This document shows, piece after piece, positions 1 through 64,000 of a DNA stretch of 64,000 nucleotides. Each line of letters begins with the position of its first letter. Position 1 is the first letter of the stretch. Made by a program: the position numbers and the translations under genes. Origin of the DNA: an uncultured cyanobacterium (lineage in GTDB: Bacteria; Cyanobacteriota; Cyanobacteriia; Cyanobacteriales; CAWCAG01); the NCBI GenBank assembly GCA_963803805.1, contig CAWDOD010000011.1, positions 160,001 to 224,000 of the forward strand, in the 5' to 3' direction. The notes under the pieces are model-generated. The model was not told where the DNA came from. It was given only the letters and a program-made list of their open reading frames with translations, and searched no databases.

Positions 1-270
1 TAATACCTTACCTAATTCGTGATGGGGTTTATGAATGCCGGGAGTATCAACAAAAATTATTTGAGCTTCTGAGGTTGTCAAGATTCCTCGCAAGCGGTTA
101 CGAGTTGTTTGGGATACTGGGGAAGTAATGGCTATTTTTTGCCCTACCAGGTAATTCATTAAGGTAGATTTCCCGACATTAGGTCTACCAATAATAGCCA
201 CAAATCCTGATTTAAAGCCTTCTGGTGCTTGGGGAATTATGTTAATGTTGGATGGTTGTTCATTGGACAT
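1..270 (-). CDS. era: GTPase Era, N-terminal part (runs off window start)
   Basis: Manual translation from ATG at 270: [63 protein letters not shown]...[10 protein letters not shown], containing the Era G1/G2/G3 motifs. Confidence 0.95.
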
Positions 271-280
271 ATTATTTTAG

Positions 281-327
281 GTAATGAGTAATAAGTAATG
301 AGTAATAAGTAATAAGTAATAAGTAAT
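281..327. repeat. Heptamer short tandem repeat (STRR-type, GTAATAA/GTAATGA)
   Basis: gtaatga gtaataa gtaatga gtaataa gtaataa gtaataa read directly. Confidence 0.9.
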
Positions 328-613
328 TAGGTAAAAAACAGTTTCCTAAAGCCAAACTTAGTGCGTAGGCTAAGCATACCACTTTTACTTAGATATCAAC
401 GTTAGCTGGAGGCTCTTTACTATATTCTAATAGCAACTTCTCAATTAAAGAGAAGAGACGTTCTGGATCTATTTTGTCTAAAACTAATTGATAATTGAGA
501 TAATACTATGCGATCGCTTAATCTGGTTTTACCATTTATTTAAGGAGAATTTTAAACATGATTGCCCTCAAAGATAATCAACCCTTACCCCCAGAAAAAT
601 ACCTTCAATATGA

Positions 614-1546
614 TTAAATCATCGAAATAATCTTCTCAGAAATAAAAGGTAAAAGTTCTCGATTTTGACTGTATTCTTGGCTTTCTGTGAACACCACAAA
701 AATATAAGGTTGCTTGTTGGGTATCTCGACATAAACGGCATCATGCCTCACTCGACTTGTCCACCCAGCCTTAGACCATTGCTGACTGCCTAATGGTAAA
801 GCTTCTCCCAAAAAACCAGTAACTTGATTCTCATCATCACCCCCAGCTAAGGGACGAGGATTAGCTAAATCTCGTTTGAGTAAATCCATCATTATTTGCG
901 ATCGCTTAGCAGAAACCGCTACTCCTCCAATAATGCTATGGAATAATCTAGCTACAGCATTGGTAGAGAGCATATTGCGGTTTTCCATCAACTCACCCAC
1001 AAAAGCCCTTTCCCTACCATAGGAGCCATCACACCAAGTTTTTTGATTAACATTAATATTATTTAATTCTGGCCAACCTAAAGATTGATAGTAGCGGTTA
1101 ACGATGTTGCGTTGGAATTTCCAAGTTTCAAAAGGTGCTGAAGACAATTCTGGACCACTAGTAGTACCGCTTAAAACATCTACAACTAAGCTAGTGGCAT
1201 CATTGCTAGAATCAACAATCATATCCTTAATAGCCCTTTCTAGCTCTGGAGAACTGGCAACCATGGCATTTTCTAACCACTGTTGAATAGCTACTAAATA
1301 GAATAGCTTAACCACACTAGCAGGATAAATTCTCTCCACTCCCCGATAGTTAAAGCTGCGTACCGGATGTTGCCAAAATTCCTCCGGAGAAAGAGCGCCA
1401 CCCGTATTGACAAATATTGGCTCATCATAAACCATCAAAGTTAAAGCTAGTCTATCTCTGGCTAAACTAGGGAAGTGTACCCAAATAGTATCTAAGATAT
1501 TTGCACCTAATTTTTCTAGTTGTTCATCTTTATGAAAAAAATCCAT
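614..1546 (-). CDS. Serine hydrolase, class A beta-lactamase-like fold
   Basis: ASVVK (SxxK), SSN and KAG motifs; 310 aa; divergent from an NlpC/P60 gene. Confidence 0.85.
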   Translation of the reverse strand: MDFFHKDEQLEKLGANILDTIWVHFPSLARDRLALTLMVYDEPIFVNTGGALSPEEFWQHPVRSFNYRGVERIYPASVVKLFYLVAIQQWLENAMVASSPELERAIKDMIVDSSNDATSLVVDVLSGTTSGPELSSAPFETWKFQRNIVNRYYQSLGWPELNNINVNQKTWCDGSYGRERAFVGELMENRNMLSTNAVARLFHSIIGGVAVSAKRSQIMMDLLKRDLANPRPLAGGDDENQVTGFLGEALPLGSQQWSKAGWTSRVRHDAVYVEIPNKQPYIFVVFTESQEYSQNRELLPFISEKIISMI

Positions 1547-1613
1547 GGCAATTCCGGACTAATTATTTAAGTATGTGTAAAATGCTACTGGTCTTTGCTG
1601 TTGTTATTTGCTT

Positions 1614-2303
1614 ATGAACATTCTGGAAAAATCTCGACCCTCTCCTAGTGGTGAATATTACTCTGATGTAAATCTTAATCTCTATGATTCTCCTCAATGC
1701 AAGAATTTGGCAAGTCAAATAGCCGCAGGCAGACATTTAAAAGTGCTATCTTCTGTTGTTGAGGGAGCGGTGGAAGTAAGTTCTTGTGAAGACAATTATC
1801 CTGGCTGGTTAACCCTCAAGGATCTAGAACAACTCCAAAGTGCTAGTAAAGCATACCAAGGGATCGCTCTTTCCCGTAGTGAAATTGAGCGATGTATTCC
1901 CGAAATTATTGCTTTTACCCAAGCAGCAATGGCTCAACCAAACCATTATCTTTGGGGAGGTACTGTAGCCCCTAATTATGATTGTTCGGGATTGATGCAA
2001 GCGGCTTTTTCTTCTCAGGGTATTTGGTTGCCTAGAGACTCTTATCAACAAGAAGCCTTTACCCAAACTATTACCCTTGACGATTTGCTTCCCGGAGATT
2101 TAATCTTTTTTAGTAAGAATGAAAGAGTCAATCACGTTGCCCTTTATCTAGGAGATGAAACTTATATCCATAGTTCCGGGGCTGAAGATGGTCGCAACGG
2201 TATTGATATTGACTCTTTGATGATTCAAAAAGATGAAATTGGTGCGTTATATCGTCGGCGCATAACCGGGGCAGGAAGGGTTATTTGTAGTTATCAACCT
2301 TGA
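1614..2303 (+). CDS. NlpC/P60 (C40) peptidoglycan peptidase
   Basis: YLWGG...YDCSGL...LPRDS...PGDLIFF...HVALY...IHSS motifs; ATG at 1614 preferred over TTG at 1608. Confidence 0.9.
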   Translation: MNILEKSRPSPSGEYYSDVNLNLYDSPQCKNLASQIAAGRHLKVLSSVVEGAVEVSSCEDNYPGWLTLKDLEQLQSASKAYQGIALSRSEIERCIPEIIAFTQAAMAQPNHYLWGGTVAPNYDCSGLMQAAFSSQGIWLPRDSYQQEAFTQTITLDDLLPGDLIFFSKNERVNHVALYLGDETYIHSSGAEDGRNGIDIDSLMIQKDEIGALYRRRITGAGRVICSYQP

Positions 2304-2402
2304 CTGAGTGATGAGTTACAAGGAGGCGATCTAAAAAGTGATAGCTTGAAAGAGCAAACATACTAACCTTTACCCTTCAATTTTCAATTGACAAACCACT
2401 AG

Positions 2403-4283
2403 TTAACTTGGATGAAGATAATCATAAATCTCTTGGGCTAAGCGGGGGCCAATGCCTGATACTTCTTGTAACTTTTTTGGAGTTGCGAGGCGAATATAAT
2501 CTAGGGAATGGAAGTGGGCTAAAAGTTGTTTTTGACGCTCGAAACCTAAGCCAGGAATATCATCTAAACGCGATCGCTTGAGTTTGCTACTTCTTTGTTG
2601 GCGGTGGAAACTAACCGCAAAACGGTGTGCTTCATCCCGTAGTCGCCGCAATAATTGTACTCCCGGTTGTTCTTTTTGGGTGGGTAAAGATAAGGATTCA
2701 CCAGGCAGAAAGATTTCTTCTTTTTGTTTGGCTAAACTGATTACCCGCACAACTTCAAAAAGGTTCATTTCCTGCAAGACGGCTACAACCGCAGAAAGTT
2801 GACCTTTTCCCCCATCAATCATAATCAAGTCAGGAAAATCTGCATCCTGTAGGAGATTGTCTGTTTTTAACTCTGCATACTTGCGAAAGCGGCGACGAAT
2901 CACCTCTGCCATACTTGCAAAGTCATCGGAGTGACCGATTTTGACTTCGGGGTTTTTGATTTTATAGTGGCGATAATGTTGTTTAGCCGGTACACCGTCA
3001 ATAAAGACTACTTGAGAGGCGACGGCATTAGAACCTTGGATATGGGAGATATCATAACCTTCAATACGTTTCGGTAATTCTGGTAAGTCAAGAATTTCTG
3101 CTAAGTCTGCCATTGCTTGGCTATTGCGGCTAGCCAAGCGTTGAATACTGGCTAATTCATATTTGGCATTGCGTTCCACCATTTCAATTAATTCTGCTTT
3201 GGTTTGGCGTTGGGGAACACTGAAGTCAACTTTTTTACCCTTGCGATTACCTAACCATTGAGCAAGCATTTCCGGATGGGGTAATTCGTGTTGTATCAAA
3301 ATGTCGGTGGGAATTTCCACATCTTCGACGTTGTTGTAATGTTCTTCTAAAACCCGTTGTAAAATGGCTCCAGGGCTTCCCGATTGCGCTTCAGCGAAAA
3401 AGCCCAAACGCCCCACTAATCGACCGGCACGAACCTGGAAAAGCTGAATGCAAGCCCGTTCTTCATCTGCTGCTAAGGCAATGGCATCACGGGAAACTGT
3501 ATCATCGGGGAGGGAAACTTTTTGTCCGGCATGGAGGCTATGAAGGGCTTGAATGCGATCCCGTATTAGTGCCGCTTGTTCAAAGTTTAATTCTTGGGCA
3601 GCCTTTTCCATTTGAGAGTTGAGAATATCTAGCAATTCTCCGGTACGCCCTTGAAATACCATGGCTACTTTTTGGACAATTTTATGATACTCTTCAGGAG
3701 TAATTAAGGCCTGACAAACTCCTGGACATTTGCCTAAGTCGTAGTTAAGGCAGGGGCGATCTTTAAATAAAGGGCGGCGACGTTGCCGTAAGGGGAAGGT
3801 TTTTTTGACGATATGAAGGGTATAGCGTAGCAGCCTTGTATCGACGTAAGGGCCATAATAACGATCCTTTTCCTGCCCCTTCCTCCGCTTGCGAGTGATG
3901 AAGATGCGAGGATAATCTTCTGACCAAGTAATGCAAACATAGGGATATTTTTTGTCATCTTTGAGCAACACGTTGAAGTGAGGTTGGTGTTGCTTAACTA
4001 AGTTGGCTTCTAAGGCTAAGGCTTCGGCTTCTGTATCTGTGACAATAAATTCAATATCGGCTACCTGATGTACCATCATGGCAATGCGATCACTTAAAGT
4101 TTGGGAAGCACGAAAATAGGAACGAACCCGTGAGCGCAATTTTTTCGATTTACCAATATAAAGAATATTCCCCGTTTGATCTCGCATTAAATAAACTCCC
4201 GCTTCTCCAGGAATTTCTTTAAGACGAATTTCTAAGCGTTCAGGATCTTTAATTAAGGGAGTAGGTTTTGTTGATGCAGTCAC
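2403..4283 (-). CDS. uvrC: Excinuclease ABC subunit C
   Basis: GIY-YIG (GVY...[16 protein letters not shown]), UVR domain, [24 protein letters not shown]-terminal HhH. Confidence 0.98.
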
Positions 4284-4448
4284 GGCAATTTAAGCAAGTT
4301 CTTCTCTGTATTTAAGATCCTAACTAAATTATCTTCCTTTGATTAATTCATACAGCACATACAAAATTGGGCAAGCTGGTTTCCTTGCCTGCCCTACATC
4401 TGGGTTTTTGATGACGCGGCTCTATAAAAGAACTGCGTAGATATTTTA

Positions 4449-4763
4449 TTAGTTCATAGGAGGAGTACCATCATTCATTTCTTCTTCCATCATTTCTGGG
4501 CTAAACATTTCTGGGGAGGAAGTGCCTGTTGGTCTAGGTGATTCTAGATTGTTATCATCAAGTAGGTCAGTTTCTTTTTGGAGTATGCAACCTTGATACC
4601 TAGCAGGATCTGAAGGCCAATACATATCCGTACAATCATCGATTATTTCTTCTACTACATCATCAGTAAGAATGTCATCTTGGGCAAAAGATGCCTGGGC
4701 TAAGGCAATTGACATTGAACTGGTGGCTAAAGCTGTTACTAAAAAAAGATTTGAGATTTTCAT
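4449..4763 (-). CDS. Small secreted acidic hypothetical protein
   Basis: Sec signal peptide (MKISNLFLVTALATSSMSIALAQASFA); D/E-rich mature part with two Cys. Confidence 0.7.
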   Translation of the reverse strand: MKISNLFLVTALATSSMSIALAQASFAQDDILTDDVVEEIIDDCTDMYWPSDPARYQGCILQKETDLLDDNNLESPRPTGTSSPEMFSPEMMEEEMNDGTPPMN

Positions 4764-4911
4764 TTTTTCCTACACACAAAAAACGTTTAAAGTCAACTTA
4801 TAAAGTATAGGTTAGCAAGCAAGCAGATTACCACTATTGTTTTATTTTCTTCAGAGGTTTTATGTCTCTTGTTTTTTACTTGCCAATTATAATACTATAC
4901 CCAATTTCAAT

Positions 4912-5622
4912 ATGAAAATTACTGCCCATAGAGGTAATTCTGACTCTACCCCAGAGAATACTATTAGTGCCATCAAATCTGCTATCCGAGAGGGTGCAGA
5001 TTGGGCTGAAATTGATGTCCAAGAAACTAAAGATGGAGAATTAGTAGTTTTCCATGATAGTAATTTACGAAGGGTTACTGGGGTTGATAAACATATCTGG
5101 GAAATTTCTGGTCATGATTTAGAAAAATTAGATGCAGGGTGCTGGTTTTCTGCCCAGTTTCTGGGGGAGAAAGTACCTAAACTAAAGGAGATAATTGAAG
5201 TTGCCAGAGGTAAAATCAAATTAAATATTGAACTGAAACTTAATGGACACCAACAAGAACTTGCTTTTAGAGTTGTGAAAATTCTCCAAGCTAGCAGCTT
5301 CATTAAACAATGTGTGGTAACATCTTTTGACTTGGCAACAATAGAGAAAGTTAAAGATTTGGATGAGACAATTTCTACTGGGATAATTATTAAAGAACTA
5401 GAGAATTATCTTTTTAAATTGCCAGTAGAAATTTACGCTATTGATTACTCTGTTGTTTCCCGCAACTTTGTACAGAAAGCTCATGATCTCAATAAAGAAG
5501 TTCATGTTTGGACTGTTGATACCGAAGCAGATATGCACAAAATGATTCAATTTGGTGTTGATAATATTATTACAAACAAGCCTAAAACACTAAAGAAAAT
5601 GCTCATAAATTCTAAACTTTAA
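4912..5622 (+). CDS. Glycerophosphodiester phosphodiesterase
   Basis: AHRG...PENT...EIDVQETKDG...FHD...NIELK...WTVD motifs; ATG at 4912 (MKITAHRG). Confidence 0.92.
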   Translation: MKITAHRGNSDSTPENTISAIKSAIREGADWAEIDVQETKDGELVVFHDSNLRRVTGVDKHIWEISGHDLEKLDAGCWFSAQFLGEKVPKLKEIIEVARGKIKLNIELKLNGHQQELAFRVVKILQASSFIKQCVVTSFDLATIEKVKDLDETISTGIIIKELENYLFKLPVEIYAIDYSVVSRNFVQKAHDLNKEVHVWTVDTEADMHKMIQFGVDNIITNKPKTLKKMLINSKL

Positions 5623-6201
5623 ATGATCAACTCTCCTTGGCGATCGCAACTTTCCCTTGCCCTCAATCGCAACCGCTCTCTAGCTAATTCTCGTTACTTC
5701 CAGTTAGCCACAGTAGGTAAAAACGGTCGCCCAACTAATCGTACTGTAGTTTTTCGGGGATTTTTAAATCAAACTAATCAGCTTCAAATTGTGACTGATT
5801 CTCGTAGCGAAAAAATTGAGCATATCCAACATCAACCTTGGGGAGAAATTTGTTGGTATTTCCCTAAAAGTAGAGAACAATTTCGTCTAGCTGGTAATTT
5901 AATTGTGGTAGATCAGCATCACCCAACTTTACAAAATGCTCGTCAAGCTGCTTGGCAAAACCTTTCTCAAGGAGCAAAATTACAATTTTTTTGGCCTAGC
6001 CCTAAAAAAGAAAGATGCCAAGAAAAAGAAGCTTTTTTTGCCAATCTACCTAATGAAAATCAACCCGTAGATAACTTTTACTTAATTCTTTTAGAGCCAT
6101 ATTTGGTAGATATTTTACAATTAAAAGGAGAACCACAAAACCGTTACTTATACACTCTCCAAGAAAACGGCAATTGGTTAACTAAAGAAGTTAATCCTTA
6201 A
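5623..6201 (+). CDS. Pyridoxamine 5'-phosphate oxidase-related FMN-binding protein
   Basis: QLATV...RTVVFRGF...TDSRSEK...CWYF...EQFR motifs; starts immediately after the upstream stop. Confidence 0.88.
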   Translation: MINSPWRSQLSLALNRNRSLANSRYFQLATVGKNGRPTNRTVVFRGFLNQTNQLQIVTDSRSEKIEHIQHQPWGEICWYFPKSREQFRLAGNLIVVDQHHPTLQNARQAAWQNLSQGAKLQFFWPSPKKERCQEKEAFFANLPNENQPVDNFYLILLEPYLVDILQLKGEPQNRYLYTLQENGNWLTKEVNP

Positions 6202-7261
6202 ATTTATTCAACTTTTCTAAAGCAAAGTTGCGTACATTTTCATCAACATCTTTTTCTGAGCGATCCTGAAAGATTTCTAGAGTTCGAGGGTGAAAACGAT
6301 AATACTTAAAAAGGGCTTCAAGGGCAGCTTGTCGAGGATTTTTAACGAACATCCCTGCTATAGAATTTGCTAAAAGCTGAGCAAAAGCATCTTCTTGTTC
6401 CCTAGTTTCATCACCTCTACTTTCCTGTGTTATGCCATGGTGGGGCAGAATAGCACATTTGGAGAAAAATTCTTGCATTCCCTCTTCTTTTCCCCAACCT
6501 TCAGCCAAAATTTGGATAATAATTACTAGAGTATCTGGTTCTGTTTCAGCCCAAAAACAGTTTTTTAATAGAGGTAAAATTTCTGGCAAATCGCTATAGT
6601 ATTCAGCAATAGCCATGATCCCATACTTCCTAATTTCAGGGCTTTGATGAGGCAATACCTTATTTCTCAGCCAAGCTAAAGTAGCAGCATCTTCTTGATA
6701 ATTAATTACCAAAGAAAAAATAGCAGCTTCATTAACACCCCAAAAAGCATCAGCAGCAACACAAGATTTTAACCAAGGTAAAGTTTCTAAGTGATCTCGA
6801 TAATTGTCAGCAATACTACTGATAGCCGCTTGTCGCACCAACATTCCCTCGTCTTCTTCAACTTTGGCACAGGCTTTTAACCAAGACAAAGTATCTGGTT
6901 CATTTTTATAGTAAGTAGCAATGGTACAAATAGCTTTTGCTTGCAAATGAGGATTGATATTTTCCCCCTTCCAAATCAGCAAAGATTTGAGCCAAGGCAA
7001 AGTATCTGGTTCATCTTGATAGTAAGCGGCGATCGCCTCAACCGCAGCCTCTGGGATATCCTCATAACCTTGAGAATGAGTGAGAGATTTCAACCAAGGC
7101 AAAGTTTGCGGCTCATTTTGATAATGTTGAGCAATCTTCTTAATTGCAGAACGCCTTACCTCCGAGTTAGGATCTTCCTGGGCATAGGATTGAAGTACAG
7201 ATAAAGACTCTGGCTTATATTGACCATTTGCAATTCCATTTACTATTTTATTATTCTCCAT
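6191..7261 (-). CDS. HEAT-repeat protein
   Basis: About six ~35-aa repeats with TLPWLKS/TLSWLKA/TLAWLRN cores and VRxxAI motifs. Confidence 0.8.
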   Translation of the reverse strand: MENNKIVNGIANGQYKPESLSVLQSYAQEDPNSEVRRSAIKKIAQHYQNEPQTLPWLKSLTHSQGYEDIPEAAVEAIAAYYQDEPDTLPWLKSLLIWKGENINPHLQAKAICTIATYYKNEPDTLSWLKACAKVEEDEGMLVRQAAISSIADNYRDHLETLPWLKSCVAADAFWGVNEAAIFSLVINYQEDAATLAWLRNKVLPHQSPEIRKYGIMAIAEYYSDLPEILPLLKNCFWAETEPDTLVIIIQILAEGWGKEEGMQEFFSKCAILPHHGITQESRGDETREQEDAFAQLLANSIAGMFVKNPRQAALEALFKYYRFHPRTLEIFQDRSEKDVDENVRNFALEKLNKFKD

Positions 7262-7573
7262 CACACAAAGAAAAGAAAAATTAGCTTAAGCTACTTATTT
7301 TCAGTTGCTAAGTCGTGTTTCCGGAAAGCTTTTGTCATTTATCATTAGAGAACAAGACCATAATTTAATTTTAGATAGGGTTTCTTCTACTGTAGAATTG
7401 CCTTCTTTATTTAAGGCACATTTTTCTCAACCAAAATATTAGCTAAATCTTCAAGAAAATTCTCATCCTGCTTTTACATAATTGCTCACTTGCTATATAT
7501 TTTCCTTAGAGTACTCCCCACTCTCTACCCTCACTGGATTACCTGGGCAACTAAACCAGATTTAGTATAATCA

Positions 7574-7984
7574 ATGAAAACTTCAGAAGCGAATGAATCT
7601 GATTCCCGCAAAAACATTTCAGAAAGACTCAAACAAGCTTTAACGATATTAAGAGAAATAGAAGAAGAAATAAGTTCTCAACCAGATTTGGCAGCGGCAT
7701 GGGAAAGGGTTGATGATTATTTAGATATTTGTCAAGTCAATCTTGTTAATGCTCTTTCAGTAATAGAATTGCAACAGCAACCAACCATGATTGATCCTAC
7801 TCCCATAGAAGAAGCAGTTGCTGAATTAAAAGAGCAGATTCTTAAGGCAATGCAAGAAAAAAAATTAGATAAACCGACAGAAGAAAAGCTAGTAGAAATC
7901 ACCGTTGCCCAAATTCGCTGGTTAATAGAATATCTCTCAAACAACCCCGATATCCTCCAAGCAAATATCTCTTCATCAGAATAA
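7574..7984 (+). CDS. Hypothetical helical protein
   Basis: 136-aa ORF with ATG start, TATAAT just upstream; no recognisable motif. Confidence 0.6.
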   Translation: MKTSEANESDSRKNISERLKQALTILREIEEEISSQPDLAAAWERVDDYLDICQVNLVNALSVIELQQQPTMIDPTPIEEAVAELKEQILKAMQEKKLDKPTEEKLVEITVAQIRWLIEYLSNNPDILQANISSSE

Positions 7985-8028
7985 GGTTAATTCAACCATA
8001 AACATACCTATTACCTATTACTTATCCC

Positions 8029-8844
8029 CTAACGCCGGCTAAACTCAATAACTCCAGTCTTAATATTAATATCGTAACCAGCATAAAAATCTTGCCCCAA
8101 CAAACCAATAGGCATATTAGAGGCCATAGACACCCTAACATTAGTTTTAACCCGCCCGTCAGTTGCCATAGATTTTAGTTGCATAACAGGCATAGAAACT
8201 ACTGAACCGTCAGCAATAACAATATTAGCAGTGCTAACAGGTTTTAACTCCAAAGCCTGGGCAATAGAGCTAGTAATTAGGGTATTAGTAGCTCCTGTAT
8301 CAAAAAGCATATCAAAGGTTTTGCTACCATTAAAAGTCACTGCCACAATTGGTATACCTTTATATTTTGCTTTAATTGGTACTGAGAAAAACTTAGGATT
8401 AGCATCGCTAGTAGTTTTTGTTGTATCGTCGCGGGGAGTTGCTCTTTGTTTTGCTTTTGCTAAATAGCCTTTGTATTCTGATAACTTCTCTTGGGCTATC
8501 TTATGGTTAGGGCTAGAAGTTGGCACTGTTTCTAATAACTTAATAACCTTTTCCCAACGTTGAGCAATCAATACCCAATCTTCCCTAGCTAGGGCTGACT
8601 TGCCCATCGCAGTGGCTCCTGTAGCCATATCAAAAGCTTTCTGGAAAGAATCTTCTTGAGGAGAAGGAGATACTTGGGGTGTAGGGGAAGGGGAGGCTTG
8701 AGGTGCAGGAGATACTGCTGCCTCAGCAGGAGAAACTTCAGCCGTGGAAGCAGTCTCAGAATCTTGACTACAAGCTACAGCACCTAGAGTCAAAATACTT
8801 CCTAAAAGGATTGTGGTAGTAGTTCGTAGTGAAGGTAGCTCCAT
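8029..8844 (-). CDS. Lipoprotein with C-terminal retropepsin-like aspartic protease domain
   Basis: Lipobox LGAVAC, P/S/A-rich linker, MLFDTGA and GLLGQDF motifs. Confidence 0.85.
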   Translation of the reverse strand: MELPSLRTTTTILLGSILTLGAVACSQDSETASTAEVSPAEAAVSPAPQASPSPTPQVSPSPQEDSFQKAFDMATGATAMGKSALAREDWVLIAQRWEKVIKLLETVPTSSPNHKIAQEKLSEYKGYLAKAKQRATPRDDTTKTTSDANPKFFSVPIKAKYKGIPIVAVTFNGSKTFDMLFDTGATNTLITSSIAQALELKPVSTANIVIADGSVVSMPVMQLKSMATDGRVKTNVRVSMASNMPIGLLGQDFYAGYDINIKTGVIEFSRR

Positions 8845-8938
8845 GGGTAATATTTAACCTATCAATATTTATAAATATATGCTACCCAGTCGAGAGTTTT
8901 TCTGGGCCTTGATTAAGCTAATTAGTAACTAAAATTTA

Positions 8939-8964
8939 AGGGACACAACCTAAATTGTGTCCCT
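8939..8964. terminator. Stem-loop downstream of tkt
   Basis: AGGGACACAA-6nt-TTGTGTCCCT perfect inverted repeat. Confidence 0.7.
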
Positions 8965-8999
8965 AGTTAAATAAAATTCGTCTCAGCCTAAGCTTGATT

Positions 9000-11000
9000 T
9001 TAGAGAGCTTTAGCTTTAGCCACTACATTATCAACCGTAAAGCCAAACTTCTCCATAGCTAAACCACCAGGAGAAGAAACGCCGAAGGTATCAACAGTAA
9101 TAGTATCGCCTTCAAAACCAACGTAGCGTTCCCAACCAAACTTAATACCAGCTTCTACTGCTAAACGCTTAGTAACTGCTTTGGGTAATACAGATTCTTT
9201 GTAAGAGTCATCTTGCTCTTCAAATAGTTCCCAACTAGGCATAGAAACTACCCGAACTTTCTTACCTTCATCAGCAAGTTTCTTAGCAGCATCAACACAG
9301 AGGTGTACTTCACTACCAGTACCAATGAGAATAATCTCAGGGGCATCACAATCAACTAAAGTATAAGCCCCCTTAGCGACATTCTCAATAGAGCTACCAG
9401 CTAAGTTGGGTACGCCCTGGCGGGTAAAAGCCATCAAAGTAGGACGAGTCCGATTTTCTACGGCGATTTTGTAAGCACCAGAGGTTTCGTTACCATCAGC
9501 CGGACGAATTACCACTAAATCAGGAATTGCCCGTAAAGAAGCGATGGTTTCTACGGGTTGGTGAGTTGGGCCATCTTCTCCTAAAGCGATGGAGTCGTGG
9601 GTCATAACCCAAATAACTCCAGTTTGAGAAAGGGAAGATAAACGAATCGCAGCCCGCATATAATCGGTGAAGATTAAGAAAGTAGCACCGTAGGCAATTA
9701 AACCAGAGTCATGGAGGGCAAGGCCATTACAAATTGCCCCCATACCATGTTCTCTGACCCCAAAGCGCACATTGCGATTTTCGTACTGCCCTTTTTGGAA
9801 ATCTCCCGATACGTCCATTAAGGTGAGGTTAGAGGGGGCCAAATCAGCAGATCCCCCAATGAGGTTAGTCAAAACTGGAGCTAAAGCGTTAATGCAAGCG
9901 TTGGAATGCTTACGGGTAGCTACGGCTTTATCTTCAGGAGTAAAGGTAGGTAAAGCATCAGCCCAACCATCAGGTAATTCCCCATTGAGGACAATTTTCT
10001 CAAACTCTTTAGCTTCTTCAGCATACTTTTTCTTGTATTCTGCCCAAGTTTGATTCCATTCAGCTTCAGCAGATTCACCCCGCTCTACAGCTTTGCGGAA
10101 GTGATTGAGAGCATCATCAGGGACAACAAAAGGCTCGTGATCCCAACCTAAGTGTTTCCGTGTCGCTGCTACTTCGTCTCCCCCTAAAGCAGCACCGTGT
10201 ACGCCGTGGGTGTTAGCTTTGTTAGGAGAGCCAAAACCAATAGTGGTGGTTACTTTAATTAAAGAAGGCTTATCAGTAACCGCTTTAGCTGCTTCAATAG
10301 CCTCAGCAATGGCTTCTAAATCTGAATTACCATCTTCAACGTGTTGTACGTGCCAACCATAGGCTTCATAACGCTTGCTGACATCTTCAGTGAAGGCTAA
10401 ATCTGTAGAGCCATCAATAGAAATATGGTTATCATCATAAAAAGCGATTAACTTGCCTAAGCCCCAATGCCCAGCTAAGGAACAAGCTTCTCCTGATACT
10501 CCTTCCATATTACAACCATCACCCATAATTACATAGGTGTAGTGGTCTACAATCTTACTATCAGGCTTGTTGTACTTTGCAGCTAAATGAGCTTCTGCTA
10601 CAGCTAAACCTACAGCATTGGCTACACCTTGCCCCAAAGGACCAGTAGTAATTTCCACTCCTTCGGTCATAAAGTTTTCTGGATGTCCAGGAGTCTTCGA
10701 TTCAAATTGCCGGAATTGCTTGATGTCTTCAATGCTTACGCCATCATAACCAGTAAGATACAATAAAGCGTATTGCAACATACAACCGTGACCCGCAGAA
10801 AGAACGAAGCGATCGCGGTTAAACCAGGCATCATTTTTGGGATTAAATTTCATGAAGCGGTCCCAAAGCACAAAAGCCATAGGAGCAGCGCCCATAGGTA
10901 GCCCTGGATGACCAGAGTTGGCCTTTTCTACAGCATCAATTGCCAGAAAACGGATTGAGTTGATGCAAAGTTCTTCGAGTGATTGGCTAGCAACGACCAT
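9000..11000 (-). CDS. tkt: Transketolase
   Basis: [39 protein letters not shown]. Confidence 0.98.
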
Positions 11001-11145
11001 ATTGATTCTATTAAGGTGAACTAGGGTTTAAAAAAATTTGTGAGAGTTTAACTTGATGGCTAAAAATTGCCCCAAGGCTATTACCCATCATCCCATTGAT
11101 AGGGATCGATGAGCAAGGGAGATATCAACGATTAATAATTAGGGT

Positions 11146-12396
11146 TTAAAGATATTTTTTGAAAGCCAAAGTTACGTTATGACCACCAAAACCGAAGGAG
11201 TTAGAAAGAGCTACTAGCACTTTTTGTTCTCGGCTGATGTGAGGTACGTAATCTAAATCGCAGTCAGGATCAGGGCTATCAAGATTAACAGTTGGTGGGA
11301 TTTTGTCGTTAGCTACTGCCATAGCCGTAGCTACCGCTTCTATACCTCCGGACCCCCCTAAAAGATGTCCCGTCATAGATTTTGTCGAACTAATCGCTAC
11401 TTTGTAAGCACTTTCTCCTAATGCTTGCTTAATAGCCTTTGTTTCGGTGGGATCATTGGCGGGAGTGCTTGTACCATGAGCATTAATGTAACTTACTTGT
11501 TCTGGACTAATGCCCCCATCTTTAAGGGCTAACTGTATAGCCCTAGTTGCTCCCTCACCTCCAGGCACTGGCGCCGTCATGTGGTAAGCATCACAGGTCA
11601 TACCGTAGCCAACAATTTCGCCATAGATTTTGGCTCCCCTACTCAAAGCGTGTTCCAGTTCTTCTAAAAGTAGTATGCCTGCACCTTCTCCCATTACAAA
11701 ACCATCGCGGTCTTTATCAAAGGGGCGACTAGCATGGATAGGATCATCATTGCGGCTAGAAAGGGCCCGAGCAGAAGCAAAACCTGCTACCGCTAAGGGG
11801 GTAACAGCAGCTTCTGTACCACCACAAATCATAGCTTGGGCGTAACCCCTCTGAACTAAGCGAAAGGCATCTCCTACAGCGTGGGAACCTGCAGCACAAG
11901 CAGTCACCGTACAGGAGTTAGGGCCTTTCGCCCCTGTATGAATAGCAGCTAACCCCGCAGCCATATTAGCGATCATCATGGGAACCATAAAAGGGCTACA
12001 GCGAGAAGGTCCTTTATTAAGGTAAATTTCCTGCTGGTCTTCGAGAACTTTAATACCTCCGACACCAGTACCAATGATGATACCTATTTGTTCAGCGTTG
12101 AGGTCATTAATCTCAAATTTGGCATCTTCTAAAGTCTGTTTACTAGCGGCGATCGCGAATTGAGCGAAGCGATCCATACGCTTAGCCTCTTTACGGCTAA
12201 CATAATCATGGGGATCGAAACCTTTAACCTCTCCAGCAATCTGACAGGCATGGCGAGAAGCATCAAATAGACTAATAGGAGCAATGCCACTACGTCCATT
12301 TAATAAACCTTGCCAATATTCATTGAGGCTATTTCCCAAGGGAGTAACGGCTCCGAGGCCAGTTACAACAACCCGTTTTAGTTGTAAATTTGTCAT
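11146..12396 (-). CDS. fabF: Beta-ketoacyl-ACP synthase II
   Basis: TACAAG, YINAHGTST, KSMTGHLLG, SNSFGFGG; follows acpP. Confidence 0.97.
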   Translation of the reverse strand: MTNLQLKRVVVTGLGAVTPLGNSLNEYWQGLLNGRSGIAPISLFDASRHACQIAGEVKGFDPHDYVSRKEAKRMDRFAQFAIAASKQTLEDAKFEINDLNAEQIGIIIGTGVGGIKVLEDQQEIYLNKGPSRCSPFMVPMMIANMAAGLAAIHTGAKGPNSCTVTACAAGSHAVGDAFRLVQRGYAQAMICGGTEAAVTPLAVAGFASARALSSRNDDPIHASRPFDKDRDGFVMGEGAGILLLEELEHALSRGAKIYGEIVGYGMTCDAYHMTAPVPGGEGATRAIQLALKDGGISPEQVSYINAHGTSTPANDPTETKAIKQALGESAYKVAISSTKSMTGHLLGGSGGIEAVATAMAVANDKIPPTVNLDSPDPDCDLDYVPHISREQKVLVALSNSFGFGGHNVTLAFKKYL

Positions 12397-12546
12397 GATG
12401 CTAGAGATGATAAAGACTTTTTCGCTCCAAAACTGAAGCTATGTTGAATTTCTCAATAATGCCGGGGTTTAGATGGCAAATCAGAGAATTTTATGCTTGT
12501 TAATGTTAAACCCAAAAGGATTTCTAAACCCAAATTCTTGTTGTAG

Positions 12547-12574
12547 AGGACGGGTATTAAATTAAACCCGTCCT
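12547..12574. terminator. Stem-loop between acpP and fabF
   Basis: AGGACGGGT-10nt-ACCCGTCCT inverted repeat. Confidence 0.65.
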
Positions 12575-12647
12575 AACAGAACATCTATAAAAATAGTTTT
12601 GTTTGACCAACAAAGTGAAGTCAGATATTTCCGATATTTGAGTATCT

Positions 12648-12896
12648 TTAAGCTGAGGTAGCTACCTTCTCACTAATATAATCCACAGCATTTTTGACTG
12701 TAGCAATTTGTTCTGCGGCTTCGTCGGGGATTTCAATATCAAATTCTTCCTCTAAAGCCATGACTAGCTCTACGGTATCTAAGGAGTCTGCTCCTAAATC
12801 GTTAGCAAAGCTAGCTTCAGGAGTTACTTTATCAGCTTCAACTTCTAATTGTTCTGTAACAATTGTTTGGACTTGAGAGAAAATTTCTTGATTCAT
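12648..12896 (-). CDS. acpP: Acyl carrier protein
   Basis: [20 protein letters not shown] phosphopantetheine motif. Confidence 0.98.
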
Positions 12897-13112
12897 AAGT
12901 TTTGTTCAACCTACTTGCCGGAATTGACTTGAGTGAATAGAGATTTTGTAAGTATTTTTCATCTTATCGGAAAGCGGTACTCCCTAAGCTTTTTTGTAGC
13001 CGCACAGATAATTGGCATACTTGGCTAATGGCTAATGGCTAATTGTTTTCTCCTCATCTCCTCACCGATATAGCATAATAGCTAGTTAGAGTTTAAAGAG
13101 AATACAAGAGCC

Positions 13113-14027
13113 ATGACGACTGTGACCCAAAAAGCTTTGCGCTATGCTTATTTTCCGGGCTGTGTGGCTCAAGGGGCTTGTAAGGAGCTTTATTTATCTA
13201 CTTCAGCCTTAGCAAAAGCTTTAGATATTGAACTCATTGAATTAAAAAAGGGCGCTTGTTGTGGATCGGGAACCTACAAAGAAGATTCCCAACTACTTGA
13301 AGATACCGTTAATGCTCGTAATATTGCCCTGGCTGAAGCAGAAAATCTGCCCCTTTTAACCCATTGCAGTACTTGTCAAGGAGTTATTGGTCATGTGGAT
13401 GAACGTTTAAAAGAAGCCCAAGCCAATAATCCTGCTTACTTAGAACAGGTTAATAGTTTATTAAAAAAAGAAGGCTGTTCACCTTATCAAGGTTCTACAG
13501 AAGTAAAACATCTTCTTTGGGCAATAGTAGCTGATTACGGGCTTGATACTTTGAAAGCTAAGGTCAAACGCTCCCTTTCTGGCTTAAAATGTGCGGCTTT
13601 TTATGGCTGCTATTTACTCCGCGCTCAAAAATCTCTACCCTACGACGATCCTCTTCAGCCAGAATCTTTAGAAAATGTTTTCCGTACAGTAGGAGCTACT
13701 CCTGTCTACTATTCAGGTCGTACTCAATGCTGTGGTTGGCCTATTTCTAGCTATGCCCCAGAACAATCTTTCCAAATGGCTGGCAAACATATCCAAGAGG
13801 CTATTGATGGTGGGGCTGACTGCTTAGTAACTCCTTGCCCTCTTTGTCATCTTAATCTCGATTCTCGCCAACCAGAGGTAGAAAAAGTCATAGGACGCTC
13901 TTTAGGCCTACCAGTCCTTCATTTACCTCAGTTAATTGGTTTAGCTTTAGGACTTGAACCCCAACAATTAGGTTTAGAGAAACACATTGTCTCGACAAAA
14001 GTAGTTCTAGATAAATTAACTATTTAA
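13113..14027 (+). CDS. Heterodisulfide reductase subunit B-like (CCG-domain) protein, putative cyanobacterial SDH subunit
   Basis: YFPGC, CCGSG, CSTC, FYGC, CCGW, PCPLC cysteine-rich CCG motifs. Confidence 0.9.
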   Translation: MTTVTQKALRYAYFPGCVAQGACKELYLSTSALAKALDIELIELKKGACCGSGTYKEDSQLLEDTVNARNIALAEAENLPLLTHCSTCQGVIGHVDERLKEAQANNPAYLEQVNSLLKKEGCSPYQGSTEVKHLLWAIVADYGLDTLKAKVKRSLSGLKCAAFYGCYLLRAQKSLPYDDPLQPESLENVFRTVGATPVYYSGRTQCCGWPISSYAPEQSFQMAGKHIQEAIDGGADCLVTPCPLCHLNLDSRQPEVEKVIGRSLGLPVLHLPQLIGLALGLEPQQLGLEKHIVSTKVVLDKLTI

Positions 14028-14253
14028 AGGTAATTAATAAGTAAAAGTAATTAATCTTTTGTCTAAAAATTCCTTTTTACAATACCTAATAATGAATATT
14101 GAGGTAATACTAGAAAGTAGCGCTTAGTCATAGCTTAGTTGCTAAAGCTTTCTGCCTGAAGCCCTTAAAGAAATAAATTTGCTAATAGTTATACCTCTAG
14201 ACAGATTTATTTAAGGAATATTCAGGTTTGTATCAGGCTAGTTTTTGCCAAAT

Positions 14254-14296
14254 GTAGTTGCTTATACTGGGCATTTTATTGAGGCTAGGATAACCT
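14254..14296 (+). promoter_or_regulatory. Putative NtcA site plus -10 upstream of the DUF1815 gene
   Basis: GTA-GTTGCTTA-TAC (14254-14267), then 23 nt, then TAACCT. Confidence 0.5.
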
Positions 14297-14430
14297 GATG
14301 CGCAGTAGACAATTAATTATTTTCTTAAGCTTGATTATTTTCAATAATGGAGTTTAACACTAGGGGAAAAAAGAAAAGCCTTAAGAAAGTATTAAAATGT
14401 CTAAACATATCTTTTGGTTGGAGGAAAAAA

Positions 14431-14799
14431 GTGTTTTTACGACTTGCACAACAACATCGTCTTTTTGTCAAAGATTTGGTAATGAATCTCCAAGCTATGG
14501 CTATTGTTCTAGAAAACCGTGGCTATCTTGCTTCTTGCTACACCTGCGGTAGTCAAATGAATAGTGCTTCTTTTATGGTTAGCTTAGGACAAAATCATCT
14601 CATCCGTTTTTTAGTATCAGATTATGGCATCACTTGGACGGAAATGCGTGATGACAGAGAGTTGATGAAATTAGAAGGGGCTGAGGCTATTTGCCAGTTA
14701 CAAGACTTAGCTGACTTAGTTAAATACCACATTGCTCCTGCTGATTCTAATTGGGAAGGACATCACAAAGGAAACGATTCTCTAGCGATTTCTCGTTAA
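14431..14799 (+). CDS. DUF1815-family conserved cyanobacterial protein
   Basis: MFLRLAQQHR...DLVMNLQA...ASCYTCG...FLVSDYGITWTE; GTG start after GGAGG. Confidence 0.8.
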   Translation: MFLRLAQQHRLFVKDLVMNLQAMAIVLENRGYLASCYTCGSQMNSASFMVSLGQNHLIRFLVSDYGITWTEMRDDRELMKLEGAEAICQLQDLADLVKYHIAPADSNWEGHHKGNDSLAISR

Positions 14800-14954
14800 A
14801 GAGCTTCATGCTTAAAGGCTCAGACAAATGCCTTATCTCATAGAAATTGCTGACACTATAGCATCAGGGCGTTAGCTTAACTCAACAGAGAATCAAACCT
14901 TAAGGGTTTAATCCCCATACTCTTCACAAAATATGCCGATACATAAAAATTGAA

Positions 14955-14976
14955 GCCTCTACTGTGCAGTAGAGGC
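14955..14976. terminator. Stem-loop between convergent DUF1815 and pdhA
   Basis: GCCTCTACTG-TG-CAGTAGAGGC. Confidence 0.7.
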
Positions 14977-15001
14977 CTTGAGTTAAATTTCCCTCACCAA
15001 A

Positions 15002-16036
15002 CTATTGATTCTCAGCGAAAATAAACCGTCTTAATTCGCTAGGATCTGGCTCTGGGCTATCCTGAGCAAATTCAACGGCTTCTTCAATTCGGGTTTGAAT
15101 TTTTTTCTCAATAGCTTTAAGCTCTCCTGCTTCTGCTAAATTCTGCTCAACCAAATAAGCATTAAACTTTTTAATTGGATCTCGCGCTAACCAAGTTTGC
15201 TTTTCTTCTTGGGGACGTAGTTCGTCAGGATCGGCCAAAGAGTGACCCCGAAAACGATAGGTTAAAGCTTCAATCAAGGTAGGCCCTTCACCTGCTCTAG
15301 CCCTTGCCACCGCTTCTTTAGCTACAGTATGAACTGCTAATACATCCATACCATCTACTTCAACCCCGTGCATATTGAAGCCTTCAGCCTTGCGATAAAT
15401 TTCGGGTTGAGAAGTCGCTCTCTCATGAGCCATGCCAATAGCCCACTTGTTGTTCTCTACCACAAAAAGAATGGGGAGTTTCCAAAGGGCTGCCATATTA
15501 AGACATTCAAAAAATTGACCATTATTTGCTGCTCCATCCCCAAAAAAGCAAGCTGTTACCTGGTCAGCATTTTCATCTCCTAAGGCCTCCCGGCGATATT
15601 TAGATTGCAAGGCAGCCCCAGTAGCCACAGGAATACCTTCAGCTACAAAAGCAAATCCTCCTAAAAGGCGGTGTTCCTCAGAAAACATATGCATTGAACC
15701 ACCGCGCCCTTTACTACAGCCTGTGGCCTTACCAAATAACTCGGCCATAACCTCCTTGGCAGGAACTCCACAACTAAGGGCGTGGACGTGATCACGATAA
15801 GTACTACAGACATAATCTTCTCCAGGGCGCATAGCTTGAATAACCCCAGTGGATACCGCCTCTTGACCATTGTAAAGATGGACAAAACCGAACATTTTGC
15901 CTCGATAGTACATTTCAGCACATTTGTCTTCAAATAGACGGCCGAGTACCATATCTTCATAGAGAAGCAATCCGTCTTCTCTGGTGATTTGAGCAGAGGT
16001 AGCATGAAATTCAGGTAAAGTACGTTCTAAGACCAT
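15002..16036 (-). CDS. pdhA: Pyruvate dehydrogenase E1 alpha subunit
   Basis: [47 protein letters not shown] at 16036. Confidence 0.97.
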
Positions 16037-16367
16037 AAAGTTTGTTGTATCCTTACAGCAGTTGCAAGAGGAGTTGTTTAAAAGGAGTCTAGTTGAGCAA
16101 TCTTGTACCCAACTCGAATCCAAAGCAAGCTGTGGTTGTAATTTAAACCTAAGTAACACAGCATTGACATTTTAAGATTAAACTGAAAATCTAAAGAAAA
16201 ATGCTAAATTTTTCAATTACCTTTATTGAATTTCCAGCAAATATTTATCTTAAATAGCTTGCTCTTAAGTTAGAATCGTGCAAAAGAAGCAATAACCAAA
16301 TAACTAAAGGCAAAATTGGGGTTTTATCAAGGTCAATTCAGTAGCTAGCGTCCTGGGGAAGCAAAAC

Positions 16368-18620
16368 GTGCGAATACCGCTCGATTACTATAGAATACTG
16401 GGCGTGCCAATTCAGGCCACAGCCGAACAATTAAGTCAGGCATACCAAGACCGGACTTTACAACTGCCGCGTCGAGAATATAGTGATGCGGCGATTACAG
16501 CACGTAAACAATTACTTGACGAAGCTTATGGAGTTTTATCTAATCTAGAGCAGCGTTCTGAGTATGACGCTAGTTTTTTAGCTAAGACTTACGAGTTAGA
16601 GTCTGAGGGGCAAATAGATTTACCTTTAGAACAGAAAGGTCAGGCAGAAAATAGCGAACTAGACCCCCATACCCCTTGGATTGAAATTGATTCAGAGCAG
16701 TTTATTGGCTCTTTGTTAATACTGCAAGAATTGGGAGAATACGAATTAGTCCTTAAGTTAGGCCATCCCTATTTAACTAAAAAAGATGGCATTAGTCTTG
16801 ATAAAGGACGTTTAGGAGATCCCAAATTAGTTAGGGCTGACCTGGTATTGACCTTAGCTTTAGCCTGCTTGGAGTTAGGTAGAGAACACTGGCAGCAAAA
16901 GGAATATGAAAATGCTTCAATTTCTGGACAAACAGGACAAGATTTGCTCTTGCGAGAAGGGCTATTTCCTGGGGTTAGGGGAGAAATTCAAGCGGATCTT
17001 TACAAGCTTAGACCCTATCGCGTTTTAGAATTGTTGGCCTTGCCTCTGAAAAATACTCAAGAAAGACAGCAAGGGTTAATACTGCTGCGAGAAATGTTAG
17101 CTGAGCGGGGAGGGATAGATGGCACAGCGAACGATCAATCGGGTTTGAGTATAGATGACTTCCTGCGCTTTATTCAACAGCTTAGAGGCTATTTAACTGT
17201 AGCAGAGCAGCAAGAATTATTTGAAGCAGAAGCGAAAAGACCTTCTGCTGTGGCTACTTATTTGGCGGTGTATGCTTTATTAGCGAGGGGATTTGCTCAA
17301 CGCCGCCCTGCCTTAGTCGCTAGGGCCAAAGTAATGCTAATTCGCTTAGGAAGACGACAGGACGTTCATTTAGAACAAGCTGTCTGCGCTCTGTTACTCG
17401 GTCAAACAGAGGAGGCTAGCCGCGCCCTAGAATTAAGCCAGGAATATGAACCTTTAGCTTTTATCCGTGAACATTCCCAAGGTTCGCCAGATCTCTTACC
17501 AGGATTGTGTCTTTATGGAGAAAACTGGTTACACTCAGAAGTATTCCCCCACTTTCGAGATTTAGCTCAGCAAAGGGTCGCTTTAAAAGATTACTTTGCT
17601 GATGACCAAGTACAAAGTTACTTAGAAAAACTTCCGGCGGAAACTGAAGATCCCAATCAATGGTCGGTGGTAGATTCTCAAACTACTCGTACCTCCTCAG
17701 TTGCTAGTAGTGCTTTCGCTACTCAGCACAGTAGTGGAGTACGAAGTCAAGGAGGGGAAAGTAGTTCTAAGTCTAGGGGCAGCACTTCGACAATTACAGT
17801 AGAGCGAAACTCCGAAGCAACTAAAAATACTCCTGGTATTGGGGTATCAACCTTAAACAGTAGAGATGAATATACATCTCCTGAAGAGGGGCGATCGCGA
17901 CGTAAAAGACTTGCTCGTGAACAACCAGCTAGTTCTTTTCTTAATTCTGGTAATGGTTCTGTTAAAGTAGCTAGTAACAATACTTTAGGAAATAAATCGA
18001 CTTCCCCGAAGCTAAGTCGTTTAATTTTCCTGGCTATAGTTGGTCTTTTAGGGCTAGGGATTGCTATATTCCTTTTGTTAGGAACTTATAAATGGCTGCG
18101 AACGACTTTAAATAGCCTTTTTGGTACAAATCAACCAGCCGAAGAAAGTTTGGCTATTGAATTGAATAAACCCCCTGTAGAAATTCCTTCTCCTGGCACT
18201 CAGCTAGATGTATCTACAGAAGGAGCTTTATCCCAAGAAGCTGCTCGTCAGCTTATTAGTAACTGGCTAGCTACTAAATCCCAAGCTACGGGATCGGAAT
18301 ATTTAGGGGAAAAATTAACTAATGTTTTGGCTGAACCTCTTTTATCTCAATGGCGTGGTACTGTCCAAAATCTTAAAAACAATAATGCCTACTGGAAGTA
18401 TAAGCACGAGAAGATAGAAGTACAATCAGCCACAGAAAGCGAAACTGATCCTAATCAAACTAGTGTTGAAGCTATAGTTACTGAAGCAGCAGATTTTTAC
18501 CAACAAGGGCAGCGTAACGAAGCAAAATCCTACGAAAAAGACTTTCGGGTTCGCTACAATTTTCTCCGACAGGAAGATGGGTGGAGAATCAAAGCCATGA
18601 CAGTTAATGATTCAAATTAG
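16368..18620 (+). CDS. ftn2: Cell division protein Ftn2/ZipN (ARC6 family)
   Basis: N-terminal J-like domain MRIPLDYYRILG, DLLPGLC motif, single TM, C-terminal periplasmic (IMS/DUF4101-type) domain. Confidence 0.93.
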   Translation: MRIPLDYYRILGVPIQATAEQLSQAYQDRTLQLPRREYSDAAITARKQLLDEAYGVLSNLEQRSEYDASFLAKTYELESEGQIDLPLEQKGQAENSELDPHTPWIEIDSEQFIGSLLILQELGEYELVLKLGHPYLTKKDGISLDKGRLGDPKLVRADLVLTLALACLELGREHWQQKEYENASISGQTGQDLLLREGLFPGVRGEIQADLYKLRPYRVLELLALPLKNTQERQQGLILLREMLAERGGIDGTANDQSGLSIDDFLRFIQQLRGYLTVAEQQELFEAEAKRPSAVATYLAVYALLARGFAQRRPALVARAKVMLIRLGRRQDVHLEQAVCALLLGQTEEASRALELSQEYEPLAFIREHSQGSPDLLPGLCLYGENWLHSEVFPHFRDLAQQRVALKDYFADDQVQSYLEKLPAETEDPNQWSVVDSQTTRTSSVASSAFATQHSSGVRSQGGESSSKSRGSTSTITVERNSEATKNTPGIGVSTLNSRDEYTSPEEGRSRRKRLAREQPASSFLNSGNGSVKVASNNTLGNKSTSPKLSRLIFLAIVGLLGLGIAIFLLLGTYKWLRTTLNSLFGTNQPAEESLAIELNKPPVEIPSPGTQLDVSTEGALSQEAARQLISNWLATKSQATGSEYLGEKLTNVLAEPLLSQWRGTVQNLKNNNAYWKYKHEKIEVQSATESETDPNQTSVEAIVTEAADFYQQGQRNEAKSYEKDFRVRYNFLRQEDGWRIKAMTVNDSN

Positions 18621-19104
18621 TTTATTGATAGTTTAAGCTTATATTTAAACTGTGGAAATAGGTATAATTTGAGTCAAAGAAATTGTCTTTTTAAGTACAC
18701 TACTACCTTGGGATAGATAAAGTACAAAAATAAACTTTTCTTGCCCCACAACTAAAGTACTACCCAAGACTTATTTTTATGGCCTTAAAAAGTAGTAAAG
18801 CTAACAACAGTGATTTTGAAAAATAGCCAAACTCACTTTCTTAATTACTAACAAAAACTTCCCAAAGTCTCTACTCAGCTTTATGTACGCAAAAAACTAA
18901 GCTCCTCCAGAAACTCTTAACTTATTACTTGTTACTTATTCCCCTCATCCCTAAGCAATAGTCTTTAAGTAAGAGATAGGTAGCCCCTTTTTCTAGGGAA
19001 TTTATAACCTCAAATATATTCGTTGAGTCCAACTAACCTTCCAAGAGAAAGGGAAGAGAATTTATAATGCTTAGTAATGCAATGGAGCTAAAAAGTGGAA
19101 AATC

Positions 19105-19830
19105 ATGAATGCAATTCGCGTAGCATTGGTAGAAGATCATCATCTTACTAGAGTCGGCTTGAGAGCTGCTCTAGAACAATATGAAGATATTCAAGTAGTA
19201 GGAGAAGCTGCCGATGGGAAAAAAGGCTTGGAGGTTCTTAAAGCTACCTCTCCAGATGTAGCCGTTGTAGATATTGGCTTGCCAATCATGGATGGTATTG
19301 AACTAACTCAACAGCTTAGGCAATATCAAGTGCAAGCACCCGAAATAGAAACAGAAACAAAAATTCTGGTTCTGACCATGAATAATAAAGAAAATGAGGT
19401 GTTAGCTGCTTTTGCTGCTGGTGCAGACTCCTACAGCGTTAAGGATATCTATTTTGAAAACTTAGTTGAAGCCATTAGAGTTACTAATGGGGGTGACTCC
19501 TGGATTGATCCGGCGATCGCTAAAGTAGTGCTGAAACAGGCACAGCAAAAGCTACCTCGTACATATGCTCCTTCCGGTAATAAAACCACTATTATTGCCT
19601 CCGTTGAAGCAGATCGCGAGAGAATTTTGGAGACTTACCCTCTAACTAAACGAGAGCTTGATGTCTTAGAACTGATTGTAGCTGGCCACAGTAATGATGA
19701 AATTTCTAAAAAGCTCTATATTACCGTAGGTACAGTTAAAACCCATGTCCGCAACCTACTTAACAAACTCTGTGCAGATGATCGTACTCAAGCGGCTGTA
19801 TTAGCTTTGCGTTCTGGCTTAGTATTCTAA
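19105..19830 (+). CDS. NarL/LuxR-family response regulator
   Basis: Receiver (VEDH, VVDIGLP) plus LuxR HTH (LTKRELDVL...TVKTHV). Confidence 0.93.
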   Translation: MNAIRVALVEDHHLTRVGLRAALEQYEDIQVVGEAADGKKGLEVLKATSPDVAVVDIGLPIMDGIELTQQLRQYQVQAPEIETETKILVLTMNNKENEVLAAFAAGADSYSVKDIYFENLVEAIRVTNGGDSWIDPAIAKVVLKQAQQKLPRTYAPSGNKTTIIASVEADRERILETYPLTKRELDVLELIVAGHSNDEISKKLYITVGTVKTHVRNLLNKLCADDRTQAAVLALRSGLVF

Positions 19831-19977
19831 GGCTTGGTAAATGGCAGGTCAACACCGTTAACGGAAACCCAGAGGAAAAAGCTTAGACCTTGATAGGCTT
19901 ATCGATAGCGGTCTAAATCTACTTAAGCTTCTGTGCAAAAATAGATTCCATTTATATCTGTTGAAGAATCAAAAAAA

Positions 19978-21042
19978 TTGGTATTAGAAAAGCTCAAAAT
20001 TCTCTTAACTCAGACTACTCCACAAACCCCTGAGTCAGAATTATCTTTACAGGAACTTCCCCCCCAGGCTAAGGCAAGGCTAAGTCGTAATTTAGCTGAT
20101 TTAAGCCCCCCTCAAGCCTATGTAAAGGCATTACAAGAAGCCTTAGATGGCGCGCTCTCTCGTTGGCAAGAGGAGCCTAATGCTCCTAATAGTTTAGTTA
20201 TTTTAGTTAGTGCAGGGGAACCTCTGGAGAGTATTTTGGCAACAGTGTTATCAAGTGGGCAAAATTCCTCTTCTTTAGCTCAGAGATGGTTATTGAGTTC
20301 TCCTTCTTGCGAAGCACAAAAGAGAATACAACAACTGAAAGCAGAACTTAAAGAAGTTCCGGAACAACAACTAGTGGTCTTGCCTCGCTTATCTCAAGGT
20401 TTTTTACGCTGTATTGGTTCTTTAGAGATTATTAATAAGTTAGGAGAGGCAGTTTTTAACCATCCAGATAGCTTTTGGCTGATTGGTTGCCATTCCTGGG
20501 CTTGGCAATATTTGGTCCAGGCAAAGGGAATTCAAGGGACATTTTGCCAAACCTTTTCTTTGCCGAAGTTGAGTGGTGAGGAGATTCAAGCTTGGTTAAA
20601 ACCTGTTAGAGCTAATATGGAGATTACCAAAGATGAGGAAGAGGAATATTTTGAGAATTTAGCAAAAATTTCTTTAGGATTAAGCCAAGTTGCTGGAAAA
20701 TTATGGTTGCGTTCTTTAGGTCACGAACAAGAGTTAGAGAAAGGGAGTGATCCTTTATCCTTGATGCCTTTAAGACAACAAAAAGCACTATTGCCAAAAC
20801 TACCAAGGTTAGAAATGAGCGATCGCTACCTTCTCTATTCCTTGGCTTTACATGAACAACTTACTATCCCTGACCTGGCTACTAGTTTGGGGGAAAATAG
20901 TTCAGATATTTTAATCTCGATACAACGCTTGCAACAAGAAGGATTGCTTCGACGCTACCAAGAATATCTGTTGATTGAACCTATTTATTATTCTCAATTA
21001 CGGCGAGATTTAGAGCAAAATAATTTTCTAGTTGAGGAATAA
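19978..21042 (+). CDS. Hypothetical protein, possible degenerate ATPase-like domain with C-terminal winged helix
   Basis: 354-aa ORF; FWLIGCHSWAWQYL motif; C-terminal LATSLGE...LQQEGLL wHTH-like segment. Confidence 0.6.
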   Translation: MVLEKLKILLTQTTPQTPESELSLQELPPQAKARLSRNLADLSPPQAYVKALQEALDGALSRWQEEPNAPNSLVILVSAGEPLESILATVLSSGQNSSSLAQRWLLSSPSCEAQKRIQQLKAELKEVPEQQLVVLPRLSQGFLRCIGSLEIINKLGEAVFNHPDSFWLIGCHSWAWQYLVQAKGIQGTFCQTFSLPKLSGEEIQAWLKPVRANMEITKDEEEEYFENLAKISLGLSQVAGKLWLRSLGHEQELEKGSDPLSLMPLRQQKALLPKLPRLEMSDRYLLYSLALHEQLTIPDLATSLGENSSDILISIQRLQQEGLLRRYQEYLLIEPIYYSQLRRDLEQNNFLVEE

Positions 21043-21095
21043 TACCAGAGCGGCGTTTAGTAGCACAGGTTATTTGTGAGGGGGTTCTCTCTAAT

Positions 21096-21692
21096 TTAAG
21101 AGGATTTCATTTCTCTTTGATGCCTCGGCTTACAAGGAGAACCCCAAGCCACTTGTTGCTGGGGAATGTCGCTGAAAACACTACTACGAGCGCCAATCAC
21201 AGCATTTGCACCAATAGTTACCCCCGGAGCTACAAAACAATCTGCGGCTACCCATGCACCATTACCGATAGCAATAGGAGAAACCTGGAGACTAAAATTA
21301 GGGTCTTGTATATCGTGGGAGCCAGTACAAAGGTAAGATTCTTGGGAGATAATGCAATGCTGACCGATGTGGATATCATCTAAACTATACAAAACTACAT
21401 CATCACCAATCCAACTATAATCTCCAATTTTTAATTTCCAGGGATAGGTTATGCGAGCAGTAGGGCGAATTACTACTCCTTTACCAATTTTGGCTCCAAA
21501 TAGGCTTAATAACCAGCAGCGAATGCCATGGGCAGAATGGAGAGTTAAAGGGAAAATAATCCCTTGTAGGAACCACCACAGCAGAATAAACCAACCAGGA
21601 CGACCGCGATCATACCAAGATTGGTCATATTTGCGTAGATCAATTAAAGCTGGCTCATCTAATCGGGGTTTTTGTTCAAACTTTTGATTCAT
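21096..21692 (-). CDS. WcaF-like polysaccharide acetyltransferase (hexapeptide repeat)
   Basis: LbH repeats (IGKGVVI, IGDYSWIG, IGNGAWVA), PWKL and CTGSHD motifs; overlaps the GT2 stop. Confidence 0.9.
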   Translation of the reverse strand: MNQKFEQKPRLDEPALIDLRKYDQSWYDRGRPGWFILLWWFLQGIIFPLTLHSAHGIRCWLLSLFGAKIGKGVVIRPTARITYPWKLKIGDYSWIGDDVVLYSLDDIHIGQHCIISQESYLCTGSHDIQDPNFSLQVSPIAIGNGAWVAADCFVAPGVTIGANAVIGARSSVFSDIPQQQVAWGSPCKPRHQREMKSS

Positions 21693-22638
21693 CTTTCACC
21701 AGTTGGTTAGCCTGGGAAACAGCAGGTGCTGATTTTTTGGCTTTAATTTCTTTAGGGTTAAGGGAACCACCAAACTTCATTAATTCGTACAGTTTGACCC
21801 CAATTTGGTATTCGTACTGTGCCAAAAGACGACCATAAATATACCCCGGTTTACCATCCAAAAATCCCAAGAAGACAAAGTAGAAGAGAATAAATCTAAT
21901 TAAAGGTTTGAAAGGAACGTAGCGTACCCAAATTCTTTTGAAAAAGCGTTTTCTCTCTGGTCCTTTACCGAAAGCTTTAGCTTCGATGCTGTCGCTATCT
22001 TGGCCGTTGAGAATATTAAAATAGACCCTTGCTTCCCAATTAGAATAGCGGTTGTGTCGGGCTAGCCATTGATAAATATCTCGGAAATCTTCATGGAGCA
22101 TATCTTCTTTGAGATAGCCTGTTTTTTCCATAATCACGTGTTCGTGAACTTCATTATCTCCAGTGTTACGGATATCTTCAGTTTTGAGATTTTCGTAGCG
22201 CCCTTTAGCGTGTTTGAATAAACGTAGATTCCAGTCAGGATATTTTCCTCCCCAACGAATCCACTTACCTAAAAAAAAGACCCTACGGTTAAGATAATAA
22301 CCATCGAAGTCAGGGTTTTGAATCGCTACAGCAATTTCATCCCAAAGTTCTGGCGTGATTCTTTCATCACAATCAACAATTAAGACCCATTCATTGTGAA
22401 AAGGCAAATTTTCTAATGACCAATTCTTTTTTTTCGGCCAGCTACCATTGAAATAGAATTGTACAACTTTAGCGCCGTAAGTTTCAGAAATTTCGATAGA
22501 ACGATCCTCACTTTGAGAATCCACAACAAAAATTTCATCCGCCCTAGCAACGCTTTCTAGACAAGCGGGAAGATTAAGTTCTTCGTTTTTGGCAGGAATT
22601 AAAACTGAGACTGGGACTGGTGCAGACTTAGAGGTCAT
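21676..22638 (-). CDS. Glycosyltransferase family 2
   Basis: VSVLIPAKNEE, VVDSQSED, DCDE (DxD), VHEH. Confidence 0.92.
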   Translation of the reverse strand: MTSKSAPVPVSVLIPAKNEELNLPACLESVARADEIFVVDSQSEDRSIEISETYGAKVVQFYFNGSWPKKKNWSLENLPFHNEWVLIVDCDERITPELWDEIAVAIQNPDFDGYYLNRRVFFLGKWIRWGGKYPDWNLRLFKHAKGRYENLKTEDIRNTGDNEVHEHVIMEKTGYLKEDMLHEDFRDIYQWLARHNRYSNWEARVYFNILNGQDSDSIEAKAFGKGPERKRFFKRIWVRYVPFKPLIRFILFYFVFLGFLDGKPGYIYGRLLAQYEYQIGVKLYELMKFGGSLNPKEIKAKKSAPAVSQANQLVKDESKV

Positions 22639-22692
22639 AGTTTTCAGATAAGAAGCATAGAAGAGTGCAAGGGAAAAATCTCTAATCTTTTT

Positions 22693-23358
22693 TTACTCGC
22701 TTAATTTACTGTGCATGATCACAAGGGTTTCTGATAAATTACCGAGGCGAGTTTCTAGCTCCTTTTTACGACTTAATAACAGCCGGAGTTTTTGGTAACG
22801 GGCGATCGCTACACTAACATTAGGAACTTCAGCCGGAGGACAAAGTTTTGACCATAATTGGCCACTTTCGTCTAAACCACAGAGTCGATATCCGGGACGA
22901 GGGGTTTCATAGGTGATATTGGCATCTAATAGTTCTTCGACATAATCCATCAATCTATCTGTTTGGGCTTTCCTAACCTCAGAGGAGCCTTCTTCAGGAC
23001 GACGATTATGGGATTCTAGCCAACCATCAACAATCGGTCCTTCTAAATAAATATCTTGGATTTGCCTAACAACTTTCTGAAGTTCTTTTTGCCAACGTTC
23101 CACAATAGCTTCAATATCTTTTAGCAAATTCATTGCTAAGGCAGGATTGGTGCTGTGATTGTGGCTGCTAATCTTGGGAGGCTTAAGTTTGGGTAAAGCA
23201 GGCATTTTTAAATCTTGCCTACTTTTGGGATCGCTAAGATCATCTACTGTGATCGTAAAAGATGGTGCTTTAGATACAGCAGAGCTTCCTTTAGTAGCAA
23301 TATTGTCTTGCTCTAATTGGTCGAGGGTTGTTTCTATTTGTTTCAATTCTGGTTTCAT
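22693..23358 (-). CDS. Conserved cyanobacterial hypothetical protein
   Basis: 221-aa ORF with EGPIVDGWLES and YRLCGLD motifs, coiled coils. Confidence 0.7.
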   Translation of the reverse strand: MKPELKQIETTLDQLEQDNIATKGSSAVSKAPSFTITVDDLSDPKSRQDLKMPALPKLKPPKISSHNHSTNPALAMNLLKDIEAIVERWQKELQKVVRQIQDIYLEGPIVDGWLESHNRRPEEGSSEVRKAQTDRLMDYVEELLDANITYETPRPGYRLCGLDESGQLWSKLCPPAEVPNVSVAIARYQKLRLLLSRKKELETRLGNLSETLVIMHSKLSE

Positions 23359-23455
23359 AAACTCTTCTATGCCAAGAGTGTTCAGTTGACAACTGGTGTT
23401 TTTCTACTTTACTAAATATATTTGTTATTGATAAAACTAATCACTGTTCTAACTT

Positions 23456-24016
23456 GTGAGCCTCAAAGAAGCAACAGCAAAAGAAATAATTTTGATTACT
23501 GGCCCAGCAAGTTCTGGCAAAAGTGAGTGGGCAGAAAAGCTTGCCCACCGAAAGAAGCAACCTGTCATCTATATTGCCACAGGCAACATAGATTCTAACG
23601 ATGAAGAATGGCGATCTCGCATTGCCAAACACGCTTCCCGTCGTCCTCCAGAGTGGGAAACGGCATTGGTTCCGGTGGAATTAGCTGCTAAGATTAGCTC
23701 TACATCAATTTCTCAGTGCTTATTGATAGATTCATTAGGTACTTGGCTAGCTAATATAATTTCTCAAGAAGAAAAGGTTTGGCAAGAAACAAAAGAAGAT
23801 TTGCTTAAAAGTTTGCAACAAACTCCTAGTAACCTAATTTTGGTTGGTGAAGAGACAGGCTGGGGCGTTGTTCCGGCTTATCCTTTGGGCAGAACTTTTC
23901 GTGATCGCTTAGGTAATTTAATTAGAGAAATTGGTGCAAGCGCTGATTTGGTTTATCTGGTAACAGGGGGTCATGCTTTGAATTTAACGGCTTTAGGTAA
24001 TCCTCTAGAAAAGTAA
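23456..24016 (+). CDS. cobU: Adenosylcobinamide kinase/adenosylcobinamide-phosphate guanylyltransferase
   Basis: GPASSGKSEWAE, YIAT, RIAKHASRRP, EETGWGVVP, FRDRLG. Confidence 0.92.
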   Translation: MSLKEATAKEIILITGPASSGKSEWAEKLAHRKKQPVIYIATGNIDSNDEEWRSRIAKHASRRPPEWETALVPVELAAKISSTSISQCLLIDSLGTWLANIISQEEKVWQETKEDLLKSLQQTPSNLILVGEETGWGVVPAYPLGRTFRDRLGNLIREIGASADLVYLVTGGHALNLTALGNPLEK

Positions 24017-24121
24017 CAACTTGGTAATTATCTTTAGGAATTCGGGCTAAATCAGCAGAATTAAGACAAAATGTAAATTAAGTAAAACAGTTAGTTACAA
24101 GACGCTCTTTCTTTATAATTT

Positions 24122-24532
24122 ATGGCATCAGAAGTAGAAGTTAAACAATATCTGGCTCATTGGTTTCAATTAGGCAAGAAAGTAATCTTAAATAATGCCA
24201 AAGAGAAGCTTTTACCAAATTCTGTCATCGCTGGCGATCACTACTCCCAGGCTTTTGAAGATTGTTGGCGCAAAATTTTGGCTGCGAATCAAGGGGATTC
24301 TTACCTAGAAGGTACAGAAGAAACCATCGCCGATTTGCTCTCTCCTAGTTGGGAGATTTCTTCTTGCGCTAATTGTGAAATGCCTGTCCCCACCAAAAGT
24401 TTAGGGGTTTCATCTCTACCCTGCCCTTGTCAAGATATCCCTAATTGGCCCAATACAGAAATTCCCCAACCAAGACTACCAGTCAGTAGTCAACAAAGTT
24501 TAAGCAGCATTCGTAAACGTTTAAGTCGCTAG
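24122..24532 (+). CDS. Conserved cyanobacterial hypothetical protein (Cys motifs)
   Basis: YLAHWFQLGK, YLEGT, CANC...CPC. Confidence 0.75.
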   Translation: MASEVEVKQYLAHWFQLGKKVILNNAKEKLLPNSVIAGDHYSQAFEDCWRKILAANQGDSYLEGTEETIADLLSPSWEISSCANCEMPVPTKSLGVSSLPCPCQDIPNWPNTEIPQPRLPVSSQQSLSSIRKRLSR

Positions 24533-24587
24533 TTGCTAATGGCTATTGGCTAGTGACAATAGTATTTTTCTTCCTACTCCCCACTCC

Positions 24588-25523
24588 CTAGTCCCTTCTT
24601 CTCGGAACTTCATAAGAAAAGAAATCATAAGCTAATTTGGTTTTAGGGAAAATTGCTTGGGCTTCTTGACGTAGATCGTTTAATCCAATAGCGTTTCCTG
24701 GGGCATAGCGGGGGCTAAAATGGGTCATGAGGAGTTGTTTTACCCCAGCCGTTAAAGCCACCTGAGCTGCCATTGTCGAGGTTGAGTGCATTCTTTCAAA
24801 AGCTAAGGGCGCGTCTTGGTGAGCGAAAGTTGCTTCGTGGATTAAAACATCGGCATCCTGGGCTAATTCTACAGCAGCTTCGCAAAAAACAGTGTCGGTA
24901 CAATAAACTACTTTACGGCCAGTTTCTGGGGGATCGCATAACTGGCTTCCTTTAATTTTGCGTCCATCTTCTAAAGTTACCGTTTGACCTTTTTTCAGTT
25001 GACCATAAATTGGGCCAGGGGGAATTCCTAATTCGGTGGCTTTTACTAGATTGAATCTCCCCGGTCGATCTTTTTCTACTAATCGATAGCCATAGGCGGG
25101 AACTCGATGTTTAAGTTTAAGACAACTTATGGTAAATTCTTGATCTTCAAAAACTATTCCAGGTTGGACTTGATGAACCTTTACCCGCCTGGAGAAGTCT
25201 GTATAAGAGTATTTGGAACAATCCAAAATATATTCTTTCAAGCCAGCAGGGCCATAAACATCCATCGGTTGAGCATTTCCGGCTAAACCACAACTAGCAA
25301 TTAACCCCATCAAACCAAAAATATGATCCCCGTGCATATGAGTTACAAAAATGCGTCGAATTTGAGATATCTTGAGGTCACTTTTAAGGAGTTGGTGTTG
25401 GGTTCCTTCCCCGCAGTCAAATAACCAAACTTCTGCTCTTTGGGGAAGGCGCACTGCCACACTAGAAACATTGCGTGATCGCGTCGGTACTCCTGAGCTA
25501 GTTCCCAAGAAGGTGATTTCCAC
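24588..25523 (-). CDS. rnz: Ribonuclease Z
   Basis: FLGTSSGVP, DCGEGTQ, THMHGDH, HEATF, HST, THFSPRY. Confidence 0.96.
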   Translation of the reverse strand: MEITFLGTSSGVPTRSRNVSSVAVRLPQRAEVWLFDCGEGTQHQLLKSDLKISQIRRIFVTHMHGDHIFGLMGLIASCGLAGNAQPMDVYGPAGLKEYILDCSKYSYTDFSRRVKVHQVQPGIVFEDQEFTISCLKLKHRVPAYGYRLVEKDRPGRFNLVKATELGIPPGPIYGQLKKGQTVTLEDGRKIKGSQLCDPPETGRKVVYCTDTVFCEAAVELAQDADVLIHEATFAHQDAPLAFERMHSTSTMAAQVALTAGVKQLLMTHFSPRYAPGNAIGLNDLRQEAQAIFPKTKLAYDFFSYEVPRRRD

Positions 25524-25854
25524 AGTATTATCAAAAACTTAATTGAATCTTTAATTTAATTCTATTATGTTTAAAAAGCTAACTTAATGGCTGCAAGATA
25601 CCCTTGACTTTTCTGTTGGGATTGGGGAACACTATCTTTCCGGTAGCCATCTACATCATTTAGCATCCGTGAAATCCATAGCATCATTCGACAAATTCAA
25701 GAAAATTCTGACTTAAGATACATGACTAATCTAAGATTAATTTGGAATATTCACTTCACAAAGAAAAAATTCTCGTTGAGATAACTTTTTCACACTAAGG
25801 CATTAACGTCGCGAAATTAGACCTCAAATCCTCTCAAGGAGATATTTAAAGATT

Positions 25855-27005
25855 ATGACATCCCAAGGTTTTTCTGTTTCTTTTACTTCATTACTCAAGC
25901 AACTGCTCCTTCTCGGCAGCCGTCATTGGTGGCTATCATTTTTAATTTGGATTGTTTTGGTGGGACCGCCCAAGCTGCTTTTGAATTGCGCGTAGCTATT
26001 AAGGATGGGGTTAGTCAGTTAGATGTCGGTAGTTCTACCCCAGCAGTAATTAAAAACGAAGCTGGACAAAAAATTGGTGAGATTAGGCCAATGAACTCGG
26101 TTACGGCTGTTTCTGAGGGTAATGGGATTAGTTTAGAGGGATATCAAGGTGGTCAAATTTGGATTGAACCAACCGGAGATGGCACTGTTTGGATCGGTGA
26201 TCGTTGGTATCGCGGTGATACTCAATTAGTTCCTAATGGTCAAGGAATTACTGCTATTAATCATGTTGATATTGAAGATTATCTTTATAGTGTGGTTGGG
26301 GCAGAAATGTATGCAAGTTGGCCACAAGAAGCTTTAAAATCCCAAGCTGTATCTGCCCGTACCTATGCCCTTTACCAAAGTGCTAAATCTAATAGCAGTC
26401 TTTATGATTTGGACACTACCACAGCAACTCAAGTTTATAAGGGTTTGAACAGCGAAACTAACACCACTGTACAAGCGGTTGATGCCACCAGAAATGAAGT
26501 TTTAACTTACAACGGAGAACCAATTTTAGCAGTTTTCCATGCTTCTTCTGGAGGTCATACGGAGAATGTAGAAGATATTTGGTCAAATCCTTTGCCTTAT
26601 CTCCGGGGGGTAGTTGATTATGATAATGATGCTCCGGTTTACCAATGGACAAAAAGTTTTAGCAAAGGGCAAATGAGTCAACTGATTGGTGGGGTAGGAA
26701 CAATTAGCTCTATTACTCCTGTTCAAGTTACTCCCCAAGGACGCATTGTCACCATGAAAGCAGTAGGTAGCAATGGTACAAAAGAAGTTAGCGGGGCGCA
26801 ATTACGCAAGGTCTTAGATTTACGCAGTACCCTATTTAGCATCTCTGCTACTGGGGATGGTTTCCAAGTTTCTGGGCGAGGTTTTGGCCATGGTGTCGGG
26901 CTTAGCCAATGGGGGGCAAGAAATTTAGCCCAACAAGGAGTTCAATACAATCAAATTTTAGGTCATTATTATCAAGGTACAAGTATTTCTTTACTGGAAG
27001 AGTAA
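25855..27005 (+). CDS. SpoIID/LytB domain protein, with an apparent 1-bp loss near 25962-25971
   Basis: YLYSVVGAEM, ALKSQAVSARTYA, QVYKG, GFGHGVGLSQWGA; the N-terminal hydrophobic leader from ATG 25855 (after AAGGAG) is in a different frame from the body. Confidence 0.85.
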
Positions 27006-27046
27006 GAATTGATTCGTCAAGGACTTAGGGGAGCAAAATAATCATG

Positions 27047-27096
27047 AGGTTAAGTAGTTTAAGCTCATCTTGAGGTGAGCTTAAACTACTTAACCT
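27047..27096. terminator. Long (~23-bp stem) hairpin downstream of spoIID and of the FGE/VR fragment
   Basis: AGGTTAAGTAGTTTAAGCTCATC-TTGA-GGTGAGCTTAAACTACTTAACCT, one G-T pair. Confidence 0.75.
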
Positions 27097-27118
27097 TGCC
27101 CATCCTGCAAAAAAATTA

Positions 27119-27383
27119 GCACTTCGCGCAAGCCCAAGGGCAAGAGGACAAAAAGGTAAAGGGCTAGGAAGTCCTGGGGGAAGAAAGGTAAAGGGCTAGG
27201 AAGTCCTGGGGGAAGAACGGGCAAGGCGAAACCGACATAGTTGAAACGGCTACCGGGAACGTTGAAGAAGCAACAAGCAGAACGACAAATCCAAGGATCG
27301 TTGAGCCAAGAACCACCGCGTCTAATACGGGAACGATTATCATTATCATTATTGTCAATTAACCAAGCACTTCCAGCAGAAGT
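27119..27383 (-). pseudogene. Orphan C-terminal fragment of an FGE-sulfatase/CLec-fold gene resembling a DGR variable region, plus its 3' flank
   Basis: GSAWLIDNNDNDNRSRIRRGGSWLNDPWICRSACCFFNVPGSRFNYVGF, then (one base missing) RLARSSPRTS*. Confidence 0.8.
27152..27215. repeat. Perfect 32-bp tandem duplication
   Basis: AAAGGTAAAGGGCTAGGAAGTCCTGGGGGAAG at 27152-27183 and 27184-27215. Confidence 0.95.
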
Positions 27384-27887
27384 AAAGTTTAACAAGCAAA
27401 GTGAGTTATGGCTAAAACCTTGCAACTGTGCTTCACAAAAATTGTATTTTGTCAAATAAACTTTTTCCCTGTTACATAACTTAATACGACTGCATGACCC
27501 TATTAAGCTGTTTGGAGAAGCGAAAGAATTTGATAACAACGCTAAATCAAGCTTTGGGGAGAAAAAACTTGATTTTAGTTATAAGAAACCAAAAATAGCA
27601 TGAGGTAATAATAGCTCAAAAGGCGCAATTGTGTAAATAAGGGTCTTGACAAAGGCAAATAATTTATTTTCGTGACATTTGTTTTTTCAATTTGTAAACA
27701 CCAAAAAGCTTAACAAAACTAATCCTTTTGGTTGTAGCAGAAAAACAAAAACAAAAGTACTTTTATAAAAAATATCGCACAGTCAATTAAAGGAATTTCC
27801 GATAAAGACTGCACGACTAATTTAGATAATTTTAACCACTACATTATCGACAAAGGGTATTTGTTTCTCAACCTGATCACCCCATAA

Positions 27888-29024
27888 TCACCTTTCTCCC
27901 ATACCCAAATAAGGAGCATCATGAACTCCGGTATAAACTTGAGTGGGGCGGAAGATACGGTTAACAGCGAGCTGTTCTTTCCAATGTGCTAACCAACCAG
28001 CTACCCTAGCGATCGCAAATATCGGGGTAAATAAATCTGTAGGAATGCCCAACTTACGATAAACCAAGCCAGAGTAGAAGTCTACGTTAGCATAAATCCC
28101 TCTGTGGCCTAGCTTTTCCTCCACTACAGATTCCAATTCCAAAGCCATTTCGTAATATTTATCCTCCCCAGTTTCAGTAAATAGCTTTTCCACCAAACTT
28201 TGCAGAATAATAGCCCTAGGATCTTTGACCTTATATACTCTGTGGCCAAAGCCCATAATCTTTTGCTTGTGTACCAAACAATTTTCTATATAGGGGCGAA
28301 CATTTGCCACAGAACCAATTTCTTCTAACATCTCAATAACTTCTTCATTAGCACCGCCGTGTAAAGGTCCAGCTAATGTACCTACCGCCGAAGCAATTAC
28401 TCCGTAGGGATCTGTCAAAGTAGAAGCTGTTACCATTGCCGAGAATGTCGAAGCGTTAATGGTATGTTCGGCATGGAGAATCAGACAAACTTCAAAGATT
28501 TTTGCGGCAATAGGATCTGGTTCTTGTTCTGTAAGCATATACAGAAAGTTCCCTGCATAACCAAGGTCGTCTTTTGGTTGTACCGGATCATGACCTTTAC
28601 GCATCAGCTTAAAAGCTGCTACCATCGTCGGCATCTTCGCTAGTAGCCTCACCACTGCTTCTCGAATATATTCTGGGTTATCCAAAGCACGGCGGGAATA
28701 GAACAAGCCTAAAGCTGCTGCTGAGGTTTGTAGGGCATCCATGGGGTGACTAGTCTCTGGGAAACATTTCATCATATCCCGAATGCGATATTTAATGCGC
28801 CGATGATGATTGACATCATATTTGAAAGCAGTAAATTCTTCTTCTGTGGGTAACTTGCCCCAAATTAGTAAGAAAGCTGTTTCTAGAAATGTTGACTTTT
28901 CTGCTAATTCTTCAATACGAATGCCGCGATACTCAAGAATACCCTGTTTGCCATCCACATAGCTAATATCAGACCGGGCTGCGGGAATACCTTCTAAACC
29001 TGGTTTATATTCACAAACTGTCAT
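27888..29024 (-). CDS. gltA: Citrate synthase
   Basis: HAEHTINAST, GPLHGGAN, MGFGHRVYK, ANVDFYSG; ATG at 29024. Confidence 0.97.
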   Translation of the reverse strand: MTVCEYKPGLEGIPAARSDISYVDGKQGILEYRGIRIEELAEKSTFLETAFLLIWGKLPTEEEFTAFKYDVNHHRRIKYRIRDMMKCFPETSHPMDALQTSAAALGLFYSRRALDNPEYIREAVVRLLAKMPTMVAAFKLMRKGHDPVQPKDDLGYAGNFLYMLTEQEPDPIAAKIFEVCLILHAEHTINASTFSAMVTASTLTDPYGVIASAVGTLAGPLHGGANEEVIEMLEEIGSVANVRPYIENCLVHKQKIMGFGHRVYKVKDPRAIILQSLVEKLFTETGEDKYYEMALELESVVEEKLGHRGIYANVDFYSGLVYRKLGIPTDLFTPIFAIARVAGWLAHWKEQLAVNRIFRPTQVYTGVHDAPYLGMGER

Positions 29025-29117
29025 ACTTCTACCAATAAGCGACAAAATACTTTTGAGATTATCTTGCTTTGATAAGGTGAATAGTGATTTTTACTACAAC
29101 TAGCACCTAGACAAACA

Positions 29118-29600
29118 TCAAATAATCCACTTAGGAGGGGTGAGTAGAAACAACTCACTATTGCCTACAGCAGGAGCAAGAGCAGGAAGTTTTAAACCAA
29201 TGACACCAGCTTTCTTGACAATTAGTTTTTCGGAATACTCACCCCAAACTAAAATCTCTGCCCAGTTACCTAAGTTAGGTTGATGACCTACCAAAGCAAG
29301 ATAGTTAACTTTATTATTATCATGCCAGGTAAGCCAATCTTGAATATTTCCCTCTGGTGCTAGGGGCGGAAATACTTCTGTCTTTGAGCTTAAACCCTCT
29401 TTTTGTAAGATTTTTGCTGTTTGCTTGGCCCTAATCAGAGGGCTGGTTAAAATTAAATCAAACTTTAGACCTTTTGCCAAAAGGTGTTGAGCCACTTGAC
29501 AAGTTTTTTTTTCTCCTTTCTTAACTAAGGGCCTCTCCTCATCATGAAGATAAGTCCCCCGTTCAGCAGCAATACCATGACGAATCAAGTACAATTCCAT
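29118..29600 (-). CDS. sixA: Phosphohistidine phosphatase SixA
   Basis: LIRHGIA, TSPLIRAKQTA, LVGHQP; upstream of gltA. Confidence 0.92.
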   Translation of the reverse strand: MELYLIRHGIAAERGTYLHDEERPLVKKGEKKTCQVAQHLLAKGLKFDLILTSPLIRAKQTAKILQKEGLSSKTEVFPPLAPEGNIQDWLTWHDNNKVNYLALVGHQPNLGNWAEILVWGEYSEKLIVKKAGVIGLKLPALAPAVGNSELFLLTPPKWII

Positions 29601-29612
29601 TTATTCAATGAT

Positions 29613-29636
29613 GCCTAACGGCAACGGCAAGCCGAA
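29613..29636 (-). repeat. 24-bp small dispersed repeat inserted at GATC, followed by a CAGTTAT heptamer array
   Basis: caatgat|GCCTAACGGCAACGGCAAGCCGAA|caatgat; removal restores GATC. Confidence 0.75.
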
Positions 29637-29666
29637 CAATGATCAGTTATCAGTTATCAGTTATCA

Positions 29667-30431
29667 ATGACACATACTATTGCTAGTTTTTATTATTTTA
29701 AAGAACTTTCTAACTGTGAGGAAATACGCTTAGACTTAGAATCTTTGTGCGCTCAACAAAACCTAAAAGGAACTATTATTCTTGCTTCTGAAGGAATCAA
29801 TGGCACTATGGCAGGTAATCGAGAAGAAATTGATACTTTACTAAGCTATTTGCACCAGGAATCTTATTTTCCCAACTTAGAAGTTAAAGAATCTTTCGCA
29901 GAAAAAAATCCTTTCCAACGGCTAAAAGTCAAGGTGAAAAAAGAAATCGTTACTTTTGGGGATTTAGTGAGCGATCGCACTATTAAAAGAGGAATTCCTG
30001 TTCAACCTCAAGAGTGGAACCAATTAATCAGTGATCCTGAAGTAACATTAATTGATACCCGCAATGACTATGAAGTTAGTATTGGCACTTTTCAAGGGGC
30101 AAAAGATCCTCAACTCAAATCATTTCAGGAATTTCCCCATTATGTCCAAGAAAAACTCCATCCCCAGAAGCAAAAGAAAATTGCTATGTTCTGTACTGGA
30201 GGGATACGGTGTGAAAAAGCTAGTGCTTATTTATTAGAGCAAGGTTTTGAAGAAGTTTACCAACTTCAAGGTGGTATTCTCAAGTACATCGAACAAGTCT
30301 CTCCCCAAGAAAGTAAGTGGCAAGGGGAATGTTTTGTGTTTGACGAGCGCGTCAGCCTAGACGAAAATTTACAACCAGGCACTTATAAACTTTGTCCAGA
30401 AACTGGTGAGCCGGTTTTGGGTAATAGCTAA
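29667..30431 (+). CDS. trhO: Rhodanese-domain tRNA U34 hydroxylase (TrhO/YceA family)
   Basis: EGINGT, DTRNDYE, FCTGGIRCEKAS, GGILKY, CFVFDERV. Confidence 0.9.
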   Translation: MTHTIASFYYFKELSNCEEIRLDLESLCAQQNLKGTIILASEGINGTMAGNREEIDTLLSYLHQESYFPNLEVKESFAEKNPFQRLKVKVKKEIVTFGDLVSDRTIKRGIPVQPQEWNQLISDPEVTLIDTRNDYEVSIGTFQGAKDPQLKSFQEFPHYVQEKLHPQKQKKIAMFCTGGIRCEKASAYLLEQGFEEVYQLQGGILKYIEQVSPQESKWQGECFVFDERVSLDENLQPGTYKLCPETGEPVLGNS

Positions 30432-30491
30432 TAGTTAATGGCTAGTGACTAATAGCAATGATTACTGCTGCCTACTCCCTGTTTAACTGAT

Positions 30492-30515
30492 GCCCAACAG
30501 CAACGACAAGCCGTA
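30492..30515 (-). repeat. Diverged 24-bp small dispersed repeat at GATC, followed by ATAACCG/GATCATT heptamers
   Basis: actgat|GCCCAACAGCAACGACAAGCCGTA|cattgat; 4 substitutions versus the 29613 copy. Confidence 0.7.
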
Positions 30516-30564
30516 CATTGATAACCGATAACCGATAACCGATCATTGATCATTGATAACTGAA

Positions 30565-32014
30565 ATGTCCAACCCTGACAATAATACTAATAGATTCAAC
30601 CAACTACAGCCATTGGATCGAGTAGCTTTGGGTACTATTTTCGTCATTTTAGTACTAATTAGTATTTTACTTCTGGTTGGCGATCGCACTTCTGTTCAAG
30701 TCGAAGATTTTAGCTGGCAAGATAAGCAAGTAGGAGTTGGGGATCGCTCTTTTTCCTTGACTTTTAACCACCCGGTGAAACCCGAAAGTGTCAAAGGAAA
30801 GGATTTGTCTATCAAACCTGATTTGGCAGGAAAAATTAGTTGGGTGGGTAGGCGAATGTTTTACACCCTCACCGAGATTCCTAGCTATGAAACTAAATAT
30901 ACTGTTGCTTTGCAAGATACTCAGGAGGGTTGGCAACCTTTTAAAAGTGACTTTACAACCCGCGATCGCTATTTAGCTTATATAGGAGTTAAAGGGGAAG
31001 AAAAAGGGCGATTAATTCTTTATAATTTAACAGCCAAAAGTAAAGTTTTACTTACACCTCCAACCTTAGTAGTGACTGACTTTGTACCTTATCAAGAAGG
31101 GGACATAATACTATTTTCTGCTTGGAGGCTTGGTAGTAAAACCCAAACATTTTCTCAACAAAAACTTTATACAGTTACCACCGGGTTGAATTTTGCTTCT
31201 GCTGCCCAATCCAAACCTTCAGGGCAACTGAAACTAATTTTAGATGCTCAAGACTATCAAAATCTGCAATTTTCCTTCTCCCCAGCAACTCAAAAAGTTA
31301 TTGTCCAGAGAGTTAGTCGCACCAAACCAGAGGAATTTGGTTTGTGGTCAATATCCGGAAAAGCAGTAAAATCTTTAGGAATCAAAGGAGGCGAATTTCA
31401 GATTGCTCCCCAAGGAGACACTTTAGCTATTGCCCAAACTAAAGGTATCAAAACGATCCCCCTTACTCAGGAAGCCCCTTCAGAAAAGATTTTTGCTGAT
31501 TATGGGCGCATACTTGACTTTTCTCGTCAGGGTAGCAAGGTGATGATAAAATTCAATTCTGATGCTACTGAGTCCTTATTTTTAGTTAATCAAACAGGGC
31601 AAGAAAAAGAACTACTCAAAACTCAAGCCGCCATTTTCAACTGTCAGTTTGAACCACATCAAGAAGAAGCCCTTTATTGTTTAATTACTCAAACTACAGA
31701 AGAAACGGCTTTAGAAAAACCTATTTTGACACTTATTGATTCTCAAAACCCTCAAAGCAACTCCTCTAATTGCTTTACCCAATCAACAAGCAGTTCAAAT
31801 GAGTATAGCTCCTGATGGTAGTAATTTAGTTTTTGAGCAATTATTAGCTCCTATTCCTGGCTCTTCTTCTCAATTGCAAGGAAATGATGGACAGCAAATC
31901 TCATCAGGAAATATTTGGTTACTAAATCTACCAAATATTCCTTCTACAGATAATTTAACCGAAGCAAGACCTCAACAATTAGTACCTGGTTTTAAACCAA
32001 CTTGGCTACCTTAG
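30565..32014 (+). CDS. Membrane-anchored Ig-like / TolB-like beta-propeller protein, split by a +1 frameshift near 31740
   Basis: N-terminal TM, LTFNHPV Ig-like motif, FSFSP/IAPQG/IAPDG propeller motifs; ORFs 30553-31815 and 31736-32014 join as ...LTLIDLKTLKATPL...PTWLP. Confidence 0.75.
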
Positions 32015-32697
32015 TTAACTACAAAACTAGGGAACACTAGAGCAAGTAGTTAAGACAACAAACTTAGTAGAAATTGTGAGGGATTTTGAATTTTTTCATT
32101 TACTTTTTTTAATTAGTTAATATACAATTAAGCTAATTGTGTATATAGCTATTTTCCTATAGTCGTATGTAGTAGCGTTCTATGCAGATTCAGTACTTTA
32201 GTAAATTGCAACTTAAACTTTATCTTCTGCTGCCTATTCAATTTTGGCATGGAGAGATAAAAGCGACGCATCTACAATTCAAGTTTTTCCTAGCAAACTC
32301 ATTTCTTAATTGTTAATGAGTTTATCAATTATCATTTCATTATTAAAATAGCCATCATTTTGGGGTATATCCCCATAAGTTTAAGCAGCTTAGCTATCAA
32401 GCACTTAGATAGTCTATTGTGTCTGAGGACTAGGGAGTGAGGTTTACGTAGCGTAATCATAGGCTATAGGTAGCAAAAGTTTAAAATCCTTCTTTCAGGG
32501 AAGATTAAGATAAAAATTCCCTGAAGCTTCCCAATTTAAAAGTAAATAAAGAAAAGACTGGCACTGTCGTTTGTCACTCAAAGTAACCAAAGAAATATTT
32601 TTTTCTCTTTAGTCATCAGGTGAGCAATAAAAGGCAACTAGTAGCTATAAAAAACAACTAAATACTAAGCAGTTTCAAAAGGAAGGAAAATGGGGAA

Positions 32698-33375
32698 ATG
32701 ATTGTTGGTAAAGATGCAGACAATAACGAATCATTCGTAGCACCAATTGAAGAAATATCAGAAATCAGAACATCTCAATTAAAGTTCACTAACCGGGAAT
32801 TTTATCAAAGATTACCTCAGAAACCATTATTACTTCTGGGGGTAGGTTATTTCAGTTTAGGTCTATTACTAGGAGCTTACCAAGCACCTTGGTTAATTTG
32901 GTTATTAACTGGGTTTAGCTCTTTACTAGGAATATTCAACAGCTATTTAACTTTTTTTGTCCCTATAATTGCTACTTTTTGTGTTCTTAGCTCTACTTCT
33001 ATGTCCATTGTTACTGTAGTAGTGGCGACAGTAATGGTCTTAGTCTTTCTTGGTTTGCTCTTTTCCCTTGACTTTGATATTACCAAAGCCTTAGAAGGAG
33101 GAGTTTGGATTGGGGGCTTAATTTCGGGAGTTTTATTGCTAACTGACTTGTTTTTTAATGGCATTGCTGCTTTTAGTGACAACCAGGAAATTTTTGCAGG
33201 TGCTGTTCCTCTGGGGATCGCTTTTTTAGTCGGCATTATCACCATTACCTTTGGTGCTGGTGCTTGGGTTCCTATGAGTTCTAAAGGTTTTGCTAAAAAG
33301 CAAACTTTACAAACTTTCGCTTTAGTCACCGGAATAAGCTTATTTCTCGGTTGGGGGTTAGAAATGCTTCTTTAG
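32698..33375 (+). CDS. Multi-pass membrane hypothetical protein
   Basis: About six hydrophobic segments. Confidence 0.7.
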   Translation: MIVGKDADNNESFVAPIEEISEIRTSQLKFTNREFYQRLPQKPLLLLGVGYFSLGLLLGAYQAPWLIWLLTGFSSLLGIFNSYLTFFVPIIATFCVLSSTSMSIVTVVVATVMVLVFLGLLFSLDFDITKALEGGVWIGGLISGVLLLTDLFFNGIAAFSDNQEIFAGAVPLGIAFLVGIITITFGAGAWVPMSSKGFAKKQTLQTFALVTGISLFLGWGLEMLL

Positions 33376-33534
33376 AGGGAAATTGGCGACCATAAGAACC
33401 AAAACTTGCCACGATGTTAAGGATTAATGCACAATTGCTGTCAAAGCAGCACAATAAGCTAAAATTCAGTCTCAAATGCTGGCTAATTTCTTAACTTAGT
33501 GTTTAAAATTTTGGTTTTATGAGGAGTCGCAACT

Positions 33535-34152
33535 ATGAAAAAAATTAAAGCTTCAGTCTTTCTCGCTGGCGCGTTAAGCTTAGGGCTAGCTTGGGAAGCT
33601 ACAGCTAGTGAAGTGAGCTTACAACCAACTAACACCCTGAACCCAGGATCAACCTCTACCTTGATAGCTCAAGGGTTTGAGGGGCAATGTCGCTTAACCA
33701 ATAGAACCACAGACATTTTTTCTCAGCCTTCAGTTGGCAATGCCTCTCAACGGGTAAGAATCTTAACCCCTGATAGTAGAGTAACGTTGGGTAGTGTAGT
33801 TAGCAATGGCTGGATCTCAGTTACTGCTCCGGTAGAAGGTTATATTATTGCTCGTTATTTAAAACCCTGCCCAGGGAATACTACAACTAATCCTCAGCCG
33901 ACAACTCCAGCCCCCACCGCTAGCGGTTCAGGTTGTCGTACTACTAACGTAGGCTTAATTATTCGTCCTCGTCCTATAGCTGGTTCTTTACCTTTAGTAG
34001 GTTCTGTAGCCGCAGGAAGCAATATTACTACTACTGGTGAAACTCAACAAGATAGTGTTGGTAGGACTTGGTATCGTATTTCCGCACCCCAAGCTGGCTG
34101 GGTTTCTGGCGGTGTAGGCAATAACAGTAACTTGACTAATTGTTCTAATTAG
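33535..34152 (+). CDS. Secreted protein with two SH3b-like domains
   Basis: Signal peptide; two repeats ending WISVTAPVEGYI / WYRISAPQAGWV, each bracketed by Cys; GAGGAG RBS. Confidence 0.75.
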   Translation: MKKIKASVFLAGALSLGLAWEATASEVSLQPTNTLNPGSTSTLIAQGFEGQCRLTNRTTDIFSQPSVGNASQRVRILTPDSRVTLGSVVSNGWISVTAPVEGYIIARYLKPCPGNTTTNPQPTTPAPTASGSGCRTTNVGLIIRPRPIAGSLPLVGSVAAGSNITTTGETQQDSVGRTWYRISAPQAGWVSGGVGNNSNLTNCSN

Positions 34153-34222
34153 GGAATAGGGAAAGGGAATAAGGAACAGTATTATTAACTCATTACTTGT
34201 TACTTCTCCCTACTCCTCGTCC

Positions 34223-35557
34223 CTAATAAACATCATTGGTGGGATCAACAGCAGGATGTTCCAAGGGCATAACCAGAATTTTATCAACTCGATTACCATC
34301 CATGTCCATCACCTCTAAACGCAAATTTTCCCACTCAAAATGATCTGCGGCGGTAGGAATTCTGCCCAGGTGGGTGATCACAAATCCACCCAAAGTATGA
34401 TAATTACCTCTTTCTTCTCCTGGTAAGATTTTCAACTTAAATAAATCTCGAAAATCCTCAATGGGTAAAATGCCATCAACTAACCAAGAACCATCTTCCC
34501 TACGGGTAGCTTGAGGATTATCCTGTTCATCAACAGAAGGAATATCGCCAACAATGGCTTCCATGATGTCGTTAAGGGTTACTAAACCTTGGATCACTCC
34601 ATATTCATCAACCACCAAGGTAATATGGGTTCCTGTTTGCTTAAATAACTCCAAGACCTTTAATCCCCGCGTTGTTTCCGGGACAAAGAGGGGGGGGCGT
34701 AGGGAAGAAGTCAGATCAAAAGGTTGCCCAGCTAAACAGTTGGCAAGCAGGTTAGTTACTTGAACAACACCCAAAACATTATCTAGGCTGCCTTGACAAA
34801 CGGCAAAGCGGGTATGAATGCTATTAATAATTTTATGGCGATTAGTTTCAGAAGAGTCTTCTAGATCTAGCCAAACAATTTCCGGTCTAGGGGTCATCAA
34901 GGTATTAATTTCTCGATCTCCCAATTGCAAGACTCCTTCCACCATATCTTGTTCTGCTTCTTCAAACATACCCGCTTCAGTACCCTGTTTGAGCATTACT
35001 TTGATTTCTTCTTCAGTAATTAAAGGTTCTGAGTAAACTGTAGCTGTACCAAGAAGTTGCAGTACTAAATCTGTAGATAAACCTAATAAATGGACTATGG
35101 GAGCAGATAATTTCGCTAGATTACTTAATGGTAACGCTACACGCCTGGCAATACGTTCTGGTTCATTGAGGGCAAGACGTTTAGGAACTAATTCCCCAAT
35201 CACTAAAGAAAGATAGGTAATACACAAAACTACTATAACTAGAGCGATCGCTTCACTCTGTGGCTTCAGAAGCGGAAAACCTGCCAAAAAATCAGCTAGG
35301 CTTTCGGCGAGGGTAGCACCGCCCAAGGCTCCTGCAAAGATACCTATTAAGGTAATGCCAATCTGAACAGTAGAAAGGATTTGATTAGGATTGTTAGCCA
35401 GTTTTAAGGCTGCTTTAGCCTTGTAGTCTCCTTGGGAACTAAGTTGTTCTAAACGAATTTTACGGGAGGAGACAATAGCAATCTCTGACATAGCAAAAAT
35501 GCCGTTGGCTAAGATCAACAAAAGCAGTAAAAGAATATCGCTAGTGACGGAGAACAT
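34223..35557 (-). CDS. Hemolysin-family CNNM/CBS/CorC transporter-associated protein
   Basis: NGIFAMSEIA, STVQIGIT, GELVPK, MTPR, VVDEYG, TLGGF. Confidence 0.93.
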   Translation of the reverse strand: MFSVTSDILLLLLLILANGIFAMSEIAIVSSRKIRLEQLSSQGDYKAKAALKLANNPNQILSTVQIGITLIGIFAGALGGATLAESLADFLAGFPLLKPQSEAIALVIVVLCITYLSLVIGELVPKRLALNEPERIARRVALPLSNLAKLSAPIVHLLGLSTDLVLQLLGTATVYSEPLITEEEIKVMLKQGTEAGMFEEAEQDMVEGVLQLGDREINTLMTPRPEIVWLDLEDSSETNRHKIINSIHTRFAVCQGSLDNVLGVVQVTNLLANCLAGQPFDLTSSLRPPLFVPETTRGLKVLELFKQTGTHITLVVDEYGVIQGLVTLNDIMEAIVGDIPSVDEQDNPQATRREDGSWLVDGILPIEDFRDLFKLKILPGEERGNYHTLGGFVITHLGRIPTAADHFEWENLRLEVMDMDGNRVDKILVMPLEHPAVDPTNDVY

Positions 35558-35767
35558 CAATTTATTGACTCACAGAAGGTAACTATACTTACCTCCAGAT
35601 AAATGTGCTAGCTCTAGTATCTTTTATTCATCCCCCATTGTGAGCATCATCACGATTTTATATGGATTATTCTTAGGGATAAACTTCTCTAAATCCGTTA
35701 CAAAAGTTAAGATATATAGTAACTTAGAGCAGAGTGTCCCTTGGGGTTTGTTGCTGGAGATTAGAGA

Positions 35768-37474
35768 ATGCTGCGATTAGAACATATTAGTAAAATTTAT
35801 CCTACAGGTGAGGTTCTCAAGGATGTTACTTGGGAAGTGAAGCCAGGAGAAAGAGTTGGTTTAGTAGGAGTTAATGGCGCAGGAAAGTCTACTCAGCTCA
35901 AAATTATTACTGGAGAAACTGAACCTACTTCTGGGGAAGTGGTACGTCCGGGGAGTTTGCATATTGCTTATCTTACCCAAGAATTTGAGGTAGAACCTAC
36001 TCGTACTGTCAGAGAGGAGTTTTGGACGGTATTTACAGAGGCAAATCAGGTACAGCAAGCTATTGGGCAAGTAACTTTGGAAATGGAGACAGCCTCACCA
36101 GAGAAGTTAGAGAAATTAATTAATAAGTTAGATAAGTTACAGCGCCAGTTTGAAGCTTTAGATGGTTATGGTTTGGAGGCGCAGATTGAGAAGATTTTGC
36201 CAGAAATGGGTTTTAAGAGCGAAGATGGCGATCGCTTAGTTTCTTCTTTTAGCGGCGGTTGGCAAATGCGTATGAGTTTGGGGAAAATTTTACTCCAAAA
36301 CCCTGATGTTTTACTTTTGGACGAACCAACCAACCATTTAGATTTGGCAACTATTGAATGGTTGGAGACTTATCTTAAGTCTCTTAAAACTCCTATGGTT
36401 ATTGTTTCCCATGACCGGGAATTTTTAGATTGCCTCTGTACAAAAATTGTGGAAACAGAAAGGGGTGTAGCGACAACTTATCCAGGTAATTATTCAGCTT
36501 ATTTACAACAAAAAGAAGAAGCAAAATTAGCCCAACTAAGTACCTATGAACGGCAACAAAAAGAGCTTGAAAAGCAACAGGTATTTATTGAAAAGTTCCG
36601 GGCTAGTGCTACTCGTAGTACCCAAGCGAAAAGTCGAGAAAAGCAATTAGATAAAATTGAACGGGTAGAAGCACCAACTGCTGATTTAAGAGGCTTACGC
36701 TTTAAGTTTCCCCCTTCTTCCCGTAGCGGTAGAGAAGTGGTGGCAATTAAAGATTTAACCCATACCTATAATGAGAATATTCTTTTTGTTGGTACAGAAT
36801 TAGAAATTGAAAGGGGCGATCGCGTGGCTTTTTTAGGGCCTAATGGGGCGGGAAAGTCGACTATTTTAAGAATGATCATGGGCTTGGAAACCCCGGAAGA
36901 TGGTCAAGTCAACTTAGGAAAACATAATGTTATTCCCGGTTATTTTGAACAGAATCAAGCTGAAGCTTTAGATTTAAACCGAACAGTTATGGAAACCATT
37001 CACCATGAGGTTCCTGACTGGAAAAACGAAGAAGTTCGCCGTTTGTTAGGACAGTTTTTGTTTAGTGGTGAGACTGTATTTAAGAAGGTAGATGCTTTAA
37101 GTGGGGGAGAAAAAGCCCGTCTAGCTTTGGCAAAAATGCTCCTGCAACCAGCCAATCTTTTAATTTTAGATGAGCCTACTAACCATCTTGATATTCCCGC
37201 TAAGGAAATGCTCGAAGAAGCAATTCAAAACTACGACGGTACTGTTATTGTTGTTTCCCACGACCGTTATTTTATCTCCCAAATAGCTAACAAAATCGTC
37301 GAAATTCGTGATGGTGAGTTTCGCACTTACTTGGGAGATTATCACTACTATTTAGATAAAATTGCTGAAGAAAAAGAGGCAGTTAGGTTAGCTAAAATTG
37401 CAGCAGAAAAAGAAGCAAAGAAAAAAGCCAAAGCTGCCAAGAAGAAGACCAAAACAGCTTCTAAAAGTCGATAA
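35768..37474 (+). CDS. ABC-F family ATP-binding protein
   Basis: Two ABC domains (GVNGAGKST/SGGW/LDEPTNHLD; GPNGAGKST/LSGGEK), no TM. Confidence 0.95.
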   Translation: MLRLEHISKIYPTGEVLKDVTWEVKPGERVGLVGVNGAGKSTQLKIITGETEPTSGEVVRPGSLHIAYLTQEFEVEPTRTVREEFWTVFTEANQVQQAIGQVTLEMETASPEKLEKLINKLDKLQRQFEALDGYGLEAQIEKILPEMGFKSEDGDRLVSSFSGGWQMRMSLGKILLQNPDVLLLDEPTNHLDLATIEWLETYLKSLKTPMVIVSHDREFLDCLCTKIVETERGVATTYPGNYSAYLQQKEEAKLAQLSTYERQQKELEKQQVFIEKFRASATRSTQAKSREKQLDKIERVEAPTADLRGLRFKFPPSSRSGREVVAIKDLTHTYNENILFVGTELEIERGDRVAFLGPNGAGKSTILRMIMGLETPEDGQVNLGKHNVIPGYFEQNQAEALDLNRTVMETIHHEVPDWKNEEVRRLLGQFLFSGETVFKKVDALSGGEKARLALAKMLLQPANLLILDEPTNHLDIPAKEMLEEAIQNYDGTVIVVSHDRYFISQIANKIVEIRDGEFRTYLGDYHYYLDKIAEEKEAVRLAKIAAEKEAKKKAKAAKKKTKTASKSR

Positions 37475-37561
37475 GCTCTTTATTTAATCAAGCAGTTATT
37501 TTTTAAAATCAAGATATCGATATTTAAAAAATAGCTTTCTCTTATCCTATCTAATTGTAGA

Positions 37562-38573
37562 ACGTGAGTTCGACGGAGGAAAAAGAGAGAAAAGAAAAGC
37601 ATCAGAGGTATGCTGAAAATGAATCTTAATCAGAATCTGATGCTATGTCCAATATTGTATCTCGTCTCGATATCACCCAAATATTCTGTCAGGTAGATGA
37701 CTTTTATCAAAGGTTTGAGAGGCATTGGCAACAACAGCCAATGTTAACAGCAACTTGTGGAGAGCGTCTATGTCGCTCCCGCCTAAGCCTAAGCGAAGTG
37801 ATGACCATTGTCATTGCCTTTCATGGTTCGGGATTTCGCACTTTTAAAGAATTTTACACTCTACAAGTCTTGCCTTACTGGAAGAAAGCTTTTCCCAACT
37901 TGGTCAGTTACACTCGATTCGTAGAGCTAATGCCGTGGAGCTTAATGCTTCTTTGCTGTTTTCTACATACTCTTCGAGGAGAAATTACCGGCATCAGCTT
38001 TATTGATTCTACCCCCATTGAGGTCTGCCACCCGAATCGCTCCAAAAGCCACCGTGTTTTTGAAGGTTTGGTAGGTTGGGGCAAAAATGCTATGGGATGG
38101 CATTATGGCTTCAAGCTACATCTAATTATTAATGACAAAGGTGAGCTGCTTGCTTTCAAACTTACAGAGGGTAATACTGATGACCGTAACCCTGTGCCAG
38201 ATATGGCTGATGGCTTGATTGGTAAGTTATTTGGCGACCGAGGTTATATTTCTCAGGATTTGTTTGAGAAACTCTATGAACAAAGACTACAACTGATTAC
38301 ACACCGCAAGAAAAATATGAAGCCGAAGTTAATGCGTCTTCAGGATAAGATTCTCCTACGTAAGCGTTCTCTGATTGAGACTGTTAATGACCAGCTCAAG
38401 AATATCTGTCAGATTCAGCATTCAAGACACCGTAGCGTTTGGAATTTTTTGGTTAATCTCTTAGCTGGTCTAATCGCTTATACTTTCTTGCCCAAAAAGC
38501 CTTCCCTTGACCTTGACCCCAAAGGCCTAGCTGAACTTCCTTCTGCTGTTTTTTAACTTCATCGAACTCACGT
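37562..38573 (+). mobile_element. IS982-family insertion sequence (~1012 bp)
   Basis: IRs ACGTGAGTTCGACGGAG / CTTCATCGAACTCACGT; flanking direct repeat TGTAGA at 37556-37561 and 38574-38579. Confidence 0.92.
37645..38556 (+). CDS. IS982-family DDE transposase
   Basis: SEVMTI, SYTRF, FIDSTPI, GWHYGFKLH, GDRGYIS, KRSLIETVNDQLK. Confidence 0.93.
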   Translation: MSNIVSRLDITQIFCQVDDFYQRFERHWQQQPMLTATCGERLCRSRLSLSEVMTIVIAFHGSGFRTFKEFYTLQVLPYWKKAFPNLVSYTRFVELMPWSLMLLCCFLHTLRGEITGISFIDSTPIEVCHPNRSKSHRVFEGLVGWGKNAMGWHYGFKLHLIINDKGELLAFKLTEGNTDDRNPVPDMADGLIGKLFGDRGYISQDLFEKLYEQRLQLITHRKKNMKPKLMRLQDKILLRKRSLIETVNDQLKNICQIQHSRHRSVWNFLVNLLAGLIAYTFLPKKPSLDLDPKGLAELPSAVF

Positions 38574-38741
38574 TGTAGAGTTTCCATTTCTGTTAACTCT
38601 GGTAAACCTGTTGGCCATTCCTCAAAAAAATTAGGATCGCGGATACGTTGAGAATGCTTTGTTTGAGAGGATTGTTGAGGATACAAACTAATGCAGCTCT
38701 ATTTACTTGATAATATTTAAGATGCGATTGCTAAAAAAATC

Positions 38742-40088
38742 ATGAGTCAAGCTTCCCTCAACCCCGCTAAAATCACCAATGTTTTACCCAATTCCATCGC
38801 CGCAGAAGTTGGTTTTGAAGTTGGGGATGCTTTAGTGGCGATAAATGGCACTCGCCCTCGCGACTTAATTGACTATCAGTTTTTATGTGCTGATGAAGTA
38901 TTAGAATTAGAAGTTATTGATAGTCTTGGGGAGATTCATCAAGTTGAAATTGAAAAAGACTATGACGACGACTTAGGCTTAGAATTTGAAACCGCTCTTT
39001 TTGATGGTTTAATTCAGTGTAACAATCGTTGTCCTTTTTGCTTTATTGATCAGCAACCACCAGGTAAGCGAGATAGCTTATATCTTAAAGATGATGATTA
39101 TCGCCTCAGCTTTCTTTATGGCAGCTATTTAACCTTAACTAATTTAAGCGAGAAAGAATGGCAACGCATTGAAGCTATGCGCCTTTCTCCCCTTTATGTT
39201 TCTGTTCACGCCACGGAACCAGAAATACGCATCAACCTACTCAAGAATCCCCGCGCAGGGCAAATTAAAGCCCAATTAGCTTGGTTCCAGGAACGACGTT
39301 TGCAAATCCATGCTCAAGTGGTTGTTTGTCCAGGAATTAATGATGGTGTTCATCTTGAAAGAACCTTACTAGATTTAGCCTCCTTCCATCAAGGAGAAAT
39401 CCCTACCGTTGCTTCTGCTGCTGTTGTACCTGTGGGTTTAACTCGTTTCCGCCCCAACTTAACGGAATTAACCCCGGTGAGCCGTGATAAGGCAGCAGAA
39501 GTGATTAAGCAAGTAAAGCTTTTGCAAAGTAAGTTCCGCCAACAGTTAGGGACAAACTTTGCTTGGTTAGCTGATGAATGGTTCTTAATTGCCCAGGAAG
39601 AACTTCCCCCCACTTCCCATTATGAATCCTATCCTCAAATTGGTAATGGTGTGGGTTCGATTCGTCAATTTCTCCAGGAATTTCAAACTACAGCCAACGA
39701 GATGTTACCGAGTAAATTAGCTAAACCAAGAAAGTTGACTTGGGTAGTGGGTAATGCTGTTGAAAAAGCGTTTCAACCTTTGGTTCAACAATTAAATGAG
39801 GTAGAAGGATTAACAGTTAATCTTGCTGCAATGAATAGCGAATATTGGGGACAGGAAATAACTGTAACTGGCTTACTGACTGGAGAAGACTTATTAAAGA
39901 ATCTCCAAGGTAAAGATTTAGGTGAAGGAATTTTGTTACCTTCAGTAATGTTGAAACATGGCGATACTTGCTTTCTTGATGATTTAACTGTAGAGGAATT
40001 AGAAGCAAAATTAGCTGTAAAAATACTACCCGTTACTGGCATTGCTGAATTAATTACCAAGGCAACACGTTTGATAATTGATAATTGA
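38742..40088 (+). CDS. PDZ/DUF512 putative Fe-S radical-SAM-like oxidoreductase (TIGR03279-type)
   Basis: N-terminal PDZ-like region, CNNRCPFCFIDQ, KDDDYRLSF, VPVGLTRFR, VTGLLTG. Confidence 0.9.
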   Translation: MSQASLNPAKITNVLPNSIAAEVGFEVGDALVAINGTRPRDLIDYQFLCADEVLELEVIDSLGEIHQVEIEKDYDDDLGLEFETALFDGLIQCNNRCPFCFIDQQPPGKRDSLYLKDDDYRLSFLYGSYLTLTNLSEKEWQRIEAMRLSPLYVSVHATEPEIRINLLKNPRAGQIKAQLAWFQERRLQIHAQVVVCPGINDGVHLERTLLDLASFHQGEIPTVASAAVVPVGLTRFRPNLTELTPVSRDKAAEVIKQVKLLQSKFRQQLGTNFAWLADEWFLIAQEELPPTSHYESYPQIGNGVGSIRQFLQEFQTTANEMLPSKLAKPRKLTWVVGNAVEKAFQPLVQQLNEVEGLTVNLAAMNSEYWGQEITVTGLLTGEDLLKNLQGKDLGEGILLPSVMLKHGDTCFLDDLTVEELEAKLAVKILPVTGIAELITKATRLIIDN

Positions 40089-40090
40089 TA

Positions 40091-40696
40091 TCACCAAATT
40101 TTCGTCATTGGTAAGCAGAAACCTGGTAATTCTGGCTCACCACTAACTTGAGGGGGATTTTCTAATACTTGAGGCTCTTGATTCGGGCGATAAATATAAA
40201 CAGTACGATTTTGACGATCTATTAACCAACCGAGCAATACACCATTGTCAATGTATTCCTGCATCTTAGCTTGCAAACGGCTTAAGGTATCACTCGAAGA
40301 ACGCAACTCAATGACAAAATCAGGACAAATGGGTGCAAAAGAGGCTTTTTCCGGCTCCGTGAGAGCATCCCACCTTTCGGCTTGAATCCAAGCAGCATCA
40401 GGGGAACGAGTTGCACCATTGGGCAAAGTAAATCCTGCACTTGAGTCAAAGCCTAGCCCTGTACCATCTTTTTCTGTCCAAATGCCTAGCTGTAGGGCAA
40501 GATTAAAGTTGCGGTTTCCAGTGTCGGAAAAAGCGGGTGGCATAATTATAACTTCTCCACTGGTAGTTCTTTCGATACGGAGGTTGGGGTTAGCCTGACA
40601 AAAATCATAGAACTGATCGCGAGTCATGGGGGCGATCGCTGGCAAAGAAACTGTTAAGGGTGTTGTTTGAGTTTGAATGAGTAAGGTTGTTGTCAT
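40091..40696 (-). CDS. Uma2-family (PD-(D/E)XK) putative endonuclease, copy 1
   Basis: IERT..GE.IIMPP, FDSSAGF, SPDAAW, PDFVIELRS, KMQEY, LGWLID. Confidence 0.92.
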   Translation of the reverse strand: MTTTLLIQTQTTPLTVSLPAIAPMTRDQFYDFCQANPNLRIERTTSGEVIIMPPAFSDTGNRNFNLALQLGIWTEKDGTGLGFDSSAGFTLPNGATRSPDAAWIQAERWDALTEPEKASFAPICPDFVIELRSSSDTLSRLQAKMQEYIDNGVLLGWLIDRQNRTVYIYRPNQEPQVLENPPQVSGEPELPGFCLPMTKIW

Positions 40697-40737
40697 ATTG
40701 TTATTTCCCCATGCCAAGAATTAATAATTGATCATTG

Positions 40738-40761
40738 TTCGGCTTGCCTTTGCAGTTAGGC
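40738..40761 (+). repeat. 24-bp small dispersed repeat at GATC, in the spacer between the Uma2 copies
   Basis: cattg|TTCGGCTTGCCTTTGCAGTTAGGC|atcattg; reverse complement matches 29613-29636 with 2 substitutions. Confidence 0.8.
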
Positions 40762-40778
40762 ATCATTGATAATTGATA

Positions 40779-41384
40779 TCACCAAATTTTCGCCATTGGT
40801 AAGCAGAAACCTGGTAATTCTGGCTCACCACTAACTTGAGGGGGATTTTCTAATACTTGAGGCTCTTGATTCGGGCGATAAATATAAACAGTACGATTTT
40901 GACGATCTATTAACCAACCGAGCAATACACCATTGTCAATGTATTCCTGCATCTTAGCTTGCAAACGACTTAAGGTATCACTCGAAGAACGCAACTCAAT
41001 GACAAAATCAGGACAAATGGGTGCAAAAGAGGCTTTTTCCTGCTCCGTGAGAGCATTCCACCTTTCGGTTTGAACCCAAGCAGCATCAGGGGAACGAGTT
41101 GCACCATTGGGCAAAGTAAATCCTGCACTTGAGTCAAAGCCTAGCCCTGTACCATCTTTTTCTGTCCAGATCCAGAGATGAGCAGCAAGATTGAAGTTGC
41201 GGTTTCCAGTGTCGGAAAAAGCGGGTGGCATAATTATAACTTCTCCACTGGTAGTTCTTTCGATACGGAGGTTGGGGTTAGCCTGACAAAAATCATAGAA
41301 CTGATCGCGAGTCATGGGGGCGATCGCTGGTAAAGAAACTGTTAACGGTGTTGTTTGAGTTTGAATGAGTAAGGTTGTTGTCAT
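40779..41384 (-). CDS. Uma2-family putative endonuclease, copy 2
   Basis: Near-identical to copy 1 (duplicated unit 40077-40721 / 40765-41409). Confidence 0.92.
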   Translation of the reverse strand: MTTTLLIQTQTTPLTVSLPAIAPMTRDQFYDFCQANPNLRIERTTSGEVIIMPPAFSDTGNRNFNLAAHLWIWTEKDGTGLGFDSSAGFTLPNGATRSPDAAWVQTERWNALTEQEKASFAPICPDFVIELRSSSDTLSRLQAKMQEYIDNGVLLGWLIDRQNRTVYIYRPNQEPQVLENPPQVSGEPELPGFCLPMAKIW

Positions 41385-41502
41385 ATTGTTATTTCCCCAT
41401 GCCAAGAATGCCAGAAATAAAGTGTTTAATGTTTAATAATCAATGATAAATGACATAAATTGGTTTATGTTGGAAGCAATTTATACTTAGTTAAATCTTC
41501 CT

Positions 41503-42465
41503 ATGCAACCCACTGTTAGTTTAATATCCGCTCAATCCTACCAAAAACAAGCACTACGCAACTCCATAGAAAAACTCCTCGAACCATTAGGAGGAATAGG
41601 TGCTTTCGTTAAAAAAGGCGATCGCGTCCTCCTTAAACCTAACTTACTTACTGCTGCCCGTCCCGGCAATGAATCTATCACTCGCCCAGAAATTGTTGCT
41701 TGTGTGGCAGAAATGGTGCAAGAAGTTGGGGGAAAACCCTTTTTCGGTGATAGTCCCGCTTTTGGTAGTGCCATGGGAGTAGCGAAAAACAACGGCTATT
41801 TACCTATGATGGAGGAAATTAATCTACCGATTGTCGAATTTCATGGTCAGCGTTATGCTACCCAGAATGATAATTTTAATCATCTACGACTTTCTAAAGA
41901 AGCTATTAACGCAGATGTTGTTATTAATTTACCCAAAGTTAAATCCCATGTTCAACTAACTATGACAATGGCAGTTAAAAATCTCTTTGGTTGTGTTCCT
42001 GGTAAAATGAAAGCTTGGTGGCATATGGAAGCAGGGAAAGATGCTAACCGTTTCGGAGAGATGTTAGTAGAAACCGCCAAAGCAATTGCCCCAGATTTAA
42101 CGATTATTGATGGTATCATTGGTCATGAAGGTAATGGTCCCAGTGGGGGAGAACCTCGCCAACTAGGGATTCTCGGCGCATCAACAAATGTGTTTGCTTT
42201 AGATAGAGCTTTATTAGAATTGCTTCAAGTTGAACCTGCTTTAGTTCCTACCGTAGCAGCGTCTCAGCGTTTAGGATTATGTCCAGAGTTAGCAGAGATT
42301 CACTTCCCTCACCAGCGCCCCGTAGATTTGCAAGTCTGCGATTGGAAACTCCCAGCAGCGCTATTACCTATAGATTTCGGTTTCCCTCGTATTCTGCGTT
42401 CAACCTTTAAACACTTCTATATTCGCTTTATTAAAGAACCCATGGCAGCTTATTCAGATAAATAA
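41503..42465 (+). CDS. DUF362 domain protein
   Basis: VLLKPNL, INLPKVKSH, AVKNLFGCVPG, HEGNGP. Confidence 0.88.
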   Translation: MQPTVSLISAQSYQKQALRNSIEKLLEPLGGIGAFVKKGDRVLLKPNLLTAARPGNESITRPEIVACVAEMVQEVGGKPFFGDSPAFGSAMGVAKNNGYLPMMEEINLPIVEFHGQRYATQNDNFNHLRLSKEAINADVVINLPKVKSHVQLTMTMAVKNLFGCVPGKMKAWWHMEAGKDANRFGEMLVETAKAIAPDLTIIDGIIGHEGNGPSGGEPRQLGILGASTNVFALDRALLELLQVEPALVPTVAASQRLGLCPELAEIHFPHQRPVDLQVCDWKLPAALLPIDFGFPRILRSTFKHFYIRFIKEPMAAYSDK

Positions 42466-42476
42466 CAGTTGAATAA

Positions 42477-42518
42477 GTAAATTAAGTTACAAACCCTAAA
42501 AAAACGTTGTTGTAAGCT
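42477..42518 (+). promoter_or_regulatory. Class II NtcA-activated promoter
   Basis: GTA-AATTAAGT-TAC (42477-42490), exactly 22 nt, then TAAGCT (-10, TAN3T). Confidence 0.85.
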
Positions 42519-42523
42519 AAGAC

Positions 42524-42576
42524 AACCCTCCGATTGCTTATATGAACCGCCCTCACCACAGCGGCGGTTTTTATTT
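42524..42576 (+). ncRNA. nsiR4: Nitrogen-stress sRNA, NsiR4-like (short form)
   Basis: Follows the NtcA promoter; ACCCTCCGATTGCT core recalled as the conserved NsiR4 segment; terminator AACCGCC-11nt-GGCGGTT plus T-run. Confidence 0.7.
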
Positions 42577-42797
42577 GGCAAAGTAGGCGGGGGTGCATCT
42601 ATGATGAATTTTGGATTTTTTTAGCTGTTGCGATCGCGGAGTTAGATCGGATTTTTACTCATATTAATGCTAGGCTTGCTGCTCAAAATGCTAATCAGTG
42701 ATTCTGAAATTTTAGGTTGAATTACTTAGTTTGTATGATGCTTCTCAAAATAGCACGGTAATATTATAGATCAAATAAGAGATGCCATAAATCTTCA

Positions 42798-44880
42798 ATG
42801 AATCCCCCATATCCTTATATTTCTCGTAAACAGGCTGAAAAGTTCATAGAAAACCTTGAAAAATCCTTAAAACAGCCTCAAGATAATCCTTTGCTGCACT
42901 ATGCCTATGGAATTGGGGGCATTGGCAAATCAACTTTGCTAGAAAAAATAGAAAGAAAATATGCTTCAGGTTGGCGATGTATCAAAGTTTCTTTTGATGT
43001 CAATTCCCGTATTGATACCCCAATCACATTGATGAAGATTATCAGCAAGGAGATATCTGATCATGTTTGGACTCATGGCAAAACTCCCTTTCAAAAAAAG
43101 TTAGAGGAATATCAGGGAACATTACATAAGCTTGAAACTGAACCAGTTGAAGGAGAATCAAAAGTTAGTAAAGAACAAAAAGAATGGGTTAAACAACTAT
43201 TTAGAGGAGGGGCAAAACTCATTGGTAAGGTAGCTGCTTCTCAAGCTGACGGTGGTATTATTTCATCTGAAATAGTAAACCCAATTTTAAATCCAGCAGT
43301 AGATTTAGCAGTAGATGCAGGAGCAAATAAAATAGAGCGTTTTAAGAAACACCAAGCCATTAAAAATAAGCCAGAATTACAGGAGTTAGTTGAAAATCCT
43401 ATACCTCAGCTTGCTAAGTCTATTATTGACACTCTAATTCAAAATTCCAAGGAAAAGCCCATACTATTATTTATTGATACTTATGAAAAAGCCTCATCTG
43501 ATTTTAATACTTTCTTATGTAAGTTTTTGCTAGCGAATGAAAAGTTACATAAAGCTCCTGTCAGAATCGTTATGGCAGGAAGATACTCTTTATACAGCCA
43601 AAGATATCAGCGAATGTTTCAGCAGCATAACAGTTTGATATCAGAAAAACAATTAGATAAGTTTACTGAAGAAGAAACGACAACTTATCTTAAAGAGATT
43701 GGCATTTTATTACCAGAACTTAGCAAAATTTGAAACCAATCAAGATGAACTTGCTGATAAGTATGAAAATCCTGATTGGTGCGAGTATGTTACAGAATCT
43801 ACTTATCATTGTCTATTTGCTAATAAAAATAAAGGACAAGTTCAATTATTAACTCACTTTTTTGAAGGTGCATATCTAAAAAAACCTGATGTAGCTATAA
43901 AATCTTTTACTGCTGTAACTGCCAAGTCAGATTTAGGAGATTATAAGCTTCTACCAGGTAATACGAAAGACTTTCTTGAATCGATTTCATTGGCAATTAT
44001 GTTTGGTTGGATGTTTGTTGATGATCATCCTGATAGTTATGGAATCAATTTAGAATCTGAGGAAGGCGAAATAAAGTCAGAAGTAAGCAATCTTTTTAAA
44101 TCTCAGATTGAATCTGCTTTGGAAAAGTGTTTTAAAGAAGTAGAACGTCTTCAAGGATTAGCAAAGTGTTTTGGTTTGTTTGGTGGTTGCTTAAGAAGTA
44201 AACAACTTAAGCAAAATTTGAATTTATTAAAACAAGCTGAAGAAGAAATAGAAAGATTAGGTACTGATAATTACTCAAAGCTGATTAGTCTTATTTTTAC
44301 CTATTTAGGCGTTACACTTGGTAAGTTAGAAAGATACGAAGAAGCTCTGACTAGCTTAGATAAAGCAATAAAATTAAACTCTAATGATTCAATTGCTTGG
44401 GAAAATAGAGGTGCTGCACTATTACAATTGGAAAGATATGAAGAAGCTTTGACTAGTTATAATCAAGCAATAGACTTGAATTCTGATGATTCAAATGCTT
44501 GGAATTGTCGAGCTTTATTCTTAAGTATTCAAGGTGATTTTGATAAAGCGATCGCCGATATAAATCAAGCCATTAAAATTGATTCAGACAAAGCAATATA
44601 TATTGCAAATAAGGGAATAATTTTAGCTCGTCAAGGTGACTATAATGAAGCTTTGAAATATTGCGACCAAGCCATATCAATGGATGCTAAAAATGAAGCT
44701 TGTTACTATGCAAAAGCTTGTTATTACGCACTGCAAAATGATGAACAGCAAACAATAGAAAATCTCAGCAAATCAATCGATATAGCTCCTCGCAGATGTC
44801 GCTTAGAAGCTAAGAACAATCCTGACTTTAACAGCTTAAAAAACAATCCACAATTTCAAGCTTTACTCAATGGCAATTAA
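42798..44880 (+). pseudogene. P-loop (AAA_16/STAND-like) ATPase-TPR protein split into two frames near 43700
   Basis: GIGGIGKSTLL Walker A and LLFIDTYE Walker B in ORF1; multiple TPRs and a terminal NPDFNSL motif in ORF2; frame change at ...AGATTGGCATTTTATTACC. Confidence 0.7.
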
Positions 44881-44980
44881 TTATTAATTCTTTTCTCAAC
44901 TTACCCTAAAAACGATTATGTAAATCTTTCACGCTAAGCAGCAAACCAATAAATAAAATATCCTCTGAAGTATAAGATTT

Positions 44981-45090
44981 TAGCAACTAGCAACTAACAA
45001 CTAACAACTAACAACCAACAACTAACAACTAGCCATTAGCCATTAGCCATTAGCAACTAGCAACTAGCCATTAGCCATTAGCCATTAGCA
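44981..45090. repeat. Heptamer STRR array (TAGCAAC/TAACAAC/TAGCCAT)
   Basis: About 15 tandem 7-mers running into the 3' end of the antiporter gene. Confidence 0.9.
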
Positions 45091-46679
45091 AAATTCCTAT
45101 TTTCAATCATCTCTTCTTCCAACGAATCAGCAAGAATTCCTTGTAATAAAGGAGAAAGATTTGTATTTAATTTACCAGCCCGAATAAACTCCGCATAAGT
45201 ATCAGCTTCGATATCTAAAAGTTGTTCTCTTAACTGTTCCATATTTAACTGCCTTAACTGGGGGTGGAGGTTTTGTAGTTTTTCAATTTCTTCCTCCACA
45301 CTGGTTAATTGTCCTTTCACCAAGCCTTGTTGGTAGCGATAAAATTCTGGGTCAATTTCTGGAGTAAGTTTAACCTTAGCTAAATAGTCTAAAACCCGAT
45401 TCAGGGCAACTCGACGGGCGATCGCTTCAGAATATTGTTGACGCAAAGGTTGATCACCAATTAAATCTAATTTTTCTAAGAAGAATTGAGTGGTCAAACC
45501 TTGCACTAAAAGGGTGAATAAAACAACCCCAAAAACTGTATCAATAATCTCTTGCCTACCAGATAAAACCACTGGTACACTTAAAGCCAAGGCAATAGAA
45601 ACAGAACCCCTCAAACCGCCCCACCAAAGTACAGTTTGTTCTCTTAAACCAATTTCGGTTTTAGCTAACCAATTGGTTAAACCTCCTAAGCCGAAAATAG
45701 TTATCCCCCTGGTTACTAATACTGCTGCGATCGCAACCAAAATTAAATCAATGTTGCTACCCAAGCTAGAAAAGTTGATTTGATTGCCGATGAGGAGAAA
45801 GACGATGGAGTTGACAAAGAAAGCGAGGAAATCCCAAAACTCAGAAACCAAAAGGCGAGTACGAGGATTCATACCGATGCGGGAACCGAAGTTACCCAAA
45901 ATCAATCCTACAGTTACCACACCAATTACACCAGAACCCCCTAACTTTTCAGCGATTAAATAAGTTCCATAGGCAGAAACCAGGGTTAAAGATTGTTCTA
46001 CTAAAGGCAAATCAAAGCGTTGAGTTAGGTAGGAGATGCCAAAACCAACTAAACAACCAATGCCAATACCAATGCCAACAAAGGTAAAGAAGCTAGTTAT
46101 CGTGTTAGCCAGGGAAAATTGTTGAGTTCCCAAGGGGATGCCTACCAATAGCAAAAAGGCAACAACCGCCACCCCATCATTAAATAAACTTTCCCCTTCC
46201 ATTAAAATGGTTAACCGCTTACCTGCCCCCAATTCCCGAAATAAAGCCACCACAGAAACCGGATCTGTTGCTGATAAACTTGCCCCAACTAACAGGGAAG
46301 TGGTTAAGGAAAGGTCTGTAAAATAGCTTAAAGCAAAAGCAACCCCCAATACCGAAATCAAAACTCCCATGGTGGCAAATAGAGTCACCGGAAACAGATT
46401 CTCTCGTAACTCTCGCCAACGAATGTTCCAAGCAGCTTCAAAAAGCAAAGGGGGCAGAAATATTTCTAAAATTAGTTCCGGAGAGAGATTAACCAGACGA
46501 ACATCAATAAAAGCCAGGGCTAATCCTACAATTACCAAAAGTAAGGTATAGGGAATTTTGCGAAACCAACTAAAAATCCTTGATACTGTGGCGACGCTTA
46601 AGGATAGACTTAAAACAATTAAAAACTGTTCTAGGCTTTGCTCAATGCTAGCATCGGCAACTGTAGCCTCTAGACTCAT
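45078..46679 (-). CDS. CPA1 (NhaP-type) Na+/H+ antiporter
   Basis: FLPPLLFEA, SATDPVSV, EGESLFNDG, GLRGSVS; multiple TM helices. Confidence 0.93.
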   Translation of the reverse strand: MSLEATVADASIEQSLEQFLIVLSLSLSVATVSRIFSWFRKIPYTLLLVIVGLALAFIDVRLVNLSPELILEIFLPPLLFEAAWNIRWRELRENLFPVTLFATMGVLISVLGVAFALSYFTDLSLTTSLLVGASLSATDPVSVVALFRELGAGKRLTILMEGESLFNDGVAVVAFLLLVGIPLGTQQFSLANTITSFFTFVGIGIGIGCLVGFGISYLTQRFDLPLVEQSLTLVSAYGTYLIAEKLGGSGVIGVVTVGLILGNFGSRIGMNPRTRLLVSEFWDFLAFFVNSIVFLLIGNQINFSSLGSNIDLILVAIAAVLVTRGITIFGLGGLTNWLAKTEIGLREQTVLWWGGLRGSVSIALALSVPVVLSGRQEIIDTVFGVVLFTLLVQGLTTQFFLEKLDLIGDQPLRQQYSEAIARRVALNRVLDYLAKVKLTPEIDPEFYRYQQGLVKGQLTSVEEEIEKLQNLHPQLRQLNMEQLREQLLDIEADTYAEFIRAGKLNTNLSPLLQGILADSLEEEMIENRNFANG

Positions 46680-46823
46680 GCAACGACTCCAAGTAGTTTA
46701 AAATTTAAGTATAATGCTCAATTTTATTACAAGTGCGATCGCTATTTTCTTTCTATCCGTCATCCGTTACTTCATCTGTTTCAGGAGTAGCAGATTGAGA
46801 GAGAAATAGTTTAAATGATACTT

Positions 46824-47602
46824 TTAAACTTCTTTCTGCACATTGCGGACTATTTTCGTCACTAACTTTCTGGGTAAAAACTTAATCAATGCAGCTAAAA
46901 ACTTATTCTGAAAACCAGGTACAATTACCGTTTTACTAGCCATCAAACCACTATAACCAATCTCGGCCACAGTTTTGGCCTCCATCAGATTTGAACCCTT
47001 AAATAACTTCGACTTTTCCACATCAGCCCTAGCTTGAAAACCTGATTTTGTTGCCCCGGACAAAGAACTGTAACCGTTACTCCTGTACCAATTAATTCAT
47101 TTGCGATCGCCTCAGAAAATGATAAAACATAAGCTTTGGTAGCGTAGTAAACTGCCATTAAAGGCCCAGGTTGAAAGGCAGCCGTGGAAGCAATATTAAG
47201 GATTTTTCCTTGTCTGCGTTGCACCATACCAGGCAGAAATAATTTAGTTAAATGAGTCAAAGCAACCATGTTAACTTGCATCATCTCTAATTCTGCTTGC
47301 AAGTCGGTTTCCGTAAATAATCCATAGGTAGCAAAACCAGCATTATTAACCAAGACATCAATAGTAATATTTTCTTCTTGTAGTTGAGAAAAGATAGTTT
47401 TAGGAGCAAAATTAATCCCTAAATCTTGCACAATCACTTTAACTTGACTACCAAACTCATTTTGCAATTTCGCTGCTAAATCTTGTAGCTTATTTTCACT
47501 TCTCGCTATTAAAACTAAATCGTAGCTGTCTTGGGCAAATAACTTACTAAGTTCATAACCAATACCACTAGATGCGCCAGTAATTAAAGCAGTTTTAGGC
47601 AT
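46824..47602 (-). CDS. Short-chain dehydrogenase/reductase, frameshifted at a G-run (47054-47057)
   Basis: TGASSGIG, NNAG, YYATK; adding one G gives LCPGATKSGFQ and joins the two ORFs. Confidence 0.85.
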
Positions 47603-47696
47603 ATTCCATACCAACTGAAACAACCAATGATAGATTTTTAATGTCGCCTGCGGCAACGCATTTGTGAAACGCCAACAATGATAAATGATATCTGAT

Positions 47697-47735
47697 TGTG
47701 GAAAAGCTGTGGAAAAACACCTTTATTTTTCCACA
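47697..47735. promoter_or_regulatory. Cluster of three cyanobacterial-type DnaA boxes (TTTTCCACA)
   Basis: TGTGGAAAA 47697-47705, TGTGGAAAA 47708-47716, TTTTCCACA 47727-47735, just downstream of dnaA. Confidence 0.8.
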
Positions 47736-47767
47736 GAGCATTTATACTTAGAGCTTTATCTAAGGAA

Positions 47768-49153
47768 TTATTGTCCAGATAAATTGAGGCGATCGCTTAA
47801 CTGTCGTAGAGTTCTATTCAAGTTAGCATCTTTCTTTTGTAGCTGAGTGATTTTTTCACAACTATACATAACTGTCGTATGGTCTTTGCCCCCAAACTCT
47901 TCACCAATTCTAGGCAAACTTAAATCAGTATGTTGTCGCATCAAATACATCGCAATTTGTCTAGCTGTACTAATTTCTCGACGACGGGAACTACTTTTGA
48001 GATCCTCAACCGGAACATTCATTGCCTCAGCCACGGTGTGCAAAATTGCCTCTGGGGAAACAGCCACCTTTTCCACAGGAGGATTCAAAATAGGGGCAAT
48101 ATTTTCTACCTGCATCGGTAAACCAGAAATAGAAATATAAGCCACTGCCCGAATCAAAGCCCCTTCTAACTGGCGAATATTAGAAGTAAAGTTGTTGGCA
48201 ATATATTCAATTACTTCCCTGGGTAAACGCATCCGTTCATATTCCGCCTTTTTTTGGAGGATTGCCACCCTAGTTTCAAAATCCGGGGCTTGAATATCAG
48301 CAATTAATCCCATCGAAAAACGAGAACATAATCTTTCTTGTAAACTCGGAATCAGATTAGGAGGACGATCAGAAGCGATCACAACTTGTTTTCCTGACTC
48401 GTGGAGGGTATTAAAAGTGTGGAAAAATTCTTCTTGGGTATATTCTTTCCCTTCAATAAACTGAATATCATCCACCAACAATACATCCGCAGCGCGATAA
48501 TGTTCTCGGAAGCTTTCCATACTATCTTGGCGAATAGCAGCAATCAAATCATTAGTAAACTGTTCTGTAGAAACATAAAAAACCTTAGCATCCTGATGGA
48601 TATCCAAGCGATAATGACCAATAGCCTGCATTAAATGGGTTTTACCTAAACCAACTCCTCCACAAAGGAAAAGGGGGTTAAATTCCCTGCCAGGGGCTTC
48701 TGCTACCGCAAGAGAAGCAGCATGGGCCATACGATTATTTGAACCTACCACAAAGCGAGAAAAGACATACTTAGGATTTAACTCGCTAGTTTTTTGATCG
48801 CGTTCACGAAGTGTCTCTGCAAGAGAATCGCCTTCTTCTTTGTCATTAGTAACAGGTATTGACCAAGCAAGATCCTTTTTAACTCCAGCATAAACATTGT
48901 CCCCCTGATCCGTAACAAGTTTAATTTCTACAGGATAACCAAGGATATCTTGCATAGCTTCAGCAATAATCTTAATGTAATACTTTTGTAACCAATTGCG
49001 CGCAAAAGGATTGGGGGCAGCAATAACAGCACAATTATCCTCTAACTTCTGAATCTGAGTCGGTTTAATCCAAGTATCAAAAGTAGGTTGACTAAGCTGT
49101 TGCTTAAGGCTTTTCAGTACTTGCTTCCAAAGCTTTTCCGGGGCTATATTCAC
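47768..49153 (-). CDS. dnaA: Chromosomal replication initiator DnaA
   Basis: [44 protein letters not shown] start at 49153 preferred. Confidence 0.98.
48803..48826 (+). repeat. 24-bp in-frame insertion splitting a HIP1 site in dnaA
   Basis: GCG|TTCACGAAGTGTCTCTGCAAGAGA|ATCGC; lies in the [12 protein letters not shown] segment of the domain II linker. Confidence 0.75.
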
Positions 49154-49235
49154 GGTTTTTGCCTGACGATGGGCGAAAGTGAACAATTAAGTAAAAATTA
49201 AAGTAGTTCTTAATTGATACACAAATTTTTTTCTT

Positions 49236-49766
49236 ATGGTTGAACTTCCTGAAATTGCTCAGTTGGGCAATCCTCTTTTACGGCGGATAGCGAATAAAGT
49301 TGAAAATCCTCAAGCTGAAGAAATCCACAAACTCATTGATGATCTTATTGCTAAGGCTGCTTTAACTAATGGTGTTGGTATTGCTGCCCCTCAAATCTGC
49401 CAACCTTACCGCTTATTTATTGTTGCTTCCCGTCCCAATCCTCGCTATCCCCAAGCCCCAGAAATGGAACCTACAGCAATGATTAACCCCAAAATAGTTA
49501 GCCATTCTACTAAAATGGTCAAGGATTGGGAAGGTTGCTTAAGTATACCTGGTATTCGCGGCTTAGTTCCTCGATATCAAGTTATTGAAGTAGAGTATAC
49601 CAACCAAGAAGGAATTTTACAGCGTCTGGAGTTGAGGGATTTTATTGCCCGCATTTTTCAACATGAATTAGATCACCTCAATGGCATACTCTTTGTAGAT
49701 CGTCTCGAAAGTACTCAAGATATGTTTACTGAACAAGAGTACGAGAAGCTAGTTGCTAGTTGCTAA
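49236..49766 (+). CDS. def: Peptide deformylase
   Basis: GVGIAAPQ, EGCLS, QHELDHLNG. Confidence 0.96.
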   Translation: MVELPEIAQLGNPLLRRIANKVENPQAEEIHKLIDDLIAKAALTNGVGIAAPQICQPYRLFIVASRPNPRYPQAPEMEPTAMINPKIVSHSTKMVKDWEGCLSIPGIRGLVPRYQVIEVEYTNQEGILQRLELRDFIARIFQHELDHLNGILFVDRLESTQDMFTEQEYEKLVASC

Positions 49767-49769
49767 TTG

Positions 49770-51209
49770 CTAATTGAGCATTGACAGACGTTTTTTGTCT
49801 AATCCTTTTTGATTAAGTAATAGCCAAGATTGCATCAAATCTGGACCTTGGAGTTCACCTAATAGGGCTGCCCGTAATGATCGCATTAGTAAGCCTTTTT
49901 TAATTTTCTGTTCTTTGGTTACTTGTTTAATTAGTTGTTTAGCATCGGCTTCGGTTAACTCCTCTTTTCTTGCTTCTAATGCTGTTGTAATCGCTTTTAC
50001 TGCTTCAGTTGCCCCTTCTTTTTGCAATTGGGCGATCGCCTCTTCTTTTAAAGAGAAAGCCTGATTAAAAATTTGGCGACTTTCTTCAGCAGCATCGGTT
50101 AAGCGAGTCAAACTGGGGGCGATTAAAGTTGCCAGTTGCACTAACCAAGGACGTTCCTTATCTGCATCAAATTCATATCCTGCTGCTTGCCAGTGGGGAA
50201 TTAATAAATCAACTAATTTTTCCCCAGGAATTTGGTGGAGATACTGGGAATTTAACCAATCTAGTTTATCCCAATCAAACTTAGCCCCCGCTTTATTAAC
50301 CCTGTCTAAACTAAACTTTTCTGCGGCTTGGGAGAGAGTAAAAATTTCTTCGGTAGCATCGGGAGGAGTCCAACCTAACAAAGTCATGTAATTAGTTAAG
50401 GCTTCAGGTAAAAAGCCCATTTTTTTGAAATCATCAATAGATGTTACCCCATCTCTTTTAGAAAGTTTCTTCCCTTCTTGATTCAAAATCAAAGGAGTGT
50501 GGGCAAATACGGGAACTTCAGCACCCATTGCTTCGTAAAGTAAAATCTGCTTAGCGGTATTAGCAATATGATCTTCGCCACGAACAACATGGGTAATACC
50601 CATATCTACATCATCGACTACCACCGCTAGGTTATATAAAGGCTGACCAAAGTCTTCTTGTTCTGAAGTACGGGCAATAACCATATCTCCGCCCAAGTCG
50701 CTACCTTGCCAAGTAACTTGATCCCTAATTTGATCTTGCCAAACAATTTTCCGACTATCATCAATTTTAAAACGAATTACCGGACGACGACCTTCTGCTT
50801 CAAAAGCGGCTTTTTGTTCATCGGTTAAATTACGGTGACGATTATCATAACGGGGGGCTTGTTTTTTCGCCCTTTGTTCTTCCCGCAGTTGATTTAGTTC
50901 TGCTTCTGTACAATAGCAATGATAAGCTAAACCCTTGTCAATTAAAGTTTGGATCGCTTTTTGATATAGTTCCAAACGTTGAGACTGGAAAAAAGGCCCT
51001 TCGTCCCAATCCATCCCTAACCAGGTTAAGCCCTCAAGGATATTTTCGGTAAATTCAGGGCGCGATCGCGATTGATCTGTATCTTCAATGCGTAAAATGA
51101 ATTTACCACTTTGGTGGCGGGCAAATAGCCAGTTGAATACTGCTGTTCTGGCTGTACCAATATGGAGGTTTCCAGTGGGGCTTGGGGCAATGCGAACTCG
51201 AACGGTCAT
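49770..51209 (-). CDS. gltX: Glutamate--tRNA ligase
   Basis: [23 protein letters not shown]. Confidence 0.98.
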
Positions 51210-51321
51210 TCAGTGTTTACTAAAGATTGTTGATTAGTGTAGCTAAGTTAAATGTAGAAGATTTTCAGTTAACTTCTCTACTTTTTATTATTTTACGGGA
51301 CTGACTAGGGAGTAAATAACA

Positions 51322-51522
51322 GTGATTACCCAGATCCAACTAAGAAACTTCAAAAGCTATATATTTAGAACTTTGTATCTTGCGCGGCTGACGGTTTTAG
51401 TTGGGGCTAATGCTTCTGGAAAACTTTTAGAACGCTTTGTCAAGGATCATCCAGGGGCTGAGAAAAAGAAACAAAAAGCTATGGAATGGTTGGCTTCTCT
51501 GAGTGGTAGGGGAGAAAGCTGA
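51322..51522 (+). pseudogene. Collapsed AAA/ABC-type ATPase remnant
   Basis: MITQIQLRNFKSY...LTVLVGANASGK (N-terminus up to Walker A) fused directly to a C-terminal-looking tail. Confidence 0.65.
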
Positions 51523-51525
51523 ATA

Positions 51526-51654
51526 ATGAGTCCAGTCGCAATCGTTGATACTTCTATCTTCTGCAATGTGCTTGACATTCCGCATATGAATGGGGAAAGA
51601 GAAAAAATAATAGAAGAATTGAAGCAATTTTTAGAAAATGGGACAACTCAGTGA
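51526..51654 (+). pseudogene. N-terminal fragment of a PIN-like protein
   Basis: Manual translation MSPVAIVDTSIFCNVLDIPHMNGEREKIIEELKQFLENGTTQ*; xxDTS motif. Confidence 0.5.
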
Positions 51655-51687
51655 CAGGAACAATCGCCGTCTTGAAGATGCTTTGTT

Positions 51688-52686
51688 ATGGCTGTCGCGA
51701 TCACACTAAAAAGAAAAATGGTATTACTAATTTTAATCCTCATCACCTCAACAACAATAGTAATAAACACTTCCTGGGGAGAATATCCCATCCCTCCCTT
51801 AGCTGTTGTGCAAACCATCTTCGGTTTGGATGCTGGAAATAGTGACTATGCCTTTGTTATCAGGACTTTGCGCCTGCCCAGAAGTTTGACTGCGGCATTG
51901 GTGGGTATGGCATTAGGGGTTTCTGGCACAATCCTGCAAGGTATCACTCGCAATCCCCTTGCTGCCCCAGGAATCATTGGTATTAATGCTGGGGCGAGTT
52001 TAGCCGCAGTGAGTTTAATTGTGGTTTTTCCCAACATTCCTGTAAGTGTTTTACCTTTAGCAGCTTTCGGTGGTGCTTTTTTGACTTCACTATTAATTTA
52101 CTTCCTAGCTTGGCAACACAGAAGCCATCCAGTGCGACTTATTTTAATTGGTGTGGGCATTGCTGCTGTGGTTAATGCTGTTACTAACTTAATCGTCACT
52201 TTAGGGGAAATTAATAGCGTTAGTCAGGCTTTAGTTTGGTTAGCAGGAAGTGTTTATGGCCGCAGTTGGGAACAGATTTTTTACCTGTTACCTTGGTTAA
52301 TAGTTTTTATTCCCTTAGCTTTCTTAAAAGCACCACAATTAAATGCCTTAAATTTAGGAGAAGAAATAGCAAAAGGTTTGGGGATGAAAGTTGAATGGCA
52401 GCGTGGTTTTTTATTATTAATTAGTGCTGCCCTTGCTGGGGCAGCAGTAGCTACCGCAGGAACTATTGGTTTTGTTGGTTTGATTGCCCCTCATCTATCC
52501 CGTCAATTAGTCGGAAATCTCCATGAAGGATTGATTCCTGTAGCAGCAATGATGGGAGCAGCAATTGTCGTCGTAGCAGATTTTTTAGGTAGAATTTTGT
52601 TTGCCCCTATAGAACTTCCTTGTGGGATTATTACTGCTTTACTTGGTGCGCCTTATTTTATTTATATTCTTGTTAAGAATAACTAA
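51688..52686 (+). CDS. FecCD-family iron-siderophore ABC permease
   Basis: LRLPR, TRNPLAAPGIIG, LGEEIAKGLG, GFVGLIAPH, GAPYF. Confidence 0.92.
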   Translation: MAVAITLKRKMVLLILILITSTTIVINTSWGEYPIPPLAVVQTIFGLDAGNSDYAFVIRTLRLPRSLTAALVGMALGVSGTILQGITRNPLAAPGIIGINAGASLAAVSLIVVFPNIPVSVLPLAAFGGAFLTSLLIYFLAWQHRSHPVRLILIGVGIAAVVNAVTNLIVTLGEINSVSQALVWLAGSVYGRSWEQIFYLLPWLIVFIPLAFLKAPQLNALNLGEEIAKGLGMKVEWQRGFLLLISAALAGAAVATAGTIGFVGLIAPHLSRQLVGNLHEGLIPVAAMMGAAIVVVADFLGRILFAPIELPCGIITALLGAPYFIYILVKNN

Positions 52687-52818
52687 GAAAAGAAATTTCT
52701 CTATCCTACTAGATCGGTATTTGGCAGCACCGGTTATTTGTGAGGGTAGGGAGTAGGGGGTAGTATGTTCGATAGTCAAGTTGTCCCCCTTACCCATCAA
52801 TTGAAAATTGATACACCA

Positions 52819-54207
52819 CTAGTCTGCTAGTAAAGATTTTGCTTCTGCCAAAGCTTTCCTAACTTGCTCAAAACCAGTACCACCATAGCTATTCCGGGCT
52901 GCTACAACTTGTTGAGGAGAAATGGCTTGGTAAATATCTTCTTCAAAAGCAGGATGTAATTGTTGCCATTCTTCTAAGCTTAAGTCTTTGAGTAGTTTGC
53001 CCGCAGCTAAACTGGTTTTTACTACTTTACCCACCAGGTTATAAGCTTCTCTAAAAGGTACACCTTTTGTTGCTAAATAATCTGCGACATCGGTGGCGTT
53101 GGAAAAGTCTTCTGCTACGGCTTCCCCTAAACGTTGGGTACGAAATTCTAATCCTTCTTTTAAAAGAACTGTCATTGCTTCTAAGCAACCTTGAACGGTT
53201 TTAACTCCGTCAAATAAAGCTTCCTTGTCTTCCTGTAAGTCTTTGTTGTAGGCAAGGGGTAATCCCTTCATTAGCACCAACAACCCTTGGAGATGGCCAA
53301 AAACCCTACCTGTTTTTCCCCTAACTAGTTCTGGGACATCGGGGTTTTTCTTTTGGGGCATAATACTAGAACCAGTGGAACAGCTATCTTTGAGGGTAAT
53401 GAAACTAAATTCCTGGGAAGCCCAGAGAATAAGTTCTTCAGAAATGCGGCTGAGGTGAACCATAATTAAGCTGGCGGCACTAAGAAATTCGATGGCAAAG
53501 TCGCGATCGCTTACTCCATCTAAACTATTGGCATATACTCCTCCAAAGCCAAGTTCCGAGGCAGTGTAATGGCGATCTATGGGGAAGGTTGTACCAGCTA
53601 ATGCACCACTACCTAATGGAGAGATGTTGGTACGTTGATAAACTTCTCCTAAGCGTTCCCAATCCCTTTGTGCCATTTGGAAATAGGCGAGAAGGTGATG
53701 TGCTAGGCTGAGGGGTTGCGCCCTTTGGAGATGGGTATAACCAGGAATGAGAGTTTCTACATGGTTTTCGGCGTGGTTAAGTAAGGCTTGTTGCCACTGG
53801 CGCAATTGAGTGCGAATTTCTGTGATCTGTTCTCTTAAATAAAGGCGAGTATCTGTTCCAACTTGATCGTTGCGAGAACGCCCGGTGTGGAGTTTTTTGC
53901 CCACATCACCAATTATCTCAGTTAAGCGGCGTTCGACGGCAAAGTGAACGTCTTCTGCATCAATTCCAGGGTTAAAGTTCCCGGCTTGGTATTCTGAACG
54001 AATTTGTTCTAAACCTGCTACTAATTTTTCTCCTTCTTCAGGGGAGATTATACCTGTACGGGCTAACATTTTGCCATGGGCAATGGAACCTGTTAAATCG
54101 TATTCAATTAGTTCAATGTCAAAACCAATGCTGGCATTAAATGCAGCGATCGCAGGATGTAAAGATGTTTCAAAGCGATCACTCCAAGTTTTATTTACTT
54201 TCACCAA
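52819..54207 (-). CDS. argH: Argininosuccinate lyase
   Basis: [41 protein letters not shown]. Confidence 0.98.
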
Positions 54208-54255
54208 AAATTTTTCACCCCTTAAGTTATATTGATCATTGATAACCGAAGCCCG

Positions 54256-54453
54256 TTACCCAAAAGAACTGAAGCCACGAATAAAATAACCCAAAGCTAT
54301 ACCAATCAGCAAAGCCCAAATTTGCCCAGATTCTATAAAATTTTGTACTGCCCCACGCATCTGACCAAGAACATCTGGATCTGATACGGCTTGAGCTAAA
54401 ATGCTGCTTAGATGAGGTAAATTTGCTGTTACTGTATCCATATTTGTTTGCAT
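54256..54453 (-). CDS. Small membrane protein (conserved cyanobacterial type)
   Basis: LAQ...NFIESGQIWALLIGIALGY motif, single TM. Confidence 0.65.
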   Translation of the reverse strand: MQTNMDTVTANLPHLSSILAQAVSDPDVLGQMRGAVQNFIESGQIWALLIGIALGYFIRGFSSFG

Positions 54454-54483
54454 CACTGATTAATATTATCTTAATGAATTACC

Positions 54484-55962
54484 CTACTCAATCACTTCTT
54501 TTGAGCCACAGGGTGAAACTTGTTTCTGAGAAGATTTTACCTGCATAACCACCAATGTCATATCATCACCATTGCGATTGCCCAGACCGATGAATTGCTG
54601 TACTCTCTCGAAGAGATGATCAAGAACACTTTGGGGGCTATGCTTTTCTTGACAAGCCCATTTAAAAGCTGCCACTAAATTATCCTCATCAAAGCGATCC
54701 CCATTTTTATTTACGCCATCGGTAAAACCATCTGTGTAATAAATTATTGTATCTCCTGGAGCTAGTTGTATTTGAGCATCTTGATATTCTGATTCTGCAT
54801 CTAAGCCAATTAACATACCCAAGGTGTCTAAGCGAATAATCGAACCACTAGCTGCTTGCCATAACAAAGGAGGGTTATGGGCAGCATTGCTATAGGAAAG
54901 AATGCCTGTTTTGGGGTCGTATTCGGAGTAAAATAAGGTCACAAAACGATGAGAATTTTCTAAATCCTCATACATAACCCGATTTAAGTGTTGGAGGATT
55001 TGCGCTGGGGAGTTACGGTTAAGAACCTCTGCCCTCAACATTCCCCTCGTCATGGTCATAATTAATCCCGCAGGCACTCCTTTGCCCATAACATCCCCAA
55101 TGGTAATACTCCAAGGAACACATTGGGAAGGGTCTGAGCCATCGGGATTTTGCCTGATTTGGTCGTAATTGGCAGGAATAAAATCGTAATAATCTCCCCC
55201 CACCCGACTAGCAGTTTGGCAATTAGCAGCTAATTCTACCCCAGCAATTTGTGGGCATTTACTAGGAAGTAGGTGTACTTGTATTTCTGAGGCAATTTCT
55301 AGTTCCCGATCTAAACGTTCTTTTTGTCGCAGTTCTACGGTTAAATCGTTGTTAGCAATGGCTACAGCAGTTTGATCTGCCACTAGCTGGACTAATTTTC
55401 TGCGGGTAGGAGTCCAACTATAGTTTTCATCTCGGCTAAAAACGTATAAACGCCCTCGATCTTGATTTTTGAGGAGAATAGGTGTCCCAAAAAACTTAAC
55501 TTCTGACTCTAGATATTTTTTTAGCTTTTCATCAAGATATTCTGCTAGGGGAATGGGCTGTTTAGTTTCTCCTGGGATATTTCTAGGTTGTTTTTGCGAA
55601 GTATTAACATGAGCGATCGCCTTATCCAAAGCCAAACTAATATCCTGACAGCTATTAGCCTGCTGACAATGCAATAATTCCAGCCGAACTTTACCATTAG
55701 GCTTAAACAGGACTAAAGCCCCTCCTTCTGCATCAGTAACCCTTGCAGCCATTAAAGGTACAATTTCTAGAAATTGCTTTAAGTTATTGAAGCTACGAAG
55801 GGCAAACCCCAAGGAACTCAAGAGGTTTTGAACTTTATGCTGTTCCCTAGAAAGGTCAGCTACTAACTCCTTGAGGGCCAAAATTGGTTGAGTGTCAGTA
55901 ATAGCAACTTGTTGATTTTTATCTCCAGAGTACTGGCGATGTGAAATAGGCACAGCAGTCAT
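54484..55962 (-). CDS. PP2C/SpoIIE (RsbU-like) protein phosphatase with GAF domain
   Basis: VGGDYYD, GDVMGKG, YTDG, DDMT motifs. Confidence 0.93.
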   Translation of the reverse strand: MTAVPISHRQYSGDKNQQVAITDTQPILALKELVADLSREQHKVQNLLSSLGFALRSFNNLKQFLEIVPLMAARVTDAEGGALVLFKPNGKVRLELLHCQQANSCQDISLALDKAIAHVNTSQKQPRNIPGETKQPIPLAEYLDEKLKKYLESEVKFFGTPILLKNQDRGRLYVFSRDENYSWTPTRRKLVQLVADQTAVAIANNDLTVELRQKERLDRELEIASEIQVHLLPSKCPQIAGVELAANCQTASRVGGDYYDFIPANYDQIRQNPDGSDPSQCVPWSITIGDVMGKGVPAGLIMTMTRGMLRAEVLNRNSPAQILQHLNRVMYEDLENSHRFVTLFYSEYDPKTGILSYSNAAHNPPLLWQAASGSIIRLDTLGMLIGLDAESEYQDAQIQLAPGDTIIYYTDGFTDGVNKNGDRFDEDNLVAAFKWACQEKHSPQSVLDHLFERVQQFIGLGNRNGDDMTLVVMQVKSSQKQVSPCGSKEVIE

Positions 55963-56486
55963 CGCACAAAGTTTCGCAATTTTTTTATAGGGAATTTGGC
56001 TCGATTTTTCCTTTAAAGGAGGCTCAAAAAAACAGATAGCTTGTACTGTCTATTAGGGTAATTCATACTTACTGATTCATCTAGCAAGATGTACCAAACA
56101 ACAGAGATTCCCATCACCCTTAAGGAGTAGCACACAATGTCATTTTATAGAAGCAATATTTGTTTTTCTGGTTAAATTAAAACAGCTTGAGGCTGGTAAA
56201 TGATACCCTTAAATGTTTTTTTTGCCAATAGGCAAGAGAAGTGGATAAAAAAGATGCTCTAATAATTCAGGTAGCTTTTCCTGAGATTTGCCCAAATCAG
56301 TTGAGTAAGCGAGAAAGTCTCTGAATCTGTTATTCCAACTTTGCTATTGCCTGCTGAGTAAGCTTCACCTTGGTTTAGTAGACTGGTTATTTTCCTTTGA
56401 AGGTCAAGGTTTCAACTATCTGCTTTTCTCTTCTATGGATTTTCGTCCTCTACACGGTTATTTTAAATTATTATGTTCAATATTTA

Positions 56487-56834
56487 TTATTCTAAAATCC
56501 CTTTGAACTGAGCATAAAACTCTTTCGGGGCTTCACCAAAGTATTTCAACAAAGCAGGGCAAAGCCACCCTTCCATATCTAGCATGGCAAGATAGTACCA
56601 ATTTCCTCCGTATTCCTCTCGCCGCCAGTCAAACTTAACTTGATAGCCAGGAAAAGGACGAGCAGAAAATAACAAGTTGAAACCTGATTCTGCATTTGCT
56701 ATATTCGCTACTATCTGGTCAATAATTTTGTCAGCTCCTGCTACAAATGGCTCTCGCACTAAACCTACTTTCTCGTCATCAAACACCCACATCTCATCAT
56801 ATTTATAGGGGTGTATGACCATAATTGAATTCAT
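56487..56834 (-). CDS. Small aromatic-rich protein (DUF6717-like)
   Basis: WVFDD..GL.REPFV.GAD, FSA.PFPG, GWLCPAL..YF motifs. Confidence 0.65.
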   Translation of the reverse strand: MNSIMVIHPYKYDEMWVFDDEKVGLVREPFVAGADKIIDQIVANIANAESGFNLLFSARPFPGYQVKFDWRREEYGGNWYYLAMLDMEGWLCPALLKYFGEAPKEFYAQFKGILE

Positions 56835-56839
56835 AGGGC

Positions 56840-57781
56840 TTACCTCTTATCGGCAAAAGTCTTTTGAGCAAAAGAAACTTTTTCGGCAATAGTTGTCAGT
56901 TTACCTCGAACCTCATTTATCGCTTCCAAGCGGGGAATTAACCCTGCTTGGTTAGCAATTTGAATTGACAAACCCGGACGGGCATTAATTTCTAAAAGTA
57001 AAGGCCCTTTTTCCTCATCAAGAACAAAATCCACCCCTAAATAACCAAATTCAGTTTTCTCCCCTAAAGTGGCAGACATTTCTAAAATCTTCTCCCAATT
57101 AGGAATTGATAGCCCCGCTAAAGGACTACCAGTTTCAGGATGTTCTTTGATGTAACGATTATGCTGAATGGCAGCTAGGGTTTTACCTGTGGCTAGATCA
57201 ATGCCAACCCCAACACCACCGCGATGAAGATTTGCCTTACCCTCAGAAGCGCGAGTTGGCAACCGCAACATCGCCATCACCGGAACTCCATGGTAAATAA
57301 TAAGACGGAGATCCGGGACTCCTTGATAGGCAACATCGGCAAACACCGGGTCAAATTGTACTGCATATTCAATGATTGCTACATCCTTATGACCAGAAAG
57401 GGAGAACATCCCACTCAGAATGTTATGAATGTGGTAGTGCAAATCCTCTGGCTTGATTAGAGAATCATTACTTTTGAGATAGCCTTCCTTGACGGTATCT
57501 TTTATAACAACGATGCCGTCCCCTCCACTACCCCGTGAAGGTTTGACCACAAAAGCACTTTGTCCTTTAACTAGGTCTGCTAATCCTTTAACTTCATTTT
57601 GAAAGCGAATTACACCATAGGTTTGAGGGACTGTAACCCCAATATTTTGGGCAATTTTTTTGGTTTCTAGCTTGCTGTCTGCATATTGATAAAGTTTGCG
57701 GGGGTTGTGGGGAAATAAATAATCTAAATTACGAGCATTGACCCCAAGAATGCCATGACTTTGAAGCAAAAATGACTGCAT
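56840..57781 (-). CDS. Alpha-L-glutamate ligase-like ATP-grasp protein
   Basis: GVNARN, KPSRGSGGDGI, GVPDLR, AMLRLPT, ANLHRGG, LEINARPGL. Confidence 0.9.
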   Translation of the reverse strand: MQSFLLQSHGILGVNARNLDYLFPHNPRKLYQYADSKLETKKIAQNIGVTVPQTYGVIRFQNEVKGLADLVKGQSAFVVKPSRGSGGDGIVVIKDTVKEGYLKSNDSLIKPEDLHYHIHNILSGMFSLSGHKDVAIIEYAVQFDPVFADVAYQGVPDLRLIIYHGVPVMAMLRLPTRASEGKANLHRGGVGVGIDLATGKTLAAIQHNRYIKEHPETGSPLAGLSIPNWEKILEMSATLGEKTEFGYLGVDFVLDEEKGPLLLEINARPGLSIQIANQAGLIPRLEAINEVRGKLTTIAEKVSFAQKTFADKR

Positions 57782-57799
57782 TAGTTTGTCTGCGATCCT

Positions 57800-59431
57800 T
57801 TATTGATTTAACTGTCGTTGTAGAGACAAGAAGCGGAAATATTCTGTGAGTTTGTAACCGTTGTAGCGGCCGATGAGAATGTTGAAGGCTAAAATAACTA
57901 ATAGTAGTTCGGGAAAGGCAAAGGCTAAATGCTGTACGTAGGGGTTGATGGTACATAAATAGCCCAGGATAGCCACTACTAAGCTACCTAAACCAGCTAC
58001 TATAACTTCCTTTCCCCCTTCTTCTTCCCACATCATGGCCGCCCGTTCAATAGTCATGGCTAAAATGACGATGGGAAACAGAGAAATAGACAGTCCCAGA
58101 GTGAGATTGAAATTTTTCATTACTACTGCTAGAACCCCCATGATTAAAACCGTTGTGGTTAAAATTGCTGCTAAGCGAGGTACAACCAGAAGCTGCAAGC
58201 GATTAAGACAAGCTCTCATGACAAGCCCAACTGCAACAACCATGATAAATAAAGGAATGCCCTTAATTAAGCCAGTTTCTCGAAAGGAAAGAGCAATTAA
58301 AATTGGTGTAAACGTACCGAAGGTTGGTAAACCAATAACTTGGTGGAGAAAAGAAACAATTAACCCACCGATGGGTACTAGCACGAGTATTTGGAAAACT
58401 CGTTGAGTTGCCAAGGGTAATCGGAGAAGGGAGTATTCTAAAAAAGGATTGCTGGCAGCCTCTTCTTGCCAAATGGCCTTAGTTAAGCCGTTGTCGATGT
58501 TAGGACGTACCAAAACTTCGAGGGTGATGTCTCCTGAACCCTTGGCTGTAATGGGTTTGCTAGAACCATACCACCAAGTCAGGTAGCGGTCTTGGGGGCC
58601 AAAACTGCGGTTAACAGGGTCATAAGCTAACCAGCGATCGCTATCTTGATTTTGAACTTCTAACCACTTAACAAAATCTGTGGCATAAACTTCCTCGCTA
58701 GTTAGTAAAATGCCATTACCAATGCGGGTTGGTATTTGTGCTTCTTGAGATAAAAATGCGGCAATTTCTGCTGTAGATTTTTCTACTCCGATGGTATTAC
58801 GAATAGTCTGGACGCGAATATCTTCGGAGTTTAGGGCTAAATCGTAGATATTTTGCACTAAAGATAAGCGATCCCTCGATTCTTCTTTAGCTATTTTCAG
58901 CAAGGATTTAATGGCTGCATCTGGTGGATTCTCTTGCAAATTTTCTTCCACCGTAGCCCTTTGATCATTATCAAATTCAGCAAACTTTTGGTTAATTAAG
59001 CGGCGGCCGGCTAGGGAAACTTCCTTAGAGTCTGAGTCGGTAAAGTTTTGTTGTTCGTCTACAATGACCCGATAAAAAAGAGTTGTGCTATTTTTAGCTT
59101 GCTTATTGCTAAAGGTAGCAACTCTGTTAGCAGGATTTTTTTGAGTTTTGATTTGACGTTCAAACCCTGTATTAACAAAGTCTTCGTTGATTAAGCGATA
59201 GCGTTGAGAATTTTGGGGCATTTGTAGCTGAATAGTTGTTGGCAGTGCCTCTTCTGATTGCAGCAGCGATCCCTCTGATGTAACCGCAACCTTAGTTTCC
59301 ACATACCAACTTTTATAAGCTTGATTTGGCAGTAGGGGAATGTCTGTAGAGAGGGACTTGTGGAGAAAAATCGTGATGCCAACTGCCGTTAAAAAAAGAG
59401 CTAACAGTAGGGCTTGAAAAGTTCGATTCAT
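57800..59431 (-). CDS. Inactive transglutaminase-like domain fused to 7-TM domain
   Basis: N-terminal TM, IPTR..G / WLEV / WLAYDP core without Cys/His, C-terminal GLPTFGTFTP, VPRLAA, FPIVIL..TIER, FPEL, YNGYKLTE. Confidence 0.85.
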   Translation of the reverse strand: MNRTFQALLLALFLTAVGITIFLHKSLSTDIPLLPNQAYKSWYVETKVAVTSEGSLLQSEEALPTTIQLQMPQNSQRYRLINEDFVNTGFERQIKTQKNPANRVATFSNKQAKNSTTLFYRVIVDEQQNFTDSDSKEVSLAGRRLINQKFAEFDNDQRATVEENLQENPPDAAIKSLLKIAKEESRDRLSLVQNIYDLALNSEDIRVQTIRNTIGVEKSTAEIAAFLSQEAQIPTRIGNGILLTSEEVYATDFVKWLEVQNQDSDRWLAYDPVNRSFGPQDRYLTWWYGSSKPITAKGSGDITLEVLVRPNIDNGLTKAIWQEEAASNPFLEYSLLRLPLATQRVFQILVLVPIGGLIVSFLHQVIGLPTFGTFTPILIALSFRETGLIKGIPLFIMVVAVGLVMRACLNRLQLLVVPRLAAILTTTVLIMGVLAVVMKNFNLTLGLSISLFPIVILAMTIERAAMMWEEEGGKEVIVAGLGSLVVAILGYLCTINPYVQHLAFAFPELLLVILAFNILIGRYNGYKLTEYFRFLSLQRQLNQ

Positions 59432-60000
59432 TACTGGGCCTCCCCTTGAGAACATTTTGGTTCGGCTGTGAAGGTAGCAGCAGAATCTATCACCAACCCG
59501 CCTTTTTCGAGCATATTACGACCAATTAGGACTGGGTAAGTAAACTGTTTACGGTCAGCAAGGTTTACTTCTTCTTCTACCCAACGACCAGCAATACAAA
59601 ATTTCATCTTTACTACTGGACGGCGGAAAAAGCCCCCATCTCCATCCTTAATTTTTACCCACCTGACCACAGGACGCTCAAAAACACTACTAGTTTCACC
59701 GTCTACAAAGCGGAATTTAATCATACCGCCAGATTCTGATTCGTTTTCTGGCTTGTCTAAAATTTCGGCATTAATGGAGGTGGTTTTGGCTCCTGTATCA
59801 AGTTTTACTTGGGTTTGAGCTTCAACACCTAAAATTTGAGTATTTTCTATCCAACCTACTGTTTTCACTTCCTGGAAAGATTGGTTACTAGCTTTTGTTT
59901 CTTGGGGGCTACATCCACTTGTAAATAATAAACTTATTGCGATCCCACTTAACATTTGTGCAGTCACAGAATAAGTCTTTTTCTGATACAAAATTCTCAT
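59431..60000 (-). CDS. RimK-associated retropepsin-like ('ATP-dependent zinc') protease, probable lipoprotein
   Basis: GWIE, KLDTGAKTTSINA, RRPVV, LADR, VLIGRN; lipobox-like FTSGC; TAATG overlap with the next gene. Confidence 0.85.
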   Translation of the reverse strand: MRILYQKKTYSVTAQMLSGIAISLLFTSGCSPQETKASNQSFQEVKTVGWIENTQILGVEAQTQVKLDTGAKTTSINAEILDKPENESESGGMIKFRFVDGETSSVFERPVVRWVKIKDGDGGFFRRPVVKMKFCIAGRWVEEEVNLADRKQFTYPVLIGRNMLEKGGLVIDSAATFTAEPKCSQGEAQ

Positions 60001-60262
60001 CACCTAAAATAAAATAAAATTTGTCCTGATTAAATAAAACACATAAAACCAGAGTAGCTTTTTTGAGTTCAAGCTGCAAAATATACTGACACTAATAAGT
60101 TTGATATTTTTTTGCTACATTGAAACCCTATGCCGTCATACCTCTTAGGAAAGATAAATAAGTCACTGAATATTGTCAGTAAAAATCAGTATCTAGAGGG
60201 AGCGCAAATCAGAAAATACTTATCCAAAATAAAGCAATAGCTTAACTTTTAAATAATAATTC

Positions 60263-62671
60263 ATGACCAGATTTCGCGGCGATCGCCAAGCATTTGGCCA
60301 ACCTGGTGTCGAACCTCGTTGGACTCACGGGGATAAAGATGGTATTGGTACTGCTTATTCGGTGGCTAGTAGAGTTTGGTTTACCCTTTGGAATGGGATC
60401 TTAACAGAAATTTATTACCCAACCATCGACCGTCCCCAAACTAGAGATATACAATACTTAATTAGCGATGGCAGCAACTTTCTCCACAAAGAAACTAGTT
60501 TAAACACAAAAGTAGAGCGTCTTTGGCGACACGCTTTAGGGTATCGCATTACTAACAGCGATTCTCAAGGACGCTACAAAATTATTAAAGAAGTTATCAG
60601 TAATCCTTTGCTGCCTTGTGTATTGCAACAAACCACCTTAAGTTGCGATGATGCCAATTTAAAAGAAAAATTAGATTTATATCTTTTAGCTGCCCCTCAT
60701 TTAGAAGTAGGGGGGAAAAACAATAATGCTCATATTGTGCAAATAGATGGTAAGGAAATCTTAGTAGCCCAAAAAAAGGGGACTTGGTTGGCGATCGCAG
60801 CAACAGTTCCTTTTCTGCAGCTTTCCTGTGGTTATGTGGGTAAAAGTGATGGCTGGGAAGATTTAGCCGATAATTACCAAATGGATTGGGAATTTGACCG
60901 TGCTGATGACGGTAATGTGGCTTTAACAGGAAAATTGGACTGGCAAGGGGTTCAAAATGATTCTGGTGAGGCATCTTTCACTTTAGGTATAGCTTTCGGT
61001 GACTGTCTTCATGCCGCTGCTACTAGTCTTCTACAATCTTTAGCAATTCCCTTTGCCAAACACAAAGCCCGCTACCAACAGCAATGGCAACCTCCCTGCG
61101 ACCAAATTATTTCTCTAGAAAAGGTTTCTGACGATGATGGTGGGCTTTATTATGGCAGCCTTAGTATACTAGTATCCCATGAAGATAAAACCTATCATGG
61201 TGCTTTAATCGCTTCCCTTTCTATTCCTTGGGGAGAAGCCAAAGGAGATGAAGAAAAAGGGGGATATCACCTTGTTTGGACAAGAGACATGGTTAACAGT
61301 GCTACAGCGCTTTTAGCAGCCGGAAACAAGGAAACTCCTTTACGAGCATTAATTTATTTAGCTACAAGTCAAAAGGTTGACGGTAGTTTTCCCCAAAGGT
61401 TTTGGATCAATGGCGAACCCAGTTCCTGTGGTGTTCAGCTTGATCAGATGGCCCTACCCATTATCCTTGCCCGTCGCCTTCATCAAGAAGATGCTTTAGG
61501 AAGTTTCGACCCCTATCCCTTCGTCACACGGGCAGCTAGCTTTTTGATGAAAAACGGCCCTGTAACAGAACAAGAACGTTGGGAAGAAGCTAGTGGTTAT
61601 TCCCCTTCTACCCTGGCTACTATTATCGCTGCCTTGATTTGTGCTGCTTGTTTTGCTAGGGAAAGAGGAGATGAGAAAACAGCTCATTTCATAGAGGATT
61701 ATGCAGATTTTCTCGAATGTCATCTCGAAGCTTGGACTGTTACCACAAAAGGAACCCTAGTACCAGAAATTACTAAGCACTATATTCGCATACTTCCTGC
61801 CGAACCAGATGACCCTAAACCTAGTCAAGATCCCAATGAGGCCACCTTATACATTATCAACCGCCCAGAGGATGACCAAGCTTTCCCAGCTAAAGAAGTT
61901 GTAGATACTGGTTTCCTGGAATTAGTACGCTATGGTATCCGTAAACCAGATGATCCTGTCATCGTTGATTCTCTCAAGGTTGTTGATCAAATCCTGAAAG
62001 TGGAAACTCCAGCCGGAAAGGCTTGGCATCGTTATAACCACGATGGTTACGGACAACAAGCAGATGGTAGTGCTTTCACTAACATTGGTGTGGGGCGGTT
62101 GTGGCCACTGTTAACAGGAGAAAGGGGACATTACGAACTAGCGGCCGGAAAAGATGTGAGTTCCTATATTAAAACCATAGAAGGTTTGGCCTCCGAGACT
62201 GGGTTACTACCAGAACAAGTTTGGGACAGTGAAGATATTCCGGAAGCACATATGTATTTAGGAAAGCCTACAGGTTCCGCTATGCCTTTGATGTGGGCCC
62301 ATGCAGAATATATCAAGTTGTTGCGATCTGCTTTGGATCGTCAAGTTTTTGATTTCATTCCTGAAGTTGCAGAACGTTATTGCCAGGGTAGCAGTTGCAA
62401 AAACCTAGAAATTTGGCAACCAACTCACCAAGCTACTTCTGTGCAACCGAATTATACCCTACGCATCCAAACAGCACAACCATTTAAGCTCAGATGGTCT
62501 ACCGATGAGGAAATAGAGGAAGAAAGGGCTGCTGTTTCTACTAAGTTGGGTGTTGGTTATGTTGATATTCCTGTTCCTGAAAACCAAAAGAAACCCATCC
62601 GCTTTACCTTTGTAGAAACCCAGGATGGCAATCATCAAGAAGAAAGTTATCAGGTTGAAATTAGCCATTGA
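60263..62671 (+). CDS. Glucan 1,4-alpha-glucosidase / glucodextranase (GH15)
   Basis: IASLSIPWG, YHLVWTRD, QERWEE, RYNHDGYG, WPLLTGERG, PEQVW, PLMWAHAEY. Confidence 0.93.
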   Translation: MTRFRGDRQAFGQPGVEPRWTHGDKDGIGTAYSVASRVWFTLWNGILTEIYYPTIDRPQTRDIQYLISDGSNFLHKETSLNTKVERLWRHALGYRITNSDSQGRYKIIKEVISNPLLPCVLQQTTLSCDDANLKEKLDLYLLAAPHLEVGGKNNNAHIVQIDGKEILVAQKKGTWLAIAATVPFLQLSCGYVGKSDGWEDLADNYQMDWEFDRADDGNVALTGKLDWQGVQNDSGEASFTLGIAFGDCLHAAATSLLQSLAIPFAKHKARYQQQWQPPCDQIISLEKVSDDDGGLYYGSLSILVSHEDKTYHGALIASLSIPWGEAKGDEEKGGYHLVWTRDMVNSATALLAAGNKETPLRALIYLATSQKVDGSFPQRFWINGEPSSCGVQLDQMALPIILARRLHQEDALGSFDPYPFVTRAASFLMKNGPVTEQERWEEASGYSPSTLATIIAALICAACFARERGDEKTAHFIEDYADFLECHLEAWTVTTKGTLVPEITKHYIRILPAEPDDPKPSQDPNEATLYIINRPEDDQAFPAKEVVDTGFLELVRYGIRKPDDPVIVDSLKVVDQILKVETPAGKAWHRYNHDGYGQQADGSAFTNIGVGRLWPLLTGERGHYELAAGKDVSSYIKTIEGLASETGLLPEQVWDSEDIPEAHMYLGKPTGSAMPLMWAHAEYIKLLRSALDRQVFDFIPEVAERYCQGSSCKNLEIWQPTHQATSVQPNYTLRIQTAQPFKLRWSTDEEIEEERAAVSTKLGVGYVDIPVPENQKKPIRFTFVETQDGNHQEESYQVEISH

Positions 62672-62740
62672 GGGTTGACATCAAAGCTGCTTTTTGGAAA
62701 TTCTGGTTAATTCCAGCATGATAGGGCGATTGTGCAATCC

Positions 62741-64000
62741 CTACCAAGGATTGCCAATCATTGTAAAACTACTCCAATAGTAGGGATGACTTAAATCTAT
62801 GTTGCCATATTTGCTCAACTCTTCAGGTAGTTCTATAACTGTACCATCAGGAAAAATCAGTTTTTCATCTTCTGCGCGAACTTTTCCTTCTAACATAGCT
62901 AGTTGAGCTAAGCGTAAAGCTTCAACCTTAGCAGGTTTTTGTTTTAAATTTTTGTAGAAGGCGCTCATCAACCCTAGAGTACCTCGATCATCGACAGACC
63001 ACAAACTCCCTAAAACCGACTTAGCCCCAGATAATACCGCCAAACCAGCAAAACCTAATTCTGCCTCCCTGCTACCCAAGGCGGTTTGACAAGCGCTTAA
63101 AACTAATAATTCAACTTGAGGATCGTGCCAACCAAGGGATGGTAACTTATCTAAGGTTAATTTCTCATCCCATAAATAAATGTAGGAATTGGCAGGTTTA
63201 CCAGCCCTAAAGTTTGCATGGGTAGCTAGATGTAAAATTCCTGGCTTTTGCTGTTTGCGAGTACCTTTAAGGTTGCTTAAGGTAAACTCTTCGTTAAGAT
63301 AGGCTTTGCCATTCCACAACTTATTAGTAATGGTAGAGAGTTCGATTGGTACAGCAGGCAAGGGAACTTGGTTGCGGAATGTTTCTGCACCCATAGCTAA
63401 TATGGAAGTTTTCCTGATGTCTCTGTAGTTGGTTTCTGTGAGGGAGAAACTAGGCATGAGACTGACGCTGTATTTTTTGATGATAAAATCATTACCATCA
63501 TGGAGAGCTGCTACTGGTGCGGAGCGCAAACCTGAATCCATAATGAAAGCAATATGGTTAACCCCTTGTGCTTGCAATTGTTCTTCCACAGGAGCTAACA
63601 ATATGTCGTAGAGTTGTTGAGATGCTCCTATGTAAGCACTAGGTTGGCTCATATGGAGGATTTTACGACGTAGTTTTTCGACTATATATAAAATATTTCT
63701 ACGAGTTAAATCGGGGACTTGATGGCGAATTACTTCTCCATTGGGCGTGATCGCTACTACTTCTAAATGATCGTCAGGGTTATGATATTGGTTACTAGGT
63801 AATAACTCTTCATCCAAAGGGTTGTTTTCTGAAGTATCTAGCTCCCAAATAGCTTCTGATGTTGGGGCTTCATTTAATTTTTCATCCCTATTTTGAGGAT
63901 GAAAGAAAGCATAAATAATAGCCGTTTTAACCCCAGTAGCTTTTTCCATTTTCTCCAAGGTGGCTTGGGTTTCTTGGAGAGTGACAGTGCGGGTTGAACT
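62741..64000 (-). CDS. CHAT-domain (caspase-like) protein, C-terminal part; frame open to the window end
   Basis: LHLATHA and LSACQTALG catalytic His/Cys, SLWSVDD, HPYYWSSF. Confidence 0.9.
   Translation of the reverse strand, partial: SSTRTVTLQETQATLEKMEKATGVKTAIIYAFFHPQNRDEKLNEAPTSEAIWELDTSENNPLDEELLPSNQYHNPDDHLEVVAITPNGEVIRHQVPDLTRRNILYIVEKLRRKILHMSQPSAYIGASQQLYDILLAPVEEQLQAQGVNHIAFIMDSGLRSAPVAALHDGNDFIIKKYSVSLMPSFSLTETNYRDIRKTSILAMGAETFRNQVPLPAVPIELSTITNKLWNGKAYLNEEFTLSNLKGTRKQQKPGILHLATHANFRAGKPANSYIYLWDEKLTLDKLPSLGWHDPQVELLVLSACQTALGSREAELGFAGLAVLSGAKSVLGSLWSVDDRGTLGLMSAFYKNLKQKPAKVEALRLAQLAMLEGKVRAEDEKLIFPDGTVIELPEELSKYGNIDLSHPYYWSSFTMIGNPW

Follow-up and report, generated by a model that had tools for sequence, protein, structure and literature searches.

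The window, by which we mean the whole 64-kb stretch of cyanobacterial DNA analysed here, carries in one of its intergenic gaps a short stub that is probably the fossil 3′ end of a former DGR target gene. The stub is a 5′-truncated coding remnant on the minus strand (27228..27392), comprising the last 55 codons of an FGE/C-type-lectin domain (...TSAGSAWLIDNNDNDNRSRIRRGGSW...CRSA...NYVGF) as recognised by tblastn, BLASTP, Pfam, phmmer and protein alignment. It is followed by a flank of the type that trails the variable regions (VRs) of cyanobacterial DGRs. Four lesions, namely the missing gene body, a lost T, a TGC codon and a tandem duplication, point to a fossil, and the stub has the look of everyday genomic debris, not of a functioning part.

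The FGE tail and its chromosomal setting

With 40.1% G+C, and with dnaA, an ARC6/Ftn2-type division gene, transketolase, fabF and other core genes present, the window looks like cyanobacterial chromosome. An informal look at its genes gave no sign of widespread frameshifts. The stub lies in the 880-nt gap between a SpoIID-like gene (25926-27005, plus strand) on one side and the citrate synthase gene gltA (27888-29045, minus strand) on the other. The nearest named relative of the SpoIID-like protein is a protein labelled 'MAG: Spirulinaceae cyanobacterium' (92% identity); a few others reach 85–86%, and the remainder are at or below 66%. The 495 nt that lead from the stub to gltA are AT-rich, with 29–33% G+C as against 51% over 27100-27299. 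Positions 27380-27890, upstream of the stub, show no repeat elsewhere in the window and no FGE homology, and they did not reveal the cause of the truncation.

Adjoining the stub is a near-perfect 24-nt inverted repeat (27047..27096), the sole repeat of its kind in the window. None of 200 shuffles equals its folding (z = −8.6), and it is probably a terminator between convergent transcripts. We treat it as context only, for it may not belong to the relic. An Rfam search of 26800-28000 gave no match near the gathering score; the 11 weak matches fell mostly on the large hairpin. Promoter and terminator scans around the stub showed no enrichment, with five promoter-like sites where 2.7 ± 2.1 were expected. 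The IS at 37400-38800 had no match among plasmid sequences, and a search of phage records with the stub was likewise without a match.

An earlier note on this DNA had read the segment as the end of an FGE/CLec-fold gene, quoting the codon string TGG CTC AAC GAT ... GTC GGT TT. Every sequence that it quoted is present on the minus strand, where this string runs from 27308 down to about 27229, and the assignment itself is upheld by tblastn, BLASTP and phmmer alike. In BLASTP the stub shares 27 of 49 residues with the 537-aa protein P0003 (E = 1e-15). Against 1.84 billion proteins, phmmer with the 55 stub residues returned 257 at E ≤ 1e-3 and six at E ≤ 1e-10, the best identity being 61%. The Pfam FGE-sulfatase profile (PF03781) matches the stub at profile positions 207-251 of 255 only (E = 0.003), and the score of 17.7 bits lies under the 23.3-bit cut-off, as expected because the piece is only 45 residues long. 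The stub neither spans the roughly 255 positions of the whole FGE-sulfatase domain nor attains its gathering score. Word-based protein searches matched two longer proteins and none of similar length. As judged from these sequence comparisons the resemblance to FGE exceeds chance, and a fortuitous likeness was rejected.

When five full-length FGE proteins were used as tblastn queries over the whole window, homology was confined to 27228-27392. No FGE homology was found upstream of 27392 in any frame, or elsewhere in the 64 kb; the gene body is therefore missing. Protein alignment leads to the same boundary: full-length relatives have MHGNVWEWC..W..NYEGAPTDGSAW immediately upstream, and the window, which is without it, begins at ..TSAGSAW. 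An intact target gene is thus not what is found here, since only the last 55 codons are present and their frame is shifted at the GFR motif; with respect to the old stop they lie where a VR would be expected.

The other parts of a DGR are also missing from the window. None of its 52 ORFs of at least 110 aa matches an RT, Avd or FGE family, and tblastn with three DGR RTs and three Avds gave no match in the window. Blastn with five TR-plus-spacer stretches found nothing in the window besides the stub, and self-comparison of 27050-27460 with the window by blastn disclosed no second copy and no template (TR). The earlier description of a DGR-type variable region without a gene body and with no RT nearby holds on both counts, the second for the 64 kb of the window. 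A pattern of the stub that tolerates changes at adenines was also run over a collection of genome contigs that does not include the source genome. It hit 17 loci, none of them cyanobacterial and none with FGE, RT or Avd homology.

Variable-region signatures and the 3′ flank

Comparison of the stub with plasmids by blastn matched two cyanobacterial FGE genes, one of which lies in the complete annotated DGR of Anabaena sp. 90 pANA02 (NC_019429.1, locus L018). That element has two FGE genes, avd and RT, with VR1 at 7995-8118, VR2 at 9032-9156 and TR at 11184-11308. At the DNA level the stub matches VR1 at 84.6% over 52 nt, VR2 at 75% and the TR at 80%. The pANA02 TR, used as a plasmid query, drew 15 records, from which five further loci were taken. 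Alignment A2 comprises 15 sequences, the window and 14 relatives.

Six cognate TR/VR pairs from three plasmid DGRs provide a calibration, with 13–17 mismatches at the 28–31 TR adenines and none at the 63–70 other positions. Scored against the four non-cognate TR-type sequences, the window has mismatches at adenines versus other positions of 21/31 versus 8/63, 19/29 versus 11/65, 17/27 versus 17/67 and 21/31 versus 15/63. Genuine VRs scored against non-cognate TRs show adenine-clustered mismatches in the same range. The pattern is consistent with a VR, although what defines one is a TR of the same genome, along with an RT and usually Avd, that nearly repeats it and differs at TR adenines alone. 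Of the 63 non-adenine positions of the pANA02 TR, eight are mismatched in the stub, and that TR is therefore not the template of the stub.

The VR-equivalent stretch, from the RGGSW codons to GGTTTCG (27225..27320, minus strand), is depleted of adenine and has NNY codons where TRs have AAY. It contains 10 A in 96 nt, as against 29.6% A in coding strands; among 4873 in-frame 96-nt coding stretches from ten genes of the window none has 10 or fewer, the minimum being 13. All 10 adenines of this stretch fall at columns where all four TR-type sequences have A. The AAY-type set comprises 15 codons, each of them AAY in two or more of these four sequences. The third base is C or T in 14 of these 15 codons in the stub (background 55%, p = 0.0016), and the odd one is TGG, where the TRs have GAA, AGG, AAT and AAT. 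The stub thus presents an adenine-poor scaffold with AAY-derived NNY codons.

Only three of the 15 codons are still AAY, and the stub is therefore a VR and not a TR. Its identification as a TR was rejected on this ground and because the conserved TR spacer, which serves in priming, is absent. The AAY-rich template that the earlier note had reconstructed hypothetically proves to be very near real plasmid TRs, for instance that of Acaryochloris (TGG AAC AAC AAT CCG AGG AAT TGC ... CCC GAG AAC CGC AAC AAC AAT ATC GGT). On the strength of its sequence features, then, the stub is best taken as a VR of a DGR, neither a TR nor a generic FGE tail. The adenine and codon signatures suggest that it was diversified in the past; in principle a paralogue long free of DGR control could retain NNY codons poor in adenine.

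Downstream of the coding remnant the minus strand continues into a pyrimidine-rich flank of VR type (CCCTTTACC..., 27119..27230). Its 74% pyrimidine is reached by 36 of about 63,900 112-nt stretches, all of which start at 27109-27178, and it is the sole such tract in the window. A comparable pyrimidine-rich tract of the CCCTTTACCCTTTT type lies 3′ of the stop in eight of eight genuine cyanobacterial VRs and in none of five TR-type sequences. All five of the latter run on into a conserved structured spacer that is absent from the window. The sequence CCCAGGACTTCCTAG occurs twice on the minus strand, its AGGACTTCCTAG part lying at 27207-27196 and 27175-27164. The putative ancestral stop, TAG in the frame after the lost T, is at 27196..27198 (minus strand), with a second copy at 27164-27166, and coincides in position with the stops of Anabaena and Acaryochloris VR genes in alignments A1 and A2. 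The pyrimidine tract had been correctly described before as carrying CCCTTT repeats; these are in part a perfect 32-nt tandem duplication, which had been missed.

The mini-hairpin that had been noted, GCGC-GAA-GTGC, is indeed present at 27129-27119 and is followed by T7 at 27115-27109 (together 27109..27129, minus strand), about 67 nt from the old stop and in the same relative place as the hairpins of the pANA02 VRs. Its weakness had escaped notice: the stem is 4 bp with a GAA loop, z is 0.19, and its folding is equalled or bettered by 113 of 200 shuffles. The hairpin and T7 may be the terminator of the old gene or a DGR hairpin. The phage DGR consensus, as given in the available text of PMC3240598, has a GC-rich stem of 7–10 bp and a GRNA loop, 4–34 bp from the VR. 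The mini-hairpin does not match this consensus, and neither do the genuine cyanobacterial VRs examined.

Lesions and alternative histories

The first reading of the segment had also overlooked a frameshift. At 27229..27231 (minus strand) the window has a run of three T where 14 of 14 relatives in alignment A2 have four (GGTTTTCG), and this one-base deletion leaves the stub reading GGTTTCG, with the frame shifted at the conserved GFR motif. After the lost T the frame reads ..CRFRLARSSPRTS and ends at the TAG at 27198-27196, the usual kind of C-terminus; parallel endings in relatives are GFRVVCSAPRPLQ and GFRVVCSGAART, each closed by a stop, and GFRVVCEIPRT. The in-frame reading GFALPVLPPG... 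(GFALPVLPPGLPS...) has no homologue. Situated in a short homopolymer, the lost T could be an assembly error. A further lesion lies off the adenines: TGC (Cys) at 27270..27272 (minus strand) replaces the CGC of the family, the Arg of CRSAxR. CGC stands at this site in 14 of 14 relatives of A2, including all four TR-type sequences, R is found in every protein homologue inspected, and the sole C>T change to which the earlier note had drawn attention is thereby confirmed. It could be that TGC is a feature of the lineage's own TR and not a lesion.

The perfect 32-nt tandem duplication (27152..27215, minus strand) consists of copies at 27152-27183 and 27184-27215, with 100% identity and a spacing of 32. 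It spans the end of the VR with its IMH-like CCCCCAGGACTTCC, the stop codon and 13 nt of flank, and is absent from eight of eight genuine VR flanks. Library proteins offer instances of VR repetition, with tandem VR-only arrays in P0124, P0126, P0127, P0129, P0135, P0137 and P0138 and a partial VR duplication in P0141.

Truncation alone is no proof of inactivity, because upstream sequence is dispensable for homing in the Bordetella phage system, according to the available text of PMC3240598. That rewriting of the stub has ended is argued chiefly from the lesions of its TR-covered stretch. The lost T and the C-to-T change both fall within the stretch that three cognate TRs cover; homing would have overwritten them, and the stub is taken on this account as having ceased to be rewritten. 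It presumably encodes nothing functional.

The favoured history may be outlined as follows. An ancestral gene would have encoded a protein with a C-terminal FGE/C-type-lectin domain, the final 35 or so codons of which were repeatedly replaced by adenine-mutagenised cDNA copied from a TR. A later deletion or rearrangement would have taken away everything upstream of the ...GSAW codons, leaving the VR, its IMH-like end, the old stop, the pyrimidine-rich 3′ flank and the small hairpin with its T-run. Subsequent damage, not of the kind that DGR homing produces, would then have removed a T at GFR, changed C to T in the conserved Arg codon and duplicated 32 nt over the stop. Both this order of events and the present inactivity of the stub are what we infer from the features described above.

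Of the fates that had been proposed for the segment, a decayed remote target fits best, and continued activity has to be weighed against it. It is conceivable, if unlikely, that the stub is a live homing site without a gene, rewritten in trans by a DGR elsewhere, which would need no more than the VR end, the IMH and the flank downstream, and forming a hypervariable locus with no protein product. In the BPP-1 system, as far as the available text of PMC3240598 goes, upstream sequence is dispensable, and a foreign gene can be targeted once it has an IMH and a hairpin; cyanobacteria commonly have remote targets, which account for 76 of the 121 genes apparently diversified by DGRs in a survey (PMC7517822, available part). 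The VR-type 3′ flank of the stub is intact, moreover, and the 32-nt duplication would be recent, given that its copies are identical. Homing, however, would have replaced both the lost T and the C-to-T change. The hairpin, with its 4 bp and 3-nt loop, is no better than shuffles and falls short of the GC-rich 7–10 bp of the phage consensus (PMC3240598, available text); the duplication has moved it 32 nt farther from the first IMH-like end; and neither RT nor Avd nor TR lies within the 64 kb. That DGR cDNA, or a retro-copied VR, was inserted ectopically into the gltA–spoIID spacer and was never part of a gene there appears highly improbable. The stub is about the size of a TR plus some 55–70 nt, and in P0145 (137 aa) a non-FGE N-terminus is joined to a VR stub that starts within about four residues of the same point, a breakpoint that hints at recurrence; the tandem VR-only units of library proteins, too, show that VR-sized pieces get copied. 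Yet cDNA would bring TR sequence only, whereas the stub has a VR-type flank, stop, pyrimidine tract and hairpin, found in none of five TR-type sequences. FGE homology also starts about 18 codons upstream of the RGGSW codons (54 nt, or about 72 nt by the tblastn limit), and the three cognate TRs start at those codons or a few bases before them. This extra coding sequence and the VR-type flank disfavour the ectopic cDNA that had been put forward as a second fate.

That the stub is what remains of an ordinary FGE-family paralogue on which no DGR ever acted, and that it resembles a VR through shared domain ancestry, we likewise hold to be very improbable. Many cyanobacterial CLec/FGE paralogues are without TR/VR homology, by the account in the available part of PMC7517822, and searches of the window brought up no cognate TR for the stub. 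Such a remnant, however, would have to account for the very low adenine content, in which the 10 A that are left all stand at TR-adenine columns, and for the C or T that ends 14 of 15 variable codons, both signatures uncalibrated on non-DGR cyanobacterial FGE genes, as well as for a DNA-level likeness to the VRs, the TR and the VR flank of bona fide DGRs. It is scarcely credible that the open frame at 27090-27539 (149 aa, TTG start) is a real small gene with a co-opted FGE tail. A frame of 149 codons in AT-rich DNA, 55 of them upstream of the FGE homology, does speak in its favour. But it has no ATG, no homologue of similar length among 21 candidates and no Pfam domain save the sub-threshold match of the tail, and on these grounds it was rejected. 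It also crosses the GFR motif at the frameshift, then the tandem duplication, and goes on in sequence without relatives, its 55 FGE residues are too few for a fold of about 250, and promoter-like sites are, as mentioned, not enriched.

A bolder reading brings the DGR itself into the damage. Faulty retrohoming at the VR might have caused both the loss of the gene body at its 5′ edge and the 32-nt duplication of its IMH-like end, and a DGR elsewhere may still rewrite the stub; we regard this as decidedly unlikely. If it were true, DGRs would rearrange and multiply their own target ends besides recoding them, and the VR-only arrays and P0141 would fit.

Known systems and implications

The DGR of Anabaena sp. 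90 pANA02 is the closest DNA-level relative found, and its VRs have in common with the stub the scaffold CGCGGTGGTTC.TGG ... CCT ... TG.CGTTCTGCT ... GGTTT. Like the stub, they have a stop soon after ..AGGACTT, a pyrimidine-rich flank, a small triloop hairpin and a T-run. Both pANA02 VRs are followed by a 6-bp triloop hairpin and T8, whereas the stub has a 4-bp stem and T7. On the plasmid, full-length targets, TR, Avd and RT lie within 3.5 kb; the window has the VR tail alone.

Detached or damaged DGR parts have been described before. According to the available part of a survey of cyanobacteria (Vallota-Eastman et al. 2020, PMC7517822), all3226 of Nostoc PCC 7120 has remnant TR–VR homology with neither an RT gene nor an RT pseudogene in its neighbourhood, and a DGR cassette in Anabaena sp. 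90 is degraded. The remote targets treated there, like the stub, have C-terminal CLec/FGE variable regions far from an RT. They are, however, intact genes with N-terminal domains, and the stub has lost its gene body and has a frameshifted tail; VR stubs without a gene are not described in the part of that source available. In Pelodictyon phaeoclathratiforme BU-1 one VR belongs to no coding region that could be identified (Schillinger et al. 2012, PMC3521204, available text), and in this respect resembles the stub. The Pelodictyon VR was found through a TR match in the same genome, as the available text has it (PMC3521204), whereas the stub is cyanobacterial and known without a TR.

Further DGR debris turned up among the seven plasmid loci examined here. 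Plasmid Cy782202 of Gloeothece PCC 7822 carries an unannotated 5′-truncated FGE fragment of about 178 residues (L023, 679-1209), Microcystis NIES-2481 p1 an unannotated 5′-truncated RT plus a TR (L020, 3228-4116), and pAQ6 of Picosynechococcus PCC 7002 an orphan TR that has internal deletions and neither RT nor FGE in its vicinity (L024, 4001-4061). Broken DGR parts are not rare. The debris in Gloeothece, Microcystis and PCC 7002 is plasmid-borne, in contrast to the stub, which is chromosomal, lies between core genes and has 55 residues. In a non-exhaustive literature search we met with no account of a cyanobacterial VR stub that lies on a chromosome and lacks a gene.

The silent cassettes of antigenic variation, such as pilS of Neisseria, are promoterless partial copies that contain the variable part only; they occur in families with conserved flanks and recombine into an expression locus. 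They are the analogy behind the third fate that had been suggested, a silent variant reservoir. The stub differs from them in being frameshifted, single in the window and devoid of a known expression locus, and no evidence was found to support a role as reservoir.

For annotation, the finding means that what occupies the gltA–spoIID spacer is a fragment of a pseudogene and neither a regulatory nor a novel element. Software that searches for TR/VR pairs could easily mistake VR stubs of this kind for remote targets. Adenine depletion together with NNY codons may allow a former VR to be recognised without a TR at hand, as signatures that are as yet uncalibrated on non-DGR FGE genes. A systematic look may be worthwhile at two things: the conserved pyrimidine-rich flank of cyanobacterial VRs, and the tandem arrays of VR-only units among public proteins. 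For the organism itself, the stub would mean that this Spirulinaceae-like lineage has, or once had, a cyanobacterial DGR of the FGE type.

Sequences around the stub

The stub, the 55-codon remnant of a probable former DGR target gene with its variable region (VR) between the SpoIID-like gene and gltA, is immediately adjoined by an inverted repeat (window 27047-27096) with arms of 24 nt that are 96% complementary and a loop of 2 nt. It is the sole long, separate-armed inverted repeat across the 64 kb window. Its folding gives a z-score of -8.6, with 0/200 shuffles folding equally well, and its Rfam matches are sub-threshold only. The repeat may be a terminator lying between the transcript of the SpoIID-like gene and that of gltA/stub, which converge.

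Roughly 10-14 kb away are an IS with a DDE_Tnp_1_3 transposase and, in the same region, a neighbouring pair of Uma2-family endonuclease genes, both encoding 208 aa (window 37645-38556 and 40091-41405). The IS is without a near-identical copy in the plasmid collection, and no link was seen between the stub and either the IS or the Uma2-family genes.

Frameshifted, truncated and repeated VRs

The DGR locus of Anabaena sp. 90 plasmid pANA02 (L018) is otherwise complete, but at about 8060-8075 its VR1 has one base fewer than its own TR, the site reading CTCTC-ACC vs CTCGAC in the 15-sequence DNA alignment A2. A frameshifted VR, like that of the stub, therefore also occurs within an otherwise complete DGR. 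The annotated first FGE gene of pANA02 (7479-8312) overlaps the second and has an odd read-through C-terminus, which the loss of this base appears to explain.

Unannotated DGR debris is found on other cyanobacterial plasmids: a 5'-truncated RT with a TR in Microcystis NIES-2481 p1 (L020, 3228-4116), an FGE fragment in Gloeothece PCC 7822 (L023, 679-1209) that is truncated at its 5' end and has a transposase in its vicinity, and, in PCC 7002 pAQ6 (L024, 4001-4061), an internally deleted orphan TR near which there is no RT or FGE.

Certain public library proteins are made up of, or open with, 3 to 9 tandemly arrayed units. Each unit is confined to the C-terminal ~45 residues of the FGE domain (RGGSW..CRSA..GFR), so that Pfam profile positions ~205-255 recur along the chain. 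The proteins with arrays or VR duplication are P0124, P0126, P0127, P0129, P0135, P0137, P0138 and P0141. In P0141 part of the VR is duplicated in frame from RVIRGGSW onward, with differences between the two copies at the variable positions.

A pyrimidine tract 3' of VRs

A pyrimidine-rich CCCTTTACCCTTTT-type tract lies immediately 3' of the stop codon in all eight genuine cyanobacterial DGR VRs compared, which come from Anabaena, Acaryochloris and Microcystis (L018 8117-8200 and 9155-9240, and VR flanks in plasmid loci L019, L021 and L022). TR-type sequences are followed instead by a conserved structured spacer. This conservation across genera, in non-coding DNA, makes the tract a possible cis element of cyanobacterial FGE-type DGRs.
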